DNA of 57,602 nt from Candidatus Kaiserbacteria bacterium (lineage in GTDB: Bacteria; Patescibacteriota; Minisyncoccia; Phycocordibacterales; UBA2100). The notes under the pieces are model-generated. The model worked only from the letters and a program-made list of their open reading frames with translations. It made no database searches and was not told the origin of the DNA. Location of the stretch: NCBI GenBank assembly GCA_003164215.1, contig PLSR01000017.1, positions 148,029 through 205,630 of the forward strand, in the 5' to 3' direction. Both the position numbers and the translations under genes were made by a program. Shown here one piece after another: positions 1-57,602 of the stretch. The number at the start of each line of letters is the position of its first letter. The first letter of the stretch is position 1.

Positions 1-420
1 AGCGGCGATATGGATCAGAAGGTGATGGAACTTGCGGCGAGCCTCGGCATTGCCGATCACGTCATCTTCACCGGATTCCTCAAGGGTCCGGAAAGCGCCG
101 AAGTATACGCGGCGGCCGATCTCTTCGTTATGCCGTCGGTCTCGGAGCCGTTCGGCATCACGCCCCTGGAAGCAATGCGCTTGGGAACGCCGGTCTTGAT
201 CTCGAAACAATCGGGCGTATCAGAAATTGTGAAGAATGCGCTCAAAGCGGATTTTTGGGATGTTGACGAAATGGCCAATCAAATTCTTGCCGTCGTCGGG
301 TTCCCGGGATTGCGCCAGACGCTTTCGACGAACGGCACCCAGGAGGCGGAAACGATCACGTGGGCAGAGGCAGCTCAAAAGCTCGACGGTATTGTGCACG
401 AGTTCGCACATAGCGCGTAA
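1..420 (+). CDS. glycosyltransferase family 1 (glycogen-synthase-type), C-terminal fragment; 5' end lies outside the window
   Basis: Frame is open to position 1. SEPFGITPLEAMRLGTPVL matches the E-x7-E motif of retaining GT-B enzymes. Located in the alpha-glucan cluster. Confidence 0.7.
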   Translation, partial: SGDMDQKVMELAASLGIADHVIFTGFLKGPESAEVYAAADLFVMPSVSEPFGITPLEAMRLGTPVLISKQSGVSEIVKNALKADFWDVDEMANQILAVVGFPGLRQTLSTNGTQEAETITWAEAAQKLDGIVHEFAHSA

Positions 421-441
421 ATCAATGATAGAATACCCGGT

Positions 442-1638
442 ATGAAATCCATCTGCTTCTACTTCCAAGTCCACCAACCATATCGCGTCAAGCGATATCG
501 TGTTTTTGACATCGGCAATGACCCGGAATATTTCAATGATCGAAGTGAGAGCGATCTCAACAATCGCCGTATTGTCGAGAAAGTCGCGCGCAAATCCTAC
601 ATCCCGACGACCGCACTCTTGCTCGAGATGCTCAAACGACATCCGCAGTTGCGCATCTCGTATTCCTTCTCCGGCATCGCGCTTGAACAACTCGAACGCT
701 ACGTGCCCGAGGCGCTCGACCTTTTCAAAAAAGTAGTTGACACCGGTCAGGTGGAAGTGCTCGGGGAAACGTACTACCATTCGCTCTCATTCTTTTATTC
801 GCCGGCTGAATTCGAACGACAAGTCGGCAAGCACCGCGAACTCATCCGTCGCATCTTCGGCGTCTGGCCGCGCGCATTTCGCAACACCGAACTTTCATAT
901 CGCAATGACCTCGCGCAATGGGCAGACAGTGCCGGTTACACGGCGATTCTCGCCGAAGGCTGGGATCCGATACTCGGGTGGCGTTCACCGAACTATGTCT
1001 ATCGTCCGAAAGACACGCGGAATATAAAACTATTGCTCAAGAATTATCGTCTTTCCGACGATGTCGCGTTCCGATTCTCGTCGAAGGAGTGGAGCGAGTG
1101 GCCTTTGACTACAGAGAAGTTCGGCAAATGGGTCGGCGAAGCGGAAGGCGACACCGTGAATCTTTTTATGGACTACGAGACCTTCGGCGAACACCAGTGG
1201 GAAGACACCGGTATCTTTCAATTCCTTGAACAATTGCCGCACGAGATCGCGAAGAACCCCGGCCTCAATTTCATGACGCCGTCCGAAGTCGCCGCCGCCT
1301 ACGAAGTGCGCGACGAAGTCGACATGCCGCACGTCGTCACCTGGGCCGATACCGATCGCGACCTCACCGCATGGACCGGCAACCCGATGCAGCGCGCCGC
1401 TCTTGATTCCGTCTACGGCATGGAAACGGATGTCATGATGGCGAACGATCACAAGCTCCTAGAGGATTGGCGCCGCATGCAGACATCCGATCACTTCTAC
1501 TACATGTGCACGAAGTATGCCAATGACGGCGACGTTCATGCCTACTTCTCACCGTATGAATCTCCATACGATGCCTACATCGCGTATATGAATGCGTTGT
1601 CCGATCTCAAATTGCGGGTAGAGAAGGTAAAGAAATAG
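442..1638 (+). CDS. glycoside hydrolase family 57 (alpha-amylase / amylopullulanase-like)
   Basis: 398 aa. N-terminus ICFYFQVHQPYR and DYETFGEHQWE resemble GH57 catalytic-region motifs. Confidence 0.8.
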   Translation: MKSICFYFQVHQPYRVKRYRVFDIGNDPEYFNDRSESDLNNRRIVEKVARKSYIPTTALLLEMLKRHPQLRISYSFSGIALEQLERYVPEALDLFKKVVDTGQVEVLGETYYHSLSFFYSPAEFERQVGKHRELIRRIFGVWPRAFRNTELSYRNDLAQWADSAGYTAILAEGWDPILGWRSPNYVYRPKDTRNIKLLLKNYRLSDDVAFRFSSKEWSEWPLTTEKFGKWVGEAEGDTVNLFMDYETFGEHQWEDTGIFQFLEQLPHEIAKNPGLNFMTPSEVAAAYEVRDEVDMPHVVTWADTDRDLTAWTGNPMQRAALDSVYGMETDVMMANDHKLLEDWRRMQTSDHFYYMCTKYANDGDVHAYFSPYESPYDAYIAYMNALSDLKLRVEKVKK

Positions 1639-1651
1639 GAGTCTCAAAAAG

Positions 1652-1681
1652 TTGACGTTGGTGCAAAAATTGTGGTATTAT
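1652..1681 (+). promoter_or_regulatory. sigma70-like promoter (TTGACG, 18-nt spacer, TGG-TATTAT with extended -10)
   Basis: Read directly from the sequence, about 30 nt upstream of the 1714 start codon. Confidence 0.45.
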
Positions 1682-1713
1682 GCGAAGAGCTATTTCCTCG
1701 AAAGGAGGGAAGA

Positions 1714-2046
1714 ATGTTCCCGTTCAATCACCCCGGAGCGCTCGCGCTATTGAAAGCAAAACTAACCCCAGAAGAATTCAAGAAGTTTCTGTTCTTTGGG
1801 GGTGTGAGGATCTCACCGACAGGAGAGTTTCTGCCACCATATACGTTTTGCAATGAATTGCCCGTGACGACGCGCCTCGCACATTTCATCGATCTTGCGG
1901 GTCTCATAACGACCGACGAATTTCTGAAATATGGCGCGAAGTACTGGCGCGACCTACCTGGTTTTGATGAAACGGATATGGAAGAGCTGAAGCGCGTTAT
2001 GTCCGAAGAGTTCGGACTGACCATTGAGGAGGATCGGATGACCTGA
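1714..2046 (+). CDS. small hypothetical protein with a helix-hairpin-helix region resembling the RNA polymerase alpha C-terminal domain
   Basis: ATG at 1714 is preceded by AGGAGG (1704-1709). LPVTTRLAHFIDLAGLITTDEFL...LPGFDETDMEELKRVM resembles the alpha-CTD HhH pattern. The similarity is weak. Confidence 0.45.
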   Translation: MFPFNHPGALALLKAKLTPEEFKKFLFFGGVRISPTGEFLPPYTFCNELPVTTRLAHFIDLAGLITTDEFLKYGAKYWRDLPGFDETDMEELKRVMSEEFGLTIEEDRMT

Positions 2047-2168
2047 ACGCGATGTCCACGTTGCCCAGCGGAAATCGTCCGTCTGGGCGATTTCTTTTTG
2101 CGCATACGCACCAGACCTGGATGTGGAAAAGGGGATAGCGGAACCGTCGTCGAGATTGCGCGTGTATA

Positions 2169-4151
2169 ATGGTTCGCATGTCGCGTTCGATCGTCCTTTC
2201 TAATAATGAATTATGTGTTGCCCTCGATAAATTCGGAGAAGTGCGTGATCTCTACTATCCGCATGTCGGATATGAGAATCATGTGCGCGGGCACTATCTG
2301 CATCGCGTCGGTGTGTGGGTGGATGGTCAGATAAGTTGGCTCTCCGATGATCCGGCGTGGGAGATCAGCATTGCGAGCGAGGAAGAAGCGCTCGCGAGCG
2401 CGATCGTCGCGCGGCACCCACGCCTCAAGATCGAACTCGCGTTCAAGGACGTCGTCTACAACGAGAAGCCGGTCTTCGTCAGACGCGTCACGGTCACCAA
2501 CGGCGCCGACCGCACACGTGAAATAAAGCTTTATTTTGGCCACCAATTCGAGATCTACAAATCGCATGGCGGGGACACCGCCTTTTTCGATCCGCTCTCG
2601 CATTCGATCATTCATTACAAAGGCCGTCGCGTTTTTCTTATTTCGGCGCGTCTCGATGGCACACCGTTCAACGACTTCGCGACAGGACGCACCGGTTTCA
2701 ATAATCAAGAAGGTACGCACCGCGATGCAGACGATGGTGTCCTCTCGCAAAATCCTATCGAACACGGGCCGGCGGATTCTGTCGTCGGTCTCTATGGGAC
2801 GTATGCGGCCGGGCAATCGCGTACGGCATACTATTGGCTTGCGGCAGCACCGTCGATCGCTCAGGCACGTGATCTCAATATATACGTCGTACAAAAATCA
2901 CCCGAGCATCTGCTCTCCGCAACGACCGATTACTGGCGCGCGTGGGTCAATGCGTATGAATGGGATTTCCCCGGGCTTACTCCCGAGCATATCGCGCTTT
3001 TCTATCGCTCGCTCATGTACGTCCGTGCGGGTGTCGACGTGAGCGGCGGCGTCATCGCATCGCTCGATTCCGATATGCTCCAATATGGATACGATACGTA
3101 CTGCTATGTCTGGCCGCGTGATTCAGCCTACGTTGCGATCGCGCTCGATAGTGCGGGGGACACCAATGTGGCGCGCCGATTCTTCGAATTCTGTCATGAA
3201 GTGATCTCGGATGAGGGATACTTCTTGCACAAGTTCTTGCCGGACGGATCGTTCGGCTCATCGTGGCATCCGTGGATCAAAGATGGCAAGCCACAGTTAC
3301 CAATCCAAGAGGACGAGACGGCGCTCGTCGTCTACGCATTGCACGAGCACTACAAGAAAAGCCACGACCTCGAATTTTTGGAGACTATGTTCAATCCGAT
3401 CGTCGAAAAAGCCTGCGATTTCATGGTCAAATATCGCGATGAAGAAACGCACCTACCGCTTCCATCGTATGATCTGTGGGAACGAAAGCGCGGGACGTCG
3501 ACGTTCACCTCTGCAACTGTTTACGGTGCATTGATCGCTGCAGCAGAGCTCGCAAAGATCCTCGGCAAAGAGGGCCATGAGGCGCGGTATCGGCAGGCGG
3601 CAAGCGAGATCCAGGAGGGAATATTAAAATATTTGTGGGACGACAAGAATGCGATGTTCGTCAATATGATCGACCGCGACAAAGACGGAGCTCTGATCTA
3701 TGACCGCACGATCGATATCTCAAGCGTGTACGGCGTTTTTGCCTTCAATATTCTGCCGACCAATGACCCGAAGCTCGCGCGCGCGTGGGACCGGGCGGTG
3801 CGCGAATTGAGCCAGGGCATATCGACCGGCGGCATCGCGCGTTTTGAAAATGACGATTACTACCGTATTGAGGGGCCGTCGACCGGTAATCCGTGGTTCA
3901 TTACGACGTTGTGGTACGCCGAATATCTCATCGCCAACGCCAAGTCGAGCGCCGATCTCGACCGAGTGCGCGAGATCTTCAGTTGGGTCACGCGGCACGC
4001 GCAGACCTCCGGCGTGCTTTCGGAACAACTCCACCCACAGACGGGCGAGCAAGTCGGCGCATCGCCCTTGACCTGGGCACACGGCGAATACGTGACGGCG
4101 ATCCTAAAATATTTGGACAAGATGAAGGAATTTGACGCCGTAAAAAAATAA
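2169..4151 (+). CDS. glycoside hydrolase family 15 (glucoamylase / glucodextranase / trehalase-like) with N-terminal beta-sandwich domain
   Basis: 660 aa. Contains YCYVWPRDSAY and YDLWERKRG (GH15 WE-type catalytic region) and a C-terminal (alpha/alpha)6-type sequence. Confidence 0.85.
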   Translation: MVRMSRSIVLSNNELCVALDKFGEVRDLYYPHVGYENHVRGHYLHRVGVWVDGQISWLSDDPAWEISIASEEEALASAIVARHPRLKIELAFKDVVYNEKPVFVRRVTVTNGADRTREIKLYFGHQFEIYKSHGGDTAFFDPLSHSIIHYKGRRVFLISARLDGTPFNDFATGRTGFNNQEGTHRDADDGVLSQNPIEHGPADSVVGLYGTYAAGQSRTAYYWLAAAPSIAQARDLNIYVVQKSPEHLLSATTDYWRAWVNAYEWDFPGLTPEHIALFYRSLMYVRAGVDVSGGVIASLDSDMLQYGYDTYCYVWPRDSAYVAIALDSAGDTNVARRFFEFCHEVISDEGYFLHKFLPDGSFGSSWHPWIKDGKPQLPIQEDETALVVYALHEHYKKSHDLEFLETMFNPIVEKACDFMVKYRDEETHLPLPSYDLWERKRGTSTFTSATVYGALIAAAELAKILGKEGHEARYRQAASEIQEGILKYLWDDKNAMFVNMIDRDKDGALIYDRTIDISSVYGVFAFNILPTNDPKLARAWDRAVRELSQGISTGGIARFENDDYYRIEGPSTGNPWFITTLWYAEYLIANAKSSADLDRVREIFSWVTRHAQTSGVLSEQLHPQTGEQVGASPLTWAHGEYVTAILKYLDKMKEFDAVKK

Positions 4152-4207
4152 TCGGTGCTCCGCCCAAGCGAAGCACCGATTAGACAAAGATCACGCGAGC
4201 ACGTTAT

Positions 4208-4744
4208 TCAGCCGGCGGCCACTTGCTCGCCGTCAGGGAAGTGAAGCACCGTGCCGGCCTCATTTTCGTCCGGCTGTGCACTTTTGCGTCGGAGCCTGCA
4301 CTGCACCTCACCTGGGAAGGTTGCCGCGGCAGTCCTGTTTGAGACTCCAAGCTTTTTGCGGAGGTTTTGCAGATGCACTTTCACCGTTGACTCGGATATT
4401 TCGAGTTTGTGTGCAATGAGCTTATTCTGCAGCCCTTTTCGCAGGTGTTTCAGGACTTCAAACTCTTGAAGGGTAATGGTCACCGGCTCTACGAGGGCAG
4501 CTTCTGTCGCCCTATCAAGCTGCGCTCCTTTTTGGAGCGTTTGTTGAGTGAGGCGCTCTTCGAGATCTCGAATCCGCGCATCGCGCGCTTCGATTCTTTG
4601 TCGTAGTTCTTCGATTTCTTGCCGAAGCACGCGAATTGTTTGTTCGTTTGAAACGTTCGCGTGCACCAAGCCACCGACCGCGTGGGCAATCCCCTCCGCA
4701 ATACCCTCTGCGAGTCTCTTTATATGTATTTTCCCTTGCTCCAT
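4208..4744 (-). CDS. LuxR/FixJ-type HTH transcriptional regulator with N-terminal coiled coil
   Basis: EFEVLKHLRKGLQNKLIAHKLEISESTVKVHLQNLRKKLGV is a LuxR-type HTH. The ATG at 4744 has a GGAG Shine-Dalgarno. The track ORF starts further upstream at a TTG (4777). Confidence 0.75.
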   Translation of the reverse strand: MEQGKIHIKRLAEGIAEGIAHAVGGLVHANVSNEQTIRVLRQEIEELRQRIEARDARIRDLEERLTQQTLQKGAQLDRATEAALVEPVTITLQEFEVLKHLRKGLQNKLIAHKLEISESTVKVHLQNLRKKLGVSNRTAAATFPGEVQCRLRRKSAQPDENEAGTVLHFPDGEQVAAG

Positions 4745-4848
4745 GCCCCGTCTCCACAGCTTCCAATGATTTCCCAAAGAACTAACATCACGCGTACGCC
4801 AACCGGATCCATACTATAACATACTCATGCGTTCTATGTGAAGATCAA

Positions 4849-5490
4849 ATGCAATTGCTCAAGCAGTACGGCTTACGCATCCCTGCTTCGTACAATGCTA
4901 TACTGTCCGCTATGTCATTTGAACCCTATGCCGCGAGAACACAGGAGAAGATGTCGGATGTCTTGATGGATCCGAATGCATCCGGGCCGGCGATCCACTA
5001 CTACATGGTTCGCGGTGGATCGAAGAAACGCAACGTCACCATTCTCGAGACGGGCACGGTAGGCGGCGAATATATCAAGACATATGGCCACTATCACATC
5101 GGGAATCTCGACGAGACATACTGGTTCTCGGCGGGCGATGGTGTGGTCCTTCAACAAAAGCTTGTTGATCCGGCTGATCCAAATGTCGTCGAACTTTTCA
5201 AAGCGGTTCGCGTGAAAGCAGGGGATTCCGTATACATGCCGCCGGGTCACGGTCATCTCATGGTCAATGTCGGTGACGTATGGCTTGTCATGGTGGATGA
5301 CTCTCCTGTCGAAGGCACGAGTGATTCCGCTTCGATGCCGGGTCATGCGGATTATGAAATGGTCAAACGAATGCGCGGCTTCGCATATTATGTCGTTGAG
5401 CGTGATGGTGCACCGGCACTCGTAAAGAATCTGCACTACAAAGAAATACGAACGACCGACTTCGGCGGTATGCCCGTCGTCGAGAAGTAA
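4849..5490 (+). CDS. pgiA: cupin-type (archaeal-type) glucose-6-phosphate isomerase
   Basis: TYGHYH...AGDSVYMPPGHGHLMVNVGD...HADY matches the cupin PGI metal-site pattern (TKGHFH / VPPxWAHRxVN). An alternative start at 4912 lies 7 nt downstream of a TATACT box and gives 192 aa. Confidence 0.7.
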   Translation: MQLLKQYGLRIPASYNAILSAMSFEPYAARTQEKMSDVLMDPNASGPAIHYYMVRGGSKKRNVTILETGTVGGEYIKTYGHYHIGNLDETYWFSAGDGVVLQQKLVDPADPNVVELFKAVRVKAGDSVYMPPGHGHLMVNVGDVWLVMVDDSPVEGTSDSASMPGHADYEMVKRMRGFAYYVVERDGAPALVKNLHYKEIRTTDFGGMPVVEK

Positions 5491-5499
5491 GTATCCCGT

Positions 5500-6309
5500 A
5501 TGCACATTGTTTCAGACATCGGAGGAACGAAGATGCGCATTGCGGGCGTGCACGATCCCGGACGATTCGATACGCCAACTTTTCTCGCGACGCCGCAATC
5601 GTACGACGAAGCACTCGCGCTTTTTATAGAGACTGTGCGGACGATCGCGGGCGGAGAGCCGATTGATAGGCTCGCGATCGGCGTGCCGGTCGTCCTTTCG
5701 ACGGACAAACGTTCCGTCATCAAATCTGAAAATCTCCCGGCGTGGGGTGGGCATTCATTCGCCGATGATCTCGAGAAGAGCCTCGGCGCACAAGTTTTTT
5801 TGGAAAATGACACCGCGCTCGTGGGCTTAGGCGAGGCAGTTTTTGGTGCAGGTAAGGATGCGTCGATCGTTGCGTACGTCACCGTCTCGACAGGTGTGAA
5901 CGGTGTCCGGATCGTCGACGGGAAGATAGAGCGCGCGGCATTGGGATTCGAGATCGGCGGCCAATATCTTTCGCATGAGGGAGACCTCGTCACATTGGAA
6001 GAATTGATCTCTGGAAGTGCGGTCGAAAAGCGCTACGGCATGCATCCGCGCGAGCTTGGAGTCGATACGCCGATCTGGGAGGAGCTCGCCCGCATCGTCG
6101 CGATTGGCATTCATAATACGATCTTGCACTGGTCGCCCGACACCGTAGTATTTGGCGGTTCGATGTTCAATGAGATAGGAATTCCGATCGAATCGGTCAA
6201 AGATCACCTTGCCGCGATCATGAAAAAAATTCCCCAGATACCCACTATCGTTCACTCGTCGCTTCACGATGAAGGAGGCCTCTACGGCGGCCTCGCTCGC
6301 CTCAAATAA
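5500..6309 (+). CDS. glk: ROK-family glucokinase
   Basis: N-terminal DIGGTKMRIA ATP-binding motif and ENDTALVGLGE. Directly follows the PGI gene. Confidence 0.75.
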   Translation: MHIVSDIGGTKMRIAGVHDPGRFDTPTFLATPQSYDEALALFIETVRTIAGGEPIDRLAIGVPVVLSTDKRSVIKSENLPAWGGHSFADDLEKSLGAQVFLENDTALVGLGEAVFGAGKDASIVAYVTVSTGVNGVRIVDGKIERAALGFEIGGQYLSHEGDLVTLEELISGSAVEKRYGMHPRELGVDTPIWEELARIVAIGIHNTILHWSPDTVVFGGSMFNEIGIPIESVKDHLAAIMKKIPQIPTIVHSSLHDEGGLYGGLARLK

Positions 6310-6310
6310 A

Positions 6311-6356
6311 CCTACCAAGCTCTGAGCTTTGTATACTAAGCTCAGAGCTTGGTAGG
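6311..6356. terminator. perfect 19-bp stem, 8-nt loop hairpin between the convergent glk and dedA genes
   Basis: cctaccaagctctgagctt / aagctcagagcttggtagg. Both arms recur inside the 90-bp direct repeats at 54.9 and 55.7 kb. Confidence 0.6.
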
Positions 6357-6367
6357 GATTTTATGGC

Positions 6368-6979
6368 TTAATTACGCGCTTGCGGTTTACGCAATTCCCA
6401 AAAAATTGGCAGAAGGCTCACGATGATGATGATAAGAATGATCGGGGTGAGATAGTGCTCGATAATTGGCACGCGTTCCCCGAGAAAAAATCCGATGAAC
6501 GTGAGACCCGCGGCCCAGAGAAAACCGCCCGTGATGTTGTATGCGAGGAAGGTGCGGTAACGCATGTTGGCGATGCCCGCGATGATCGGTGCAAACGTGC
6601 GTACGATTGGAATGAATCGAGCAAGAACGACTGCGAGTACCCCGTGTTTCTCATAGAAATCCTTTGCTTGCTCAAGGTATGCGTGTTTGAAGAATCGCGA
6701 ATCTTTTTTGAAGAAAAGTGATACGCCGACGGTGTGGCCGAACCAGTATCCGGCACTATCGCCGCCGACCGCCGCGACGGCCAAGAGGGGAATGAGGATC
6801 CAAATATTGAACAATCCCTGCGTCGCCAATAAGCCTGCGGTAAAGAGCATTGATGAGCCGGGCAAGAAAAAGCCGAAGAAGACTCCGGACTCAAGGAATA
6901 CCGCAGCAAATAATCCGGGATACCCCACAAATTCGACGAGATGCACAAGTCCGCCGTGCGCGAGTATTTGGGTGAACAT
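6368..6979 (-). CDS. DedA-family (SNARE-associated) inner-membrane protein
   Basis: 203 aa, multi-pass, with a typical DedA core (GFFLPGSSMLFTAG...ARFIPIVRTFAPIIAG). Confidence 0.8.
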   Translation of the reverse strand: MFTQILAHGGLVHLVEFVGYPGLFAAVFLESGVFFGFFLPGSSMLFTAGLLATQGLFNIWILIPLLAVAAVGGDSAGYWFGHTVGVSLFFKKDSRFFKHAYLEQAKDFYEKHGVLAVVLARFIPIVRTFAPIIAGIANMRYRTFLAYNITGGFLWAAGLTFIGFFLGERVPIIEHYLTPIILIIIIVSLLPIFWELRKPQARN

Positions 6980-7033
6980 ACGAACCGCGTCAGTATAGCA
7001 TGAGGCTAGTGACTAGAAGCTAGCCACTAGAAG

Positions 7034-8299
7034 CTAGGCAAACGACTCTGGGATCGGGAATTTCTTGCACATGGTGCGAATTTCTTCACGAATGCCGTTG
7101 AGCTTTTTCTTGTCCTCTTTATTTTTCATCGCATCGATCATGAGCTCTGCGACGCGACTGCACTGCGCCTCTTTGAATCCGCGCGTCGTGATCGCCGGAG
7201 TACCGAAGCGGATGCCGGAAGGATCCATCGGGCCGCGCACGTCATCGGCGATCGCATTCTTGTTGAGCGTAATGCCAACGCGATCCAAGAGAGTCTCTGC
7301 TTCTTTTCCGCTGATCGCGAGCGAGCCGAACACATCTGCGAGGATCAGGTGATTGCTCGTACCACCGGTGAGCATGCGGACGTTGTTCTTTTTGAACACT
7401 ATCTCCATAGCTTTGGCATTCTTGAGAATTTGGTCAGTATAGGTGTGGAACGATGGCGAGAGTGCTTCGCCAAAGCATACCGCCTTTGCCGCGATCGTAT
7501 TCATGAGAGGACCGCCCTGGAAACCGGGGAAGACGGACTTGTCGACCTTCTTCGCGAGGTCGGCATTTTCTCGCGTGAGGATCATGCCTCCGCGCGGACC
7601 GCGCAGTGTCTTGTGCGTCGTCGTTGTCATGATGTCGAATCCGTAGTCGAACGGATTCTTTACCGACTTACCAGCAATGAGTCCCGCGATGTGCGCAACG
7701 TCCATGACCGCAAGCGCGCCGACTTCGCGGGCGATCTCGACGAATTTCGCGTAATCGAGCTCGCGCGGATACGCCGAGTATCCTGCGAGAATGATCTTCG
7801 GTTTTTCAGCTTTCGCGACCGCGCGCATTTCGTCGTAATCTATTTCACCGGTTTCGACGTCCTTCATCTTGTACCGAATGAATTTGAAGATCTTGGTGAG
7901 GTAGGTGACCGGATGCCCGTGCGTGAGGTGTCCGCCGTGGCTCAAATCCATTCCCAAAATCGTATCGCCTGGCTCGAGCAAGGCGAAGTACATTGCAACG
8001 TTCGCGGGCGCGCCAGCGTGCGGCTGGACGTTGACGAATTCTGCGCCGAATAATTTCTTCGCGCGTTCAATAGCGATCGTCTCTATAATGTCGGTGTACG
8101 TCTGACCGCCATAGTAGCGCTTGCCGGCGTAACCTTCGGAATATTTGTTGGTAAAGATGGAACTGTTGGCCTCGCGCACCGCACGGGAGACGTAATTCTC
8201 CGAAGGAATGAGCTCAATGCCTTCCGCTTCGCGCTCCTCTTCGCCCATGATCGCGTCGTATACCTCTTTGTCCTGTTTTTTTATATAGTCGTAATCCAT
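7034..8299 (-). CDS. glyA: serine hydroxymethyltransferase
   Basis: 421 aa. Contains ELIPSENY, TTTTHKTLRGPRGG (PLP lysine motif) and GGHLTHG. Confidence 0.95.
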   Translation of the reverse strand: MDYDYIKKQDKEVYDAIMGEEEREAEGIELIPSENYVSRAVREANSSIFTNKYSEGYAGKRYYGGQTYTDIIETIAIERAKKLFGAEFVNVQPHAGAPANVAMYFALLEPGDTILGMDLSHGGHLTHGHPVTYLTKIFKFIRYKMKDVETGEIDYDEMRAVAKAEKPKIILAGYSAYPRELDYAKFVEIAREVGALAVMDVAHIAGLIAGKSVKNPFDYGFDIMTTTTHKTLRGPRGGMILTRENADLAKKVDKSVFPGFQGGPLMNTIAAKAVCFGEALSPSFHTYTDQILKNAKAMEIVFKKNNVRMLTGGTSNHLILADVFGSLAISGKEAETLLDRVGITLNKNAIADDVRGPMDPSGIRFGTPAITTRGFKEAQCSRVAELMIDAMKNKEDKKKLNGIREEIRTMCKKFPIPESFA

Positions 8300-8338
8300 A
8301 GGAAATGATTAGGAAAATAATCGCGATAGGTGAGGAAG

Positions 8339-9034
8339 CTAAATCATAGGCTTGATGAGGCGAAAGACATCCTCGTGGATCTCCTCCCGTGACCGAATGG
8401 TATCACGGACCGTGCAGGGAATCTTACGCCAGCCGGAGTGCGTACGCATCAGGGACGCCGCGCTCTTTTGTGCGTTCGAGAGGTAGGCGGTGTCGAGTTC
8501 GACCGTGTCCCGCTTGCCTTTTTTGAGATAGGCGCTCTTTTTCGCCTGCGCGCGCTTGTCTTGGAGCAATTTGAGAGAATGCTTAAGCGGCATGTGGAGG
8601 TAGATGGTCAGGTCGGGTTTTGGAAGTCCAAAGACGCCGTATTCAAGCTTATCGAGCCAGGTCAGGAACGTCTTGCGCTTTCGCGGATCAACGAACTTAC
8701 CGCCCTGGTGTATTTGGTTGGCGCTCACATAACGGTCGAGGACGACGATATCACCTGCCGCGAGCCAGCCCTTGATCAACTCACGTGATTCGAACCGATC
8801 AGCGGCATAGAGGGTCGAACCAATGTACGGGTCAACATGCAAAAAATCGCCGTGGTCTCCGGCAATGCACTCACCGATGAGCCCCCCCATGAGATTGGCC
8901 TTGTAGCGCGGAAAATCGAGGCTGTGGACAGCTACACCCTCGTGGACAAGCCGTTCAACGAGGAGTTTGGTCTGGGTCGCCTTGCCGGAACCGTCGGAAC
9001 CGTCGATTACGATGAGTTTTCCTCGTTTGTCCAT
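8339..9034 (-). CDS. tmk: dTMP (thymidylate) kinase
   Basis: P-loop VIDGSDGSGKATQ, DFPRY and DRYVSAN motifs. Confidence 0.85.
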   Translation of the reverse strand: MDKRGKLIVIDGSDGSGKATQTKLLVERLVHEGVAVHSLDFPRYKANLMGGLIGECIAGDHGDFLHVDPYIGSTLYAADRFESRELIKGWLAAGDIVVLDRYVSANQIHQGGKFVDPRKRKTFLTWLDKLEYGVFGLPKPDLTIYLHMPLKHSLKLLQDKRAQAKKSAYLKKGKRDTVELDTAYLSNAQKSAASLMRTHSGWRKIPCTVRDTIRSREEIHEDVFRLIKPMI

Positions 9035-9091
9035 AGTGATGCGTACCCCCAGTATATGCTAGAGTAACCAGACGTAAAACTAATAAAACAT

Positions 9092-9769
9092 ATGGCACTT
9101 TCAGACAAACGAATACTCGAAAGCATGGAGGAGGGATCAGTGGTCATTGAACCATTTGATCGGCGCAATCTCGCCACCTCGAGCTATGACGTGACGCTTG
9201 GTGAATATTTCTTTGCAGAACAACCACCGGCGCATTTCGAAAATATATTCAATATCTACGATAAATCACATGTGGAGCGAGTGTGGGGGGCCAAGCCGAA
9301 AAAGGCGAAGATCGCACGAGAGATGTTCAAGAAATATGATTTTGAATGGAATGGCATTTCACCGGACGACAAGATAATTTTGCTCGCACCCGGCGAGACC
9401 ATCCTGGGGCACACGCAAGAGTTCATCGGCGGCAAAGATCACATCACGACGATGATGAAAGCACGCTCGAGCCTCGGACGTAGTTTCATATCGGTGTGCA
9501 AATGCGCGGGCTGGGGCGACGTCGGCTACATCAATCGATGGACGATGGAAATACAGAACACCTCGGCACGCTACTACATTCCGCTTGTCGTCGGCCGCCG
9601 CATCGCACAGATCGTATTCTTCGAGACCGGTCCCATCGCGGGGGCGGATTATTCCTCCGGCGGCAAATACACGAGTTCGACCAAAGTTTCTGAACTGAAG
9701 AAAAGCTGGAAGCCCGACATGATGCTGCCACGACTCCATCTCGATCGCGATATCAATAAAAAGAAATAG
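9092..9769 (+). CDS. dcd: dCTP deaminase / dUTPase-superfamily protein
   Basis: N-terminus LSDKRILE...IEPFD...SSYDVTLG and the beta-barrel core GETILGHTQE...ARSSLGR are typical of Dcd. Confidence 0.75.
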   Translation: MALSDKRILESMEEGSVVIEPFDRRNLATSSYDVTLGEYFFAEQPPAHFENIFNIYDKSHVERVWGAKPKKAKIAREMFKKYDFEWNGISPDDKIILLAPGETILGHTQEFIGGKDHITTMMKARSSLGRSFISVCKCAGWGDVGYINRWTMEIQNTSARYYIPLVVGRRIAQIVFFETGPIAGADYSSGGKYTSSTKVSELKKSWKPDMMLPRLHLDRDINKKK

Positions 9770-9773
9770 CAGT

Positions 9774-11135
9774 ATGGCTCTTGAAGACCTCAAGCATGTC
9801 CAGAAAGCGCTTCCTGATGGCGGAAAAGTCGTCGTGCTCGATACGGGTGCGATAATCGGCCCTGAGTCGGAGGCGATGCTCCAGGCACTTCATTCGCGCT
9901 CGCTCGGCGGTATCGATTCACACCTCCAAAAGCTTGCAAAGAGCGGTTCCGAAAGGTTCATGTCGATCTTTTACGTGGGGTATGGACATAAATCGATCGG
10001 CGATTGCGGCTCGGTAACGATCTTCGTCGAAGGGGTATCGATGCTCGTGGCTAAGGCGATCCAGCAATATCCGCTTTACAACGGGCAGGAAGCTTCGACC
10101 CGCTATATCGATTATGAGCACCAGGTCTTTATCGATCCCGTAGGTACCAAGACTTCGAAAGCGATCCTTGAGGATTGGCGCTCGTTCTATCTTGAGGGCA
10201 TTGCAACGATGAAAGATGAGCTCAAACGGCGCCACCCGCGACTCGACGACGAAGAGGAAAAGATCTATGAAAAAGCGATCAATGCGCGCGCATTCGATAT
10301 CATGCGCGGCTTCCTTCCAGCTGGTTCGTCGACGAATCTTGCCTGGCACACTGAGTTGCGCCACGCGGCAGACCATCTCATGACGTTGCGACATCACCCG
10401 CTTGCGGAAGTGCGCACGGTGGCAGAGACGATCGAGGCTGCGCTTATCGAAAAATATCCGAATTCATTCTCAGACAAGCGATACGAGAAGACCGAAGCAT
10501 ATAACGACAGGTGGATGAAGCATGATTACTATTTTGATGAAAAGATCGCGCGCGATTTCATGCTTGAGCGTGACAACATCGATCATTCGATTTTGCGCGC
10601 CCATAAAACGGCGTTTGCGAAGCGCCCGCCCATGACGGATATGCCGAAGTTCTTCGCATCGGCAGGGACGATGCGCTTCGGCTTCTTGCTTGATTTCGGT
10701 TCGTTCCGCGATATCCAACGCCACCGAGCAGTTGTACAACGTATGCCGCTTATAACCACTCAGCATGGCTTTGAGCCATGGTATCTTGAGCAGCTGCCAG
10801 ATACGTTGCGTCAGAAAGCCGAGAAGACGATCAGGAAGCAGCTGTCGTCCGTTCGTGCGCTTAAGTTGACTCGCGAGGTCCAGCAATACTATCTGCCTAT
10901 GGGTCTGCGTGTGCGATGCCAGCTTACGGGGGACCTTCCGGCGCTCACGTATCTCATTGAGCGTCGTGCACGTCTCGATGTGCACCCTACGTTGCGAATC
11001 GTCGCCCTGAAGATGGGCAAGGTGCTCGACAAACGCTTTGGCAGAGACGGTTTGAAATTGTATATGGAAGAAACAGGGGATAGATTTAATTACGCGAGAG
11101 GGAAGCAGGATATTGTAGAGCGGAAATCTGTATAG
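9774..11135 (+). CDS. thyX: FAD-dependent thymidylate synthase ThyX, tandem (two-domain) form
   Basis: 453 aa, about twice the usual ThyX length. The first half has GHKSIGDCG...QEASTRY and the second half has QRHRAVVQRM, so the ThyX signature is split between the halves. Confidence 0.65.
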   Translation: MALEDLKHVQKALPDGGKVVVLDTGAIIGPESEAMLQALHSRSLGGIDSHLQKLAKSGSERFMSIFYVGYGHKSIGDCGSVTIFVEGVSMLVAKAIQQYPLYNGQEASTRYIDYEHQVFIDPVGTKTSKAILEDWRSFYLEGIATMKDELKRRHPRLDDEEEKIYEKAINARAFDIMRGFLPAGSSTNLAWHTELRHAADHLMTLRHHPLAEVRTVAETIEAALIEKYPNSFSDKRYEKTEAYNDRWMKHDYYFDEKIARDFMLERDNIDHSILRAHKTAFAKRPPMTDMPKFFASAGTMRFGFLLDFGSFRDIQRHRAVVQRMPLITTQHGFEPWYLEQLPDTLRQKAEKTIRKQLSSVRALKLTREVQQYYLPMGLRVRCQLTGDLPALTYLIERRARLDVHPTLRIVALKMGKVLDKRFGRDGLKLYMEETGDRFNYARGKQDIVERKSV

Positions 11136-11193
11136 ATTTTGAAGTGGAACGGGTTGAAATATCACTGGGTGGATCTCGAGCGCGAATAAACAA

Positions 11194-11220
11194 GGGCTTC
11201 GGAACAATGTCCCGAAGCCC
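11194..11220. terminator. 9-bp hairpin between convergent genes
   Basis: gggcttcgg-N9-ccgaagccc. Confidence 0.45.
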
Positions 11221-11236
11221 CTTGGTGAGTAGTAGT

Positions 11237-11707
11237 TCAGCCCGTCTCTTCTAATTCCGCCGTGTCCTCCTCATCAGTCTTGGTCAGCACGGTTTGCCCG
11301 AGCACGTGGACAAGGAATTGCCCGGTGATCTGAAGCGCGGCGCCCAGATCGTCGTACGAGACCATCTGGACGAAGTTATTGTCGCGCGCGCCGATCACGA
11401 ATCGGGTGATGTTCTGGCCGGATCGATGGAGGCACAGCACCTGCTTTCTCGATTCGGTCGCGACGCCAAGTTCCCATCCGAGCCCGGTGGATGCCTCGTC
11501 GACGAACGCGATCATCGCGGCGCAGACTCGGACATTTCCAAGATCGGTCAGGAAGACTTGTTTCGGCGTTCCGTTCGTCAGACCGACGAATTTGAGCACT
11601 TCAATGTCGAAGGTCTCTTCCAGCCGCGTCATGAATTTCTCGACGAATTCGCGATACGATAGCGGCGCGTTCGTAAGTCCGCACCCGACGTAAATCTTCG
11701 GCTTCAT
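11237..11707 (-). CDS. nucleoside 2-deoxyribosyltransferase-like protein
   Basis: MKPKIYVGCGL...CAAMIAFVDEASTGLGWELGVA fits the NDT/PTD-family pattern with a conserved Glu. I prefer the ATG at 11707 over the track start at 11785. Confidence 0.55.
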   Translation of the reverse strand: MKPKIYVGCGLTNAPLSYREFVEKFMTRLEETFDIEVLKFVGLTNGTPKQVFLTDLGNVRVCAAMIAFVDEASTGLGWELGVATESRKQVLCLHRSGQNITRFVIGARDNNFVQMVSYDDLGAALQITGQFLVHVLGQTVLTKTDEEDTAELEETG

Positions 11708-11797
11708 CGGCCTCTCCAGTGCAGCGGGATCGCTTGCGGCACTATATACTGGCGGCCCTGCCATCGGCAAGCGTTCCGCAGACATCGTTCCGAGTGC

Positions 11798-12805
11798 TTA
11801 TTTCTCAAGGTGTTTCAACACTTTGAGATAGAGATTCTCGACGATCTTTTGTTGTGAAGGGCCGGTCTTCACGTAGTGATCCAATCCCGGTGCGGCGTTT
11901 ATTTCGAGTATCCAATAGTTCCGCGGCTTATCCGAAATGGTGCCGTCGATCATGAGGTCGACGCCACATAAGCGCAGCCCCATATCTCGCGTGAGATCGA
12001 TCGCGATCTTCTTGAACATGGGGTGGATCGAATCGGTCACATCGAGCGCGTCGCCGCCGGTCGAGAGATTTGCATTATCGAGAAGAAATAGCTGTTGGCC
12101 GCGCGCAAGTTTTGAATCCAAGGTCAACCGCTGACGTTTGAGTTTGGTCAAAATGCGCGGATCCTCGAGCTTGATACGTGTGTCGCGGCTCGATGCGATG
12201 AATCTACGTTCCTTTTTTGTAAGTAGTTGCCGAATCGTCGATCGTCCGTCACCGACGATATTCAGGGGAATCCGTTGATACGCCGAGATGACCTCGTTAT
12301 CGAGGACGACGACACGATAATCTTTACCGGAAAGCTTTCGTTGTACGAGCGCAATGCGATCCTTTTTGAATGCACGACGCATGGCGCAATAGAATTCTTC
12401 TTTGTTGCATACGGCGCAGACGTCGGTGCCCTGCGTCCCGCTATTTGGTTTGATGATGACGGGGAAGCCGATCTTTCGCGCGTAGCGATATGCGGCATCG
12501 ATATCGCGCCTAGATCCGATCGCGGCGCACCACGAATCAGAGTAGAATGCGCGCCCGGGCGTGACAGGATACTTCATCAACCGCATGAAATAATTCGCGT
12601 AATCCTTATCCTTCGCGATATCAGACGCACCGACGGGGTTGAGGTCGAGGGTGTTGTAACGGAAATATCGCCGCTTGCCGCTCTTGAATGTGATCTGCCC
12701 GACAACGCCCCACTCCGGTTCGATCAGAACCTTCGCACCGATCTTTGAGCCTAATTTTTTGAGCAACGGGCCGAGCAGAAGGCTCTCTTTCTTGCGCTTC
12801 ATCAC
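11798..12805 (-). CDS. ATP-grasp ligase, cyanophycin-synthetase / RimK-like
   Basis: FPVIIKPNSGTQG, YRVVVLDNEVISAYQR, NANLSTGGDALDVTD and ILEINAAPG are classic ATP-grasp blocks shared with the CphA ATP-grasp module. Confidence 0.7.
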   Translation of the reverse strand: MMKRKKESLLLGPLLKKLGSKIGAKVLIEPEWGVVGQITFKSGKRRYFRYNTLDLNPVGASDIAKDKDYANYFMRLMKYPVTPGRAFYSDSWCAAIGSRRDIDAAYRYARKIGFPVIIKPNSGTQGTDVCAVCNKEEFYCAMRRAFKKDRIALVQRKLSGKDYRVVVLDNEVISAYQRIPLNIVGDGRSTIRQLLTKKERRFIASSRDTRIKLEDPRILTKLKRQRLTLDSKLARGQQLFLLDNANLSTGGDALDVTDSIHPMFKKIAIDLTRDMGLRLCGVDLMIDGTISDKPRNYWILEINAAPGLDHYVKTGPSQQKIVENLYLKVLKHLEK

Positions 12806-12848
12806 GGCATCATACCGATTGCGCGCGTATGCGCCAGTCGGGAAATTA

Positions 12849-13631
12849 TTACTGTTTCAAACCGAGTCCGGTGCGAATGAGATACATGTTGATGCCGATG
12901 AGGACCGCGATCAGTGCGACGAGAACGCCCGTACAGGTCCAAATCGAAATATCAGCGAAACCGAGGAATCCGAAACGAAAGCCGTTGATAAGATAAAAGA
13001 CGGGATTCACATATGTTACGTATTGCGCGGCTTGCGGCAGGGAATGTATTGAATAGAAGACGCCGCCGAGATAGGTAAGCGGGGTCAGGACGAATGTCGG
13101 CACGATGTTGATGGCATCGAGGGATTTGGCGTACACACCGTTCACTAAGCCGGCGAGCGCGAAGACGATCGCCGTCAGTACGGCGTAGAGGAAAATGATC
13201 GCGATGTTCGAGATCGCAAGATGGAGACCGGTGAAAAAGATCGAGACGATAAGGACGATCGCGCCGACCAACACGCCGCGGATGACACCGCCGGAGACGA
13301 ATCCCGCGATCATGAGCCACGGCGGCATGGGGGAAACGAGAAGCTCGTCGATCGAGCGCGCAAAGAATTTCGATTGGAAGAAGGTGAACGAGGTGTTGGC
13401 ATATGCATTGGTCAAGATCGCCATCATGACGAGTCCCGGCACGACGAATTGCATATAGGGGACGCCCTGCATCGTGCCGATGCGTGAACCGAGAACCGTG
13501 CCGAAAATGAGGAAGTATAAGCATGAGGTGATGACGCTCGGCAGGAACGTTTGCACCCAAATGCGAAAGATGCGGACCACGTCCTTGCGCATCATCGTGT
13601 AGAGAGAGATCCAGAGTTGATAGGTGTTCAT
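12849..13631 (-). CDS. ABC-2 type transporter permease
   Basis: 260 aa with 6 predicted TM segments. Downstream partner of the ABC ATPase. Confidence 0.8.
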   Translation of the reverse strand: MNTYQLWISLYTMMRKDVVRIFRIWVQTFLPSVITSCLYFLIFGTVLGSRIGTMQGVPYMQFVVPGLVMMAILTNAYANTSFTFFQSKFFARSIDELLVSPMPPWLMIAGFVSGGVIRGVLVGAIVLIVSIFFTGLHLAISNIAIIFLYAVLTAIVFALAGLVNGVYAKSLDAINIVPTFVLTPLTYLGGVFYSIHSLPQAAQYVTYVNPVFYLINGFRFGFLGFADISIWTCTGVLVALIAVLIGINMYLIRTGLGLKQ

Positions 13632-13638
13632 AGGCTGC

Positions 13639-13750
13639 GCTCGGTGGACGGGTAGTGTTTTACCGTCGCTATCTGGGCGTACTCGCCCAGCGCTCTGTCT
13701 CGGCCTCGACAGGCCTGCGAAGACGGTAAAACACTACCCGTCCACGCTCG
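13639..13750. mobile_element. MITE-like element: 24-bp perfect terminal inverted repeats, 54-nt core, flanked by a 5-bp direct repeat GCTCG
   Basis: gtggacgggtagtgttttaccgtc (13644-13667) pairs with gacggtaaaacactacccgtccac (13722-13745). gctcg occurs at 13639-13643 and 13746-13750. The element splits an ABC ATPase-permease pair. Confidence 0.55.
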
Positions 13751-13780
13751 CTTCCAGTTGATACTTTTGTTGCACATATA

Positions 13781-14545
13781 TTACTTTTCAGATGTTAGCT
13801 TCAAAAAGACTTCCTCGAGCTTGCCGCCGCGGAAGCCTTCCTGTTTGGATTCATCGCTACCGTGCTTTTCGAGGACATCCTGCATGGTGCCATTCTCAAC
13901 GATTTCGCCCTTGTTGATGATCGCGACATGTTTGCAGAGCTGCTCCGCTTCCTCGAGATAGTGGGTCGTCAAAAGAATGGTGAGGCCATTCTTGCTCAAC
14001 CGCGAAAGATAATCCCACATCGAGCGGCGCAACTCGACATCGACACCGGCGGTCGGCTCGTCGAGGATGAGGAAGCGCGGCTCATTGATAAGCGCGCGTG
14101 CGATCATGAGGCGGCGCTTCATGCCGCCGGAGAGGCTCATCGCGCTCTTGTCCATCTTGTCGCCGAGGCCGAGATCGGTCAGCAATTTTTCCGCGCGTGG
14201 GATCGCGGTCGAGCGCGGAATGCCGTAGTATCCGGCCTGGTTGACCACTATATTGATCGGCTTTTCGAACGGATTGAAATTTATTTCCTGACCGACGAGC
14301 CCGATCTGCATCTTCGCCGCCTCGGTCTCTTGATCGATGTCGTGGCCGAAGACCGAAACGGTGCCCGACGTCTTGTTGACGAGTCCGGTCGTGATCCCAA
14401 TGATCGTCGTCTTGCCGGCGCCGTTGGGGCCCAAGAGCGCGAAGAAATCGCCCTCCGGGATCTCTAGTGATACCTCCTTCAGCGCGACCACACCGTTACT
14501 GTAGGTCTTTTTGAGATCTTTTATTGAGAGCGCCGGGGTGGACAT
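13781..14545 (-). CDS. ABC transporter ATP-binding protein
   Basis: Walker A GPNGAGKTT, signature LSGGMKRRL, Walker B LILDEPT. Confidence 0.9.
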   Translation of the reverse strand: MSTPALSIKDLKKTYSNGVVALKEVSLEIPEGDFFALLGPNGAGKTTIIGITTGLVNKTSGTVSVFGHDIDQETEAAKMQIGLVGQEINFNPFEKPINIVVNQAGYYGIPRSTAIPRAEKLLTDLGLGDKMDKSAMSLSGGMKRRLMIARALINEPRFLILDEPTAGVDVELRRSMWDYLSRLSKNGLTILLTTHYLEEAEQLCKHVAIINKGEIVENGTMQDVLEKHGSDESKQEGFRGGKLEEVFLKLTSEK

Positions 14546-14560
14546 GACGTGTTTCGTTTA

Positions 14561-15292
14561 TTAGGTAGCTAAGAATGATGTGAGGTACGCATAGGTCTCA
14601 TGATAATCCTTGACGGGGCGCGTTGCGATCACACCGACGACCGTCTCATCGTTGCCTCCCGGAAAGAGCGCATCGCCGATGTATATGCATTCTTCTTTCT
14701 GCCAACCCCTCAGCGCGATAAGTTCACCGGTGTTATGTCCCTTGTTCATTCCCTTGAGATAGATATCGAGATTGGTCGTGCCGCCGATCGTTATTTCAAG
14801 TCCATGTTCGCTCTCGAGCAATGCAACTTCATCATGCAAGTCAGCCAGCACGGCGCGACGTTTTGAAAAGTCCGGATCGAATTTCTCTTTGAGATCAATA
14901 TCCGCATGCTGTCCGATGAAACTGAATGCCATTTGGCACCCGCGATCTTCGAGAAGATCGTTCTCATCGGGGACAACGGTGGGTGTGTGCTTGCGCGCGA
15001 GTGCGACGAACTTGGTCGCCGCTTCTTTTTGGGAAGGGGAGAGTAATCGCTCCCACAAGAGCGATCGATCTTTGTCGAATGCGCGATTGCCGTTCTGGGT
15101 GAGCGAATAATAATTCCCTTTGCTCAGATCCGTCAGGCGCCCCCAGATATTTTTCTCGCTTGAGCCCGATACGACGACCACATCTGCCTGGCGCGACATA
15201 TCTAACAAGATCTGCTCGTGCTCCGGCAGGATCGGTGACTTGCTCCTCGTCAATGTGTTGTCGAGGTCGAAGAAGAAATGTTTGTAGGGCAT
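14561..15292 (-). CDS. HAD-superfamily hydrolase (IIB / phosphomannomutase-like)
   Basis: FFDLDNTLT motif I and a C-terminal IGDALFPGGND motif IV. Confidence 0.7.
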   Translation of the reverse strand: MPYKHFFFDLDNTLTRSKSPILPEHEQILLDMSRQADVVVVSGSSEKNIWGRLTDLSKGNYYSLTQNGNRAFDKDRSLLWERLLSPSQKEAATKFVALARKHTPTVVPDENDLLEDRGCQMAFSFIGQHADIDLKEKFDPDFSKRRAVLADLHDEVALLESEHGLEITIGGTTNLDIYLKGMNKGHNTGELIALRGWQKEECIYIGDALFPGGNDETVVGVIATRPVKDYHETYAYLTSFLAT

Positions 15293-15294
15293 TG

Positions 15295-15825
15295 TTAACC
15301 TTTGAGCGGCAATCCGCCGGCGAAGTCAGACTTTCCAACATCGACGCCGTTCTTGCGGAGGATCGTATATGCCGTCGTCGCGTGGAAATAGAAATTCGGC
15401 ATAAGGTACTGCGTCACGTAGTCGAAGCCGGTCATGTGCTTGTCTTCCCAATAGGGCAGCACGACCTTAATTGCTTCCTTGCCAATGATCTGTTCCGGTT
15501 TGATGGTCTTCACGAATGCGATCGTTTTGTCGATGCGGGCTTTGAGCTCATCGATCGTCGCTTCGGTATCTTCAAATTTCGGGATCTCGATCTCGGCGAG
15601 GCGCGCTGCACCGCCCTTGGCGTTATCGCACGCGACTTGTACCTGCTTCATGAGCGGGAACTGGTCGAAGATGATGCGATCAGAGAGCAATGCGGATTCG
15701 AAATCGGCCCATGAGAGTTTTTTGCTATCAGAATGCTTTTTACCTTTGTCGAGAACGCCTTTCAATGCTTCAAGTGCCTTTAACATCGGCGGAATACTGA
15801 TCGAGTAGAGATTTGTTTCTTCCAT
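15295..15825 (-). CDS. DUF1993-family protein
   Basis: N-terminus YSISIPPMLKALEALKGVLDK resembles the DUF1993 four-helix-bundle family. Confidence 0.6.
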   Translation of the reverse strand: MEETNLYSISIPPMLKALEALKGVLDKGKKHSDSKKLSWADFESALLSDRIIFDQFPLMKQVQVACDNAKGGAARLAEIEIPKFEDTEATIDELKARIDKTIAFVKTIKPEQIIGKEAIKVVLPYWEDKHMTGFDYVTQYLMPNFYFHATTAYTILRKNGVDVGKSDFAGGLPLKG

Positions 15826-15938
15826 ATTTTTTCAATTACTGCTGTTAGTGTCGTGACAGTGTATCTTGTTATATACAACGCGCAATGTGGATCACGTGAA
15901 TATTCCGGAAAAGAAAGCCGCCCGCGCGATGATTCACA

Positions 15939-17477
15939 TCACGGGGCGGCAGTGGGCAGAGTTTTGAACAAATCGACAAGATCTTCGTCGGTGCCGAGAT
16001 CTTCCGTGCTGAGGTAGTACACATGCACGGCAGGAAGCATCGTCGCCATTTCATGGAGCTCCTGCACATCACCGCGGCAGGCCTCCAGGAGTTTTTTCGG
16101 ACCTTCCCGAGTCGAAACGAGAAAGTGAGTTCCCGGCTTGATCGAGTGCAAATGATCCTCGACGAGCGAGAACGTCACACCTGATTCCTCAAGCCGTTTC
16201 TTGAATGCGAGCGCCTCAGAGCGAGTGCGGAAGGACTCCACCCTGCACTTCAAGGAAAGTGCGCGCAAGACGCCTCGCTTGCCGTATGCATCATCGACCT
16301 GCCGTTCGAGCTCTCCATCAGACATTTCCAGAAGCTCGTCTCGCGTGACCCTACCTTCTTCATAGAGTCGCTTCACGAGGATGCGGGAGATAAGGTATTC
16401 GCCGAAGCGCGCGCGGGGGTGGTAGTAAAGTTCGCGGAAGAGAACGATCCGGGCTTTCAGGAACGCGATCAGACGTCGTGGGTCCGTAAAGACCATTTGA
16501 TCACCTTCACGCACCACCGAGTCCCATATACTGCACACGTGCGGGAATTCCTCTATGATCTCCTTGAGCGCCCTTGTCCCGACATAAAAGTCGCTGTCAT
16601 CGGATCCCGCGAATGCGCCGAGGCAGGTCTCGATGTCGCGGGCAACGTAGGCAAGCTTGTCCGCGATGTCGAGCACTTGGCCGAGCAGTCCTCTATTGAG
16701 GATCGTTTCGAGCAGTTGCGGCTCGTCTATCTGGAAACGGTCCCGGAACGCATTCCATTTACCGGGCCCCGTCTTCTCTCGGAGCAACCGTTCGTAGTGA
16801 GCATCCTCGTCGAATGCCTTCGGATCGATCAGCTTCACCGAATCACCGCCTGCCGGTGTGCCACGGTCATGCGTAAGGCCCGCGACCCGCAGTGTATTCA
16901 ATTCACCTTGAGTCAGCCCGAAGTTGTAGCCGATGAGCGACACGAGCATCATCACGTCTAGCGAATGCAGGTACCGCGTCCCATTCGTGAGCGGCATGAC
17001 GAACGGTTGATCCATCATCGCGACCCACGGCGCTTGCAGATATCCGAGTTGGTTCACGAACTGAAGCCGGAAGATGTTGAACACCCGGCACGCCTCCGCG
17101 CACAATCCGTCATCAAGCACCATATAGGAGACGCCCGTGTGCGGTAACGCATTTACGATGGCGAGCGGGTCTTCTTGGGTCGTGGCGTACCAGAATCGCA
17201 ACCACACCCGCGAATGAATCGGTAGTTCATTGACCCACGATGGCTCTCCATTCGTTTCGCGCCTCACGGACGAATACCTGCCTTCCATCTCCATCATGTT
17301 GAGGGAGAGGGAATTTCGGGCGATCGTCGAGCTGTCAACGTCGACGACCCCAAATTTCTGTATTGCCAGCGATTCGCTCAAATTTGGGAACCGCGCGAGC
17401 GGAAGAATGAGCAGATCATCTATCTTGACGACATCCTGGAGTCCCAGGGTGTCGTAATGGGTCAGTCTTTGAGCCAT
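15939..17477 (-). CDS. HD-domain phosphohydrolase-like protein (distant SAMHD1/dNTPase-like)
   Basis: 512 aa. RYLHSLDV ... AGLTHDRGTPAGGD supplies the H...HD residues. The rest is unassigned. Confidence 0.5.
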   Translation of the reverse strand: MAQRLTHYDTLGLQDVVKIDDLLILPLARFPNLSESLAIQKFGVVDVDSSTIARNSLSLNMMEMEGRYSSVRRETNGEPSWVNELPIHSRVWLRFWYATTQEDPLAIVNALPHTGVSYMVLDDGLCAEACRVFNIFRLQFVNQLGYLQAPWVAMMDQPFVMPLTNGTRYLHSLDVMMLVSLIGYNFGLTQGELNTLRVAGLTHDRGTPAGGDSVKLIDPKAFDEDAHYERLLREKTGPGKWNAFRDRFQIDEPQLLETILNRGLLGQVLDIADKLAYVARDIETCLGAFAGSDDSDFYVGTRALKEIIEEFPHVCSIWDSVVREGDQMVFTDPRRLIAFLKARIVLFRELYYHPRARFGEYLISRILVKRLYEEGRVTRDELLEMSDGELERQVDDAYGKRGVLRALSLKCRVESFRTRSEALAFKKRLEESGVTFSLVEDHLHSIKPGTHFLVSTREGPKKLLEACRGDVQELHEMATMLPAVHVYYLSTEDLGTDEDLVDLFKTLPTAAP

Positions 17478-17565
17478 CAGAGCCTCCTGGGTCTTCGGTT
17501 GTCTTCATCGCTATTGACCATTTGGACCGTAACACTTTTACATCTGTGTAAATATCCTGGTCACG

Positions 17566-18738
17566 TCACTTTTTGGAGAAATCGATCGCGACTTCGCTCG
17601 GTGCATTCTGATGTGCGGGACGCACATCCGACATATCGTTCGTGTGCGCCGCCGGCAAGTAGACCGACACGGTCGTTCCGTGTCCGACACTGCTCCGGAT
17701 CGCGATGCGTCCTTGGTGCGCTTTGACGAGCTCGGAAACGATCGTGAGTCCGAGACCGGAGCTGCTGTTGCCATACATGCCCGCGCGGGCGCGCGAGCGT
17801 TCCGCGCGGTAGAACGGCTCGAAGATACGGTAGAGGTCCTTACGCGGAATGCCGATGCCGGAATCCTGCACTGACAATTCGATGTGGCCGTAGAGCGTGC
17901 GATCGATCATGATCCTGATGCGGCCGCCTTTTGGTGTATACGAGATGGCGTTCTTGAGGATATTGCCGGCAATCTGTTCGAGCGCTGTCGCGTTGCCCCA
18001 CACATCCATGTTCGATCCGTTGCGCACAAGCACTTCGAGCTCTTTGCTTTTCGCGAGCGGACCGTAAAGTTCCACGACATTCGCTACGACGCTCGAAAAA
18101 TCGACGGACGCGAATTCCATTTCTTCGGGGTGCACTAAGATCGAGAGCGAGAGGAGATTGTTGATGATCTGAGACACCCGATCGAGCTCCTCTATGTTGC
18201 TCATGAGCGTCTGTCTTAGATCGGGGGCCATCGCAGTATCAAAGAGTGCGACTTCAGTATTCGTTTTGATGATGGAAAGCGGCGTGCGGAGCTCGTGCGC
18301 GACATTGCCGATGAATTGTTTCTGCGATTCGAGTGCATTGCGCGCGGGGCGCAGGGTAATGCGCCCGATGACATAGCCGAACACGATCGTCGCTATAGAC
18401 ACGATACCGATGATGGTCAAGAGATTCAGCGTCCTGATGTTCTCGACCTCAGCTATGATCTCCGGACCCATCAACGTGGGGGCGTTGGACGCGAGACTTT
18501 CGCGGATCCCATTAACGATCGCGAATGAGATATTGTGATAGAGAATACTGAACGAGACGACGATGAGCGCGATGATGATGATCGCGAACACCGCCTGAAG
18601 TGCGATCACGTTCACCTCGGTTTGAAAAAATAGGTCGTTGCGATATTTATGCAACCATGCGGTAACCGATTCCACGAACCGTTTCCAAGACCACGTCGCC
18701 GTGTCCCGTATCCAATTTGCGTCGAAGATTTTTAACAT
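17566..18738 (-). CDS. sensor histidine kinase
   Basis: H-box NVAHELRTPL, and N/G boxes (NAISYTP, DSGIGIP, GLGLTIV). The track start overlaps the regulator gene by 92 nt, so the true start is probably an internal GTG/TTG near 18650-18670. Confidence 0.85.
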   Translation of the reverse strand: MLKIFDANWIRDTATWSWKRFVESVTAWLHKYRNDLFFQTEVNVIALQAVFAIIIIALIVVSFSILYHNISFAIVNGIRESLASNAPTLMGPEIIAEVENIRTLNLLTIIGIVSIATIVFGYVIGRITLRPARNALESQKQFIGNVAHELRTPLSIIKTNTEVALFDTAMAPDLRQTLMSNIEELDRVSQIINNLLSLSILVHPEEMEFASVDFSSVVANVVELYGPLAKSKELEVLVRNGSNMDVWGNATALEQIAGNILKNAISYTPKGGRIRIMIDRTLYGHIELSVQDSGIGIPRKDLYRIFEPFYRAERSRARAGMYGNSSSGLGLTIVSELVKAHQGRIAIRSSVGHGTTVSVYLPAAHTNDMSDVRPAHQNAPSEVAIDFSKK

Positions 18739-19321
18739 GAACGTCTACCACGTTACTAAAGCCGATATAATTAAAATCCCACAAGTGGCTCAAGAGATCC
18801 TCCCGATTTACGACCTGGTTCGGGCGCCGCATGAAGTATTCGAGCAATCCGAATTCTTTGAGCGTGAGCGGGACATCTTCGCCGTTATGCTTCACCCAGC
18901 GCTCTGCCGCGTTGAGCTCAAGGTCGCCGACTGACAATATCTCCGGCAGTGCCTCCACGGGACGGCGCAATATCGCGCGAATACGCGCGGCAAGCTCTGC
19001 GAACGAGAATGGCTTCACGAGGTAGTCATCGGCCCCCGCGAGCAAGGTCTCGACCTTCGTTTCCGTCTCGGCTCGCGCGGTCAATATGAGGATCGGCAGG
19101 GTAATGCCCATCTCCCGCGATTGGCGCGTGATCTCACGGCCGTCCAAAGAGGGGAGCATCAGGTCAAGGATCACGAGATCATAATCGGCGCGATGCAAGG
19201 AAATGCGTGTCAGCGCCTTTTGCCCGTCGTTAATAATATCAACCGTGTACCCCTCCATTTCAAGCCCTTTCTTGATCGCAAGGGCGAGCTTCATTTCATC
19301 CTCTACCAGCAGTATTTTCAT
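18647..19321 (-). CDS. OmpR-family response regulator
   Basis: Receiver domain (ILLVEDE...DLMLPSLDG) plus a winged-helix output domain (VRGIGYRMV). Confidence 0.9.
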   Translation of the reverse strand: MKILLVEDEMKLALAIKKGLEMEGYTVDIINDGQKALTRISLHRADYDLVILDLMLPSLDGREITRQSREMGITLPILILTARAETETKVETLLAGADDYLVKPFSFAELAARIRAILRRPVEALPEILSVGDLELNAAERWVKHNGEDVPLTLKEFGLLEYFMRRPNQVVNREDLLSHLWDFNYIGFSNVVDVHVKNLRRKLDTGHGDVVLETVRGIGYRMVA

Positions 19322-19580
19322 AGGTTCTTGATCACTAAAATAGTCTAATTTCCCCTACGAGTAATATTACTCCTGGATTATGAAGATTTCATGATGGCAC
19401 GGAATCCACACTTGAATTTTACTCCATTGAAGCACTTTTGGTTTTTGCTATAGTACTCACGTACTAAGTCCTGCCTCGAAACAGGTCCGCCGGGCATAGA
19501 TAGAAATCGTCATCTGAAAGGGTGGCGATTTCTTATAACTCAAAAAGCTAGCGGACGGGGATTGGAACCCGTTGACGCGA

Positions 19581-20339
19581 TTATTTTGATATCGAATCCT
19601 GCTTGAGCATTTTTAACGCCTCTTCGACGGTCGTCATGAATTGCGCGGGGAAGATGATAGTGGAATTCTTCTCGGTCGCGATCTCGGCCATGGTCTGCAG
19701 CGTACGCAATTGCAGAGCGACGGGATGCGCGGTAATGATATCCGCCGCTTGACCGAGCTTCACCGACGCTTGGAACTCGCCTTCGGCTGCAACGATCTTC
19801 GCGCGGCGCTCGCGTTCGGCCTCCGCTTCCTTGGCCATCGCGCGCTGCATGTTGTCAGGCAGTTGGATGTCCTTGATCTCAACGGCAGTCACCGACGTGC
19901 CCCACGGCTCGGTGTGTCCATCAATAACGGTCTTGATCTCTTCGTTGATCTTCGCTGTCTCTGCAAGGAGCTGGTCGAGCGAGAAGCGACCGACGACATT
20001 TCGTACGGTCGTCTGGCTGATCTGATTTATGGCATTGTAAACATTCTCAATAGAGATGACCGCTTTCTCCGGATCGGAGATCTTATAGTAGGCGACCGCG
20101 GCGATGTCGATCGAGACGTTGTCTTTGGTGATGATCTTCTGCGATGGGATCTGCATGGTCACCGTGCGAAGTGAAATGCGCGTCATGGATTGAAAGGGGA
20201 CAAAGATCATCGTGATACCCGCGTCACGGACGCCCTTGAATTTGCCAAGCGTGAAAACGACACCGCGCTCATATTGATTGAGGACGCGGATCGAGATAAG
20301 AAGATAAAAAACGATGAATGCGAGGATGTAGTAAGCCAT
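19581..20339 (-). CDS. SPFH / band-7 (stomatin-like) membrane protein
   Basis: N-terminal TM segment followed by [12 protein letters not shown]... and an Ala/Glu-rich coiled coil. Confidence 0.85.
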
Positions 20340-20357
20340 ATACGTATACTTGTTATC

Positions 20358-21254
20358 TTATAAAGCGAGGTGTTTCAAAAAGTCTCTGAAATGCCCGTTC
20401 AAGTCAGGATGCTTCAGACCGAATTCGACGACCGTCTTCAGATATTCGAGCTTATTGCCGCAATCGTGATACCTGCCGTTCTTTATCTCGAGCGCATAGG
20501 CAGTGTGGCCCTCCTTCAAGAGAATGTCGAGTGCATCGGTGTAGACCAATTCACGGTGCGAGTTCTCGGACACCAATTTTTCCATCGCTTTTTCTATGGC
20601 GTCGAAGATCGATGGCTCATAGAGATAACCGGAGACCATTGCATAATCGGAATCGATGCCGCCAAGCCCCGGCTTTTCAACGACCTTCTCGATCTTGAGC
20701 AACCCTGACTCCTCTTCCTTGCCGGAGGCGAACCCGTACCGTTCGTAATCTTCTTTCGTGCTCGCGCGTATGCACGAAACGATCGCACTGCCGCCGTGCT
20801 TCTCGTATGCGTCGACGAGCTGTTGGCTCCGACTCGGCGTGGCATCGAAGAAATCATCACCAAAAAGAACGAGGAATGGCTCGTCGCCGACGAAGTCCTT
20901 CGCGTTCCAGATCGGCGTGGCATTCCCGAGGGGGCCCTTTTGCCGAAGATAATGGAAGCTCGCAAGATTGGCTATAGCGCGAACTTCTTCTAGCTGCTTC
21001 ATCTTGCCCGCTTCTTCGAGCCGATGTTCAAGCTCGTACGAGTAATCGAAATGATCCTCAATAGAACGCTTGGTGAACCCGGTCACGATGAGAATATCCT
21101 CGATCCCGGCGCTGATCGCATCCTCCACGACGTACTGGATAACGGGCTTATCAACGATCGGCAGCATCTCCTTAGGCATTGCCTTGGTCGCGGGCAGAAA
21201 TCGTGTGCCGAAGCCTGCGGCGGGGATCACCGCCTTCCGTACCTTTTTTGTCAT
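20358..21254 (-). CDS. galU: UTP--glucose-1-phosphate uridylyltransferase
   Basis: KAVIPAAGFGTRFLPATKAMPKEMLPIVDKP is the canonical GalU N-terminus. Confidence 0.9.
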   Translation of the reverse strand: MTKKVRKAVIPAAGFGTRFLPATKAMPKEMLPIVDKPVIQYVVEDAISAGIEDILIVTGFTKRSIEDHFDYSYELEHRLEEAGKMKQLEEVRAIANLASFHYLRQKGPLGNATPIWNAKDFVGDEPFLVLFGDDFFDATPSRSQQLVDAYEKHGGSAIVSCIRASTKEDYERYGFASGKEEESGLLKIEKVVEKPGLGGIDSDYAMVSGYLYEPSIFDAIEKAMEKLVSENSHRELVYTDALDILLKEGHTAYALEIKNGRYHDCGNKLEYLKTVVEFGLKHPDLNGHFRDFLKHLAL

Positions 21255-21582
21255 GGAGCCATCCTAGCAACGACTTGCTAAAACATAAAGCAATGGCGGT
21301 TCATAACTGCGATGCGCCGGAGGGCCGCGTGCTTCAAGCACTACGGCCCTCCGGCTCACCCGATACTCAGTTGCATAGAAGAATCTTCTATACACTGCGA
21401 AACGGAATCTTCTATTGTTCGATCATGCATAGGTCATAGTGCATGAGCTCGTAAGAAAGACCGATGTCGCACCGCGCGCGATCGAACCGTGCTACCCGGC
21501 TTCCGAAGAAGTTGCACAAAGTATTCGAATGAGATGCGACCTACGGGATAGTGTACGAAATCAAAATGAAGCGTAGGTGAAG

Positions 21583-22002
21583 CTATACCCACAATCCCAA
21601 GACCGCACCGATGATCACCAGTCCAACGAGATAGTAACCTGCGTTGATGAACCATAACTTCCACGGTTTGTTGTCCCACAAGACGATGCTCAAGGAGACC
21701 GGCACGATGAAGCCGAGCCAATTCATGACTCCGACGAGCATGCCTGCGAATGCGCCGCTGACCTGCATAAAGCTTTCGGCGAAGATGATCGCGTGAGCGA
21801 GGATGAATGACATGAGGAATGCGCCGAGTGTCATGATAAGGTAGCGCGTCTTCGCGCCCTTTTTGTTCGCCGCATGATGTTCGTGGGTGAAGCCCATGGC
21901 GGCGGACCAATGGCTCCCGAAGATCGGTCCGTACCACGCGTAACCGAGGATCATCATCAATATCGTCGAGGCGATGATCGCGAGATAATTGACAGGTACC
22001 AT
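21583..22002 (-). CDS. DUF1761-family membrane protein
   Basis: 139 aa with 4 TM segments. N-terminus NYLAIIASTILMMILGYAWYGPIFG. Confidence 0.55.
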   Translation of the reverse strand: MVPVNYLAIIASTILMMILGYAWYGPIFGSHWSAAMGFTHEHHAANKKGAKTRYLIMTLGAFLMSFILAHAIIFAESFMQVSGAFAGMLVGVMNWLGFIVPVSLSIVLWDNKPWKLWFINAGYYLVGLVIIGAVLGLWV

Positions 22003-22158
22003 AGGCGAAGAGGAGTGCGTTTAGGATGCCCAATAATGCCTAAACTGTATCACAAAACGGACAGTGGATAACACGGCTAGCTTCTCTCGTGGATAAGCAC
22101 CATACTTTCTCGCAGGTACGCGGGTCGAATTACAAACCAATTTTTTCAATCTCTCATT

Positions 22159-22395
22159 ATGAAATCATTGCATATGGTCGCATGGGTGCTCGTCATGATC
22201 GGCGGCATCAACTGGCTCCTCATCGGTATCGGTGGCTTCGTCGGCGCCGACTGGAACGTCGTGCACCTGATCCTCGGATCATGGCCGACGGTCGAATGGC
22301 TCGTCTATCTGCTCGTCGGCATCTCGGCGGTGTACGAGATCGTGAAGCACAAAGGTATGTGCAAGGAATGCTCGGCTCCGAAGTCGGGAATGTAA
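22159..22395 (+). CDS. DUF378-family small membrane protein
   Basis: 78 aa with a GGINWLLIG motif. Confidence 0.65.
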   Translation: MKSLHMVAWVLVMIGGINWLLIGIGGFVGADWNVVHLILGSWPTVEWLVYLLVGISAVYEIVKHKGMCKECSAPKSGM

Positions 22396-22424
22396 GGTTT
22401 TCGATAGAATGGTCAGTAGCGGAA

Positions 22425-22450
22425 GCGGCGGCCCCTTAAGGGGCCGCCGC
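22425..22450 (+). terminator. GC-rich 13+13 nt perfect palindrome downstream of the DUF378 gene
   Basis: gcggcggcccctt/aaggggccgccgc. No T-tract follows. Confidence 0.4.
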
Positions 22451-22548
22451 GTTGCGTACCACCGTTTCAAAAAGAATTCATGATATTTGGATGAGCTCGA
22501 AAGAAAATTGGAGAAATAAAATTATCGTAGCCGCGGTAGTAAGGGCAT

Positions 22549-23514
22549 ATGACACGATTCAAATATATTCTGCTCATCATGAGCGCCGTTCTTTTTGGCA
22601 TCCTTCCCGCGTTGGCGTTCGCACAGACGACCGGTGCGGCACAAGGATTGAGCGGGACGACCGCATTCAACTGGTCCGGTTATGTCTCGGATAACGGTAC
22701 GTATACCGCCATACGTGGCAGTTGGGTCGTCCCGACGATCACCGCGGTGAGTTCAACGAACGCAGCGGATGCGACATGGGTCGGCATCGGCGGCGTCCTC
22801 TCGCATGATCTCATTCAGGCTGGAACGGAAGCAGTGCCCAACACCTCGGGAGGGATCAACTACCAAGCATGGTACGAACTTTTGCCCGGGGCGTCGCAGA
22901 CGGTGCCCCTTTCCGTGCATCCGGGAGATAGTATGAATGTTTCCGTAACTCAAGAATCGAATGCGAGCGGTCTATGGGCTATCTCGTTCACCGACATGAC
23001 GACGGGACAGTCGTACAGCACGACGGTCAGTTATGCATCGTCACTCTCGTCCGCAGAGTGGATCGAAGAGATGCCGGCAGGTGTAGGTACGAGCATTTCG
23101 CTCGACGATTTTGGCGTGGTCAATTTCTCCGGCGGCTCGACGGTACAAAATGGAAGCTCGGTGACTATTTCCGGTTCAGGCGCACAACCGCTGACCATGG
23201 CGAATGAAATGGATCAGCTGCTTGCGGTACCGTCCGCGCTTGGCTCCGACGGTGCGAGCTTCTCGATCACGAGGACGGATGCAGCATCAAGTGCGATCGG
23301 CATCGGCGATCCGTTCGGCGGGAGGACATTCATCACGAGCATTCCAACACCCAACGGTAACGTATCGACCGGGACGACAAGCATCGCTGTCTCGTACGGT
23401 AGCGGATATGGAGTTCGTGACTGGCATCGTACCTACCATTCATATTCTTACTCGATGACCGGTGGCAATGAGACCATTCGCCTCGTCATAGCGGGCGGCT
23501 CTTTCGGACGCTGA
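22549..23514 (+). CDS. secreted peptidase G1 (eqolisin / Peptidase_A4)-like protein
   Basis: Signal peptide, then NWSGY...GSWVVP...WVGIGG...IQAGTE...YQAWYELLP, the Gln/Glu dyad pattern of glutamic peptidases. Confidence 0.6.
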   Translation: MTRFKYILLIMSAVLFGILPALAFAQTTGAAQGLSGTTAFNWSGYVSDNGTYTAIRGSWVVPTITAVSSTNAADATWVGIGGVLSHDLIQAGTEAVPNTSGGINYQAWYELLPGASQTVPLSVHPGDSMNVSVTQESNASGLWAISFTDMTTGQSYSTTVSYASSLSSAEWIEEMPAGVGTSISLDDFGVVNFSGGSTVQNGSSVTISGSGAQPLTMANEMDQLLAVPSALGSDGASFSITRTDAASSAIGIGDPFGGRTFITSIPTPNGNVSTGTTSIAVSYGSGYGVRDWHRTYHSYSYSMTGGNETIRLVIAGGSFGR

Positions 23515-23517
23515 ACT

Positions 23518-23922
23518 TTAAGAAAGTGTCGCGGTGCAATGCGGGCATCGTGTCGCGTCGGCGGCGAGATCCGGCATTTTGCAGAACGGGCAGACTTTGG
23601 TCGGAGCCGGTTCCGGCGCCGGCCCCTTGAATCGCGCGAGTAGCTTGTTCACGGGGAGGACGACGAAGAAATAGATCGCCGTTGCGTCGATGAGGAAGGC
23701 GATGAGCGCGTTAATGAAATCGCCGTACATGAACTTACTGCCATTTATCATGAACACGAGGCTGGAGAAATCCGGCTGAGTGAAGATCGCGGCGATCAAG
23801 GGTGTAATGAAGTCCTTCACTAGTCCGGTGACGACCGCGGTGAATGCCGCGCCGATCGCGACGCCGACGGCGAGGTCGACGACGTTGCCACGCAAGATGA
23901 AATCCCGAAATCCTTTTACCAT
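23518..23922 (-). CDS. mscL: large-conductance mechanosensitive channel with C-terminal CxxC...CxxC ribbon
   Basis: FRDFILRGNVVDLAVGVAIGAAF is the canonical MscL N-terminus. The C-terminus is CPFCKMPDLAADATRCPHC. Confidence 0.9.
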   Translation of the reverse strand: MVKGFRDFILRGNVVDLAVGVAIGAAFTAVVTGLVKDFITPLIAAIFTQPDFSSLVFMINGSKFMYGDFINALIAFLIDATAIYFFVVLPVNKLLARFKGPAPEPAPTKVCPFCKMPDLAADATRCPHCTATLS

Positions 23923-23972
23923 ATGGTTACTCGTGCTAGTGAATAAGTTACACGATATATGGTAGCAATCTG

Positions 23973-25661
23973 ATGGCGAGTCGCAACTTCATACAACCCA
24001 CAATAGAATATGGTATAATAAAAGATACTATGGGTGCCGTTACAACTCTACGGAAATCATTCCGCACGATCAAGCTTCGTTACCGTATCGGCGGTGCCGT
24101 TGTGCTCGTGCTCGTCATCCTACTCGGCTGGCATTTCACGCACTCGGCCGCGTCGGTGGCGACGACGACGCCCGCCGTCACTCATGTGACGCTCGCGTCG
24201 GTCTCAAGTTTGTCGAATCAGGCCGGCCCGCTTCAGGTGACCGGGACGGTCACGTCGCTCTCGCAGGCGACGGTGCTTGCACAGAGCTCGGGCGAGATCG
24301 TCTCGCTCGCGCACGCGCTCGGCGATCAAGTCGCCGCGGGCGCGGTCATTGCCAGTTTCGATACCAGTAGCCAGCAAGCTGCCGTTTTGCAAGCACAAGG
24401 CGCCTATGAGGCCGCGCAGGCCGCGCTTAGTAACGCCAGCGGAAATACCGCACAGAATTCGAATGTGACCTCCTCGCAGGCGAGCCAGAACGCGCAAAAT
24501 ACGGGGGCATCAGCTTTGGCAACGCTCGAAAGTACATACACCTCGCTCGATGATGCGGTGCATACCAAGGCCGACACACTTTTCAGCAATCCGCGCAGTA
24601 CCAATCCCACATTGATCGGTCTGACCGTTCCGAATGGACAACTCGTCGTAACGCTTGAGAATGAGCGCCTTGCGTTGGAGCCCACCTTAAGTGACGCGCA
24701 ATCGATAACCGCGAATGATTCGATGGCCGACATCGACACGAATATCGCCGCGATGTCTGCTGATGTGCAGACGGTACAGACCTTCCTCGACAATATGGTT
24801 CTCATGATCAACCAAGCGGTGCCCAACCAGGTCGTTTCCGCAAGCGGCATCGCGGCGTATCAGGCCACGATAACAGCAGCGCGTGCTGAAGTTGTCGCGA
24901 GCATGTCCGCACTTGCCGGAGCAAAGAGCTCATACGATGCCTCGCTCGCGGGAGCCGCGACTGCGGCGAATTCGGCGACCGGCGGTACGAGTAACAGTAT
25001 TGCCGGTGCGCAGGCAAATGTGAAATCCGCGCTCGGTTCGCTCGACGCTGCACAGGCGAATCTTGAAAAGGCGATCGTGCGTTCACCGATCTCCGGCACG
25101 ATCGTGAGCCTTTCCGTCACGCAAGGGGATTATGTCTCGTCTTTCGCTCCGGTCGCGGTGATCTCAAATCCGGGTGCGCTTGAGGTCGACACCTACGTGA
25201 CCTCCGATGACGCCAAGACGCTCGCGATCGGCGGCACGGCAGTGATCGACGGAACGAACAGCAGTCCAACGCCGGGCACGATCGTATTCATCGCGCCTGC
25301 CTTGGATCCGACGACCGGAAAGATCGAAGTGAAGATCGGCATAACGGGGAGCCAGAGCTCTCTCACCGACGGCAGCACGGTCACCGTTGCGCTCACGCGT
25401 TCGACAACGACGAACACCGCCGCCGGTTCTCCGACGAACACACCCATCACCATCCCGATCGCAGCGGCAAAGATCACGCCGACGGGGCCGGTCGTGTTCA
25501 CGGTAAGCTCGTCGACCCTCGTCGCGAACCCCGTCGTCTTCGGCGCGATCGCGGCCGACCAGGTCGTGATCGTAAGCGGCATCACGCCGGAGACCGATAT
25601 CGTCACGGATGCGCGCGGGCTCTCTGAAGGGGAGACCGTCATCGTCGACCCCGGCACCTGA
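23973..25661 (+). CDS. efflux RND periplasmic adaptor (membrane fusion protein), long Ala/Ser/Thr-rich form
   Basis: N-terminal TM segment, coiled-coil hairpin region, and RSPISGTIVSLSVTQGDYV (lipoyl/beta-barrel). An alternative start lies at 24030. Confidence 0.75.
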   Translation: MASRNFIQPTIEYGIIKDTMGAVTTLRKSFRTIKLRYRIGGAVVLVLVILLGWHFTHSAASVATTTPAVTHVTLASVSSLSNQAGPLQVTGTVTSLSQATVLAQSSGEIVSLAHALGDQVAAGAVIASFDTSSQQAAVLQAQGAYEAAQAALSNASGNTAQNSNVTSSQASQNAQNTGASALATLESTYTSLDDAVHTKADTLFSNPRSTNPTLIGLTVPNGQLVVTLENERLALEPTLSDAQSITANDSMADIDTNIAAMSADVQTVQTFLDNMVLMINQAVPNQVVSASGIAAYQATITAARAEVVASMSALAGAKSSYDASLAGAATAANSATGGTSNSIAGAQANVKSALGSLDAAQANLEKAIVRSPISGTIVSLSVTQGDYVSSFAPVAVISNPGALEVDTYVTSDDAKTLAIGGTAVIDGTNSSPTPGTIVFIAPALDPTTGKIEVKIGITGSQSSLTDGSTVTVALTRSTTTNTAAGSPTNTPITIPIAAAKITPTGPVVFTVSSSTLVANPVVFGAIAADQVVIVSGITPETDIVTDARGLSEGETVIVDPGT

Positions 25662-25665
25662 TCAT

Positions 25666-28600
25666 ATGCTGTGGCTCTGGAATTTTTTCCTTGACCGACG
25701 GCAACTGTCCTACGTCCTCGTGACCGTGCTGATACTCGCCGGCAGCTATTCGCTCTTGGAGATCCCGAAAGAGAATCTCCCCTCGATCGATATCCCGGAA
25801 GGGGTCGTCACGACGACCTTGCCGGGTGCGACCGCTGAAGACATGGAGACGCTGGTCACCGATAAGCTCGAACCGCAGATCGCCGGCATTGCCAACATCG
25901 ACACCATCACATCCGATTCAGTGGATGGTGTGTCGAGTATCGTCGTCCAATTCACCGCAAATGCGGACATTAATCAATCTATCCAAGACTTGCGTGACGC
26001 GGTGGCGCAAGCGGTGCCGAATCTTCCGGCGGATGCGAACACGCCATTGGTGTCGAAGATCAATTTCAGCAATCAGCCGATCTTGGTCGCTTCGATCTCG
26101 GGGAATCTAACGCCCTTAGAATTTTCCGCGCTCGGGACGACGATCTCGAATGATCTTACGAACATCCCGGGCGTCTCGAACGTCGATGTGGCCGGCGTCC
26201 CCCCGCGTGAGGTGGACGTCGTCGTCAACAAAGAGAGCCTCGCACAATACGGGCTCACCTTGACCGGCGTCATTTCTGCGATCAGCGCGGCCAACGCCGC
26301 TTTGCCCGCCGGCTCGATCTCGATGGACAACGTTAATTACAACGTTAATTTTCAGGGCGGCATAACCGATCCGAGCGAGATCCAAAATATCGTCGTCGGT
26401 ACGCAGGGCGGCGCACCGATCTATGTGCGCGACATCGCGGCGGTTTCCGACGGCCTTGCGCCCCCCACGACCTATTCACGGTTGTCGCTTTCGGGCAAAC
26501 CGAGCAATCCGGCGATAACGTTGACTGTATTTAGGCAGTCAGGTGCCGACATTCAAGCGACCGCGAACGCAGTCAAAAAAGAGCTCACATCTCTGCAGTC
26601 TACGACGCTCGCCGGCCTCGATCTCTACGTGTCGCCGTCGACCGATCAGGGCGTTCAGATCGGTAAACAACTCGGCAGCCTCACGCAAACCGGGTTCGAG
26701 ACCGTGCTCCTCGTCATCGCGGTCTTGCTTATCACGATCGGTTGGCGAGAGTCGCTCGTCGCGGCCATGGCGATACCGCTCTCATTTCTCATTGCGTTCA
26801 TCGGCTTGTATCTGACCGGCAATACGCTCAATTTCATCAGCCTCTTCGCGTTGATCCTTGCCGTCGGCATTCTCGTGGATTCCGGCATCGTCGTCACCGA
26901 AGCGATCCATACGCGCATGAAGATCTACGGCGAACCGATGGCCGCGGCACGCGCAGCTTTGCATGATTATGCGTGGCCCTTGATCGCCGGCACGATGGCG
27001 ACGGTCGCGGTCTTCGCTCCGCTCTTTTTCATCTCCGGCATCATCGGCAAATTCATCGCCGGCATCCCGTACACGTTGATCTTCGTCCTCATCGCGTCGA
27101 TCTTCGTCGCCCTCGGCATCGTGCCGTTGATCGCAGTCCTCTTTACCAAGAAAACCCCGAACCGTTTCGAACAAAGGCAGGAAGAATATACGACGCGCTT
27201 CACGAATTGGTATACCTCGAAATTGCGGGTGATGCTCGAACACCGCCAGTATCAGAATATTTTCATCTGGACCCTTATCGGTCTGTTCGTCCTCTCGCTC
27301 ACGTTGCCGTTCACCGGCATTGTCCAGACGACATTCTTCCCGCAGAGCGATCAGGATTTCATTTATATCAACATACAAAAACCGGAAGGCACGACGCTCG
27401 CCGAGACTGACCTCGCTGCGCGTGAGGTGGAGGAAATTCTTTACACCGATCCGGACATCGCATCCTTGCAGACGACGGTCGGGCAAAGCTCATCACTGAC
27501 CGGCGGCGGCTCTTCGGGGAGCAATCAAGCGAACATCACGGTCAACCTGCCCGCGGGCCACAAAAAATCGAGCACGCAGATCTCAGATGATCTCACGGCC
27601 AAGCTCGCCGTCGTGACCGATGCAACCGTACAAGTTTTGCAAGCAAGCAGCGGACCGACTGCCGGCGCACCGATCCAGATCCAATTCGAAGGTACGAATC
27701 TCAACGATCTCATCACTGCTGCCGATCGTGGTGGCCAGATGCTCGCGACCATTCCGCATGTGATCAACATCACGACATCGACGCAAAGCAACGGTAGCGA
27801 GTTCGACCTCACGATCGACCGCGCAAAAGCGGCGGCATTCGGCCTCAATACTCAGACAGTCGCAGAGACCCTGCGCGCGGCGATCACCGGCATGAAGGCG
27901 ACGACGATCACTTTACCGAGTCAGAACATCGACGTCGTCGTGAAGCTTGATCTTAATTCAGCGAATACCGATCCGAATGCGACGACGCAGGCCACGATCG
28001 ACGACGTGAAGAACATTTCGATCCAGGGTCCGACGCAATCCGTGCTCCTGGGCTCAATCCTTAACGATTCCTTGGGTGCGGCCAACGCCGACATCGCGCA
28101 CAACGATCAGAACCGCATCGAGACGGTCTCCGCATATCCCGATAGCAAGACGACGACCTCGGCTGTCGTCGCGGCGTTCCAGAAACGCATTGGGGAATTA
28201 AATCTGCCGGCGGGCGTTTCCGTCTCCTATGGCGGCGAGACGCAGAGCATCACCCAATCGTTCACGCAGATGTTCATCGCTATCTTGGCCGGGCTCGTCC
28301 TCATGTTCGTCATCCTCATTATCGCGTTCAACTCGATCCGATACAGTCTCTACTTGCTCTCGATCGTTCCACTTTCCTTGATCGGTGTTCTCGACGGTCT
28401 TGCATTCACGGGGCAACCTGTCTCGTTCACGTCTCTGCTCGGCGTTATCGGGCTCGGCGGCGTCATTATCAACCATGCGATCATTCTTATGGACTCGATG
28501 ATCCATCACCGGAAGGAGCAACCGAACAAACCGATCATCGATGTCGTCGTGGATTCGGCGGCGATGCGCTTACGCCCGATCTTTCTTACGACCGTGACGA

Positions 28601-28761
28601 CGGTGATCGGCATGATTCCGCTTTCCATGTCGAACGCGACGTGGGGACCCTTCGCCTTCGCGGTCATGTTCGGGCTCACCTTCGCGATCTGTCTCACGCT
28701 CGTCCTCGTGCCGGTCTTATTTTTCAGGGCTCCGCATAAAAAGGCCGAGACTGCCACATAA
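25666..28761 (+). CDS. RND efflux transporter permease (AcrB/HAE family)
   Basis: About 1031 aa with a 12-TM architecture and two large loops. The ATG at 25666 lies 5 nt after the MFP stop. The track start at 25609 overlaps the MFP gene. Confidence 0.9.
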   Translation: MLWLWNFFLDRRQLSYVLVTVLILAGSYSLLEIPKENLPSIDIPEGVVTTTLPGATAEDMETLVTDKLEPQIAGIANIDTITSDSVDGVSSIVVQFTANADINQSIQDLRDAVAQAVPNLPADANTPLVSKINFSNQPILVASISGNLTPLEFSALGTTISNDLTNIPGVSNVDVAGVPPREVDVVVNKESLAQYGLTLTGVISAISAANAALPAGSISMDNVNYNVNFQGGITDPSEIQNIVVGTQGGAPIYVRDIAAVSDGLAPPTTYSRLSLSGKPSNPAITLTVFRQSGADIQATANAVKKELTSLQSTTLAGLDLYVSPSTDQGVQIGKQLGSLTQTGFETVLLVIAVLLITIGWRESLVAAMAIPLSFLIAFIGLYLTGNTLNFISLFALILAVGILVDSGIVVTEAIHTRMKIYGEPMAAARAALHDYAWPLIAGTMATVAVFAPLFFISGIIGKFIAGIPYTLIFVLIASIFVALGIVPLIAVLFTKKTPNRFEQRQEEYTTRFTNWYTSKLRVMLEHRQYQNIFIWTLIGLFVLSLTLPFTGIVQTTFFPQSDQDFIYINIQKPEGTTLAETDLAAREVEEILYTDPDIASLQTTVGQSSSLTGGGSSGSNQANITVNLPAGHKKSSTQISDDLTAKLAVVTDATVQVLQASSGPTAGAPIQIQFEGTNLNDLITAADRGGQMLATIPHVINITTSTQSNGSEFDLTIDRAKAAAFGLNTQTVAETLRAAITGMKATTITLPSQNIDVVVKLDLNSANTDPNATTQATIDDVKNISIQGPTQSVLLGSILNDSLGAANADIAHNDQNRIETVSAYPDSKTTTSAVVAAFQKRIGELNLPAGVSVSYGGETQSITQSFTQMFIAILAGLVLMFVILIIAFNSIRYSLYLLSIVPLSLIGVLDGLAFTGQPVSFTSLLGVIGLGGVIINHAIILMDSMIHHRKEQPNKPIIDVVVDSAAMRLRPIFLTTVTTVIGMIPLSMSNATWGPFAFAVMFGLTFAICLTLVLVPVLFFRAPHKKAETAT

Positions 28762-28777
28762 GTTATTTAAATATGTT

Positions 28778-28808
28778 CGAGTCCGGAGGATTAGATCCTC
28801 CGGACTCG
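28778..28808. terminator. 14-bp perfect hairpin between the convergent RND and usg-like genes
   Basis: cgagtccggaggat-tag-atcctccggactcg. Confidence 0.55.
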
Positions 28809-28814
28809 GGTAAT

Positions 28815-29093
28815 TCAATGCAACGCGAACTGCGCTTTGACAGTGCGGATCTCCGCCGGCCGGATCAAACGAACATGCGCGACACGGACGGAGTGCAATG
28901 GCCCGTCGAGACTCGCATTCCAAAAATCGAGGAACTTGTGCAGCACCGGAAATTCAGGCGCCAGATCGTAGTCCTGCCAGATGTACGTCTGTAGGATCAA
29001 GCGATAGTCCGGCAATCGGTAGAGGATCTCGGCGGTGGTCAGGCAGAATCCCTTGAGTTGGCGGACGAAATCGTCGGAGACGCGGGAAGCCAT
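28815..29093 (-). CDS. usg: Usg-family protein
   Basis: 92 aa. LTTAEILYRLPDY..LQTYIWQDYDLAPEFP.LHKFLDFW...LDGPLHSVRVAH..LIRPAE matches my recollection of Usg-like (PF06233) proteins. AAGGAGAG Shine-Dalgarno upstream. Confidence 0.6.
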   Translation of the reverse strand: MASRVSDDFVRQLKGFCLTTAEILYRLPDYRLILQTYIWQDYDLAPEFPVLHKFLDFWNASLDGPLHSVRVAHVRLIRPAEIRTVKAQFALH

Positions 29094-29135
29094 GGCCTCT
29101 CTCCTTCTGGCAGTCCTAGGGGAAGTAAAGACGAA

Positions 29136-29855
29136 TTACTCGTTCTCGTCAATGACATCAGACTGCGCGGACGAATCATGGTAAACAGCTTCGATGGTGT
29201 AACCGTCCGGATCGAGAACCGCAGCAGCATAGTAGCCGCGTCCCCGATTGGGCCGCGCGCCGGGTTCTTCTACTGTATTACCGCCCGCATCGATTGCCGC
29301 ATCGAAGAAATCATCCACCGCGTCTTCATCGCTCGCACTGAAAGCCGCGCGAAGTTTTTGCTCGACACCTCCGCCTTTGATCCAGAGATCGGAAGATGTC
29401 CCGATCCCGAACGATGCCATACCGAGAGCAGGGAAGTCCGTCGTCAGCGAATATCCCAAGGGTGCGAGCGCCTGTGCGTAGAAGTTCTTGCTCAAGAGAA
29501 AATTGCTCACGCGTATAACCGGACGATCGGCGACAGCGGCCATCGGGATGTCGCGTGCAGTGTCTTTTCGCTCGAATGACGCAGGCAAGGGAATGGCCTG
29601 CGCAGTTGTTGACCCGGTAGAGCCGTGCAAGAAATGATGTAAATTTGCATGCAATTCGTCGAACAATTTATCGATATGGAGCATGTGCCAATAGAGGCCG
29701 AGGATCATGCAAAAACCGGCGATAATGACCGCTGCGGCGACCCAGTCCTGCCCGCCCATGGCCTCGATGAGGATGTCGAGTCCTATCGCAATAAGGATCA
29801 GCACGATCTCCAGGTCGATGATCTTTTGGATCTGGCCCTCCGTCCGTACCTTCAT
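29136..29855 (-). CDS. VOC/glyoxalase-family domain protein with N-terminal two-TM extension
   Basis: The C-terminal half (RVSNFLLSKNFYAQAL...YYAAAVLDPDGYTIEAVYH) is VOC-like. The N-terminal 60 aa are hydrophobic. An alternative start at 29543 would give the soluble domain only. Confidence 0.6.
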   Translation of the reverse strand: MKVRTEGQIQKIIDLEIVLILIAIGLDILIEAMGGQDWVAAAVIIAGFCMILGLYWHMLHIDKLFDELHANLHHFLHGSTGSTTAQAIPLPASFERKDTARDIPMAAVADRPVIRVSNFLLSKNFYAQALAPLGYSLTTDFPALGMASFGIGTSSDLWIKGGGVEQKLRAAFSASDEDAVDDFFDAAIDAGGNTVEEPGARPNRGRGYYAAAVLDPDGYTIEAVYHDSSAQSDVIDENE

Positions 29856-29969
29856 ATGCGGTGACGGTACGTCCTTTCGAGATGGGAGTCAAGGTTGAAC
29901 GTTTTGACGTCGTCGATGATACAATGATCGCGGGGCAACATTAATCGTTAAGATTTTGACCCTTATCGT

Positions 29970-30416
29970 ATGAAAGAATTCATTAATAAAATGAGTCGGT
30001 TCTGTTACAGACCGTCTCTCGGACTCTTATTCATCCGCGTTGCGGTCGGCGCGGTCTTCTTGGCGCACGGTTGGATGAAGATCGGCAATGTCGACATGGT
30101 CTCGGGCATGCTCGGGCACATGGGCGTCATCGCTCCGGGATTCTTCGGCCCGTTCATCTCCTGGCTTGAAGTCGTCGGCGGTCTGATGCTGATATTCGGC
30201 ATCTTGACGCGTGTCGCCGCAGCGGCATTGGGCATCGAGATGATCTTCGCGATCTTTCTCACGGGGATCGGCAAGGGGTTCGGTCCGCACGAACTTGAGA
30301 TCCTTCTCATGGCGGGCTCCTTGGGTATCGCACTTCTCGGTTCGGGCAAATTCGCGCTCTACAAAATGGAGTGCGACAACTGCGCCGGGATGCTATGTAA
30401 AGGAGAGTGTAAGTAA
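29970..30416 (+). CDS. DoxX-family membrane protein
   Basis: GLLFIRVAVGAVFLAHGWMK is a typical DoxX N-terminus. 4 TM segments. Confidence 0.75.
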   Translation: MKEFINKMSRFCYRPSLGLLFIRVAVGAVFLAHGWMKIGNVDMVSGMLGHMGVIAPGFFGPFISWLEVVGGLMLIFGILTRVAAAALGIEMIFAIFLTGIGKGFGPHELEILLMAGSLGIALLGSGKFALYKMECDNCAGMLCKGECK

Positions 30417-30426
30417 AAAGGGGTGA

Positions 30427-30535
30427 GTATCCCCGCACTGTATGATTTGGGGTCGGTCGTTTTCTTGCTAGAAAACTCCCTCCGTTCTCGTGCCGTCGCA
30501 CTCGAAATACCCCAAATCATACAGTGCGGGGATAC
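30427..30535. repeat. 26-bp perfect inverted repeat enclosing a 57-nt core with two small hairpins
   Basis: gtatccccgcactgtatgatttgggg (30427-30452) pairs with ccccaaatcatacagtgcggggatac (30510-30535). Confidence 0.6.
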
Positions 30536-30565
30536 GTGGTGAGGCTCTGGATGGGATGCGTCATC

Positions 30566-30598
30566 GCAAGTGGACACAAAACAAAAACCGCCGCGATG
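30566..30598 (-). terminator. rho-independent terminator of the csp gene
   Basis: On the minus strand: accgccgc-N6-gcggcggt followed by TTTTTGTTTTG. Confidence 0.75.
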
Positions 30599-30626
30599 AA
30601 GCGGCGGTCTTTGTTGATCAGGAGAA

Positions 30627-30830
30627 TTAAGAAATTCTGCTTACCTTGATCGCGTTCGGTCCTTTCGGACTTTCCCCGACCTCAAAGCTGACCTTGTCTC
30701 CTTCGCGAAGTTCGTCGAACTTGACGTTGACGAGCTCATTGGAATGGAAAAAGAGATCCTTTTCCTGTCCATCGCGGGAGATAAACCCGAAACCCTTGTC
30801 GGTGAGACGGGCGATAGTTCCTTCTTGCAT
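30627..30830 (-). CDS. cspA: cold-shock protein (CspA family)
   Basis: 67 aa with RNP motifs KGFGFI and DLFFH. Confidence 0.9.
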   Translation of the reverse strand: MQEGTIARLTDKGFGFISRDGQEKDLFFHSNELVNVKFDELREGDKVSFEVGESPKGPNAIKVSRIS

Positions 30831-31183
30831 GTTGATTTGCTTGTTTTGGATAAATGCCTTCCCGATTACCGAGGTCTCCGAGAAAGTATCAAGTCAGTAT
30901 GCCGAAAGATGAAGATCGATCCTTGCTTATCTGGATCAGCCCTGGATTTGATATAGTAAGACTAGCATGCATGAATTATCTTGTCAAGCTATCCGCGAGT
31001 ATGTGCCCCCGCTGCAGCTGACCCTGCGCAGTTGTTCGATATCCGTCGCAAAAAACGTCGGCGGGGCATGGTACGATATCTGCATTATTCGTTTCGCATA
31101 TAAAAGTATGTCCAAAGGGATGGATCGCAAGAAGGAAGTGAAGAAGCCGAAGAAGGATAAAAAGAAATAACATAGGAAAAATC

Positions 31184-31660
31184 ATGAACGCAATTCTTCA
31201 TACCAACAAGGGCGACATCGCCCTGGAGTTCTCCGATACGACGCCGAACACCGCCGCGAATTTTATTAAGCTCGCAAAAGAGGGTTTTTACGACGGCACA
31301 AAATTCCATCGCGTGATCAAGGATTTTATGATCCAAGGCGGCGATCCGCAGACCAAAGACGATGCCTTGATGGCACGATGGGGGACCGGTGGTCCGGGTT
31401 ACGCATTCGACGATGAGATCGTTCCGGGCAATAGCAACGATGTCGGCACGATCTCGATGGCCAATGCCGGCCCGAATACCAATGGTAGCCAATTCTTCAT
31501 CAATACCGCGAACAACAACTTCCTCGACACCAAGCACACGGTCTTCGGTCGCGTGACCGATGGCATGGAAGTCGTGGAAATGATCCAAGAAATTCCCGTC
31601 GACGCGTCCGATAGACCGACGAGCCCCATCATTATCGAAACTGTGGAGGTGGGTGACTGA
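31184..31660 (+). CDS. ppiB: peptidyl-prolyl cis-trans isomerase, cyclophilin type
   Basis: FHRVIKDFMIQGGDP and SMANAGPNTNGSQFFI. Confidence 0.9.
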   Translation: MNAILHTNKGDIALEFSDTTPNTAANFIKLAKEGFYDGTKFHRVIKDFMIQGGDPQTKDDALMARWGTGGPGYAFDDEIVPGNSNDVGTISMANAGPNTNGSQFFINTANNNFLDTKHTVFGRVTDGMEVVEMIQEIPVDASDRPTSPIIIETVEVGD

Positions 31661-31725
31661 CATGCAGAAGGGCACCTTACACAAGACGCCCTTTTGTGGG
31701 GAGCGGCACATGCTAAAATACCTGT

Positions 31726-32754
31726 GTGGATAAGAACCGAGTCGAAAGTATCTCTTTGCTCGTCCTCTTTGCAGGGATCTCGCTCCTGCTCTTTTATGTG
31801 TTCTCGCCGTTCCTGCAAGTGCTCGCGCTCGCGGCCGTCTTTGCCGTACTTTTTCAGCGTCCGTATCGACAGCTGACGCGCGAGCTATTTGGATCGAAGA
31901 CGACATCGGCGATCATCATCGTTGCACTTGTCCTCGTTTTCATCATCACCCCGCTCTTTCTGCTCGGTATTGAAATATTTCGGGAGGCGCAAGATCTGTA
32001 CATCGCGGCGCAGGGAAGTGGCGCACAATATTTGAGCGGATTGCAGATGGCTATCCAGATCCCGATTCAACGGCTCCTCCCCGGATTTACCTTTGATATC
32101 AATACGTATGTGGTGGGTGCGCTCGCGTTCATTTCGAGCAATCTTGCAAGTCTCGTCTATCAAACATTCTTTGTCGTCTTCGAGACCTTCCTTATGCTCA
32201 TCGCATTCTTTTTCTTTCTTCGTGACGGAAGCAGCCTACTTGCCAACGCCGCAGCTATGAGCCCGTTCGGCGAGAGCGCGACGGCGGATATTATGAATAA
32301 CATGCGACTCGCGGTGCAATCGGTCGTCAAAGGAACTCTTCTGATAGCGGTCATCCGGTGGTTCTTCGTCGGCGTCGGCTTCTATCTCTTCGGAATACCC
32401 AACGCGATCCTGTGGGGCAGCATCGGCGGCATCGTCGGCGCGATACCGGGTGTCGGCACGCCGATCGTCTTCATCCCGGCGATCGCGTATCTTTTCCTCG
32501 AGGGGCATATACTGCTGGCGATCGGCCTCACGATCTTCACGATCATCGCGCTCATTCTGTTGGATAACGTGCTCACACCGTACTATTTTAGTAAGGGTCT
32601 TCAAGCGCCGCAGATCATCATTCTTTTCTCGATCCTCGGCGGCATCCTCTTCTTCGGCCCCCTGGGATTCATCTTTGGTCCACTCGTGCTCTCTGTGTTT
32701 CTTTCTATACTGCACGTGTACAGTGGCGCGACGTCGTCGAGCTCACGAAGTTGA
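31726..32754 (+). CDS. AI-2E family transporter (PerM-like permease)
   Basis: 342 aa with about 8 TM segments and a GTP.VFIPA-type motif. GTG start. Confidence 0.7.
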   Translation: MDKNRVESISLLVLFAGISLLLFYVFSPFLQVLALAAVFAVLFQRPYRQLTRELFGSKTTSAIIIVALVLVFIITPLFLLGIEIFREAQDLYIAAQGSGAQYLSGLQMAIQIPIQRLLPGFTFDINTYVVGALAFISSNLASLVYQTFFVVFETFLMLIAFFFFLRDGSSLLANAAAMSPFGESATADIMNNMRLAVQSVVKGTLLIAVIRWFFVGVGFYLFGIPNAILWGSIGGIVGAIPGVGTPIVFIPAIAYLFLEGHILLAIGLTIFTIIALILLDNVLTPYYFSKGLQAPQIIILFSILGGILFFGPLGFIFGPLVLSVFLSILHVYSGATSSSSRS

Positions 32755-33492
32755 GGTCGTAAAAAATCCGAACCCGCTCGTCATTGTCGCGATGCCGTTG
32801 CGATCGATCATGTAGCCTTCGAGATCGGGCATTTTCTCAATGAATCGAATACCACGCGGCCCCATCGCAAATGCGGCGGTCGCGAAACGGTCTGCTTCGA
32901 GCACGTCGGGGCCGACGACCGTGATGCTCACGATCTCATCGAGCGCTCGCTTCGGATCATGTGGGTCGTAAATGTGGGCGCCGCGGATGTATGAGCCGGA
33001 GGTCGCGACGCCAAAGCCTTTCGGATACATCACCTTGACGATCTCATCTCGCTTGAACGGATTGCGAATGCCGATGCTCCAGTCGTTCTCGTTCTCGTCG
33101 GTACCGCTGACTGCGATGTCGCCGCCGGCATCGATGAAAAAATCAGCGCAACCAGCTTTTGCAATGAGCTCGGCGGCATTCTTGATAGCCCAACTTTTGA
33201 CGACGCCGGAAGGGTCGATCGAACCGTCGGGCCGCCGGATATTGAAATAGCCGTCTGATTCCGCCATGGTTCGTTTGGCGATCGCAAAAACCTCGCACAT
33301 GTCGTCGCTCCACTGCGATTCCACCAATTCACCGCGGTTTATCTGCGATATCTCGCTCGTGTCCTTGTAGGTACTGAAACGCTCGTCTACGGACTGAAAA
33401 TAGGCGAATGCGGACTCCATCGCTTCCCGTGCTCCCTCGCCGCGAACCTCTATGGTTATCGGCATTCCCATGATGGCTCGCGTGTCTTTCAT
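32743..33492 (-). CDS. apbE: FAD:protein FMN transferase (ApbE family)
   Basis: MGMPITIEV...FSTYKDTSEISQIN...DPSGVVKSWA...DAGGDI are ApbE blocks. The ATG at 33492 gives about 249 aa. The track's N-terminal extension is implausible. Confidence 0.8.
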   Translation of the reverse strand: MKDTRAIMGMPITIEVRGEGAREAMESAFAYFQSVDERFSTYKDTSEISQINRGELVESQWSDDMCEVFAIAKRTMAESDGYFNIRRPDGSIDPSGVVKSWAIKNAAELIAKAGCADFFIDAGGDIAVSGTDENENDWSIGIRNPFKRDEIVKVMYPKGFGVATSGSYIRGAHIYDPHDPKRALDEIVSITVVGPDVLEADRFATAAFAMGPRGIRFIEKMPDLEGYMIDRNGIATMTSGFGFFTTSTS

Positions 33493-33579
33493 GTACCCAG
33501 TATTACATGGCCCGGCGGGCCTTTGTTTCGTTGGTGTTTTGCACAAGTGGTAGCACGTAAAATGTTGTATAATAGAGCC

Positions 33580-34656
33580 ATGACAGACGACCGGCCGATT
33601 TACCAACAGCTCATTGATCAACATCTCCATATTCTTGAAAGCTTGCAGTACGAGTCCGGATTGTTCGCGGCCTCCAAGAAGGGTATCGGCACCGGCTATG
33701 ACAAAGCGTGGTTGCGGGATAACTTCTACGAATGCCTCGCTTTTGAGGTCGTGGGAGACATAGATACGGTGAAGAAGACCTATCGCGCGATCCTCGACAT
33801 CTTCAAGAAGCACGAACCCAAGATCGACCATGCGATAAGTGCGAAGCCCGAGTATACACATCAATATATTCATCCGCGGTACAATCCGCAGACATTCGAG
33901 GAATATTGGGAAGAGTGGGGCAATAAGCAGAACGATTCGATCGGATGTGTGCTTTTCAAGATCGGTGATCTGGAATCGAGACAGAAGGGGACGATCATCG
34001 CCGACGAGGACGACCGCCGTGTCGTGCAGAAGCTCGTCTGGTACCTCTCAACACTGCAATATTGGAACGATCCGGATTCCGGCATGTGGGAAGAGAATCA
34101 GGAATTGCACGCCTCATCTGTCGGCGCATGCCTCGCCGGGCTCATGTCGGCCAAAAATATCGAGGGAATTGAAGTCCCTGATGAACTGCTCGAAAAAGGC
34201 CGTACGGCACTGCGTTCGATCCTTCCGCGCGAATCGAAAGAAAAATTCGTTGATCTCGCATTGCTCTCGTTGATCTGGCCGTACAATATTCTGACCTCGG
34301 AAGAGACCGCCGAGATCCTGAATAATATCGAATACCACCTCCTGCGCGATCACGGCGTCATTCGTTACAAAGGCGACCGCTACTACAACAAGAACACCGA
34401 CGGTTGGTCCGAAGAAGCTGAATGGACGTTCGGGCTTAGCTGGCTCGCGATCATCTACGAGAAGTTGGGCGATGCGGCGAAAGCGCAGGAATATTTGGAG
34501 AAGGCGAAAGCCGCCGTCGCCGCAGAAGGCGTCCCGGAACTCTTTTATTCCAATTCGACGAAATACAACGACAACACACCGCTCGGCTGGAGCGAAAGTC
34601 TTTTCATTGTTGCCTTATACGAGGTCAACAAGAAAAATCTCGCGAGCACCGTATAG
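33580..34656 (+). CDS. GH15-like glucoamylase catalytic-domain protein (stand-alone (alpha/alpha)6 barrel)
   Basis: YDKAWLRDNFYE and DSGMWEENQELHASSVGACLAGL (GH15 WEE region). Start taken at ATG 33580. Confidence 0.65.
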   Translation: MTDDRPIYQQLIDQHLHILESLQYESGLFAASKKGIGTGYDKAWLRDNFYECLAFEVVGDIDTVKKTYRAILDIFKKHEPKIDHAISAKPEYTHQYIHPRYNPQTFEEYWEEWGNKQNDSIGCVLFKIGDLESRQKGTIIADEDDRRVVQKLVWYLSTLQYWNDPDSGMWEENQELHASSVGACLAGLMSAKNIEGIEVPDELLEKGRTALRSILPRESKEKFVDLALLSLIWPYNILTSEETAEILNNIEYHLLRDHGVIRYKGDRYYNKNTDGWSEEAEWTFGLSWLAIIYEKLGDAAKAQEYLEKAKAAVAAEGVPELFYSNSTKYNDNTPLGWSESLFIVALYEVNKKNLASTV

Positions 34657-34790
34657 TGTGCGTACACGACACGTAGCCTTTAAAGTGACCCCGGACTTCA
34701 TGGAAAGTGCGAGGAGAGAACGGGCTTTGACTCAATTGCAATAATCTGGCTTACTTGCGGCTAGAGATCTTTGACTTGGAGGAGCGGACA

Positions 34791-35957
34791 ATGGCAAGCC
34801 TCGATCCCGTAAACGGCGTCGATTATCTAATCGACTATTATTCATTGCTTGGCGTCGAGCGTGACGCAACCGCGGAGACGATCACGACGGCGTACCGGCA
34901 GATGCAGATGCAATATCATCCGGACCGTTTTCAAGGACTCGCGCCGGAGCTGTTTCATCGGGCAGAACATCAGTCCAATCTCGTCAATGAAGCCTACACG
35001 ATCCTTGACGACGACTCGAACAAGCGCGCGTACGATCAAAAGCTCGCCGGCTGGAAGAAACCCCTGAGCAAGCACGGCGAGATCATCGTCGACCTAGATG
35101 CGTCGGGCTTCTCGTTTACCACACTGCTCGGGAACCTGAACGCAGACCCCGAACAGCGGGAAAAAGAAGCCGAGACGATTGCATCGCAATTCTCCGGCTT
35201 CAATAAGGCGACGTATGACTTTATTTGCGGACAGGCGGCGTCGCCGGGAGGAATTCCGCCGGAGTTGAAGGCCGCGTATGTGGAGCAGCTTGAACAACGG
35301 GACCTCCACTTGTCTCTTCGCGAAGGCCTGCTCTGGGAAAGCATAGGGCAACGCAATCATGCACCGGCGCCACGTCTCGAATATCGCGAACACATGCGAG
35401 AAGTTCTCGAATCGACGAAACAAGAGGCCATCCGCGGCGTTGAAGAACAAGTCTTGTTGATCGCGGCCGGCGAACGAGCATTGCTTCCGGCTCCGGAAGG
35501 GTCGGGAGATAATGCTGACGCGAGTCAGGTCCTTGCCCATTACACGGCCCGGCTCGATGAGCACTTCCAAAAGCAGGCTGCGATCTTGGAACCGCTTGCG
35601 GCGGAACGCGAACAAATACTCGAGGAACGTTTCGCTACTAGCGCGAAGATCGTCTATCATCCGGAGACGGTTTCCTACACGCCAAAACTGATCCTCGAGA
35701 TCAAACACGGCAACGCACCAGTCTGGTTGATGTTCGAATTCTCGGGGGATAGCGTGAAAGGCACGCACCTCGACGGATTGGAGGAACTGGCGAAGCCTGA
35801 GATCGCGCGGGAGTGGATAGGTCGCGGCTATACGATCCTGTCGTTCCAAGCGATCAAGGGCATTGACTTCAGAAGCCAACTCGATCGCGTCCTCACGTTG
35901 CACGCGGAGAAACTCGCGGCATTGACAATGCAACATACGATCGAGATCGCTTCTTAG
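34791..35957 (+). CDS. J-domain (DnaJ-like) protein with an unassigned ~310-aa C-terminal region
   Basis: DYYSLLGVERDATAETITTAYRQMQMQYHPDRF (HPD motif). No G/F region or zinc finger. GGAGGAG Shine-Dalgarno before ATG 34791. Confidence 0.75.
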   Translation: MASLDPVNGVDYLIDYYSLLGVERDATAETITTAYRQMQMQYHPDRFQGLAPELFHRAEHQSNLVNEAYTILDDDSNKRAYDQKLAGWKKPLSKHGEIIVDLDASGFSFTTLLGNLNADPEQREKEAETIASQFSGFNKATYDFICGQAASPGGIPPELKAAYVEQLEQRDLHLSLREGLLWESIGQRNHAPAPRLEYREHMREVLESTKQEAIRGVEEQVLLIAAGERALLPAPEGSGDNADASQVLAHYTARLDEHFQKQAAILEPLAAEREQILEERFATSAKIVYHPETVSYTPKLILEIKHGNAPVWLMFEFSGDSVKGTHLDGLEELAKPEIAREWIGRGYTILSFQAIKGIDFRSQLDRVLTLHAEKLAALTMQHTIEIAS

Positions 35958-35971
35958 TCATCCTACGAACC

Positions 35972-36005
35972 GGCCGCCCATCCCTGCGATGGGCGGCCTT
36001 TTTTA
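35972..36005 (+). terminator. rho-independent terminator (11-bp stem plus T7)
   Basis: ggccgcccatc-cctgc-gatgggcggcc followed by ttttttt. Confidence 0.8.
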
Positions 36006-36012
36006 TACATGC

Positions 36013-36384
36013 TTATTTCTCGTCGTAATCGTAGAAGACCGCCTCGACATTATGGCCGTCGGCATCGTGCACGAATGCGGCATAGTAGCCGGGCCAATAG
36101 TCTTTGCGATACCCGGGCGCACCGTTATCCGTGGCACCGGCTGCGAGCGCCGCTTTGTAGAATGCCTCGACCTCTGCCTTGTCTTTGGCAGCAAAGGCGA
36201 CGTGCAGCGGGATGACACCCTTTTCATTCGTGCCGATCCAGAAATCAGTATTCGTGCCGTCGTTGAATCCGGCTGCCTCGCCGTATTCCATGTTTTGAGT
36301 ATAGCCCAAGGTCGCGAGCACGGTCGTATAAAATTCCTTCGCCTTTTTATAATTGCCTACAGGGATGCTGGTATGCGCGATCAT
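36013..36384 (-). CDS. VOC / glyoxalase-bleomycin-resistance family protein
   Basis: 123 aa. IAHTSIPVGNYKKAKEFY...YYAAFVHDADGHNVEAV. Confidence 0.75.
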   Translation of the reverse strand: MIAHTSIPVGNYKKAKEFYTTVLATLGYTQNMEYGEAAGFNDGTNTDFWIGTNEKGVIPLHVAFAAKDKAEVEAFYKAALAAGATDNGAPGYRKDYWPGYYAAFVHDADGHNVEAVFYDYDEK

Positions 36385-36553
36385 AGATTAAAAATGAATT
36401 GATATGCACAAAAGTATACACGATGTATATATGTGCAGACCATGAAGCAGAATGATGGATTTCGTAAATCCATCATTTTAAATTTGTGTCTACGTATCAT
36501 GGTGAAAGCCGCACAGGGGCGGCTTTCTTCGTGATGACGACTGCGCCGGTGAA

Positions 36554-36940
36554 TCATGGGGCAAGCAGTGTTGGAAAATTTCGCTCGACCACCTTGAAAG
36601 GGAAGAAGAGCCGCCACCACTCGGTTTTCCCATAAGGCTTCCGAAGAACGTGGTCGCTCAATACGACAGGTACGCTCCATTGCGAATACTTGAGTGCGGT
36701 TTTTAGTTGTTCGTACCGCACGGTTATCGCATAGGGCCGCACGAGGATCGAACCGTCTCGCATCGGCCTCACGAGCACGAAATGAGAATATACGTCCTGC
36801 GGCACCGCGATGAAGTCGAGCGAGTGTTGACGCGATCTGCGAGAGACCGGATGCACGGCCATCCCATGTTCCGACAGAAGTCGCGCAATCTGCTGCAGTG
36901 TTGCGCGCTGCTGTTCATTCGTCCTGATGCGTTTATGCAT
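36554..36940 (-). CDS. hypothetical protein
   Basis: 128-aa ORF with a GAAGGGGG Shine-Dalgarno. No family recognised. Confidence 0.45.
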   Translation of the reverse strand: MHKRIRTNEQQRATLQQIARLLSEHGMAVHPVSRRSRQHSLDFIAVPQDVYSHFVLVRPMRDGSILVRPYAITVRYEQLKTALKYSQWSVPVVLSDHVLRKPYGKTEWWRLFFPFKVVERNFPTLLAP

Positions 36941-37021
36941 GAGAACCCCCTTCTCAGCGGTCTGATGAATCTATCGTTGAATCTATCGTCGAGTCTAACC
37001 TTGGCGAACTTATGTTGTCAA

Positions 37022-37666
37022 TCAACGACCATTTCGTGCCGCGACTGTACCGGAATCGATCTCAATATCCTCGCCGTCATCCTCATCGTCATATTCCTCG
37101 TCATCATCATCGTCATCGTAGCCCGATGCTTCCTCGATGAGGAAGCGCGAGAGCGCCCGGGCGATCGGTTTGTCGATGCAGGGGATGAGGAAGTCGCGCT
37201 TCTTTTTTGAATGAAATGAGTCGTTGGAACTGCTGATCGTTATATCGAGCTGCGCCAAGCCGAGGAGCCGCCAGTGATACGGTTGTTCGATATGGACGTT
37301 GCTGATCTGCGCGTAGGGGATCGTGATCTCCTGAACGCGGAAGAGCCCGCGGCGCAAATGAAAGGCATGATCATCGACATGAAAAGAATACTTGCGATAT
37401 TCAACCGAGACGCCGAGATATGCGACGACGAAAAAAGCGATCGAAATGAGCAAAGACCATTGCGTGACCATGCCGGTATCGACATACCAGCTCGGATTGC
37501 TCGCCAAAAATTGCGTTACGAACGCGTTGAGACTGCCGAAATAGATCTGAAACGCGAGGTACGCGAACGCGATCCCCAGGGCGACGATCCACCAACAATA
37601 TTTGATGAGAAGATATAGATACGTCCGCCGACCCGTTCGATACTTGGTATCAAGGGTGATCTTCAT
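37022..37666 (-). CDS. bacterial PH-domain (bPH_2 / YdbS-YdbT-like) membrane protein with poly-Asp/Glu tail
   Basis: Two TM segments, then FHLRRGLFRVQEITIPYAQISNVHIEQPYHWRLLGLAQLDI. C-terminal tail YDDDDDDEEYDDEDDGED. Confidence 0.65.
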   Translation of the reverse strand: MKITLDTKYRTGRRTYLYLLIKYCWWIVALGIAFAYLAFQIYFGSLNAFVTQFLASNPSWYVDTGMVTQWSLLISIAFFVVAYLGVSVEYRKYSFHVDDHAFHLRRGLFRVQEITIPYAQISNVHIEQPYHWRLLGLAQLDITISSSNDSFHSKKKRDFLIPCIDKPIARALSRFLIEEASGYDDDDDDEEYDDEDDGEDIEIDSGTVAARNGR

Positions 37667-38014
37667 AACTTATTGAAATAAGTGTATCACGGACTTTTGG
37701 GCGTTGTGAATATGAGCCGGCCGGGGCGGTATAGCAGAGACACCCGGAGCCGAAGCTACCGGGTGTTCGTCTCACGTCGTTAATGCGGCGTTTCGTGTTC
37801 GCCGACGTCGTTGACGGGCTTTCCTTGGGATTCTAACCATCCCACATACTTATCCATAACCCAATTGAAAGGGAAGCAAATCGTTTTCCACACGTCGCAA
37901 TATCCTTTTGTCGACTTCACGAGCACCAAAATGATCGTGCTTGACCGATCATATCACAATGAACGAGCAGGCAAGCTGTGGAAATTTGTGGGGAAAAGAG
38001 TGAGACCCGGGGAA

Positions 38015-38740
38015 CTATTCCCGGGCCTCCTTTTCTTCAAACCCGTGCATATTGCACTCGCCGTGCATTTTCCTCCCGTCGCCCGGCTTGCCGAGCTCCA
38101 AACGTCCACCACGAGAATCGGATGGATCGAGGCTGCGAACTGTGCACGAATCGCAGCCGACGGATGTGAGTCCTTTCGCAATGAGCGGGTGCGGTGGCAA
38201 ACCGGATTTCACGAATTCGCGCGTGAGCTCCGCTGATGTCATGTCGGCGATCAGGTTGACCCGTACATGTCCAAGCCCGTCGTTTTCGAAGATTGGCATA
38301 TTCGTACGCACGCCGCCGTGTTCACGTCTCCTTCCGGAGATGTACACTTCGATGCCATGGCGCCTGAGAGCGTCCTCGAAAGGAATCGCCTTACGTACGT
38401 CGCAACAGCGGTCCTTATCCGTCTTCCAGAGCGTCCCCGTTTTGTCGACGGCTTCGACTGCTGCGTCCGTCGGCCCGATCATTCGAACATTCGTCAATTC
38501 GAGCCTGCTCGCCAACTCCTCGAGATACTCAAGGGTCTCCTTGAGGATCTTTCCGGTATTGGTGAAAATGATGATTGTCGCAGGGTCGATATTGGCAACG
38601 ATTTGTAGCAACGCCCACGATTCTGTCCCAAAGGACGATGCGATCGCGATTCGCCCCCGGAACTCTTGTAAGAGTTTGCGGAGCAATTCCTCACGGTACA
38701 GACCGTGGTATTTCTCCGTCAATTCCTGGGCACGGACCAT
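38015..38740 (-). CDS. cysH: adenylyl-sulfate / PAPS reductase (CysH family, Fe-S type)
   Basis: SSFGTESWALLQ, RCCDVRKAIPF (Cys-Cys), ISGRRRE, and SVGCDSCT...GRL...HGECNMHG (a variant of CxxC...ECGLH). Confidence 0.75.
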   Translation of the reverse strand: MVRAQELTEKYHGLYREELLRKLLQEFRGRIAIASSFGTESWALLQIVANIDPATIIIFTNTGKILKETLEYLEELASRLELTNVRMIGPTDAAVEAVDKTGTLWKTDKDRCCDVRKAIPFEDALRRHGIEVYISGRRREHGGVRTNMPIFENDGLGHVRVNLIADMTSAELTREFVKSGLPPHPLIAKGLTSVGCDSCTVRSLDPSDSRGGRLELGKPGDGRKMHGECNMHGFEEKEARE

Positions 38741-38830
38741 AATCTTTTTCTCCTCGAGGTTTGAACTGATTTCTGTGTCTTAGCCTATCGCATTGTGCCC
38801 AAAAAACCAAATAATGCCGTTATCTCGTCG

Positions 38831-39604
38831 TTACATGACGACCTTCGGATACATATAGGCGCTCAAGGCTGAAATGCCGAGTGTCGTCACAAAAAGCACG
38901 AGAATATCGAGTGGAAGCCCCGCGGATGATCCTTGGATCAGTACCGCGCGCAGTCCGTCGACCATATAGCTCAGGGGATTGATGGTGGCGACGAATTGCA
39001 ACCATCCCGGCATTATGGATATCGGATAGATCGCGTTCGACGCGAAGAAGAGCGGAAGCGTGATGACCTGGCCAATGCCCATGAATCGTTCACGTGTTTT
39101 GACGATCGACGCGATCACCATGGATAGTCCTGTGAAGAAGCCGGCACCGAGGAGCGTGATGACGAAGACCCAGAAGAGGGAAGCGGGCGTAATGATGATC
39201 TGGATACGGAGTATGAATGCGAATATGAAAATGATGACCGCCTGGCAGAGGCCGCGCATCGCGGCGGAGCCCATCTTGCCCCAGACGAGTGCGAGGCGCG
39301 GGGTCGGCGTCACGAGGAATTTCTGCAAGAGACCAAGATCGCGTTCCCAAATGATGTTGAGCCCATAGAAGATGGCGATGAACACGATCGATTGGGTGAG
39401 GATCCCCGGCGTGATGAATTGCAGATACGTGAAATTGCCGGTCGGTATCGCGCGCACCTTGCTCAATGCTTCGCCGAAGATGCCGAGCCAGAGGATCGGC
39501 TGGACGGCGCGTGTGATGAGCTCGGTCGGATCGTGGAAGAGCTTGCGGATCTCCATTTCCGCCATGACCCACGATTTGACGAGTGTTTGAGCGATGTAAT
39601 TCAT
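38831..39604 (-). CDS. ABC-2 type transporter permease
   Basis: The ATG at 39604 lies 2 nt after the ATPase stop. 6 TM segments. The upstream Arg-rich extension in the track was rejected. Confidence 0.8.
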   Translation of the reverse strand: MNYIAQTLVKSWVMAEMEIRKLFHDPTELITRAVQPILWLGIFGEALSKVRAIPTGNFTYLQFITPGILTQSIVFIAIFYGLNIIWERDLGLLQKFLVTPTPRLALVWGKMGSAAMRGLCQAVIIFIFAFILRIQIIITPASLFWVFVITLLGAGFFTGLSMVIASIVKTRERFMGIGQVITLPLFFASNAIYPISIMPGWLQFVATINPLSYMVDGLRAVLIQGSSAGLPLDILVLFVTTLGISALSAYMYPKVVM

Positions 39605-39605
39605 A

Positions 39606-40442
39606 TCAGCCAAGTCGGTGTTCCGTTCGCCGTGACTGCCGAACGGAACGAAAATTTGACGTGTCTTCGAGCTGTGCCCCGGTGAAAAAGATGAACGCAT
39701 CTTCAAGCGTCGCGTTCTCTTTATTCGTGCGACTCTTGATCTCGGTGACGGTGCCGATCGTCGCGATCTTTCCGGCATTCATGATCGCGACGCGGTCGCA
39801 TTCCTCCTCCGCCTCTTCCATCTGATGTGTCGAAAATAATATGGTGGTGCCGTACTGGTCGCGCAATTCCCGAATATGCTTCCACACATTTTGCCGCGCG
39901 ACCGGATCGAGCCCGGATGTCGGCTCATCGAGGAAGAGCACCTTCGGATGATGTGGGATAGCTTGGCCGATCTCGAGACGGCGGATCATGCCCCCGGAAA
40001 AGGTCCGCACAAGCGCACCGGCGTGATCCGCGAGATTGAGAAGCCCGAGCACTTCCGCGATGCGCGCTTTCCGCTCTTTGGCAGGGATATCATAGAGACG
40101 CGCCATAAGCATAAGATTTTCGTACGCGGTCAAGGTCCCGTCGACGGAGATGAGCTGGGGGACATAGCCGATGATGCGCCGCACGTCCGATGCATTGGCG
40201 ACGACGTTCAATCCATCAATCGACGCCTCGCCGGAAGTCGGCGCAAGCAAGGTGATGAGCATCTTGATGGTGGTGCTTTTGCCTGCGCCGTTGGGACCGA
40301 GGAACGCGAACATTTCGCCGCGATCGATCTCAAACGTGATACCGTCGACCGCTGTGACGTCCTTGAAGCGCTTCACCAGATCTCGGACGGTAATAATATG
40401 GGGGTCTGAATTCTCAACAGAAAATGCGTCACTCATGAGCAT
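39606..40442 (-). CDS. ABC transporter ATP-binding protein (DrrA-like)
   Basis: GPNGAGKST, FSGGMIRRLEIG, LFLDEPTSGLD. Confidence 0.9.
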   Translation of the reverse strand: MLMSDAFSVENSDPHIITVRDLVKRFKDVTAVDGITFEIDRGEMFAFLGPNGAGKSTTIKMLITLLAPTSGEASIDGLNVVANASDVRRIIGYVPQLISVDGTLTAYENLMLMARLYDIPAKERKARIAEVLGLLNLADHAGALVRTFSGGMIRRLEIGQAIPHHPKVLFLDEPTSGLDPVARQNVWKHIRELRDQYGTTILFSTHQMEEAEEECDRVAIMNAGKIATIGTVTEIKSRTNKENATLEDAFIFFTGAQLEDTSNFRSVRQSRRTEHRLG

Positions 40443-40544
40443 ATTATATAACGGGGGAAGGAGGTTGCTTGACGTGAAATCTTGATGTGTTATGTTGGCC
40501 CCCGCGCGTCAATCCGGCGTGTGAAAGAACTGGGGTCACTCACC

Positions 40545-40826
40545 ATGAGGAAGATTGCTCTTTTTGCGGCCGTCGTTGCCTTCATCGCGGCTCCCGGCCT
40601 GGCGTTTGCGTCCGGCATTGTCGTGGTCGGCGGGAGCGCCCATGCGATGTCTATCGGCGGCGCCTTCAACAACAACTATGCGCAGGGCGGCGGCGCGATG
40701 GCCTTCGTGCCGAAGAACGTGAAGAGCGTCGACGTCTACGGCGGCGACGCCTCTGCGACTTCGCTCGGCGGAAAGTTCAACAGCAATTATGCCGTCGGCG
40801 GCAACGCGATCGCGGTCGTCTACTGA
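40545..40826 (+). CDS. small secreted Gly/Asn/Ala-rich protein with two ~28-aa internal repeats
   Basis: Signal peptide MRKIALFAAVVAFIAAPGLAFA. The repeats are VVGGSAHAMSIGGAFNNNYAQGGGAMAFV and VYGGDASATSLGGKFNSNYAVGGNAIAVV. Confidence 0.6.
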   Translation: MRKIALFAAVVAFIAAPGLAFASGIVVVGGSAHAMSIGGAFNNNYAQGGGAMAFVPKNVKSVDVYGGDASATSLGGKFNSNYAVGGNAIAVVY

Positions 40827-40898
40827 TTGACTGCTCAGCTATTCCATTGATCCATTAAGGATCGCGGGCGTCACTCCGATGGCGCCCGTTTTCATATA

Positions 40899-40927
40899 TT
40901 GACATGTAGTCTACGGCGTGATACAGT
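40899..40927 (+). promoter_or_regulatory. sigma70-like promoter TTGACA-17-TACAGT
   Basis: Read directly from the sequence, about 45 nt upstream of the lipoprotein start. Confidence 0.5.
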
Positions 40928-40969
40928 GCCGTTCGCCGTTCTTGCGGCAAAGGATAAGAGGAGAGGGCA

Positions 40970-41326
40970 ATGTTCTTGAAATCCGTGCTTATCGCTTCGT
41001 TCGCACTCGGACTTGCGTCCTGCGCTGGCGGCCCCGAGTATTCCGAAACACCGCTGCCTGACGGTTCGAAACAGGTGGCAGTGACCACGCAATCACCCGT
41101 GATGGGCGCACCCGTCATCACGGCGGTCTATCAGCAGAAGGATGGCGTCGTCAGACCCATTGGCATGGCCGGGGGTCAGGACCCGAAAATGGTCGTCCTG
41201 GGTGCCGGCGCAAGCGCCCTCGGGAGCTATGCCGGCGTCGGATTGGCGACGCATGCCGGCAGTCTGATGATCAACAACACCAACACCGCGATCGGCGGCG
41301 GCGGCAAGGTCATCATTCAGCAATAA
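40970..41326 (+). CDS. putative lipoprotein
   Basis: Lipobox LGLASC at residues 13-18. 118 aa with a Gly-rich C-terminus. Confidence 0.6.
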   Translation: MFLKSVLIASFALGLASCAGGPEYSETPLPDGSKQVAVTTQSPVMGAPVITAVYQQKDGVVRPIGMAGGQDPKMVVLGAGASALGSYAGVGLATHAGSLMINNTNTAIGGGGKVIIQQ

Positions 41327-41366
41327 GGCGCACCACAGCCTTGGGTCCGAAGAGACCCCAAGAGCT

Positions 41367-41398
41367 CGAACCTCGCATCACGCGAGGTTCGTTTTTTT
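41367..41398 (+). terminator. rho-independent terminator (10-bp stem plus T7)
   Basis: cgaacctcgc-atcac-gcgaggttcg followed by ttttttt. Confidence 0.8.
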
Positions 41399-41418
41399 GC
41401 TCCGCAACGCAATTATTA

Positions 41419-42036
41419 TTAGTTCTGTGCGCGAACGAGATCGAATGAACCGCTAACCTTTCCGTACGAGCTCATTCTGGTGAATGTGCCCGTTATGGTG
41501 CCGTTGCTGAAGTCGCCGGTGAATGAAATGTCACTGCCGAGCTGGCTTTTACCGGTGAAGGTCAAGGTCGAGCCGTTGATCTTGATCGTCGCGGGAACGG
41601 CCGGAGAGCTTACGCACTGTGCCGGCTTGGCGACCGGAGATTTGCCCGGTGCGGAGACGACCGCGGTGATGCAGAGATTATTGTACGCAATAGTACCGAC
41701 GGCGGCTCCGTCCGCGACTTTCTGAATAATGAGATTCACGTCGCCATCCAATGAGATCTGGTAATTTGTGCCGGCGACAGTGACTTTTCCCGAACCTTGC
41801 ACGCCTTTTCCGCCGACTGCCGAACCCCAGGTGCCGACCAAACCACTTGCCGACGCAGTTGCCGGAGCAGTTGTTGTGGCAACGCTCGGCGTTGTCGTTG
41901 CCAGTGCGGTATTCGCGGTCTGCGACTGCGGCGCTACCGCCGGCGTCGTTCCGTGCGAGATGACCGCGATCACAACGATAAGGATCACGAGGACGGCAGC
42001 CCCCGCGTAATATTTCAAAACCCCTGGACGTTCCAT
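41419..42036 (-). CDS. membrane-anchored extracytoplasmic protein, hypothetical
   Basis: N-terminal TM segment (AAVLVILIVVIAVI), a Thr/Ala-rich linker and a beta-rich C-terminal domain. Confidence 0.55.
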   Translation of the reverse strand: MERPGVLKYYAGAAVLVILIVVIAVISHGTTPAVAPQSQTANTALATTTPSVATTTAPATASASGLVGTWGSAVGGKGVQGSGKVTVAGTNYQISLDGDVNLIIQKVADGAAVGTIAYNNLCITAVVSAPGKSPVAKPAQCVSSPAVPATIKINGSTLTFTGKSQLGSDISFTGDFSNGTITGTFTRMSSYGKVSGSFDLVRAQN

Positions 42037-42156
42037 AAGCGTTATAAAAAGTTACGAATAACGACACTCATGGTACGCCTTTTTCAAAATGCGTGAAGTG
42101 TCGGATAAAAAAAGGGGGATAATCACCTGGCCATGGTGCCCATGGCCACTTGAGCG

Positions 42157-42196
42157 TAAAAAGAAAGCTCTCGCGGCGAGATGTGCCGCGGGAGCT
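42157..42196 (-). terminator. rho-independent terminator of the Pro/Gly-rich protein gene
   Basis: 12-bp stem with one mismatch, followed on the minus strand by CTTTCTTTTT. Confidence 0.6.
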
Positions 42197-42231
42197 TTAT
42201 TGAATGCGCGATAATCGCGCGAGGCCATTGG

Positions 42232-42627
42232 TTAGTCGCTCCCCGGGTCCATCGGAATGGATGGAGGAACACAAACGCCGTCGTACTGAATTTGCCCAGT
42301 GTCCGGATCCACACCACATTGGTACAAGACGGGAGGCGGATCCTCAATCACCACCGGCGGATCGACGTACACGGGCGGTTGAGCGACCCAACCAGGTCCA
42401 CCGGGATGGAACCCAGGACCGAAGCCCGGGTGGAAACCAGGCGCGAAGCCTTGGTGGAAACCAGGACCGGGTCCGAAGTTTGGACGGATGCCGGGGCCGG
42501 GTCCGAAGTTGGGACGCATGGCGGGGCCTCCATGGAACTGCGGGCCCATCGGCCGCTGCTGCCAGGCATTTGCCGAATCGGCAAATGAAAAAGCTGCAAG
42601 CGCGACGGCAAGTCCCATTCCAATCAT
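42232..42627 (-). CDS. secreted Pro/Gly-rich repeat protein
   Basis: Signal peptide MIGMGLAVALAAFSFADSANA. Repeats RPNFGPGPG x2 and GFHPGFGPGFHPGGPGW. Cys-containing C-terminus. Confidence 0.55.
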   Translation of the reverse strand: MIGMGLAVALAAFSFADSANAWQQRPMGPQFHGGPAMRPNFGPGPGIRPNFGPGPGFHQGFAPGFHPGFGPGFHPGGPGWVAQPPVYVDPPVVIEDPPPVLYQCGVDPDTGQIQYDGVCVPPSIPMDPGSD

Positions 42628-42712
42628 TGTGCGCACGAAATCCTCCTCAGTTGGGCGACACGGTGTCGTCTGCGGCGACAATACCACGATTGTCAGTCCT
42701 GGCAAGTCGCCA

Positions 42713-43156
42713 CTATTTTTTCAGTGCATAAACATCCTTCAGAATTTCTCCGCCGTGCGTCGTCGGATCGACATCGGCGTATGCTTTCACAATGGTGCCC
42801 TCCGGATCGATCAGATATGAGATGCGTTTGGAGAACAGCGGCCCCGATGCTTCATACGCAGCGATCCTCGTCTTCGTCGGATCCGCGAGCAATCGGAAGG
42901 GTAGGGAATATTTCTCGGCGAATTGTTTGTGACTTTCGACGGTGTCGGCGCTGATGCCGAACACGCGCACACCTACGCGCTCGAATTCTTCGTACATGTC
43001 ACGGATGACGCACGCTTCTTTCGTACATCCCGGCGTGTCGTCCTTCGGATAAAAATAAACGAGCACGTAGTTGCCTTTAGAAGCGGATAATGTTTGCGCC
43101 TTCCCGTCTTGATCCTCCAGCGTAAAATCCGGCGCCTTCGTATTAATTTCAAGCAT
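42713..43156 (-). CDS. bcp: thioredoxin-dependent thiol peroxidase (Bcp / PrxQ peroxiredoxin)
   Basis: APDFTLEDQDG...VLVYFYPKDDTPGCTKEAC. Start taken at ATG 43156. Confidence 0.85.
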   Translation of the reverse strand: MLEINTKAPDFTLEDQDGKAQTLSASKGNYVLVYFYPKDDTPGCTKEACVIRDMYEEFERVGVRVFGISADTVESHKQFAEKYSLPFRLLADPTKTRIAAYEASGPLFSKRISYLIDPEGTIVKAYADVDPTTHGGEILKDVYALKK

Positions 43157-43308
43157 GCGAAGAATTATATACGGCCTCGATGAGTTTTGCGTGATGCGGC
43201 GCGTACGAATGCCTCGAACGTACAGATGATGCATCTTGTGGTACAGCCCGAATTTCATGAAAAAAGGTCTAGACATGAAGGTGCTATGAAACTACACTGC
43301 GTTTCTCC

Positions 43309-43854
43309 ATGCGGATCTCAATATATTTTTTTACCACGGTGCTGATCTCGATCGTGGGAGTGGCAATGCCGATAGTGGCACAAGCGTCTAGCGTCAGTGG
43401 TTCAATGCCCGCTGCCATAGTGGCGACACCCTCGTGGCTCATCATTCCATCGATAGGTTTGAATGCCCGCATCCAGGGAGTCGGTGTGACCGCACAAGGC
43501 GCCATGGCGGTACCGAGCGGCGTTTCGAAACTGGTTGGGTGGTATAAGCATGGCGTCGTTCCCGGCCAAGCGGGAAGTGCTGTTATCGATGCGCATGTTT
43601 TCGCCGCATTTTCAAAATTGAAATACCTGAAACCCGGTGCTGACGTGTACGTCATAATGACGAACGGTACCACGTTGCACTTCGTCGTCTCGGTCGCGAA
43701 AACATTCGCGCTCGCGACTCTTTCGCCGCAACAACAATTATTCCGCTCGACCCTGAGCGCCGACCTCAATCTCATCACGTGTGCCGGTTCGCTCACAAGC
43801 GATCATTCAACTTATGATCATCGCCTCATCGTATATACGACGCTTGTCGGATAG
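43309..43854 (+). CDS. sortase (class F-like)
   Basis: N-terminal TM segment, IPSIGLNARI, catalytic His (VIDAHV), LITCAGS (TLxTC-type Cys) and a C-terminal Arg (DHRLIVY). Confidence 0.75.
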   Translation: MRISIYFFTTVLISIVGVAMPIVAQASSVSGSMPAAIVATPSWLIIPSIGLNARIQGVGVTAQGAMAVPSGVSKLVGWYKHGVVPGQAGSAVIDAHVFAAFSKLKYLKPGADVYVIMTNGTTLHFVVSVAKTFALATLSPQQQLFRSTLSADLNLITCAGSLTSDHSTYDHRLIVYTTLVG

Positions 43855-43894
43855 GGAACCGTGCTCACCGAGCTCGGCTCATAAAACAAGATCA

Positions 43895-43920
43895 CCTGAC
43901 AGGTCGTGAGACCTATCAGG
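43895..43920. terminator. 11-bp hairpin (one mismatch) between the convergent sortase and gcrA-like genes
   Basis: cctgacaggtc-gtga-gacctatcagg. Confidence 0.45.
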
Positions 43921-43931
43921 CGATTGTTACT

Positions 43932-44354
43932 TCAGCGGCGGCCCATACCTTTTGCCTGGACATCGTGCTCCTCGCAGAGACGCGAACCAGGAAGGACGGG
44001 TTTTCCACAGAGTCTCGGCCGCGTTACGGTTCCGCCCGTACTCATTGGCCACTCGCAGCCGCGAATTGGTGCGATAGCCGTAACGCCGCGCTTCTTCATC
44101 TCGTCCATTTCGTGCAGGTCGACCAGATCACGGAAACGTTCGCGGTCGACAACCTGCTTCACATTCATTCGTTCGTGAGAGGCGAGTGATTTGTGATGTC
44201 TGTGCCGACGTCCCACGATCGTGCCCTTCGTGGTGCCGAAGAAGTCAGCGATCGCTTCATCGATATGGCCGTCGTTCCACAGCAGGACCAAATAGAGATC
44301 TTGTTCCTCGCGCGTTAATTCCTTCCACGGTTGCGAATGCATTCTGCGCTCCAT
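43932..44354 (-). CDS. gcrA: GcrA-like cell-cycle regulator family protein
   Basis: N-terminal W-x3-T-x-E...LWNDGHIDEAIADFFGTTKGTIVGRRHR and C-terminal CEWP...LCGKPV..GSRLCEEH follow the GcrA (PF07750) pattern. Confidence 0.65.
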   Translation of the reverse strand: MERRMHSQPWKELTREEQDLYLVLLWNDGHIDEAIADFFGTTKGTIVGRRHRHHKSLASHERMNVKQVVDRERFRDLVDLHEMDEMKKRGVTAIAPIRGCEWPMSTGGTVTRPRLCGKPVLPGSRLCEEHDVQAKGMGRR

Positions 44355-44545
44355 AGTTCATTGAGCTGAAGCGACGCAACAAGCCTACATGGAATGAACA
44401 AAACACAACTAAAATAATAATGACATGAGATATATCGTCATGTCAAATTTAGTAAAGCGGTTCACACGACCGCATGTAGGATACGCACTGTCTACAGTGA
44501 AAAAAAGAATTGCCACGCATTTGCACTGGTATACTGGAATGTCGT

Positions 44546-45832
44546 ATGAACATCAAATCAATTCGTGCGCGGGAAATATTAGATTCACGCGGCAATCCAA
44601 CAATAGAGGCGGAAGTTTTTTTGGACGATGGAACGATGGGTCGCGCGGCGGTGCCTTCGGGCGCATCGACGGGATCGAATGAGGCACTTGAACTTCGCGA
44701 CGGCGATCCGAAACGTTTCAATGGTACCGGCGTTCTGAATGCGGTCGCGAATGTGAGCGGAGAGATCGCGGCGGCGATCATCGGAAAGGATGCAAGCAAA
44801 CAGAGTGAGCTTGATGAGGCGCTCATCGCGCTCGATGGAACCGAGAACAAGTCGCGACTCGGAGCCAATGCGATCCTCGCGGCTTCGCTCGCGACTGCGC
44901 ATGCTGCGGCACTCGCGCGCGGTATTCCGCTCTTCGAACACATTCGTTCGCTTTCCGAGACTCCCGGTGACCTGCGTATTCCGCTTCCGGGGTGCAATAT
45001 CTTGAACGGTGGTGTGCACACCTCGTGGCAGTCGACCGATATTCAGGAGTTCATGGTCTTGCCGGTCGGTGCCGCGACATTTAAAGAGGGAATTCGCATG
45101 GTCGCGGAAGTCTTCCATACACTAAAAGATGTCTTAAAGGAAAAAGGTTACGCGACCTTGGTCGGGGATGAAGGCGGCTATGCACCACATCTTTCGGGCG
45201 GTAACGAAGAGGCGTTCTCGCTCATTGCGGAAGCCGTCGGCCGGGCAGGCTATGAGCTCGGTCACGACATCGTATTCGGGATCGATGCGGCGGCGTCTGA
45301 ATTTCACGAGAATGGTGCATACCAACTTCACATTGATAAAAAACAGTCGACTTCAGCGGAGATGATAGCCTGGTATCGTGAGCTCAGAGAGCGTTATCCC
45401 ATCGTTTCGATCGAAGATGGTCTCGCGGAGGACGATTGGGAAGGATGGAAACAACTCATGACGACGATCGATACTCCAGTACAGTTCGTCGGCGACGATA
45501 TTTTTGTCACGAACATAAAATTCTTGGAACGCGGCATCGCGGAAGGTGCCGCAAATGCGATCTTGATAAAGCCCAATCAGATCGGCTCATTGACCGAAAC
45601 GATCCGCGTCGTCGACCGTGCGCACCAGGCCGGTTGGCGTTGCATGGTATCGCATCGATCCGGCGAGACGGAAGACACGACGATCGCGCATTTGGCCGTG
45701 GGCCTGGGCACCGGGCAGATCAAGACCGGATCGGTCAGTCGCTCGGAGCGAACGGCGAAGTATAACGAGCTCATGCGCATCGAAGAAGCGCTTGGCGAGA
45801 AGGCAGTCTTTGCAGGTAATGTGTTCGCGTGA
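44546..45832 (+). CDS. eno: enolase
   Basis: [34 protein letters not shown] and [15 protein letters not shown]. Confidence 0.95.
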
Positions 45833-45850
45833 TCTCTAAGGCAATTTCGT

Positions 45851-47509
45851 ATGGCACTCATCTATTTTTACGACGCGACCGATCTCGACAAGCTGCAGCT
45901 GAGCGATGCCTTGAAAGGTACCGATCATCACTGGGAATACAGAGAAGGGAAGTTGGAGCTCGACAACTGCGATCCGAACACGGAGGTCATTGGCGTTTTC
46001 ATTTCAAGCGCGGTCACCCGCGCCTGCATCGAAGCGATGCCGAAGCTGAAGCTCATCGCGTGCCGTTCGACCGGATTCAACAATGTCGATCTCGACGCTG
46101 CGCGCGAGCATGGCGTCACGGTGGTGAATGTTCCGACCTATGGCGAGAACACTGTCGCGGAGTATGCGTTCGCGCTTTTGTTGGCACTCGTGCGCAAGCT
46201 TCCGCAGGTCTTCGCGACCGAGAACGAACGATTTTCTTCCGACGCGCTCATCGGGCAGGACCTGCAAGGGAAAGTATTTGGCGTCATCGGCACTGGGCAC
46301 ATCGGTCAAAAAGCGCTGAAGATCGCGCACGGATTTTCTATGGACTCGATCGCATATGATGCGTTCCCGAAGGATGAGCTTCAGGCGGAATTCAATTTTA
46401 CGTACGTCGGGCTCGAGGAATTGATCGCACGGTCGGATATCATCTCACTGCATACGCCATACCTGCCATCCACACGCCACATCATCAATAGAGAGCGATT
46501 GGCCATGATGAAGCCCGGTGCACTTCTCATCAACACAGCGCGCGGTGAGCTCGTAGATACCGCGGCACTCGTCGAGAGTCTGGAGAATCATCACCTCGGC
46601 GGCGCGGCGCTCGACGTGGTAGAAGGCGAGGCGGTTTTGAATTATGCGGAAGAGATCGCGCTCTTGCGAAGCGGTACGCTTCCACCGGAAACACTGCGAC
46701 ACAGTGTGGAGATCTCGGCTCTCGAAAAAATGCCGAACGTGATCATCAGTCCGCACAATGCGTTCAATTCGACGGAAGCGATCCTGCGCATCAATCGAAC
46801 GACTGCACAGAACATCATCGACTTTTGGTATGGGAAAACGCCGAACAAAGTCGAAGCCGCCAAAAAATCCGCCGGGTCGCTTCTTGTCGTCCGCCATACC
46901 GAATCGGAATGGAACGCGCTCGGCAAATGGACGGGGATCACCGATGTGCACTTGAGCGATACTGGTTTCAAGGAGGCGGCACTATTTGGGGTCGCGCTCA
47001 AGGGACTTGATATCAACATTGACGTCGCCTTTTGCTCGCAGCAAATTCGCACGCGCGAGACGCTTGAGGGCATGCTTGATTCCGCTCAGCAATTCGGCGT
47101 CAACGTCACGACGAGCGGCGCCTTGAATGAACGTAATTATGGCGTTTTCACCGGCAAGAATAAATGGGAGATGAAGGATGCGATCGGGGAGGATGCTTTC
47201 AATGCTGTGCGACGCGGATGGGATGTTCCCATCGAGAACGGCGAGACTTTGAAGATGGTATATGAACGGGTAGTTCCTTTTTACAAAGAGACGATCGTGC
47301 CGCTTTTGAATGACGGTAAAAACGTTCTCATCGTTGCGCACGGCAACTCCATTCGGGCCCTCAAGAAATATATTGAATTCATCAGCGACAAAGACATCGC
47401 TGACCTCGAAATGCCGTTCGGCCAGATCATTGCTTACAGCGTCTCGCCGGAAGGTCTTAAGAAAAGCGCCATAACGACGACGATCAATGCGGCTCCGTCG
47501 AAGGCGTGA
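45851..47509 (+). CDS. fusion protein: D-isomer-specific 2-hydroxyacid dehydrogenase (LdhA/SerA-like) fused to 2,3-BPG-dependent phosphoglycerate mutase (histidine phosphatase)
   Basis: The N-terminal ~335 aa carry GVIGTGHIGQ (NAD), NTARGELVD and ISPHNAF. The C-terminal ~210 aa carry VVRHTESEWN, LNERNYG and VAHGNSIRAL, the dPGM motifs. It is one uninterrupted 552-codon ORF. Confidence 0.8.
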   Translation: MALIYFYDATDLDKLQLSDALKGTDHHWEYREGKLELDNCDPNTEVIGVFISSAVTRACIEAMPKLKLIACRSTGFNNVDLDAAREHGVTVVNVPTYGENTVAEYAFALLLALVRKLPQVFATENERFSSDALIGQDLQGKVFGVIGTGHIGQKALKIAHGFSMDSIAYDAFPKDELQAEFNFTYVGLEELIARSDIISLHTPYLPSTRHIINRERLAMMKPGALLINTARGELVDTAALVESLENHHLGGAALDVVEGEAVLNYAEEIALLRSGTLPPETLRHSVEISALEKMPNVIISPHNAFNSTEAILRINRTTAQNIIDFWYGKTPNKVEAAKKSAGSLLVVRHTESEWNALGKWTGITDVHLSDTGFKEAALFGVALKGLDINIDVAFCSQQIRTRETLEGMLDSAQQFGVNVTTSGALNERNYGVFTGKNKWEMKDAIGEDAFNAVRRGWDVPIENGETLKMVYERVVPFYKETIVPLLNDGKNVLIVAHGNSIRALKKYIEFISDKDIADLEMPFGQIIAYSVSPEGLKKSAITTTINAAPSKA

Positions 47510-47570
47510 AAGAGCCGGGTGTACGTGCTTCGAGCGAGATTTGATCGCTTTAGTGAAATATAGAAAAATT

Positions 47571-47598
47571 CCGCCGCCCAGCGTGGCGTGGGCGGCGG
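47571..47598 (-). terminator. 10-bp GC hairpin, T-rich tail on the minus strand
   Basis: ccgccgccca-N8-tgggcggcgg, followed on the minus strand by aattttt. Confidence 0.55.
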
Positions 47599-47623
47599 CG
47601 ATCATTATCAGGATCGCGAATCG

Positions 47624-48061
47624 CTAGTACTGCTGATCCATGAACCGGGCGATGCTTTGCAAGGCACTTCCGTATCGGCGTTGCAAGTACATGATCTGCT
47701 TGTTGAGCTCCGAACGGATGCGCTCAACGATGGGCTCGATCGGGACCTCTTCGGACAACTCGCGCATTCCGACCGATATCTCGGACTCGATCTTCATGTC
47801 GAAGGCGAACCCCTCGAGGATCAACTTGACCGACAGATATTCAATGACTGCTTCGGTTCTTCCACCTCCGAGACGTGGGACGACCTTGATGACCGACAAG
47901 TGGTCCGACACGTCACCCAGAAATTCCATAACAGCGATCGCAAGTGCTCCGATCCGCGCGATCTTTTGACCGTCCAATCGGGCGATTGAAATTTCGTCGC
48001 CGTTGGGACCTCCCCTTTGCTTCCACGCGGTGAGATCTATGCTAAGAACGGGACTTTTCAT
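47624..48061 (-). CDS. hypothetical protein
   Basis: 145 aa starting at ATG 48061 with an AAGGAGG Shine-Dalgarno. No family recognised. Confidence 0.5.
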   Translation of the reverse strand: MKSPVLSIDLTAWKQRGGPNGDEISIARLDGQKIARIGALAIAVMEFLGDVSDHLSVIKVVPRLGGGRTEAVIEYLSVKLILEGFAFDMKIESEISVGMRELSEEVPIEPIVERIRSELNKQIMYLQRRYGSALQSIARFMDQQY

Positions 48062-48162
48062 CACAACCTCCTTGGTCTCAGACCAAGCTTCATTTCCGCT
48101 CACCACGAGCAGACGGCCGTATAGTCACACGTCCAACAACTTCGGTCAAGACGCACGCTTTC

Positions 48163-48777
48163 TTATTTGAATGCGAAGGTAGCGATGTTTTTTATGATCT
48201 CTTCGTTGACCGCTTCGCGCGAAAGCGAGCCGTCGACTTCGACGAGAAGGCCAAGTTCGCGGTAGCGTTCGATGACGGGCTGCGTGAGCGTGCGGAATTT
48301 CTCGAGGCGATTCGCAAGTGCGGTGCGGCTGTCGTCGCCGCGCTCCCCGCGGTCGTTGAGCTCTTTGGCGGCGTCGAAACGTTTCCACACTTCCTCTTCG
48401 CTGAGGCGTAGCAGTACGACAGCTTTGATCGGGTGCCCCGCGTCGGCCGTCGCCTTCATAACGGTCACTTCCTCGCCTTGAAGTCGTCCGACGGCGCTCA
48501 AGACGAGCGGTTTGCCGGCGAATTGCGGATCCGAGAGATACGCGACCATGATCTTGAGGTATAAGTCGCTCGGTATGAGATCGCCCGTCGCCATGATGCG
48601 CTCCAGCTCAGCCTGATCGGTATGGCTTCGCAAGATGTCGCCGCCGGCAACGAGCAATGCCCCGAGATGATCGGCGAGAATTTTCCCTTGCGTATCTTTG
48701 CCGGCGAAGGGGACTCCGAACACGTTTATCGAACCTGCTCCTAACCATTCTGTGATCAATTTTGTCCGTTCATCCAT
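48163..48777 (-). CDS. adenylate-kinase-family nucleoside monophosphate kinase (divergent P-loop)
   Basis: FGVPFAGKDTQGKILADHLG (compare GPPGAGKGTQ), GDILR and TGDLIPSDL. No zinc lid. Confidence 0.6.
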   Translation of the reverse strand: MDERTKLITEWLGAGSINVFGVPFAGKDTQGKILADHLGALLVAGGDILRSHTDQAELERIMATGDLIPSDLYLKIMVAYLSDPQFAGKPLVLSAVGRLQGEEVTVMKATADAGHPIKAVVLLRLSEEEVWKRFDAAKELNDRGERGDDSRTALANRLEKFRTLTQPVIERYRELGLLVEVDGSLSREAVNEEIIKNIATFAFK

Positions 48778-48869
48778 GTCCACATAATACACCTTTCTGC
48801 GCACAGGCCGGGTAGCGAGCCGTTTTCCGGTGGTATGATGGAAACACATTATTGTTCTAAATTTTTATT

Positions 48870-51233
48870 ATGCATACCTATATAAAGTTCTTTAAAGACA
48901 TCGTCCTCGCCGACATTCCGGAAGTGGGCGGCAAGAATGCCTCTCTGGGGGAAATGGTCCACTATTTGGCACCACAGGGAGTCAATCTGCCGAACGGTTT
49001 CGCGACCACGGCCAAAGCATACTATTACTTCCTCGAGAAAGCGGGCATCAAGGATGAGATCGCGCAGATCTTGAGCACGATCAACGTCAACGACGTCACC
49101 GACGCCGAGCCGAAAGCCGCGCGCATCCGTCAGCTCATCATCGACGCCAAGTTCCCTGAAGATTTCGAAGCGGAGGTCCGCCAGGGCTACCAGGAGCTCT
49201 GCAAGATCTGCGGCCAAGAGAATCTCATCGTCGCCATTCGCTCCAGTGCGACCGCCGAAGACCTTCCGAACGCGTCTTTTGCCGGCCAGCAGGAATCATT
49301 CCTCAATATTTCCGGCGAGGAAGACGTCATCCTCTCGGCCAAGAAGTGCATCGCATCGCTCTTCACTGATCGCGCGATCACGTATCGCGTCAACAACGGC
49401 TTCGACCACACGAAGATCGCGCTCTCCGTCGGCGTTCAGCAGATGGTCGCTGTGCACGCGCATGCCGCAGGCGTCATGTTCACCATTGATACCGAATCCG
49501 GCTTCAAGAACGCGGTCGTCGTGAGCGCGGTCTACGGCCTCGGTGAGAACATCGTCTTGGGCCATGCCAATCCTGATGAATTCACCGTCTTCAAGCCGAC
49601 GATGGCGATCATCCGCCGCAAGCTCGGTTCCAAGAAAGTGAAAATGATTCCGGTCGCCAACGACAAGACCGAGAATCTCGAAGTCCCGCTCGAAGACCAG
49701 CGCAAGTACGCGATCACCGACGAGCAGGTGAAGACGCTCGCCACGTGGGCCGTCGCCATCCATGAGCACTATGGCAAACCGATGGACATCGAATGGGCGC
49801 TCGACGAAGTTGACGGCAAAATGTACATCGTGCAGGCGCGCGCCGAGACGGTGCAATCGCGCAAAAATCCGAACGAGATCGAAGCGTATGTGCTGATGGG
49901 CAACGGTCCGCTCCTTACGAAAGGTACACGTGTCGGCAATAAGATCGGCGCCGGCAAAGCGACTCGCATCATGAATCTCAAAGAGATCGGCAAATTCAAT
50001 GACGGCGATGTCCTCGTGACGGAAATGACCGACCCGGACTGGGTCGAGATCATGCGGCGCGCGAGTGCGGTCGTCACTGATAAGGGCGGACGCACCTGCC
50101 ACGCCGCGATCGTCTCCCGCGAGCTCGGGATCCCGTGCGTCGTCGGCACTGCCGATGCGACGGCCAAGATCCCCGACGGCAGCGACGTCACGGTGACCTG
50201 CGCCGGCGGCAACGAGGGCATCGTCTACGGTGGCATTCTCAAATACGAAGTCCACAAGACCGACATTCAAAATCTCCCGAAGACCAAGACGAAGATCATG
50301 ATGAACGTCGGCTCTCCTGACCTCGCGTTCGAATACTCGCAGATCCCCAACGACGGCGTCGGCCTCGCACGCGAGGAATTCATCATTGATTCGCACATCA
50401 AGATCCACCCGATGGCACTCCTCAAATTCGACGAGCTTCAGGATCAGGAGGCGAAGAAGACGATCGAAGACCTCACGATGGGCTACACCGACAAAGCGCA
50501 GTACTACGTCGACAAGCTCGCCGAAGGCATCGCGACGATCGGCGCGGCGTTCCATCCGCGCGACGTCATCATCCGCTTCAGCGACTTCAAGACCAACGAA
50601 TACGCCAATCTTATCGGCGGCAAGCAGTTCGAGCCGGAGGAGAACAACCCGATGATCGGTTGGCGCGGAGCGAGCCGCTACTACGATCCGAAATTCCAAG
50701 CGGCCTTCGAGCTCGAGTGCCGCGCATTCTTGAAGTGCCGCAACGAAATGGGGCTCACCAACATTAAAGCGATGATCCCGTTCTGCCGCACGCTCGACGA
50801 GGCGCGCAAGTGCCTCGGCGTGATGGAAGGGCAGGGGCTCCGCCGCGGTGAGAACGGCTTCGAGGTCTACGTCATGTGCGAGATCCCGGCCAACGTCATC
50901 CTTGCGAGCCAGTTCGCCGACCTCTTCGACGGTTTCTCGATAGGATCGAACGATCTCACTCAGCTCGCGCTCGGCGTCGACCGCGACAACAGCGCGGTCG
51001 CGCATGTGTACAGCGAGAGCAACGAGGCGGTGAAGGAGCTCATTCGCACGGTCGTCAAAGTCGCGCACGAGAAGCACGTGAAGATCGGCCTCTGCGGCCA
51101 GGCGCCGTCGGACAATCCCGAATTCGCGGCGTTCCTCGTCGAGATCGGCATCGACAGCATGTCGCTCGCACCTGATTCCGTCATTCAAACGACGATCCAG
51201 ACCAAGGAGATCGAAGATCGATTGGGGCGCTAA
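48870..51233 (+). CDS. ppsA: phosphoenolpyruvate synthase (pyruvate, water dikinase)
   Basis: 787 aa. GGKNASLGEM, phospho-His region GGRTCHAAIVSRELGIP and a C-terminal PEP-utilising domain. Confidence 0.95.
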   Translation: MHTYIKFFKDIVLADIPEVGGKNASLGEMVHYLAPQGVNLPNGFATTAKAYYYFLEKAGIKDEIAQILSTINVNDVTDAEPKAARIRQLIIDAKFPEDFEAEVRQGYQELCKICGQENLIVAIRSSATAEDLPNASFAGQQESFLNISGEEDVILSAKKCIASLFTDRAITYRVNNGFDHTKIALSVGVQQMVAVHAHAAGVMFTIDTESGFKNAVVVSAVYGLGENIVLGHANPDEFTVFKPTMAIIRRKLGSKKVKMIPVANDKTENLEVPLEDQRKYAITDEQVKTLATWAVAIHEHYGKPMDIEWALDEVDGKMYIVQARAETVQSRKNPNEIEAYVLMGNGPLLTKGTRVGNKIGAGKATRIMNLKEIGKFNDGDVLVTEMTDPDWVEIMRRASAVVTDKGGRTCHAAIVSRELGIPCVVGTADATAKIPDGSDVTVTCAGGNEGIVYGGILKYEVHKTDIQNLPKTKTKIMMNVGSPDLAFEYSQIPNDGVGLAREEFIIDSHIKIHPMALLKFDELQDQEAKKTIEDLTMGYTDKAQYYVDKLAEGIATIGAAFHPRDVIIRFSDFKTNEYANLIGGKQFEPEENNPMIGWRGASRYYDPKFQAAFELECRAFLKCRNEMGLTNIKAMIPFCRTLDEARKCLGVMEGQGLRRGENGFEVYVMCEIPANVILASQFADLFDGFSIGSNDLTQLALGVDRDNSAVAHVYSESNEAVKELIRTVVKVAHEKHVKIGLCGQAPSDNPEFAAFLVEIGIDSMSLAPDSVIQTTIQTKEIEDRLGR

Positions 51234-51253
51234 CCAATAATCAAAGTCCAAAG

Positions 51254-51280
51254 AAAAACACCCGGTGAGGGTGTTTTTCT
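51254..51280 (+). terminator. rho-independent terminator of ppsA
   Basis: acaccc-ggtga-gggtgt followed by a T-run. Confidence 0.65.
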
Positions 51281-51311
51281 TTATATTTGTTTGCTCTGTT
51301 ACAATGGTCAT

Positions 51312-51947
51312 ATGAAGGCGATTGCATTTATCGATGCCTCCAATTTATTCTACGGAGGTAAGAAGTCGCTCGGCTGGAGTATCGATTACCAGGAACTGCT
51401 AACGTACCTTAATGAAAAGTATGGTATTGGAAAAGCATATTTTTTCGGCGGTGTTGAGGTGTATCGTTTTGATTTTGACTACCTAACATACGATTCAGTC
51501 CCTATACGGCAGCTGGAAACCTATCTCGTCGAGTTGATCGAGCACGATGGTTCCCGAATGAGTGAAGCAAAGCTACTGCTTTTGGATCGTCACCTTAAGC
51601 GTGTCCGTTTTTATGCACTGCTTGAACAATTTGGCTATTCACTCATTCTGAAACCCGTGAAGACGTATCGTGACGAGGATGGCAACCAAACTCGAAAGGC
51701 GAACTGTGATGTTGATATGTCGTTCTGCATGATGAAAGAGCGCGAAAGTTACAGTCGAGCTGTCGTGTTGTCCGGCGATGGAGACTTCCTTCCGGTGCTC
51801 AAGTTTTTGAAGAAAAGCGGTAAAGAGGTGATCGTCCTTGCTCGAAGTGCCCGTACCGCAAAAGAGATCAAACAGTTCGCGGGCAGTAATTTTAGGGATT
51901 TTGAATATTTGCGAGAGCGCCTCAAGCGTGACGAACCAGAGCAGTAA
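51312..51947 (+). CDS. NYN-domain (LabA/DUF88-like, PIN-fold) putative ribonuclease
   Basis: AFIDASNLFYG...KANCDVDMSF...AVVLSGDGDFLPVLKFLKKSGKEVIVLA carries the NYN acidic-residue pattern. GC is visibly low (hand count 51/120 over the first 120 nt). TACAAT lies 7 nt before the ATG and there is no Shine-Dalgarno. Confidence 0.75.
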   Translation: MKAIAFIDASNLFYGGKKSLGWSIDYQELLTYLNEKYGIGKAYFFGGVEVYRFDFDYLTYDSVPIRQLETYLVELIEHDGSRMSEAKLLLLDRHLKRVRFYALLEQFGYSLILKPVKTYRDEDGNQTRKANCDVDMSFCMMKERESYSRAVVLSGDGDFLPVLKFLKKSGKEVIVLARSARTAKEIKQFAGSNFRDFEYLRERLKRDEPEQ

Positions 51948-52082
51948 GAATGTCTGCGGTATATAGCAAACAGCGAGCGGCACCCATATAGGATGCCGCT
52001 CAGGTCTGATGTGCTCAGTGTAGATGTAAAAGGTGAAAAGTCAATGAATTTAAGGTGGTGACAACTCCACGAGGTTCAACCG

Positions 52083-52223
52083 TGCGGTCAGGCTCCGTCC
52101 GACAATCCCGAATTCGCAGCCTTCCTCGTAGAGATCGGTATCGACAGCATGTCGCTCGCACCGGATTCCGTCATCCAAACGACGATCCAGACCAAAGAGA
52201 TCGAAGACCGCCTGGGCCGCTAA
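52083..52223 (+). pseudogene. ppsA: detached second copy of the last 46 codons plus stop of ppsA
   Basis: Collinear with 51093-51233 at an offset of 990 nt. 14 nucleotide differences, all synonymous. The similarity continues about 40 nt past the stop codon. Confidence 0.9.
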
Positions 52224-52415
52224 TCAATTAGCAACGTTAAAGAAAGACGCCCGGGAGGGGGTGATCTGGCAAAATACTCTTTAATTTTATCGGGCTATTC
52301 GTCAAATCTTAGTTTGGCAGAGGCGGAACTGCTTGTAAAAAAGGCGGCCGAGGATGCCCGAAAGGCACCAGGTGTTGGTGCATTGGGTGATTATTATATT
52401 TTGCCAGAAAAAGTT

Positions 52416-52516
52416 GGATGATTGGGGTCTGACCCCACAAAAGTTCAGGAATCGTGTTGCAAAAATCATTAGAGGGAATTGGGGTCGTTGTTTGAGCTAG
52501 GTTTCGCCTCGCTCGC
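52416..52516. repeat. island intergenic element, copy 1 (full length)
   Basis: ggatgattGGGGTCTGACCCCacaaaagttcaggaatcg...gaggg aattgggg...tttgagctaggtttcgcctc. Compare copies 2 and 3. Confidence 0.85.
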
Positions 52517-52517
52517 C

Positions 52518-52551
52518 CAAAAAGAAGAACCGCCTCAACATGAGACGGTTC
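52518..52551 (-). terminator. rho-independent terminator of orphan gene b
   Basis: Minus strand: gaaccgtctc-atgtt-gaggcggttc followed by TTCTTTTTGG. Confidence 0.7.
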
Positions 52552-52580
52552 AGAAGAACGTTCGTCGGCTGGCTCGTGAG

Positions 52581-53105
52581 TCAGAGCTTCTTGCGCAACT
52601 CCATTTGTCGGAGTCCGTCGAGGATCTGATGCGCCGCATTGCCCGGATCTTCCAGGCCAGCTGCGGCGCGCGCCGAAACAGAATCGATGTGGTCGGCGGC
52701 CTCGAGATCGCGGGTCGTGAACTCCTTGCCTTTCGACAGGATCTCCTTCAGCGCGCGATAATTCCTCGCATCGATGACGCCGCAGTAGAGGAGGATGTCG
52801 GAGTAATCGACTGCCTCCCGGTACATCATTCGAAGTAGGGGACGGCGGGTCTTAATGACATCCCACGCGTTTCGAGCGTCTCGGAAGTCGTGAACGAAAT
52901 TGTTCAGCATATCCTCGTTGATGATCCCGCGTTCCGCAGCGAGGTTGAGCAGGTCAGCCGACGCGCGGAGGTTCCTGAAGTATTCGCCGGCCGTATTTGC
53001 CTCCGGCCCTTGAATCATCGAGATCTCGACTTTGGTCATTGCGCTCGCTCCTCCATTGAGCACGAGTAAAGCCAGAATAGCTGCTAGTGCGGCGCCTTGC
53101 TCCAT
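52581..53105 (-). CDS. orphan secreted protein (island gene b)
   Basis: 174 aa from ATG 53105. Signal-like MEQGAALAAILALLVLNGGASA. Has its own promoter and terminator. No family recognised. Confidence 0.6.
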   Translation of the reverse strand: MEQGAALAAILALLVLNGGASAMTKVEISMIQGPEANTAGEYFRNLRASADLLNLAAERGIINEDMLNNFVHDFRDARNAWDVIKTRRPLLRMMYREAVDYSDILLYCGVIDARNYRALKEILSKGKEFTTRDLEAADHIDSVSARAAAGLEDPGNAAHQILDGLRQMELRKKL

Positions 53106-53152
53106 GGCTATTCCTTTCGACAAGCCAGAATGGCTCGAAATGTTCTTACGTA

Positions 53153-53180
53153 ATACTACACGAAATACGACATGAGTCAA
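53153..53180 (-). promoter_or_regulatory. sigma70-like promoter TTGACT-16-TAGTAT for gene b
   Basis: Read on the minus strand, immediately downstream of element copy 2. Confidence 0.45.
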
Positions 53181-53191
53181 TAGTGAATTTT

Positions 53192-53284
53192 GATCTGACC
53201 CCACAAAAGTTCAGGAATCGTGTTGCAAAAAGCATGAGAGGGAATTGGGGCTGGTCATCATTTCGTGGCGAGGTTTCGCCTCGC
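53192..53284. repeat. island intergenic element, copy 2 (left palindrome half degenerate)
   Basis: About 57/60 identical to copy 1 over tctgaccccacaaaagttcaggaatcgtgttgcaaaaa.cat.agagggaattgggg. Confidence 0.85.
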
Positions 53285-53292
53285 GTTAGCTT

Positions 53293-53336
53293 AAAACAGA
53301 AAACCCACCGAAGCGGATCTTCCGCTTTGATGGGTT
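53293..53336 (-). terminator. rho-independent terminator of gene c (shared module, copy 1)
   Basis: Minus strand: ~16-bp imperfect stem (aacccatcaaagcgga/tccgcttcggtgggtt) followed by TTCTGTTTT. It abuts the stop codon. Confidence 0.75.
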
Positions 53337-53551
53337 CAGGAGCCGCGAACCATTCGTTCGAGAATCTCCGCTTGGTTCCTCGTGATCGTTCCGACGGCGT
53401 CGTAGAGCGGGTCGAAGAAGTCGTCGCCCGCAGCGATCGCTCCGGAAAGCGTGAAGAGAATTGCGGCAGACTTCCAGACCATCGGGTCGGGATTATCCTT
53501 TTCCGCCGTCGCGAGAGCCTTGACCGCTTCTCGGAATTCCTTGCGATCCAT
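53336..53551 (-). CDS. orphan small protein (island gene c)
   Basis: 71 aa with a consensus promoter upstream and a terminator downstream. Ends in ...RGS, like gene e (...IGS). Confidence 0.55.
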   Translation of the reverse strand: MDRKEFREAVKALATAEKDNPDPMVWKSAAILFTLSGAIAAGDDFFDPLYDAVGTITRNQAEILERMVRGS

Positions 53552-53589
53552 TCGAGTTCTCCAGCTTTGTGCGGCATTGCACTGCCGCC

Positions 53590-53618
53590 ATTATAGCATA
53601 ATAAAATCATATTGTCAA
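53590..53618 (-). promoter_or_regulatory. perfect consensus sigma70 promoter TTGACA-17-TATAAT for gene c
   Basis: Minus strand: ttgacaatatgattttattatgctataat. Confidence 0.7.
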
Positions 53619-53624
53619 ACATAC

Positions 53625-53683
53625 GGATGACTGGGGTCTGACCCCAGAAAAGTTCAGGAATCGTTTGAGCTAGGTTTCGCCTC
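53625..53683. repeat. island intergenic element, copy 3 (short form, lacks a ~36-nt internal segment)
   Basis: ggatgacTGGGGTCTGACCCCAgaaaagttcaggaatcg|tttgagctaggtttcgcctc. It sits exactly between the two divergent -35 boxes. Confidence 0.85.
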
Positions 53684-53694
53684 AGCCGCGGGCG

Positions 53695-53722
53695 TTGACA
53701 GACGTCATTAAAGATTTATAAT
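53695..53722 (+). promoter_or_regulatory. near-consensus sigma70 promoter TTGACA-16-TATAAT for gene d
   Basis: ttgacagacgtcattaaagatttataat. Confidence 0.65.
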
Positions 53723-53782
53723 ACTTTGAGATAAATTTGATCGCTGGCACAGGCCTTCGATCCGCGCAGTGGGAGCCATCCA

Positions 53783-54679
53783 ATGACCAAAAGCGAAAAG
53801 ATGACCGCGCAGCGCGTCGAAAGTCTGACGCGCGGCGGAATGGAATTGTTCTGCAAGATATTGTGGTGTGCAGCGCCGCCTGAGGTACAGGTGAAGTATC
53901 CGCGATTCGCTGACGGCGACGTGGTCATCGATGAAAAGTTTCTCGATGGCGTGAAGGACGAGGACATAACGGGATTCCGACTCGCCCTCAAGATACTTTT
54001 TGAAGTCGACGACTCGTTCAAGGCGGCGGACTACATCCGTGATGAAGGGTCGAACACTATGCTCGTCGACGTCTCGCTCATCGCGTGCCGTCTCGGGAGC
54101 CCCGGATCGATGGGCGATGTCGAGTGCTACTTCTTGCGTGAGCTTGATCGGGAACGTGCCGAGCTCAAATCCCTCAAGAAGTCCGCCGCGCTGGACACAC
54201 CGCCGAAGTGGATCCTGAAGTACGTCGGGAGAGGTTTGGCCCGCTACGAACATCTGAAAGAGCTCCGCGCTCCTGAACTCGTCATCAAGAACGAGATCAA
54301 AATGTGGGGCGGCGCCAAAGATCTTTCGCTGAATGAACGGGCAACCATCGTTCTGAAGCGCATGATCAGAAGTCAGAAATCCGCCGTTGCCTCGCTCGAA
54401 GGGATCCTGGCCGAACTCCCGAAGGGCAACTTCACTCCGGCCATGTTGCTTCTCGGCGAAAGTCTTGAAGCTTCGGCCCACGAGTTCGAAGATGTGCGGT
54501 CGGGTGAATTCTTCGACATGAAGACGGGGAGGATGAGAACGAAGAGCGGCGAGCTCTCGGAGTTCGTTCGCACCTCAAAGAAGGGAGGACTCTTCTTCGA
54601 CAGAGACGCGATCGGAACCGGTTACCAGTTCTTCAGGGCACTGCTCGATGTCCTTCAACCAACTGTCGGCAGAGCCTGA
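53783..54679 (+). CDS. orphan protein (island gene d)
   Basis: 298 aa. GGGAG Shine-Dalgarno, GC-rich third codon positions on this strand, and a terminator at 54703-54733. No family recognised. Confidence 0.65.
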   Translation: MTKSEKMTAQRVESLTRGGMELFCKILWCAAPPEVQVKYPRFADGDVVIDEKFLDGVKDEDITGFRLALKILFEVDDSFKAADYIRDEGSNTMLVDVSLIACRLGSPGSMGDVECYFLRELDRERAELKSLKKSAALDTPPKWILKYVGRGLARYEHLKELRAPELVIKNEIKMWGGAKDLSLNERATIVLKRMIRSQKSAVASLEGILAELPKGNFTPAMLLLGESLEASAHEFEDVRSGEFFDMKTGRMRTKSGELSEFVRTSKKGGLFFDRDAIGTGYQFFRALLDVLQPTVGRA

Positions 54680-54702
54680 ACTCGCCGATCAGATCAAACT
54701 CG

Positions 54703-54733
54703 CACTCCGCCCCCCGGCGGAGTGTTTCTTTTT
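54703..54733 (+). terminator. rho-independent terminator of gene d
   Basis: cactccgcc-cccc-ggcggagtg followed by tttcttttt. Confidence 0.8.
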
Positions 54734-54900
54734 AGGTATTGAATCGGCTTCCTCATACTTAAAAAGAAGAACCGTCCGCCGCGGGGAAATGCCGTCAGAT
54801 ACCTTTTCTTTCTATTCTCTAATTCACCACTAGAGCACCTCCCATTTCTACGATCACTTTGTGATCAAGAAAAGTAGGTCGCGCGCGAATAAGCGAATAG

Positions 54901-54990
54901 TTCGCCAAGCTCTGAGCTTGGTAGGGATTTCATGGCCCCGTTAAGCGATTTCGGTTTTCAGTTTTTTACCAAGCTCTGAGCTTTGTAGTT
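54901..54990 (+). repeat. 90-bp perfect direct repeat, copy 1
   Basis: Identical base for base to 55658-55747. Contains the 17-mer CCAAGCTCTGAGCTTGG and a second near-copy 63 nt later. Confidence 0.95.
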
Positions 54991-55002
54991 CATCACGGTA
55001 TT

Positions 55003-55044
55003 AAACAGAAAACCCACCGAAGCGGGTCTTCCGCCTGGTGGGTT
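55003..55044 (-). terminator. rho-independent terminator of gene e (shared module, copy 2)
   Basis: The first ~25 nt on the + strand (ttaaacagaaaacccaccgaagcgg) are nearly identical to 53291-53316. Confidence 0.7.
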
Positions 55045-55580
55045 CATGAGCCAATTCTTGATCTTCGTTTGATCAGTTCGACCGCGCGATCGAAACCCGC
55101 CACGAAGTCCGGGAGAGATGCGTCGAGGATCTTCACGATATCGTCTTCGGTCGTGCCGCCCGAGTCGTTCAACTCGACCTCATCCATGGACTTGCGCCCG
55201 CCGAAGACCTTCTCAGGTTCTGTGATCTCCTGCGTTTGCAGCGGACCTTTGACTGACCCGATCACCGATTCTGACGACCACTTGAAGAGGTCGGCCATGA
55301 GGTCCATGGCCTCTTCCGGTGTCCGTGCGAATGCTTGAACGACAGGCCACACCTTGTCGAACAGGAGTGTCCAGAGCCAATTATCCTGCGTCAGCGAGCC
55401 GTTGTAGAGCGGCCGACCGATGTTCCGCTGCCGCGCGAAGAATTCCGTAAAGGCCATGCAGAGCAGCACCTGCGCGTCGCCGTATTGGTTGGTCTCGTCC
55501 AGCTCGTCGTAGAAGACGCGCTTAATTCTATTCAAGAACTCCTGGCGCTCCGCGCCGCGCTTCATCCATGCCTCGGTCAT
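55044..55580 (-). CDS. orphan protein (island gene e), bracketed by the 90-bp direct repeats
   Basis: 178 aa from ATG 55580 with a GGGAG Shine-Dalgarno. No family recognised. Confidence 0.6.
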   Translation of the reverse strand: MTEAWMKRGAERQEFLNRIKRVFYDELDETNQYGDAQVLLCMAFTEFFARQRNIGRPLYNGSLTQDNWLWTLLFDKVWPVVQAFARTPEEAMDLMADLFKWSSESVIGSVKGPLQTQEITEPEKVFGGRKSMDEVELNDSGGTTEDDIVKILDASLPDFVAGFDRAVELIKRRSRIGS

Positions 55581-55657
55581 CGAATTACTCCCTCGATGTG
55601 TCCCGCCGTGCCGGGCTCTGGCGACACGGTACAACATTCGTTGATACTTGTCCCGCC

Positions 55658-55747
55658 TTCGCCAAGCTCTGAGCTTGGTAGGGATTTCATGGCCCCGTTA
55701 AGCGATTTCGGTTTTCAGTTTTTTACCAAGCTCTGAGCTTTGTAGTT
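55658..55747 (+). repeat. 90-bp perfect direct repeat, copy 2
   Basis: Identical to 54901-54990, at an offset of 757 nt. Confidence 0.95.
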
Positions 55748-55854
55748 TTTTGACGCTTGACTGCGCGGACGCGAGATGAAATCTTTATGAATGTAGGTCT
55801 TTGTCAGTTTTTCAGGTTGAACGTTAGTTTCTCAGACCAGACGGGAGAACTTCG

Positions 55855-56289
55855 ATGCACAGATTTCTGATCATCGTGACAGCTGCGGTCGTGTTTGCCT
55901 CGGCTGTGGTCGCCGGCGAACCTCCGCACCAGTTCAGTCAGCCGCCTCCACCCGAGGGGACAGAAGCTATCTCGTTCGAGCACAAGACGATCGTGTGCAA
56001 GAACCTCGACGCGGTCAAGGCGATCGTCGTTGCCGGCAAAGAGTCCGCCGGTGCATTCGACGATCAATTCGCCGTGTTCGCAGAGAAGAAAGCATGTCTT
56101 CCCGATTATGTGTACGTCAACGGCGTGACCGTCGGCGAAAGCGTTGATCTCGGCGTGAATGTGATCGGCGGCATTCGTCGGCATGACTACGCCGTCCATG
56201 TCGGGAACATCAACGAGGAATTTTATGTTTTGTACGAGCAGGGTGAGATCCCTGACGTTCAAGCAGAAGGAGATGGCACGCCCATCTGA
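55855..56289 (+). CDS. orphan secreted protein (island gene f)
   Basis: 144 aa. Signal peptide MHRFLIIVTAAVVFASAVVA. Terminator at 56324-56352. Confidence 0.6.
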   Translation: MHRFLIIVTAAVVFASAVVAGEPPHQFSQPPPPEGTEAISFEHKTIVCKNLDAVKAIVVAGKESAGAFDDQFAVFAEKKACLPDYVYVNGVTVGESVDLGVNVIGGIRRHDYAVHVGNINEEFYVLYEQGEIPDVQAEGDGTPI

Positions 56290-56323
56290 GGTCTACCGTG
56301 AGTCTAATGGATCCTCGCGACAC

Positions 56324-56352
56324 AAATGCACTCCCGCAGTGGGGGTGCATTT
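56324..56352 (+). terminator. 12-bp hairpin downstream of gene f
   Basis: aaatgcactccc-gcagt-gggggtgcattt. Confidence 0.55.
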
Positions 56353-56481
56353 ATGTTATGTGAAGTAATAACGCGTTTTCCACTTCCCTCAAAAAGGCCT
56401 CAAAAGCGGTGGTATTATGGGGCATAAGATACGTGCCCTGGATGATAGGTTCGTCGCGCGCATCCATATCTTCATTCCATT

Positions 56482-57602
56482 ATGTGGATCCAGCCTGTTG
56501 ACCCGTTCGCAAATCTCGCGCTCTCGGCTATTTGCGCGGTTTTGCCGATCGTTTTGCTTGCCGCACTTCTCTTGAGCCGGAAGGTGAGCGGGATGGTGGC
56601 GAGCATTGTGGCACTCGTTGCCGCGCTTCTTGTCGCGGTATTCGCATATGGCATGCCGGCGCAGCTCGCCGGGCTTTCCGCGCTCTATGGAATGGCGAGC
56701 GGTCTCTTGCCGATAGGGTGGATCGTGTTGAGCGCGGTATTTTTGTACAACTTGAGCGTTGAGAGCGGGAGCTTTGCCGTCGTACGTGAAAGTATCGAAT
56801 CCGTGACGTCCGACAGGCGACTGCAGGCACTCTTGGTCGCTTTCTGCTTCGGCGCATTTCTCGAAGGTGCAGCGGGATTCGGCGCTCCGGTCGCGATCAC
56901 CGCGGGCATGCTCGTTGGCTTAGGATTCGAAGCGGTATACGCCGCGAGCATTTGTCTATTGGCCAACAGCGCGCCGGTCGCTTTTGGTGCTATTGGTATC
57001 GCGGTCATTACCGCCGGGCATATTGCGAACATCGATCCGAATGTGTTGAGCAGAATGATCGGGCATCAGCTTCCGTTCATCGCGTTCATTATCCCGCTCT
57101 GGCTCGTGGTTATTATCGCCGGATGGCGCGGAGCGCGCGAGGTATGGCCTGCGATCTTGGTCACCGGACTTTCATATGCGATTACGATGTTCCTCACCGC
57201 AAGCTATCTTGGGCCGACGTTGCCGGACATTTTTGCATCAATGGTTTCGCTTATTTGTCTCGTCACGTTACTATCTTTTTGGCGGCCGAGGACGGTGTGG
57301 CGATTCCCGAGCGAATCCGCCGCGCAGGTGGATAGAGGAGCATCGAAGCACAGCTTCGGTGAATTGGTCCGCGCGTGGACGCCGTATCTCTTGTTGATCA
57401 CGTTCATAACAAACTGGGCATTGCCCGGTTTCCAAAGCATCGTCGGACGCGTGACGGATGTGATACCGTTCGGCGCGCTTGCACACGCGGTCGTGGCCAA
57501 TGGGCAAACGGTCACGGTGAATTACTCGTTCGGCTGGCTCTCCGCGGCGGGGACGGGGATCCTCTTCGCGGCGATCGCGACGATCATATTGCAACGCATT
57601 CC
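56482..57602 (+). CDS. lctP: L-lactate permease (LctP family), 3' end outside the window
   Basis: This ORF is absent from the ORF track because it has no stop codon in the window. My own translation from ATG 56482 is open to the window edge and contains FCFGAFLEGAAGFGAPVAITAGMLVGLGF, NSAPVAFGAIGI and WRGAREVWPA, nearly as in E. coli LldP. Confidence 0.9.
   Translation, partial: MWIQPVDPFANLALSAICAVLPIVLLAALLLSRKVSGMVASIVALVAALLVAVFAYGMPAQLAGLSALYGMASGLLPIGWIVLSAVFLYNLSVESGSFAVVRESIESVTSDRRLQALLVAFCFGAFLEGAAGFGAPVAITAGMLVGLGFEAVYAASICLLANSAPVAFGAIGIAVITAGHIANIDPNVLSRMIGHQLPFIAFIIPLWLVVIIAGWRGAREVWPAILVTGLSYAITMFLTASYLGPTLPDIFASMVSLICLVTLLSFWRPRTVWRFPSESAAQVDRGASKHSFGELVRAWTPYLLLITFITNWALPGFQSIVGRVTDVIPFGALAHAVVANGQTVTVNYSFGWLSAAGTGILFAAIATIILQRI

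What the first reader, a model, noticed from the sequence alone, without database searches (positions are those of the whole stretch)
51093..52263. Low-GC NYN-nuclease gene bracketed by two copies of the ppsA 3' end that differ only synonymously
The last 46 codons plus the stop of ppsA (51093-51233), together with about 40 nt of 3' flank, recur exactly 990 nt downstream (52083-52263).

In the coding part I count 14 nucleotide differences and no indels. Every difference is synonymous: ggc/ggt, gcg/gct, tcg/tcc, gcg/gca, gcg/gcc, gtc/gta, ggc/ggt, cct/ccg, att/atc, aag/aaa, gat/gac, cga/cgc, ttg/ctg, ggg/ggc. About 10% divergence with no amino-acid change means both copies evolved as part of a functional ppsA, presumably in different lineages. 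The downstream copy's terminator is decayed: it has no T-tract.

The only gene between the copies is an NYN/LabA-like PIN-fold nuclease. It has clearly lower GC than its surroundings. A TACAAT box sits 7 nt before its ATG and there is no Shine-Dalgarno, so it looks leaderless.

This is the attL/attR-type footprint of an element that inserts into the 3' end of a gene and brings a replacement 3' end with it. The unit is only about 1 kb and encodes no recombinase. It may therefore be a minimal selfish or mobilised nuclease cassette, or the last remnant of a larger island.
Basis: partly seen in the sequence, partly recalled or inferred. Interest (0 to 1): 0.7.

Follow-up and report, generated by a model that had tools for sequence, protein, structure and literature searches.

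The report
Mobile nuclease-sRNA cassette duplicating ppsA end
A 0.75-kb two-gene cassette (a PIN-fold nuclease plus a newly noticed small antisense RNA) lies behind ppsA in a Saccharibacteria genome, between two slightly different copies of that gene's end; related cassettes in other ultra-small bacteria are flanked by duplicated host sequence in about a quarter of loci, which suggests selfish genes can move there without a recombinase.

Summary
Window 51093-51233 (the last 46 ppsA codons plus the stop) recurs at 52083-52223. There are 14 differences and all are synonymous. This is very unlikely under in-place decay of a duplicate (P about 1e-6).

Between the copies lie two genes, not one: a leaderless NYN/LabA-like nuclease gene and a convergent ~45-nt small RNA gene. 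The RNA gene has its own consensus promoter and a hairpin that covaries. It is absent from Rfam.

This gene pair is conserved in about 80 Patescibacteria loci, which fall into 48 different genomic contexts. In 12 of 46 non-redundant loci the pair is bracketed by imperfect direct repeats of host sequence. Shifted controls give 1 of 160. The repeats are usually a neighbouring gene's end or terminator. Where they are coding, synonymous changes again dominate.

The three closest ppsA relatives lack the cassette and the second copy. No recombinase is nearby.

The best reading is a selfish, probably toxin-antitoxin-like module that entered by "insertion with long target duplication". That route is known for restriction-modification systems and is mirrored by fungal mitochondrial mobile ORFs. 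One ppsA copy comes from another lineage through homologous recombination.

Which copy is native stays unresolved. Read-level checks were not possible.

The parts
48870..51233 (+). ppsA (phosphoenolpyruvate synthase), intact at 787 aa
   Evidence: ORF. Pfam PPDK_N, PEP-utilizers and PEP-utilizers_C. Same length as relatives that are 70-98% identical.
51093..51273 (+). Repeat copy 1: the last 46 ppsA codons plus stop (to 51233) and about 40 nt of 3' flank
   Evidence: It is 93.6% identical to the empty-site relative L171, which is typical for the rest of the gene (93.2 +/- 2.5%).
51250..51282 (+). ppsA intrinsic terminator: a 14-bp stem followed by a T-run
   Evidence: z -5.06. The same hairpin follows ppsA in L171 and L005.
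51297..51305 (+). Extended -10 promoter box (TGT-TACAAT) of the leaderless NYN mRNA
   Evidence: Read from the sequence. A -10 box at the same distance from the ATG occurs in nearly all homologous loci, without a Shine-Dalgarno.
51312..51947 (+). NYN/LabA-like PIN-fold nuclease gene, 211 aa
   Evidence: PF01936 E 2e-17. D8, N11, D133, D135, D156 and D158 are invariant. AlphaFold model pLDDT 85. Best fold matches are 2qip (LabA-like VPA0982) and T5 flap endonuclease.
51966..52010 (-). Small RNA gene of about 45 nt, convergent with NYN: 5' tail AUCAGACCUG, a 12-bp hairpin (51974-52002) and a U-run
   Evidence: 7 of 12 pairs show compensatory changes; z -5.0; the covariance model hits only beside NYN genes. 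No Rfam match. The ends are inferred from the promoter and terminator, not from RNA data.
52017..52044 (-). Sigma-70-type promoter of the small RNA: TTGACT, 16 nt, TACACT
   Evidence: TTGACA-17-TATAAT stands at the same position in 67 distinct homologous loci.
52045..52082 (.). 38-nt spacer between the cassette and repeat copy 2, holding the left junction of the orphan copy
   Evidence: The equivalent spacer varies in length in other loci; in the junctions read it was 0 to about 60 nt.
52083..52262 (+). Repeat copy 2: an orphan ppsA 3' end (coding-like part to 52223) with a non-folding terminator remnant. Not translatable.
   Evidence: It is 90.8% identical to L171. It is also present in the independent assembly L002.
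52264..54801 (.). Variable region absent from the empty-site relative L171. It holds three ORFs without any family match (52581-53204 minus, 53336-53551 minus, 53783-54679 plus) and three copies of a 60-100-nt repeat. Its link to the cassette is unresolved.
54802..54899 (+). First sequence downstream of ppsA that is shared again with L171 (90% identity)

Best explanation
The feature is a compact, self-contained two-gene module of about 750 nt (51297-52044). It holds a leaderless NYN/LabA-like PIN-fold nuclease gene and a convergent ~45-nt cis-antisense small RNA gene. The two genes share one hairpin.

The module sits directly behind the ppsA terminator and is bracketed by a duplication of the target, about 180 nt: the last 46 ppsA codons plus the terminator stem.

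The module most likely behaves as a selfish addiction or defence unit. In this reading the nuclease is the toxin and the strongly promoted antisense RNA is the antidote, acting on the 3' end of the nuclease mRNA.

The module encodes no recombinase. It entered by "insertion with long target duplication", using host recombination. The duplicated host segment serves as the homology arm, through Campbell-type or ends-in integration of a circularised or permuted DNA piece taken up from a related Saccharibacteria lineage. That is why the two ppsA ends are alleles from two lineages and differ only synonymously. ppsA stays intact, and one copy is left as an untranslated orphan.

Shown: the anatomy of the unit; its conservation; the enrichment of flanking host repeats; the foreign-allele nature of one copy; and the absence of the unit from close relatives.

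Inferred: the toxin-antidote function, the circular or ends-in intermediate, and the route of DNA entry.
For: All 14 differences between the copies are synonymous, with P about 1e-6 under in-place decay.

Orphan gene ends at two other NYN loci show the same bias. L135 has 10 synonymous and 3 non-synonymous changes in 28 codons. L097 has 5 synonymous and 2-3 non-synonymous.

The NYN gene plus small RNA is a constant pair. A consensus promoter, a 5' tail, a covarying hairpin and a U-run are seen in 67 distinct loci. The covariance model hits only beside NYN genes, and nowhere in 1.2 Mb of NYN-less loci.

The family is leaderless. The catalytic residues are invariant. The fold is PIN/FEN-like.

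The pair occurs in 48 context groups among 76 loci.

Flanking direct repeats of host sequence occur in 12 of 46 non-redundant loci, against 1 of 160 shifted controls (Fisher p 5e-8). The repeats are 17-146 nt long and 87-98% identical. They are unrelated in sequence between loci. They mostly cover a neighbouring gene's stop, terminator or start, and most are spaced 820-1040 nt apart.

The closest ppsA relatives lack both NYN and the second copy: L171 at 98% aa, L005 at 91% and L172 at 86%.

No recombinase was found within 10 kb or among the island ORFs.

An independent assembly that differs at 6 SNPs has the identical ppsA-NYN-copy 2 structure. The longest exact word shared by the copies is 23 nt, too short to cause a k-mer misjoin.

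Precedents exist. Restriction-modification units are inserted with long, variable target duplications that span stop or start codons, mostly in naturally competent species (PMC2853133). Fungal mitochondrial mobile ORFs show the order gene core, inserted C-terminus, endonuclease ORF, native C-terminus, with synonymous differences (PMC3630166).
Against: No expression, toxicity or nuclease data exist, so the toxin-antidote role rests on architecture alone. NYN proteins are not classic type I toxins.

NYN GC tracks host GC (r 0.82). Most copies are therefore long-term residents and movement may be rare.

Only about a quarter of loci show repeats.

The nearest empty site (L171) does not continue with the sequence to the right of copy 2. 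About 2.5 kb more differs, so the insertion cannot be reduced cleanly to cassette plus duplication.

A single crossover inside the repeat is only hinted at: 10 of 11 strong/weak sites fit, p 0.057. Comparison with L171 and L005 does not back it.

Duplications of 17-27 nt are short for RecA-driven integration.

How the first duplication at each new site arises is unknown.
Confidence: 0.55

Rival explanations
1. Homing-type element. In this reading the NYN/FEN-like nuclease itself cuts or processes DNA at the target. The cassette is then copied in together with a donor-derived replacement 3' end of ppsA (copy 1), and the native end (copy 2) is displaced. Fungal mitochondrial mobile endonuclease ORFs work this way.
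For: The topology is the same as mitochondrial mORFs: gene core, inserted C-terminus, nuclease ORF, native C-terminus, with synonymous divergence. The fold search places the protein next to T5 flap endonuclease, with two long inserted helices at residues 65-107. At the last seven differing codons, four copy-2 codons are clearly host-preferred.
Against: Closely related NYN proteins sit in 48 different contexts with unrelated flanking repeats. A sequence-specific homing enzyme should keep one target. NYN domains characterised so far are RNases (own knowledge). Copy 1 and its terminator match the relatives at least as well as copy 2 does. The small RNA is conserved rather than variable, so it cannot guide the nuclease to varying targets.
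Confidence: 0.15
2. Remnant of a larger integrase-driven island that integrated into the ppsA 3' end by an attL/attR-type event and has since lost its recombinase. The NYN cassette would be just surviving cargo.
For: Compared with L171, the window has about 3.5 kb extra, holding orphan ORFs, repeats and strong promoters. Some NYN homologues lie a few kb from large serine recombinase genes, in L086/L087 and L120. Integration into gene 3' ends with a carried replacement end is classic, for example e14/phage 21 in icd (own knowledge).
Against: Copy 2 lies inside the extra region, not at its far end. In at least 10 other loci the repeats enclose only the 0.8-1.0 kb cassette. No recombinase-like ORF was found with Pfam, NCBIfam, PHROGs or PADLOC. 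The family is nearly absent from viral contigs (2 loci), and from phage and plasmid records.
Confidence: 0.12
3. Ordinary insertion with a perfect long target duplication in this lineage. One copy was later overwritten by routine allelic homologous recombination with a related strain's ppsA end. The cassette itself never carried host DNA.
For: This explains synonymous-only differences without any special intermediate. Restriction-modification precedents start with near-identical repeats. Natural transformation with homologous recombination has been reported for Saccharibacteria (own knowledge).
Against: It needs a recombination tract that ends within a few tens of bases of the cassette, and needs this repeatedly at several independent loci. 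Such an exchange with a cassette-free allele would more easily delete the cassette. It also leaves the primary duplication mechanism unexplained. It overlaps largely with the best explanation, since both invoke recombination between lineages.
Confidence: 0.13
4. Assembly artefact: a chimeric join of two strain variants at the ppsA end.
For: The sequence comes from a metagenome assembly. Strain variation exists, since an alternative assembly differs at 6 SNPs. That other assembly's contig breaks at 52514, inside a repeat.
Against: Two assemblies from different pipelines give the identical ppsA-NYN-copy 2 sequence. The longest exact match between the copies is 23 nt. A chimera would not explain why copy 2 begins mid-gene right after the cassette. 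It would also not explain why the same architecture recurs at many unrelated loci and samples.
Confidence: 0.03

Closest known systems
"Insertion with long target duplication" of restriction-modification gene complexes (Nobusato et al. 2000; Furuta, Abe and Kobayashi 2010, PMC2853133)
   Same: A small selfish gene unit with no transposase or integrase is flanked by long direct repeats of the target. The repeats vary in length and are unrelated in sequence between loci. They often span a neighbouring gene's stop or start, so that gene stays intact. Flanking repeats are statistically enriched relative to other genes. Most cases are in naturally transformable bacteria.
   Different: The cargo here is a NYN nuclease plus an antisense small RNA, not a restriction-modification pair. 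The hosts are Patescibacteria. The two repeat copies are less alike (90%) than copy 1 is to an empty-site relative (93.6%), and they differ only synonymously. So one copy is a foreign allele rather than a fresh duplicate.
Mobile endonuclease ORFs (mORFs) in fungal mitochondrial genes such as atp6, atp9, cox2 and nad3 (Paquin et al. 1994; Beaudet et al. 2013, PMC3630166)
   Same: The order of parts is identical: gene core, one C-terminal end, nuclease ORF of about 1 kb, second C-terminal end. The divergence between the two ends is largely synonymous and is attributed to horizontal transfer.
   Different: Those nucleases are LAGLIDADG or GIY-YIG homing enzymes with a fixed target. They are often fused in frame to the host gene. 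Here the nuclease is a NYN/PIN-fold protein with its own promoter, many different targets, and a partner small RNA.
Prophage or island integration into a gene's 3' end with a carried replacement end (e14/phage 21 in icd of E. coli; own knowledge)
   Same: The 3' end of a metabolic gene is duplicated, the differences are mostly synonymous, and the gene remains functional.
   Different: Those elements need an element-encoded integrase and a defined att core, and they are tens of kb long. None of this is present here.
Type I toxin-antitoxin loci with convergent, 3'-overlapping antisense RNA (Bacillus txpA/RatA, bsrG/SR4; own knowledge)
   Same: The toxin gene and a small antisense RNA are transcribed convergently and overlap at the 3' end. 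The RNA has a strong promoter. The locus is compact and lies in accessory regions.
   Different: Type I toxins are small membrane peptides. Here the putative toxin is a 211-aa nuclease. Neither toxicity nor an antidote effect has been tested.

Membership tests
NYN domain nucleases (Pfam PF01936, LabA-like branch) | Significant match to the family profile | tested here: met
   64.3 bits against a curated cutoff of 24.2, E 2.3e-17. The PADLOC NYN model matches at E 4e-11.
NYN domain nucleases (Pfam PF01936, LabA-like branch) | Conserved acidic active-site residues and a PIN-like fold | tested here: met
   D8, N11, D133, D135, D156 and D158 are invariant in 15 homologues. The model (pLDDT 85) best matches 2qip, E 4e-7, then T5 flap endonuclease.
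NYN domain nucleases (Pfam PF01936, LabA-like branch) | Ribonuclease activity | not testable with these tools
   Needs a biochemical assay. The FEN-like fold match leaves DNA-flap substrates open.
Insertion with long target duplication (criteria of Furuta et al. 2010) | Inserted unit under 20 kb with no transposase or integrase | tested here: met
   There are about 810 nt between the repeats. No mobility gene was found within 10 kb.
Insertion with long target duplication (criteria of Furuta et al. 2010) | Direct repeat longer than 30 bp made of target sequence | tested here: met
   141 nt of coding sequence plus about 40 nt of flank. Repeats of 24-146 nt occur at other loci.
Insertion with long target duplication (criteria of Furuta et al. 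2010) | A related genome with an empty site whose single copy aligns with both repeats and both outer flanks | tested here: inconclusive
   L171 has one ppsA end, no NYN and a matching left flank. Its right flank resumes only at window 54802, not at 52264.
Insertion with long target duplication (criteria of Furuta et al. 2010) | Cargo is a restriction-modification system | tested here: not met
   The cargo is a NYN nuclease plus a small RNA.
Site-specific integrative element (attL/attR) | Element-encoded or adjacent recombinase | tested here: not met
   None was found in Pfam, NCBIfam, PHROGs or PADLOC scans of the island ORFs. None appears among the annotated genes within 10 kb.
Site-specific integrative element (attL/attR) | A common core sequence at the junctions of related elements | tested here: not met
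   The flanking repeats at WIN, L085, L097, L107, L111, L135, L139, L153, L156 and L157 are unrelated sequences. This rests on inspection only; no motif search was run.
Free-standing homing endonuclease / mitochondrial mORF | Order of parts: gene core, C-terminal end, nuclease ORF, second C-terminal end | tested here: met
   compare.
Free-standing homing endonuclease / mitochondrial mORF | LAGLIDADG, GIY-YIG or HNH nuclease, with one conserved target site for related enzymes | tested here: not met
   The fold is NYN/PIN. There are 48 context groups in 76 loci.
Type I toxin-antitoxin system | Antisense RNA gene overlapping the toxin transcript | tested here: inconclusive
   A convergent promoter, hairpin and U-run lie 19-100 nt past the NYN stop and are conserved and covarying. 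Transcripts were not observed.
Type I toxin-antitoxin system | Small hydrophobic peptide toxin | tested here: not met
   The protein is a 211-aa soluble nuclease fold.
Type III toxin-antitoxin system (ToxIN-like) | Tandem RNA repeats upstream of an endoribonuclease toxin that processes them | tested here: not met
   There is a single RNA unit, downstream and on the opposite strand.

The most novel reading that the evidence does not exclude
NYN-sRNA cassettes may be a previously unrecognised class of autonomous, recombinase-free mobile elements of Patescibacteria. In this reading the FEN-like NYN nuclease itself drives insertion, for example by processing flaps or staggered breaks so that 20-180 nt of target is duplicated. 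The small RNA would control or license the nuclease. Each cassette would carry a piece of its former host's gene as its homing arm.
Probability: 0.15. Interest if true: 0.85.

Novelty: new variant of a known kind. Interest (0 to 1): 0.62.

Why it matters
Patescibacteria have tiny genomes and few recognisable mobile elements, so how their accessory genes move is poorly understood.

This locus, with its roughly 80 relatives, shows a defined 0.75-kb gene pair turning up in dozens of genomic contexts. It is often wrapped in a duplicated piece of its insertion site, which keeps the neighbouring gene intact. The footprint extends "insertion with long target duplication" beyond restriction-modification systems, to a nuclease and small RNA pair and to a new phylum.

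The all-synonymous divergence adds direct evidence that the duplicated arm can be a foreign allele. This links the footprint to homologous recombination between lineages.

The work also uncovers a conserved, structured small RNA that is missing from Rfam, together with a family-wide leaderless nuclease. That combination gives a concrete, testable candidate for an RNA-controlled toxin or defence module in organisms where some Saccharibacteria can now be transformed.

Tried and rejected
- **Deciding which copy is native.**
  - Codon-usage signs suggested a mosaic. Copy 1 is host-like at the first 7 differing codons, and copy 2 at 4 of the last 7. The single-breakpoint test is only p 0.057.
  - Relatives L171 and L005 match copy 1 at most of the right-half sites, which contradicts a simple reciprocal crossover.
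  - Identity to L171 is 93.6% for copy 1 and 90.8% for copy 2. Both fall inside the gene-wide spread. Left unresolved.
- **Recombinase search.** Pfam, NCBIfam, PHROGs and PADLOC scans of all ORFs from 51.3 to 56.3 kb found none.
- **Known RNA families.** Rfam at gathering and at permissive thresholds gave no family for the small RNA or for the other repeats. The only hits were weak, below-threshold ones on the ppsA terminator.
- **Phage or plasmid carriage.**
  - 2 loci in 2.9 million viral contigs.
  - No phage record.
  - Only homologues of 27% identity or less on proteobacterial plasmids.
- **tRNA target.** The window has no tRNA. The tRNA-like repeat of L111 is not a called tRNA.
- **Low GC as proof of recent transfer.** Weakened, because NYN GC follows host GC (r 0.82) with a constant offset.
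- **Xer/dif-type or integron-type modules.** Considered and dropped, because the repeats share no common site.
- **Island ORFs in relatives.** They have no homologues in any of 82 relatives' ppsA loci.

Full report
**1. The observation.**
The window holds an intact 787-aa ppsA gene at 48870-51233. Its last 46 codons plus the stop (51093-51233) recur at 52083-52223, exactly 990 nt downstream and without indels. I count 14 differing nucleotides in 14 codons, and every one is synonymous. Homology starts sharply at 51093/52083. In the 3' flank it fades to about 70% identity, with a 1-nt shift, up to about 51272/52262.

Only 23-26% of random single-base changes in this segment would be synonymous. 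Fourteen of fourteen has P about 1e-9 if both copies drifted. It has P about 1e-6 if only the downstream copy drifted while the ppsA copy stayed constrained. The two copies therefore evolved as ends of working ppsA genes in different lineages.

Copy 2 cannot be translated in frame, because a TGA lies at 52059-52061 and no start codon follows before 52083.

The copy-1 flank is a strong intrinsic terminator (z -5.1). The copy-2 flank folds no better than shuffles (z -1.1) and has no T-run.

**2. Is it an assembly artefact?**
Reads cannot be mapped here. Three public contigs carry the gene. One of them comes from a different pipeline (L002, ERZ27254231, a megahit contig). It differs from the window at six clustered SNPs near 43.05 kb. 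It still has the identical ppsA-NYN-copy 2 sequence, and it ends only at 52514, inside an unrelated repeat. The longest exact word shared by the two copies is 23 nt, which is too short to mislead assembly at the larger k-mer sizes (up to 141) used for this contig. I rate a chimera as unlikely.

**3. What lies between the copies.**
The ORF at 51312-51947 is a NYN/LabA-like nuclease: PF01936, 64 bits against a cutoff of 24. Fifteen homologues share invariant D8, N11, D133, D135, D156 and D158. An AlphaFold model (pLDDT 85) best matches the LabA-like protein 2qip, and then T5 flap endonuclease. Two long helices are inserted at residues 65-107.

In nearly all of about 80 homologous loci an often extended -10 box ends 6-8 nt before the ATG, with no Shine-Dalgarno. 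In the window this box is TGT-TACAAT at 51297-51305.

*A second gene.*
Immediately after the NYN stop, every homologous locus carries the same elements. On the minus strand they read: TTGACA, 17 nt, TATAAT, about 6 nt, then 5'-ACUAAACGUG (AUCAGACCUG in the window's subfamily), a 12-bp hairpin, and a U-run. This describes a ~45-nt small RNA gene convergent with NYN. In the window:
- the promoter is at 52044-52017;
- the hairpin is at 52002-51974;
- the RNA spans roughly 52010-51966.

Seven of the 12 stem pairs show compensatory changes. A covariance model built from 30 copies finds the RNA beside every NYN gene tested, including loci not used to build it. It finds nothing in 1.2 Mb of NYN-less loci or elsewhere in the window. 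Rfam has no match.

So the unit is a two-gene module of about 750 nt, bounded by two outward-facing promoters.

**4. Relatives of the locus.**
The genome is a Saccharimonadales (Patescibacteria) MAG. None of 80 species-representative ppsA loci has a second ppsA end or an adjacent NYN gene.

The closest relatives all lack the cassette at this site:
- L171, with 98% aa identity and 93.2% nt identity across ppsA;
- L005, at 91% aa;
- L172, at 86% aa.

L171 and L005 keep the same terminator hairpin as copy 1.

Downstream, L171 becomes homologous to the window again only at 54802-54899. The window therefore carries about 3.5 kb extra relative to L171: the cassette, copy 2, and 2.5 kb holding three ORFs that match no family, plus repeats.

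*Which copy is native?*
- Copy 1 is 93.6% identical to L171 and copy 2 is 90.8%. Both lie within the gene-wide spread.
- Codon usage hints at a reciprocal crossover in the 23-nt identical core, but the test gives p 0.057.
- L171 and L005 side with copy 1 at most of the right-half sites.

I leave "which copy is native" open, with a slight lean to copy 1.

**5. The pattern is general.**
The NYN family has about 2,860 detected members. The top hits are 60-78% identical and come from Kaiserbacteria, Pacebacteria, Minisyncoccia and other groups. Eighty-odd loci were fetched. They fall into 48 context groups out of 76 loci.

I compared the sequence upstream of each NYN gene with the sequence downstream of the small RNA.
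- About 18 of 61 loci have a direct repeat scoring above every cross-locus control.
- With a stricter geometry and redundancy removed, the count is 12 of 46, against 1 of 160 for windows shifted within the same contigs (Fisher p 5e-8).

The repeats have these properties:
- They are 17-146 nt long and 87-98% identical.
- They are unrelated in sequence from locus to locus.
- They usually cover the stop codon or terminator of the upstream gene (window, L097, L107, L135), or the start of the downstream gene (L085).
- Most are spaced 820-1040 nt apart, so they enclose just the cassette.

Where the repeat is coding, the orphan copy again differs mostly synonymously. L135 has 10 synonymous and 3 non-synonymous changes in 28 codons. 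L097 has 5 and 2-3.

This recurrence is the main reason to prefer "minimal mobile cassette" over "remnant of a bigger island".

**6. Mechanism.**
No recombinase is present, and the junctions share no common site. This rules out an att-type system as the simplest reading.

The footprint matches "insertion with long target duplication", described for restriction-modification gene complexes. Those cases share these features (PMC2853133):
- small addiction units without mobility genes;
- long direct repeats of variable length;
- repeats that often span a stop or start codon;
- enrichment relative to other genes;
- occurrence mostly in naturally competent bacteria;
- a proposed life cycle of invasion, repeat-mediated amplification and release.

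It also mirrors fungal mitochondrial mobile endonuclease ORFs. These show the order gene core, inserted C-terminus, nuclease ORF, native C-terminus, with synonymous divergence ascribed to horizontal transfer (PMC3630166).

Here the two copies are less alike (90%) than copy 1 is to an empty-site relative. That points to recombination between lineages rather than a fresh duplication.

The model I commit to runs as follows. DNA holding the cassette plus a stretch of the donor's neighbouring gene end enters a related cell. It recombines through that stretch in a Campbell-type or ends-in manner. This regenerates a duplication whose two copies are donor and recipient alleles.

The convergent antisense RNA has a consensus promoter, while the leaderless nuclease gene has a weaker, extended -10 promoter. 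This is the layout of 3'-overlapping type I toxin-antitoxin loci (own knowledge). An addiction or defence function would explain why rare integrations persist. All functional statements here are inference.

**7. Caveats.**
- NYN GC follows host GC (r 0.82), with a constant offset of about -5.5 points. Low GC is therefore partly a family trait, and most copies are old residents.
- Three quarters of the loci show no repeat.
- The empty-site comparison is not clean, because of the extra 2.5 kb.
- The shortest repeats are short for RecA-driven integration.
- The origin of the first duplication at each site is unexplained.

**8. Verdict.**

The finding is a new variant of a known kind of recombinase-free gene mobility. 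It carries a new cargo, a NYN nuclease plus an undescribed small RNA, in a phylum where mobile elements are poorly known.

Interest is moderate to high.

Noticed in passing
window 51966-52044 (minus strand); all NYN loci L085-L170, L173, L174: A conserved ~45-nt small RNA gene lies convergent with every NYN gene. It has a consensus promoter, a 10-nt 5' tail, a covarying 12-bp hairpin and a U-run. It is not in Rfam. The tail differs between subfamilies: ACUAAACGUG in most, AUCAGACCUG in the window's.
   Followed up: yes
window 52416-52512, 53187-53284, 53625-53683: There are three copies of a 60-100-nt repeat that starts with the palindrome GGGGTCTGACCCC. The third copy has an internal deletion. 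The independent assembly L002 breaks at 52514, inside the first copy. There is no Rfam match and no significant fold.
   Followed up: partly
window 54901-54990 and 55658-55747; partial copy at 6338-6388: A 90-nt direct repeat, 100% identical, brackets the single orphan ORF 55044-55637 (minus strand). The repeat unit has terminal inverted CCAAGCTCTGAGCTTGG hairpins (fold z -4.1), so it looks like a MITE or REP element. A third, partial copy lies between convergent genes 45 kb away.
   Followed up: partly
window 53590-53618 (minus) and 53695-53722 (plus): Two divergent promoters each match the sigma-70 consensus at 12 of 12 positions. They flank the third repeat copy and face the orphan ORFs 53336-53551 (minus) and 53783-54679 (plus).
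   Followed up: no
window 53294-53344 and 55003-55052: Two different minus-strand orphan ORFs share a terminator-like element (about 90% identical).
   Followed up: no
window 51283-56400 versus L171, L172, L005: The interval between ppsA and the lactate permease gene is a variable hotspot. All repeats of 40 nt or more in the 57.6-kb window lie here, apart from the partial third copy of the 90-nt element at 6338-6388. All ORFs in the interval other than the NYN gene lack family matches. The three closest relatives each have different content after ppsA.
   Followed up: partly
window 45851-47509: A 552-aa fusion joins a D-2-hydroxyacid dehydrogenase to a histidine-phosphatase (phosphoglycerate-mutase-like) domain. 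It lies next to enolase, and relative L172 has the same fusion.
   Followed up: no
L120 2787-4442; L116/L118/L125 about 1829-2533; L086 12513 onward: Some NYN-sRNA cassettes lie 1-6 kb from a large serine recombinase gene. The gene is full length in L120, runs off the fetched locus in L086/L087, and is truncated in L116/L118/L125. These cassettes can therefore also ride inside integrative elements.
   Followed up: no
L111 218-276 and 1760-1818: The 59-nt flanking repeat (98% identical) looks like the 3' half of a tRNA on the minus strand, but ARAGORN does not call it as a tRNA. A real tRNA-His lies about 115 nt further on.
   Followed up: partly
NYN protein residues 65-107 (window 51504-51632): Two long helices are inserted into the PIN-like core. 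The fold search ranks T5 flap endonuclease second. This raises the possibility that the protein handles flapped or 5'-ended nucleic acids rather than plain single-stranded RNA.
   Followed up: no
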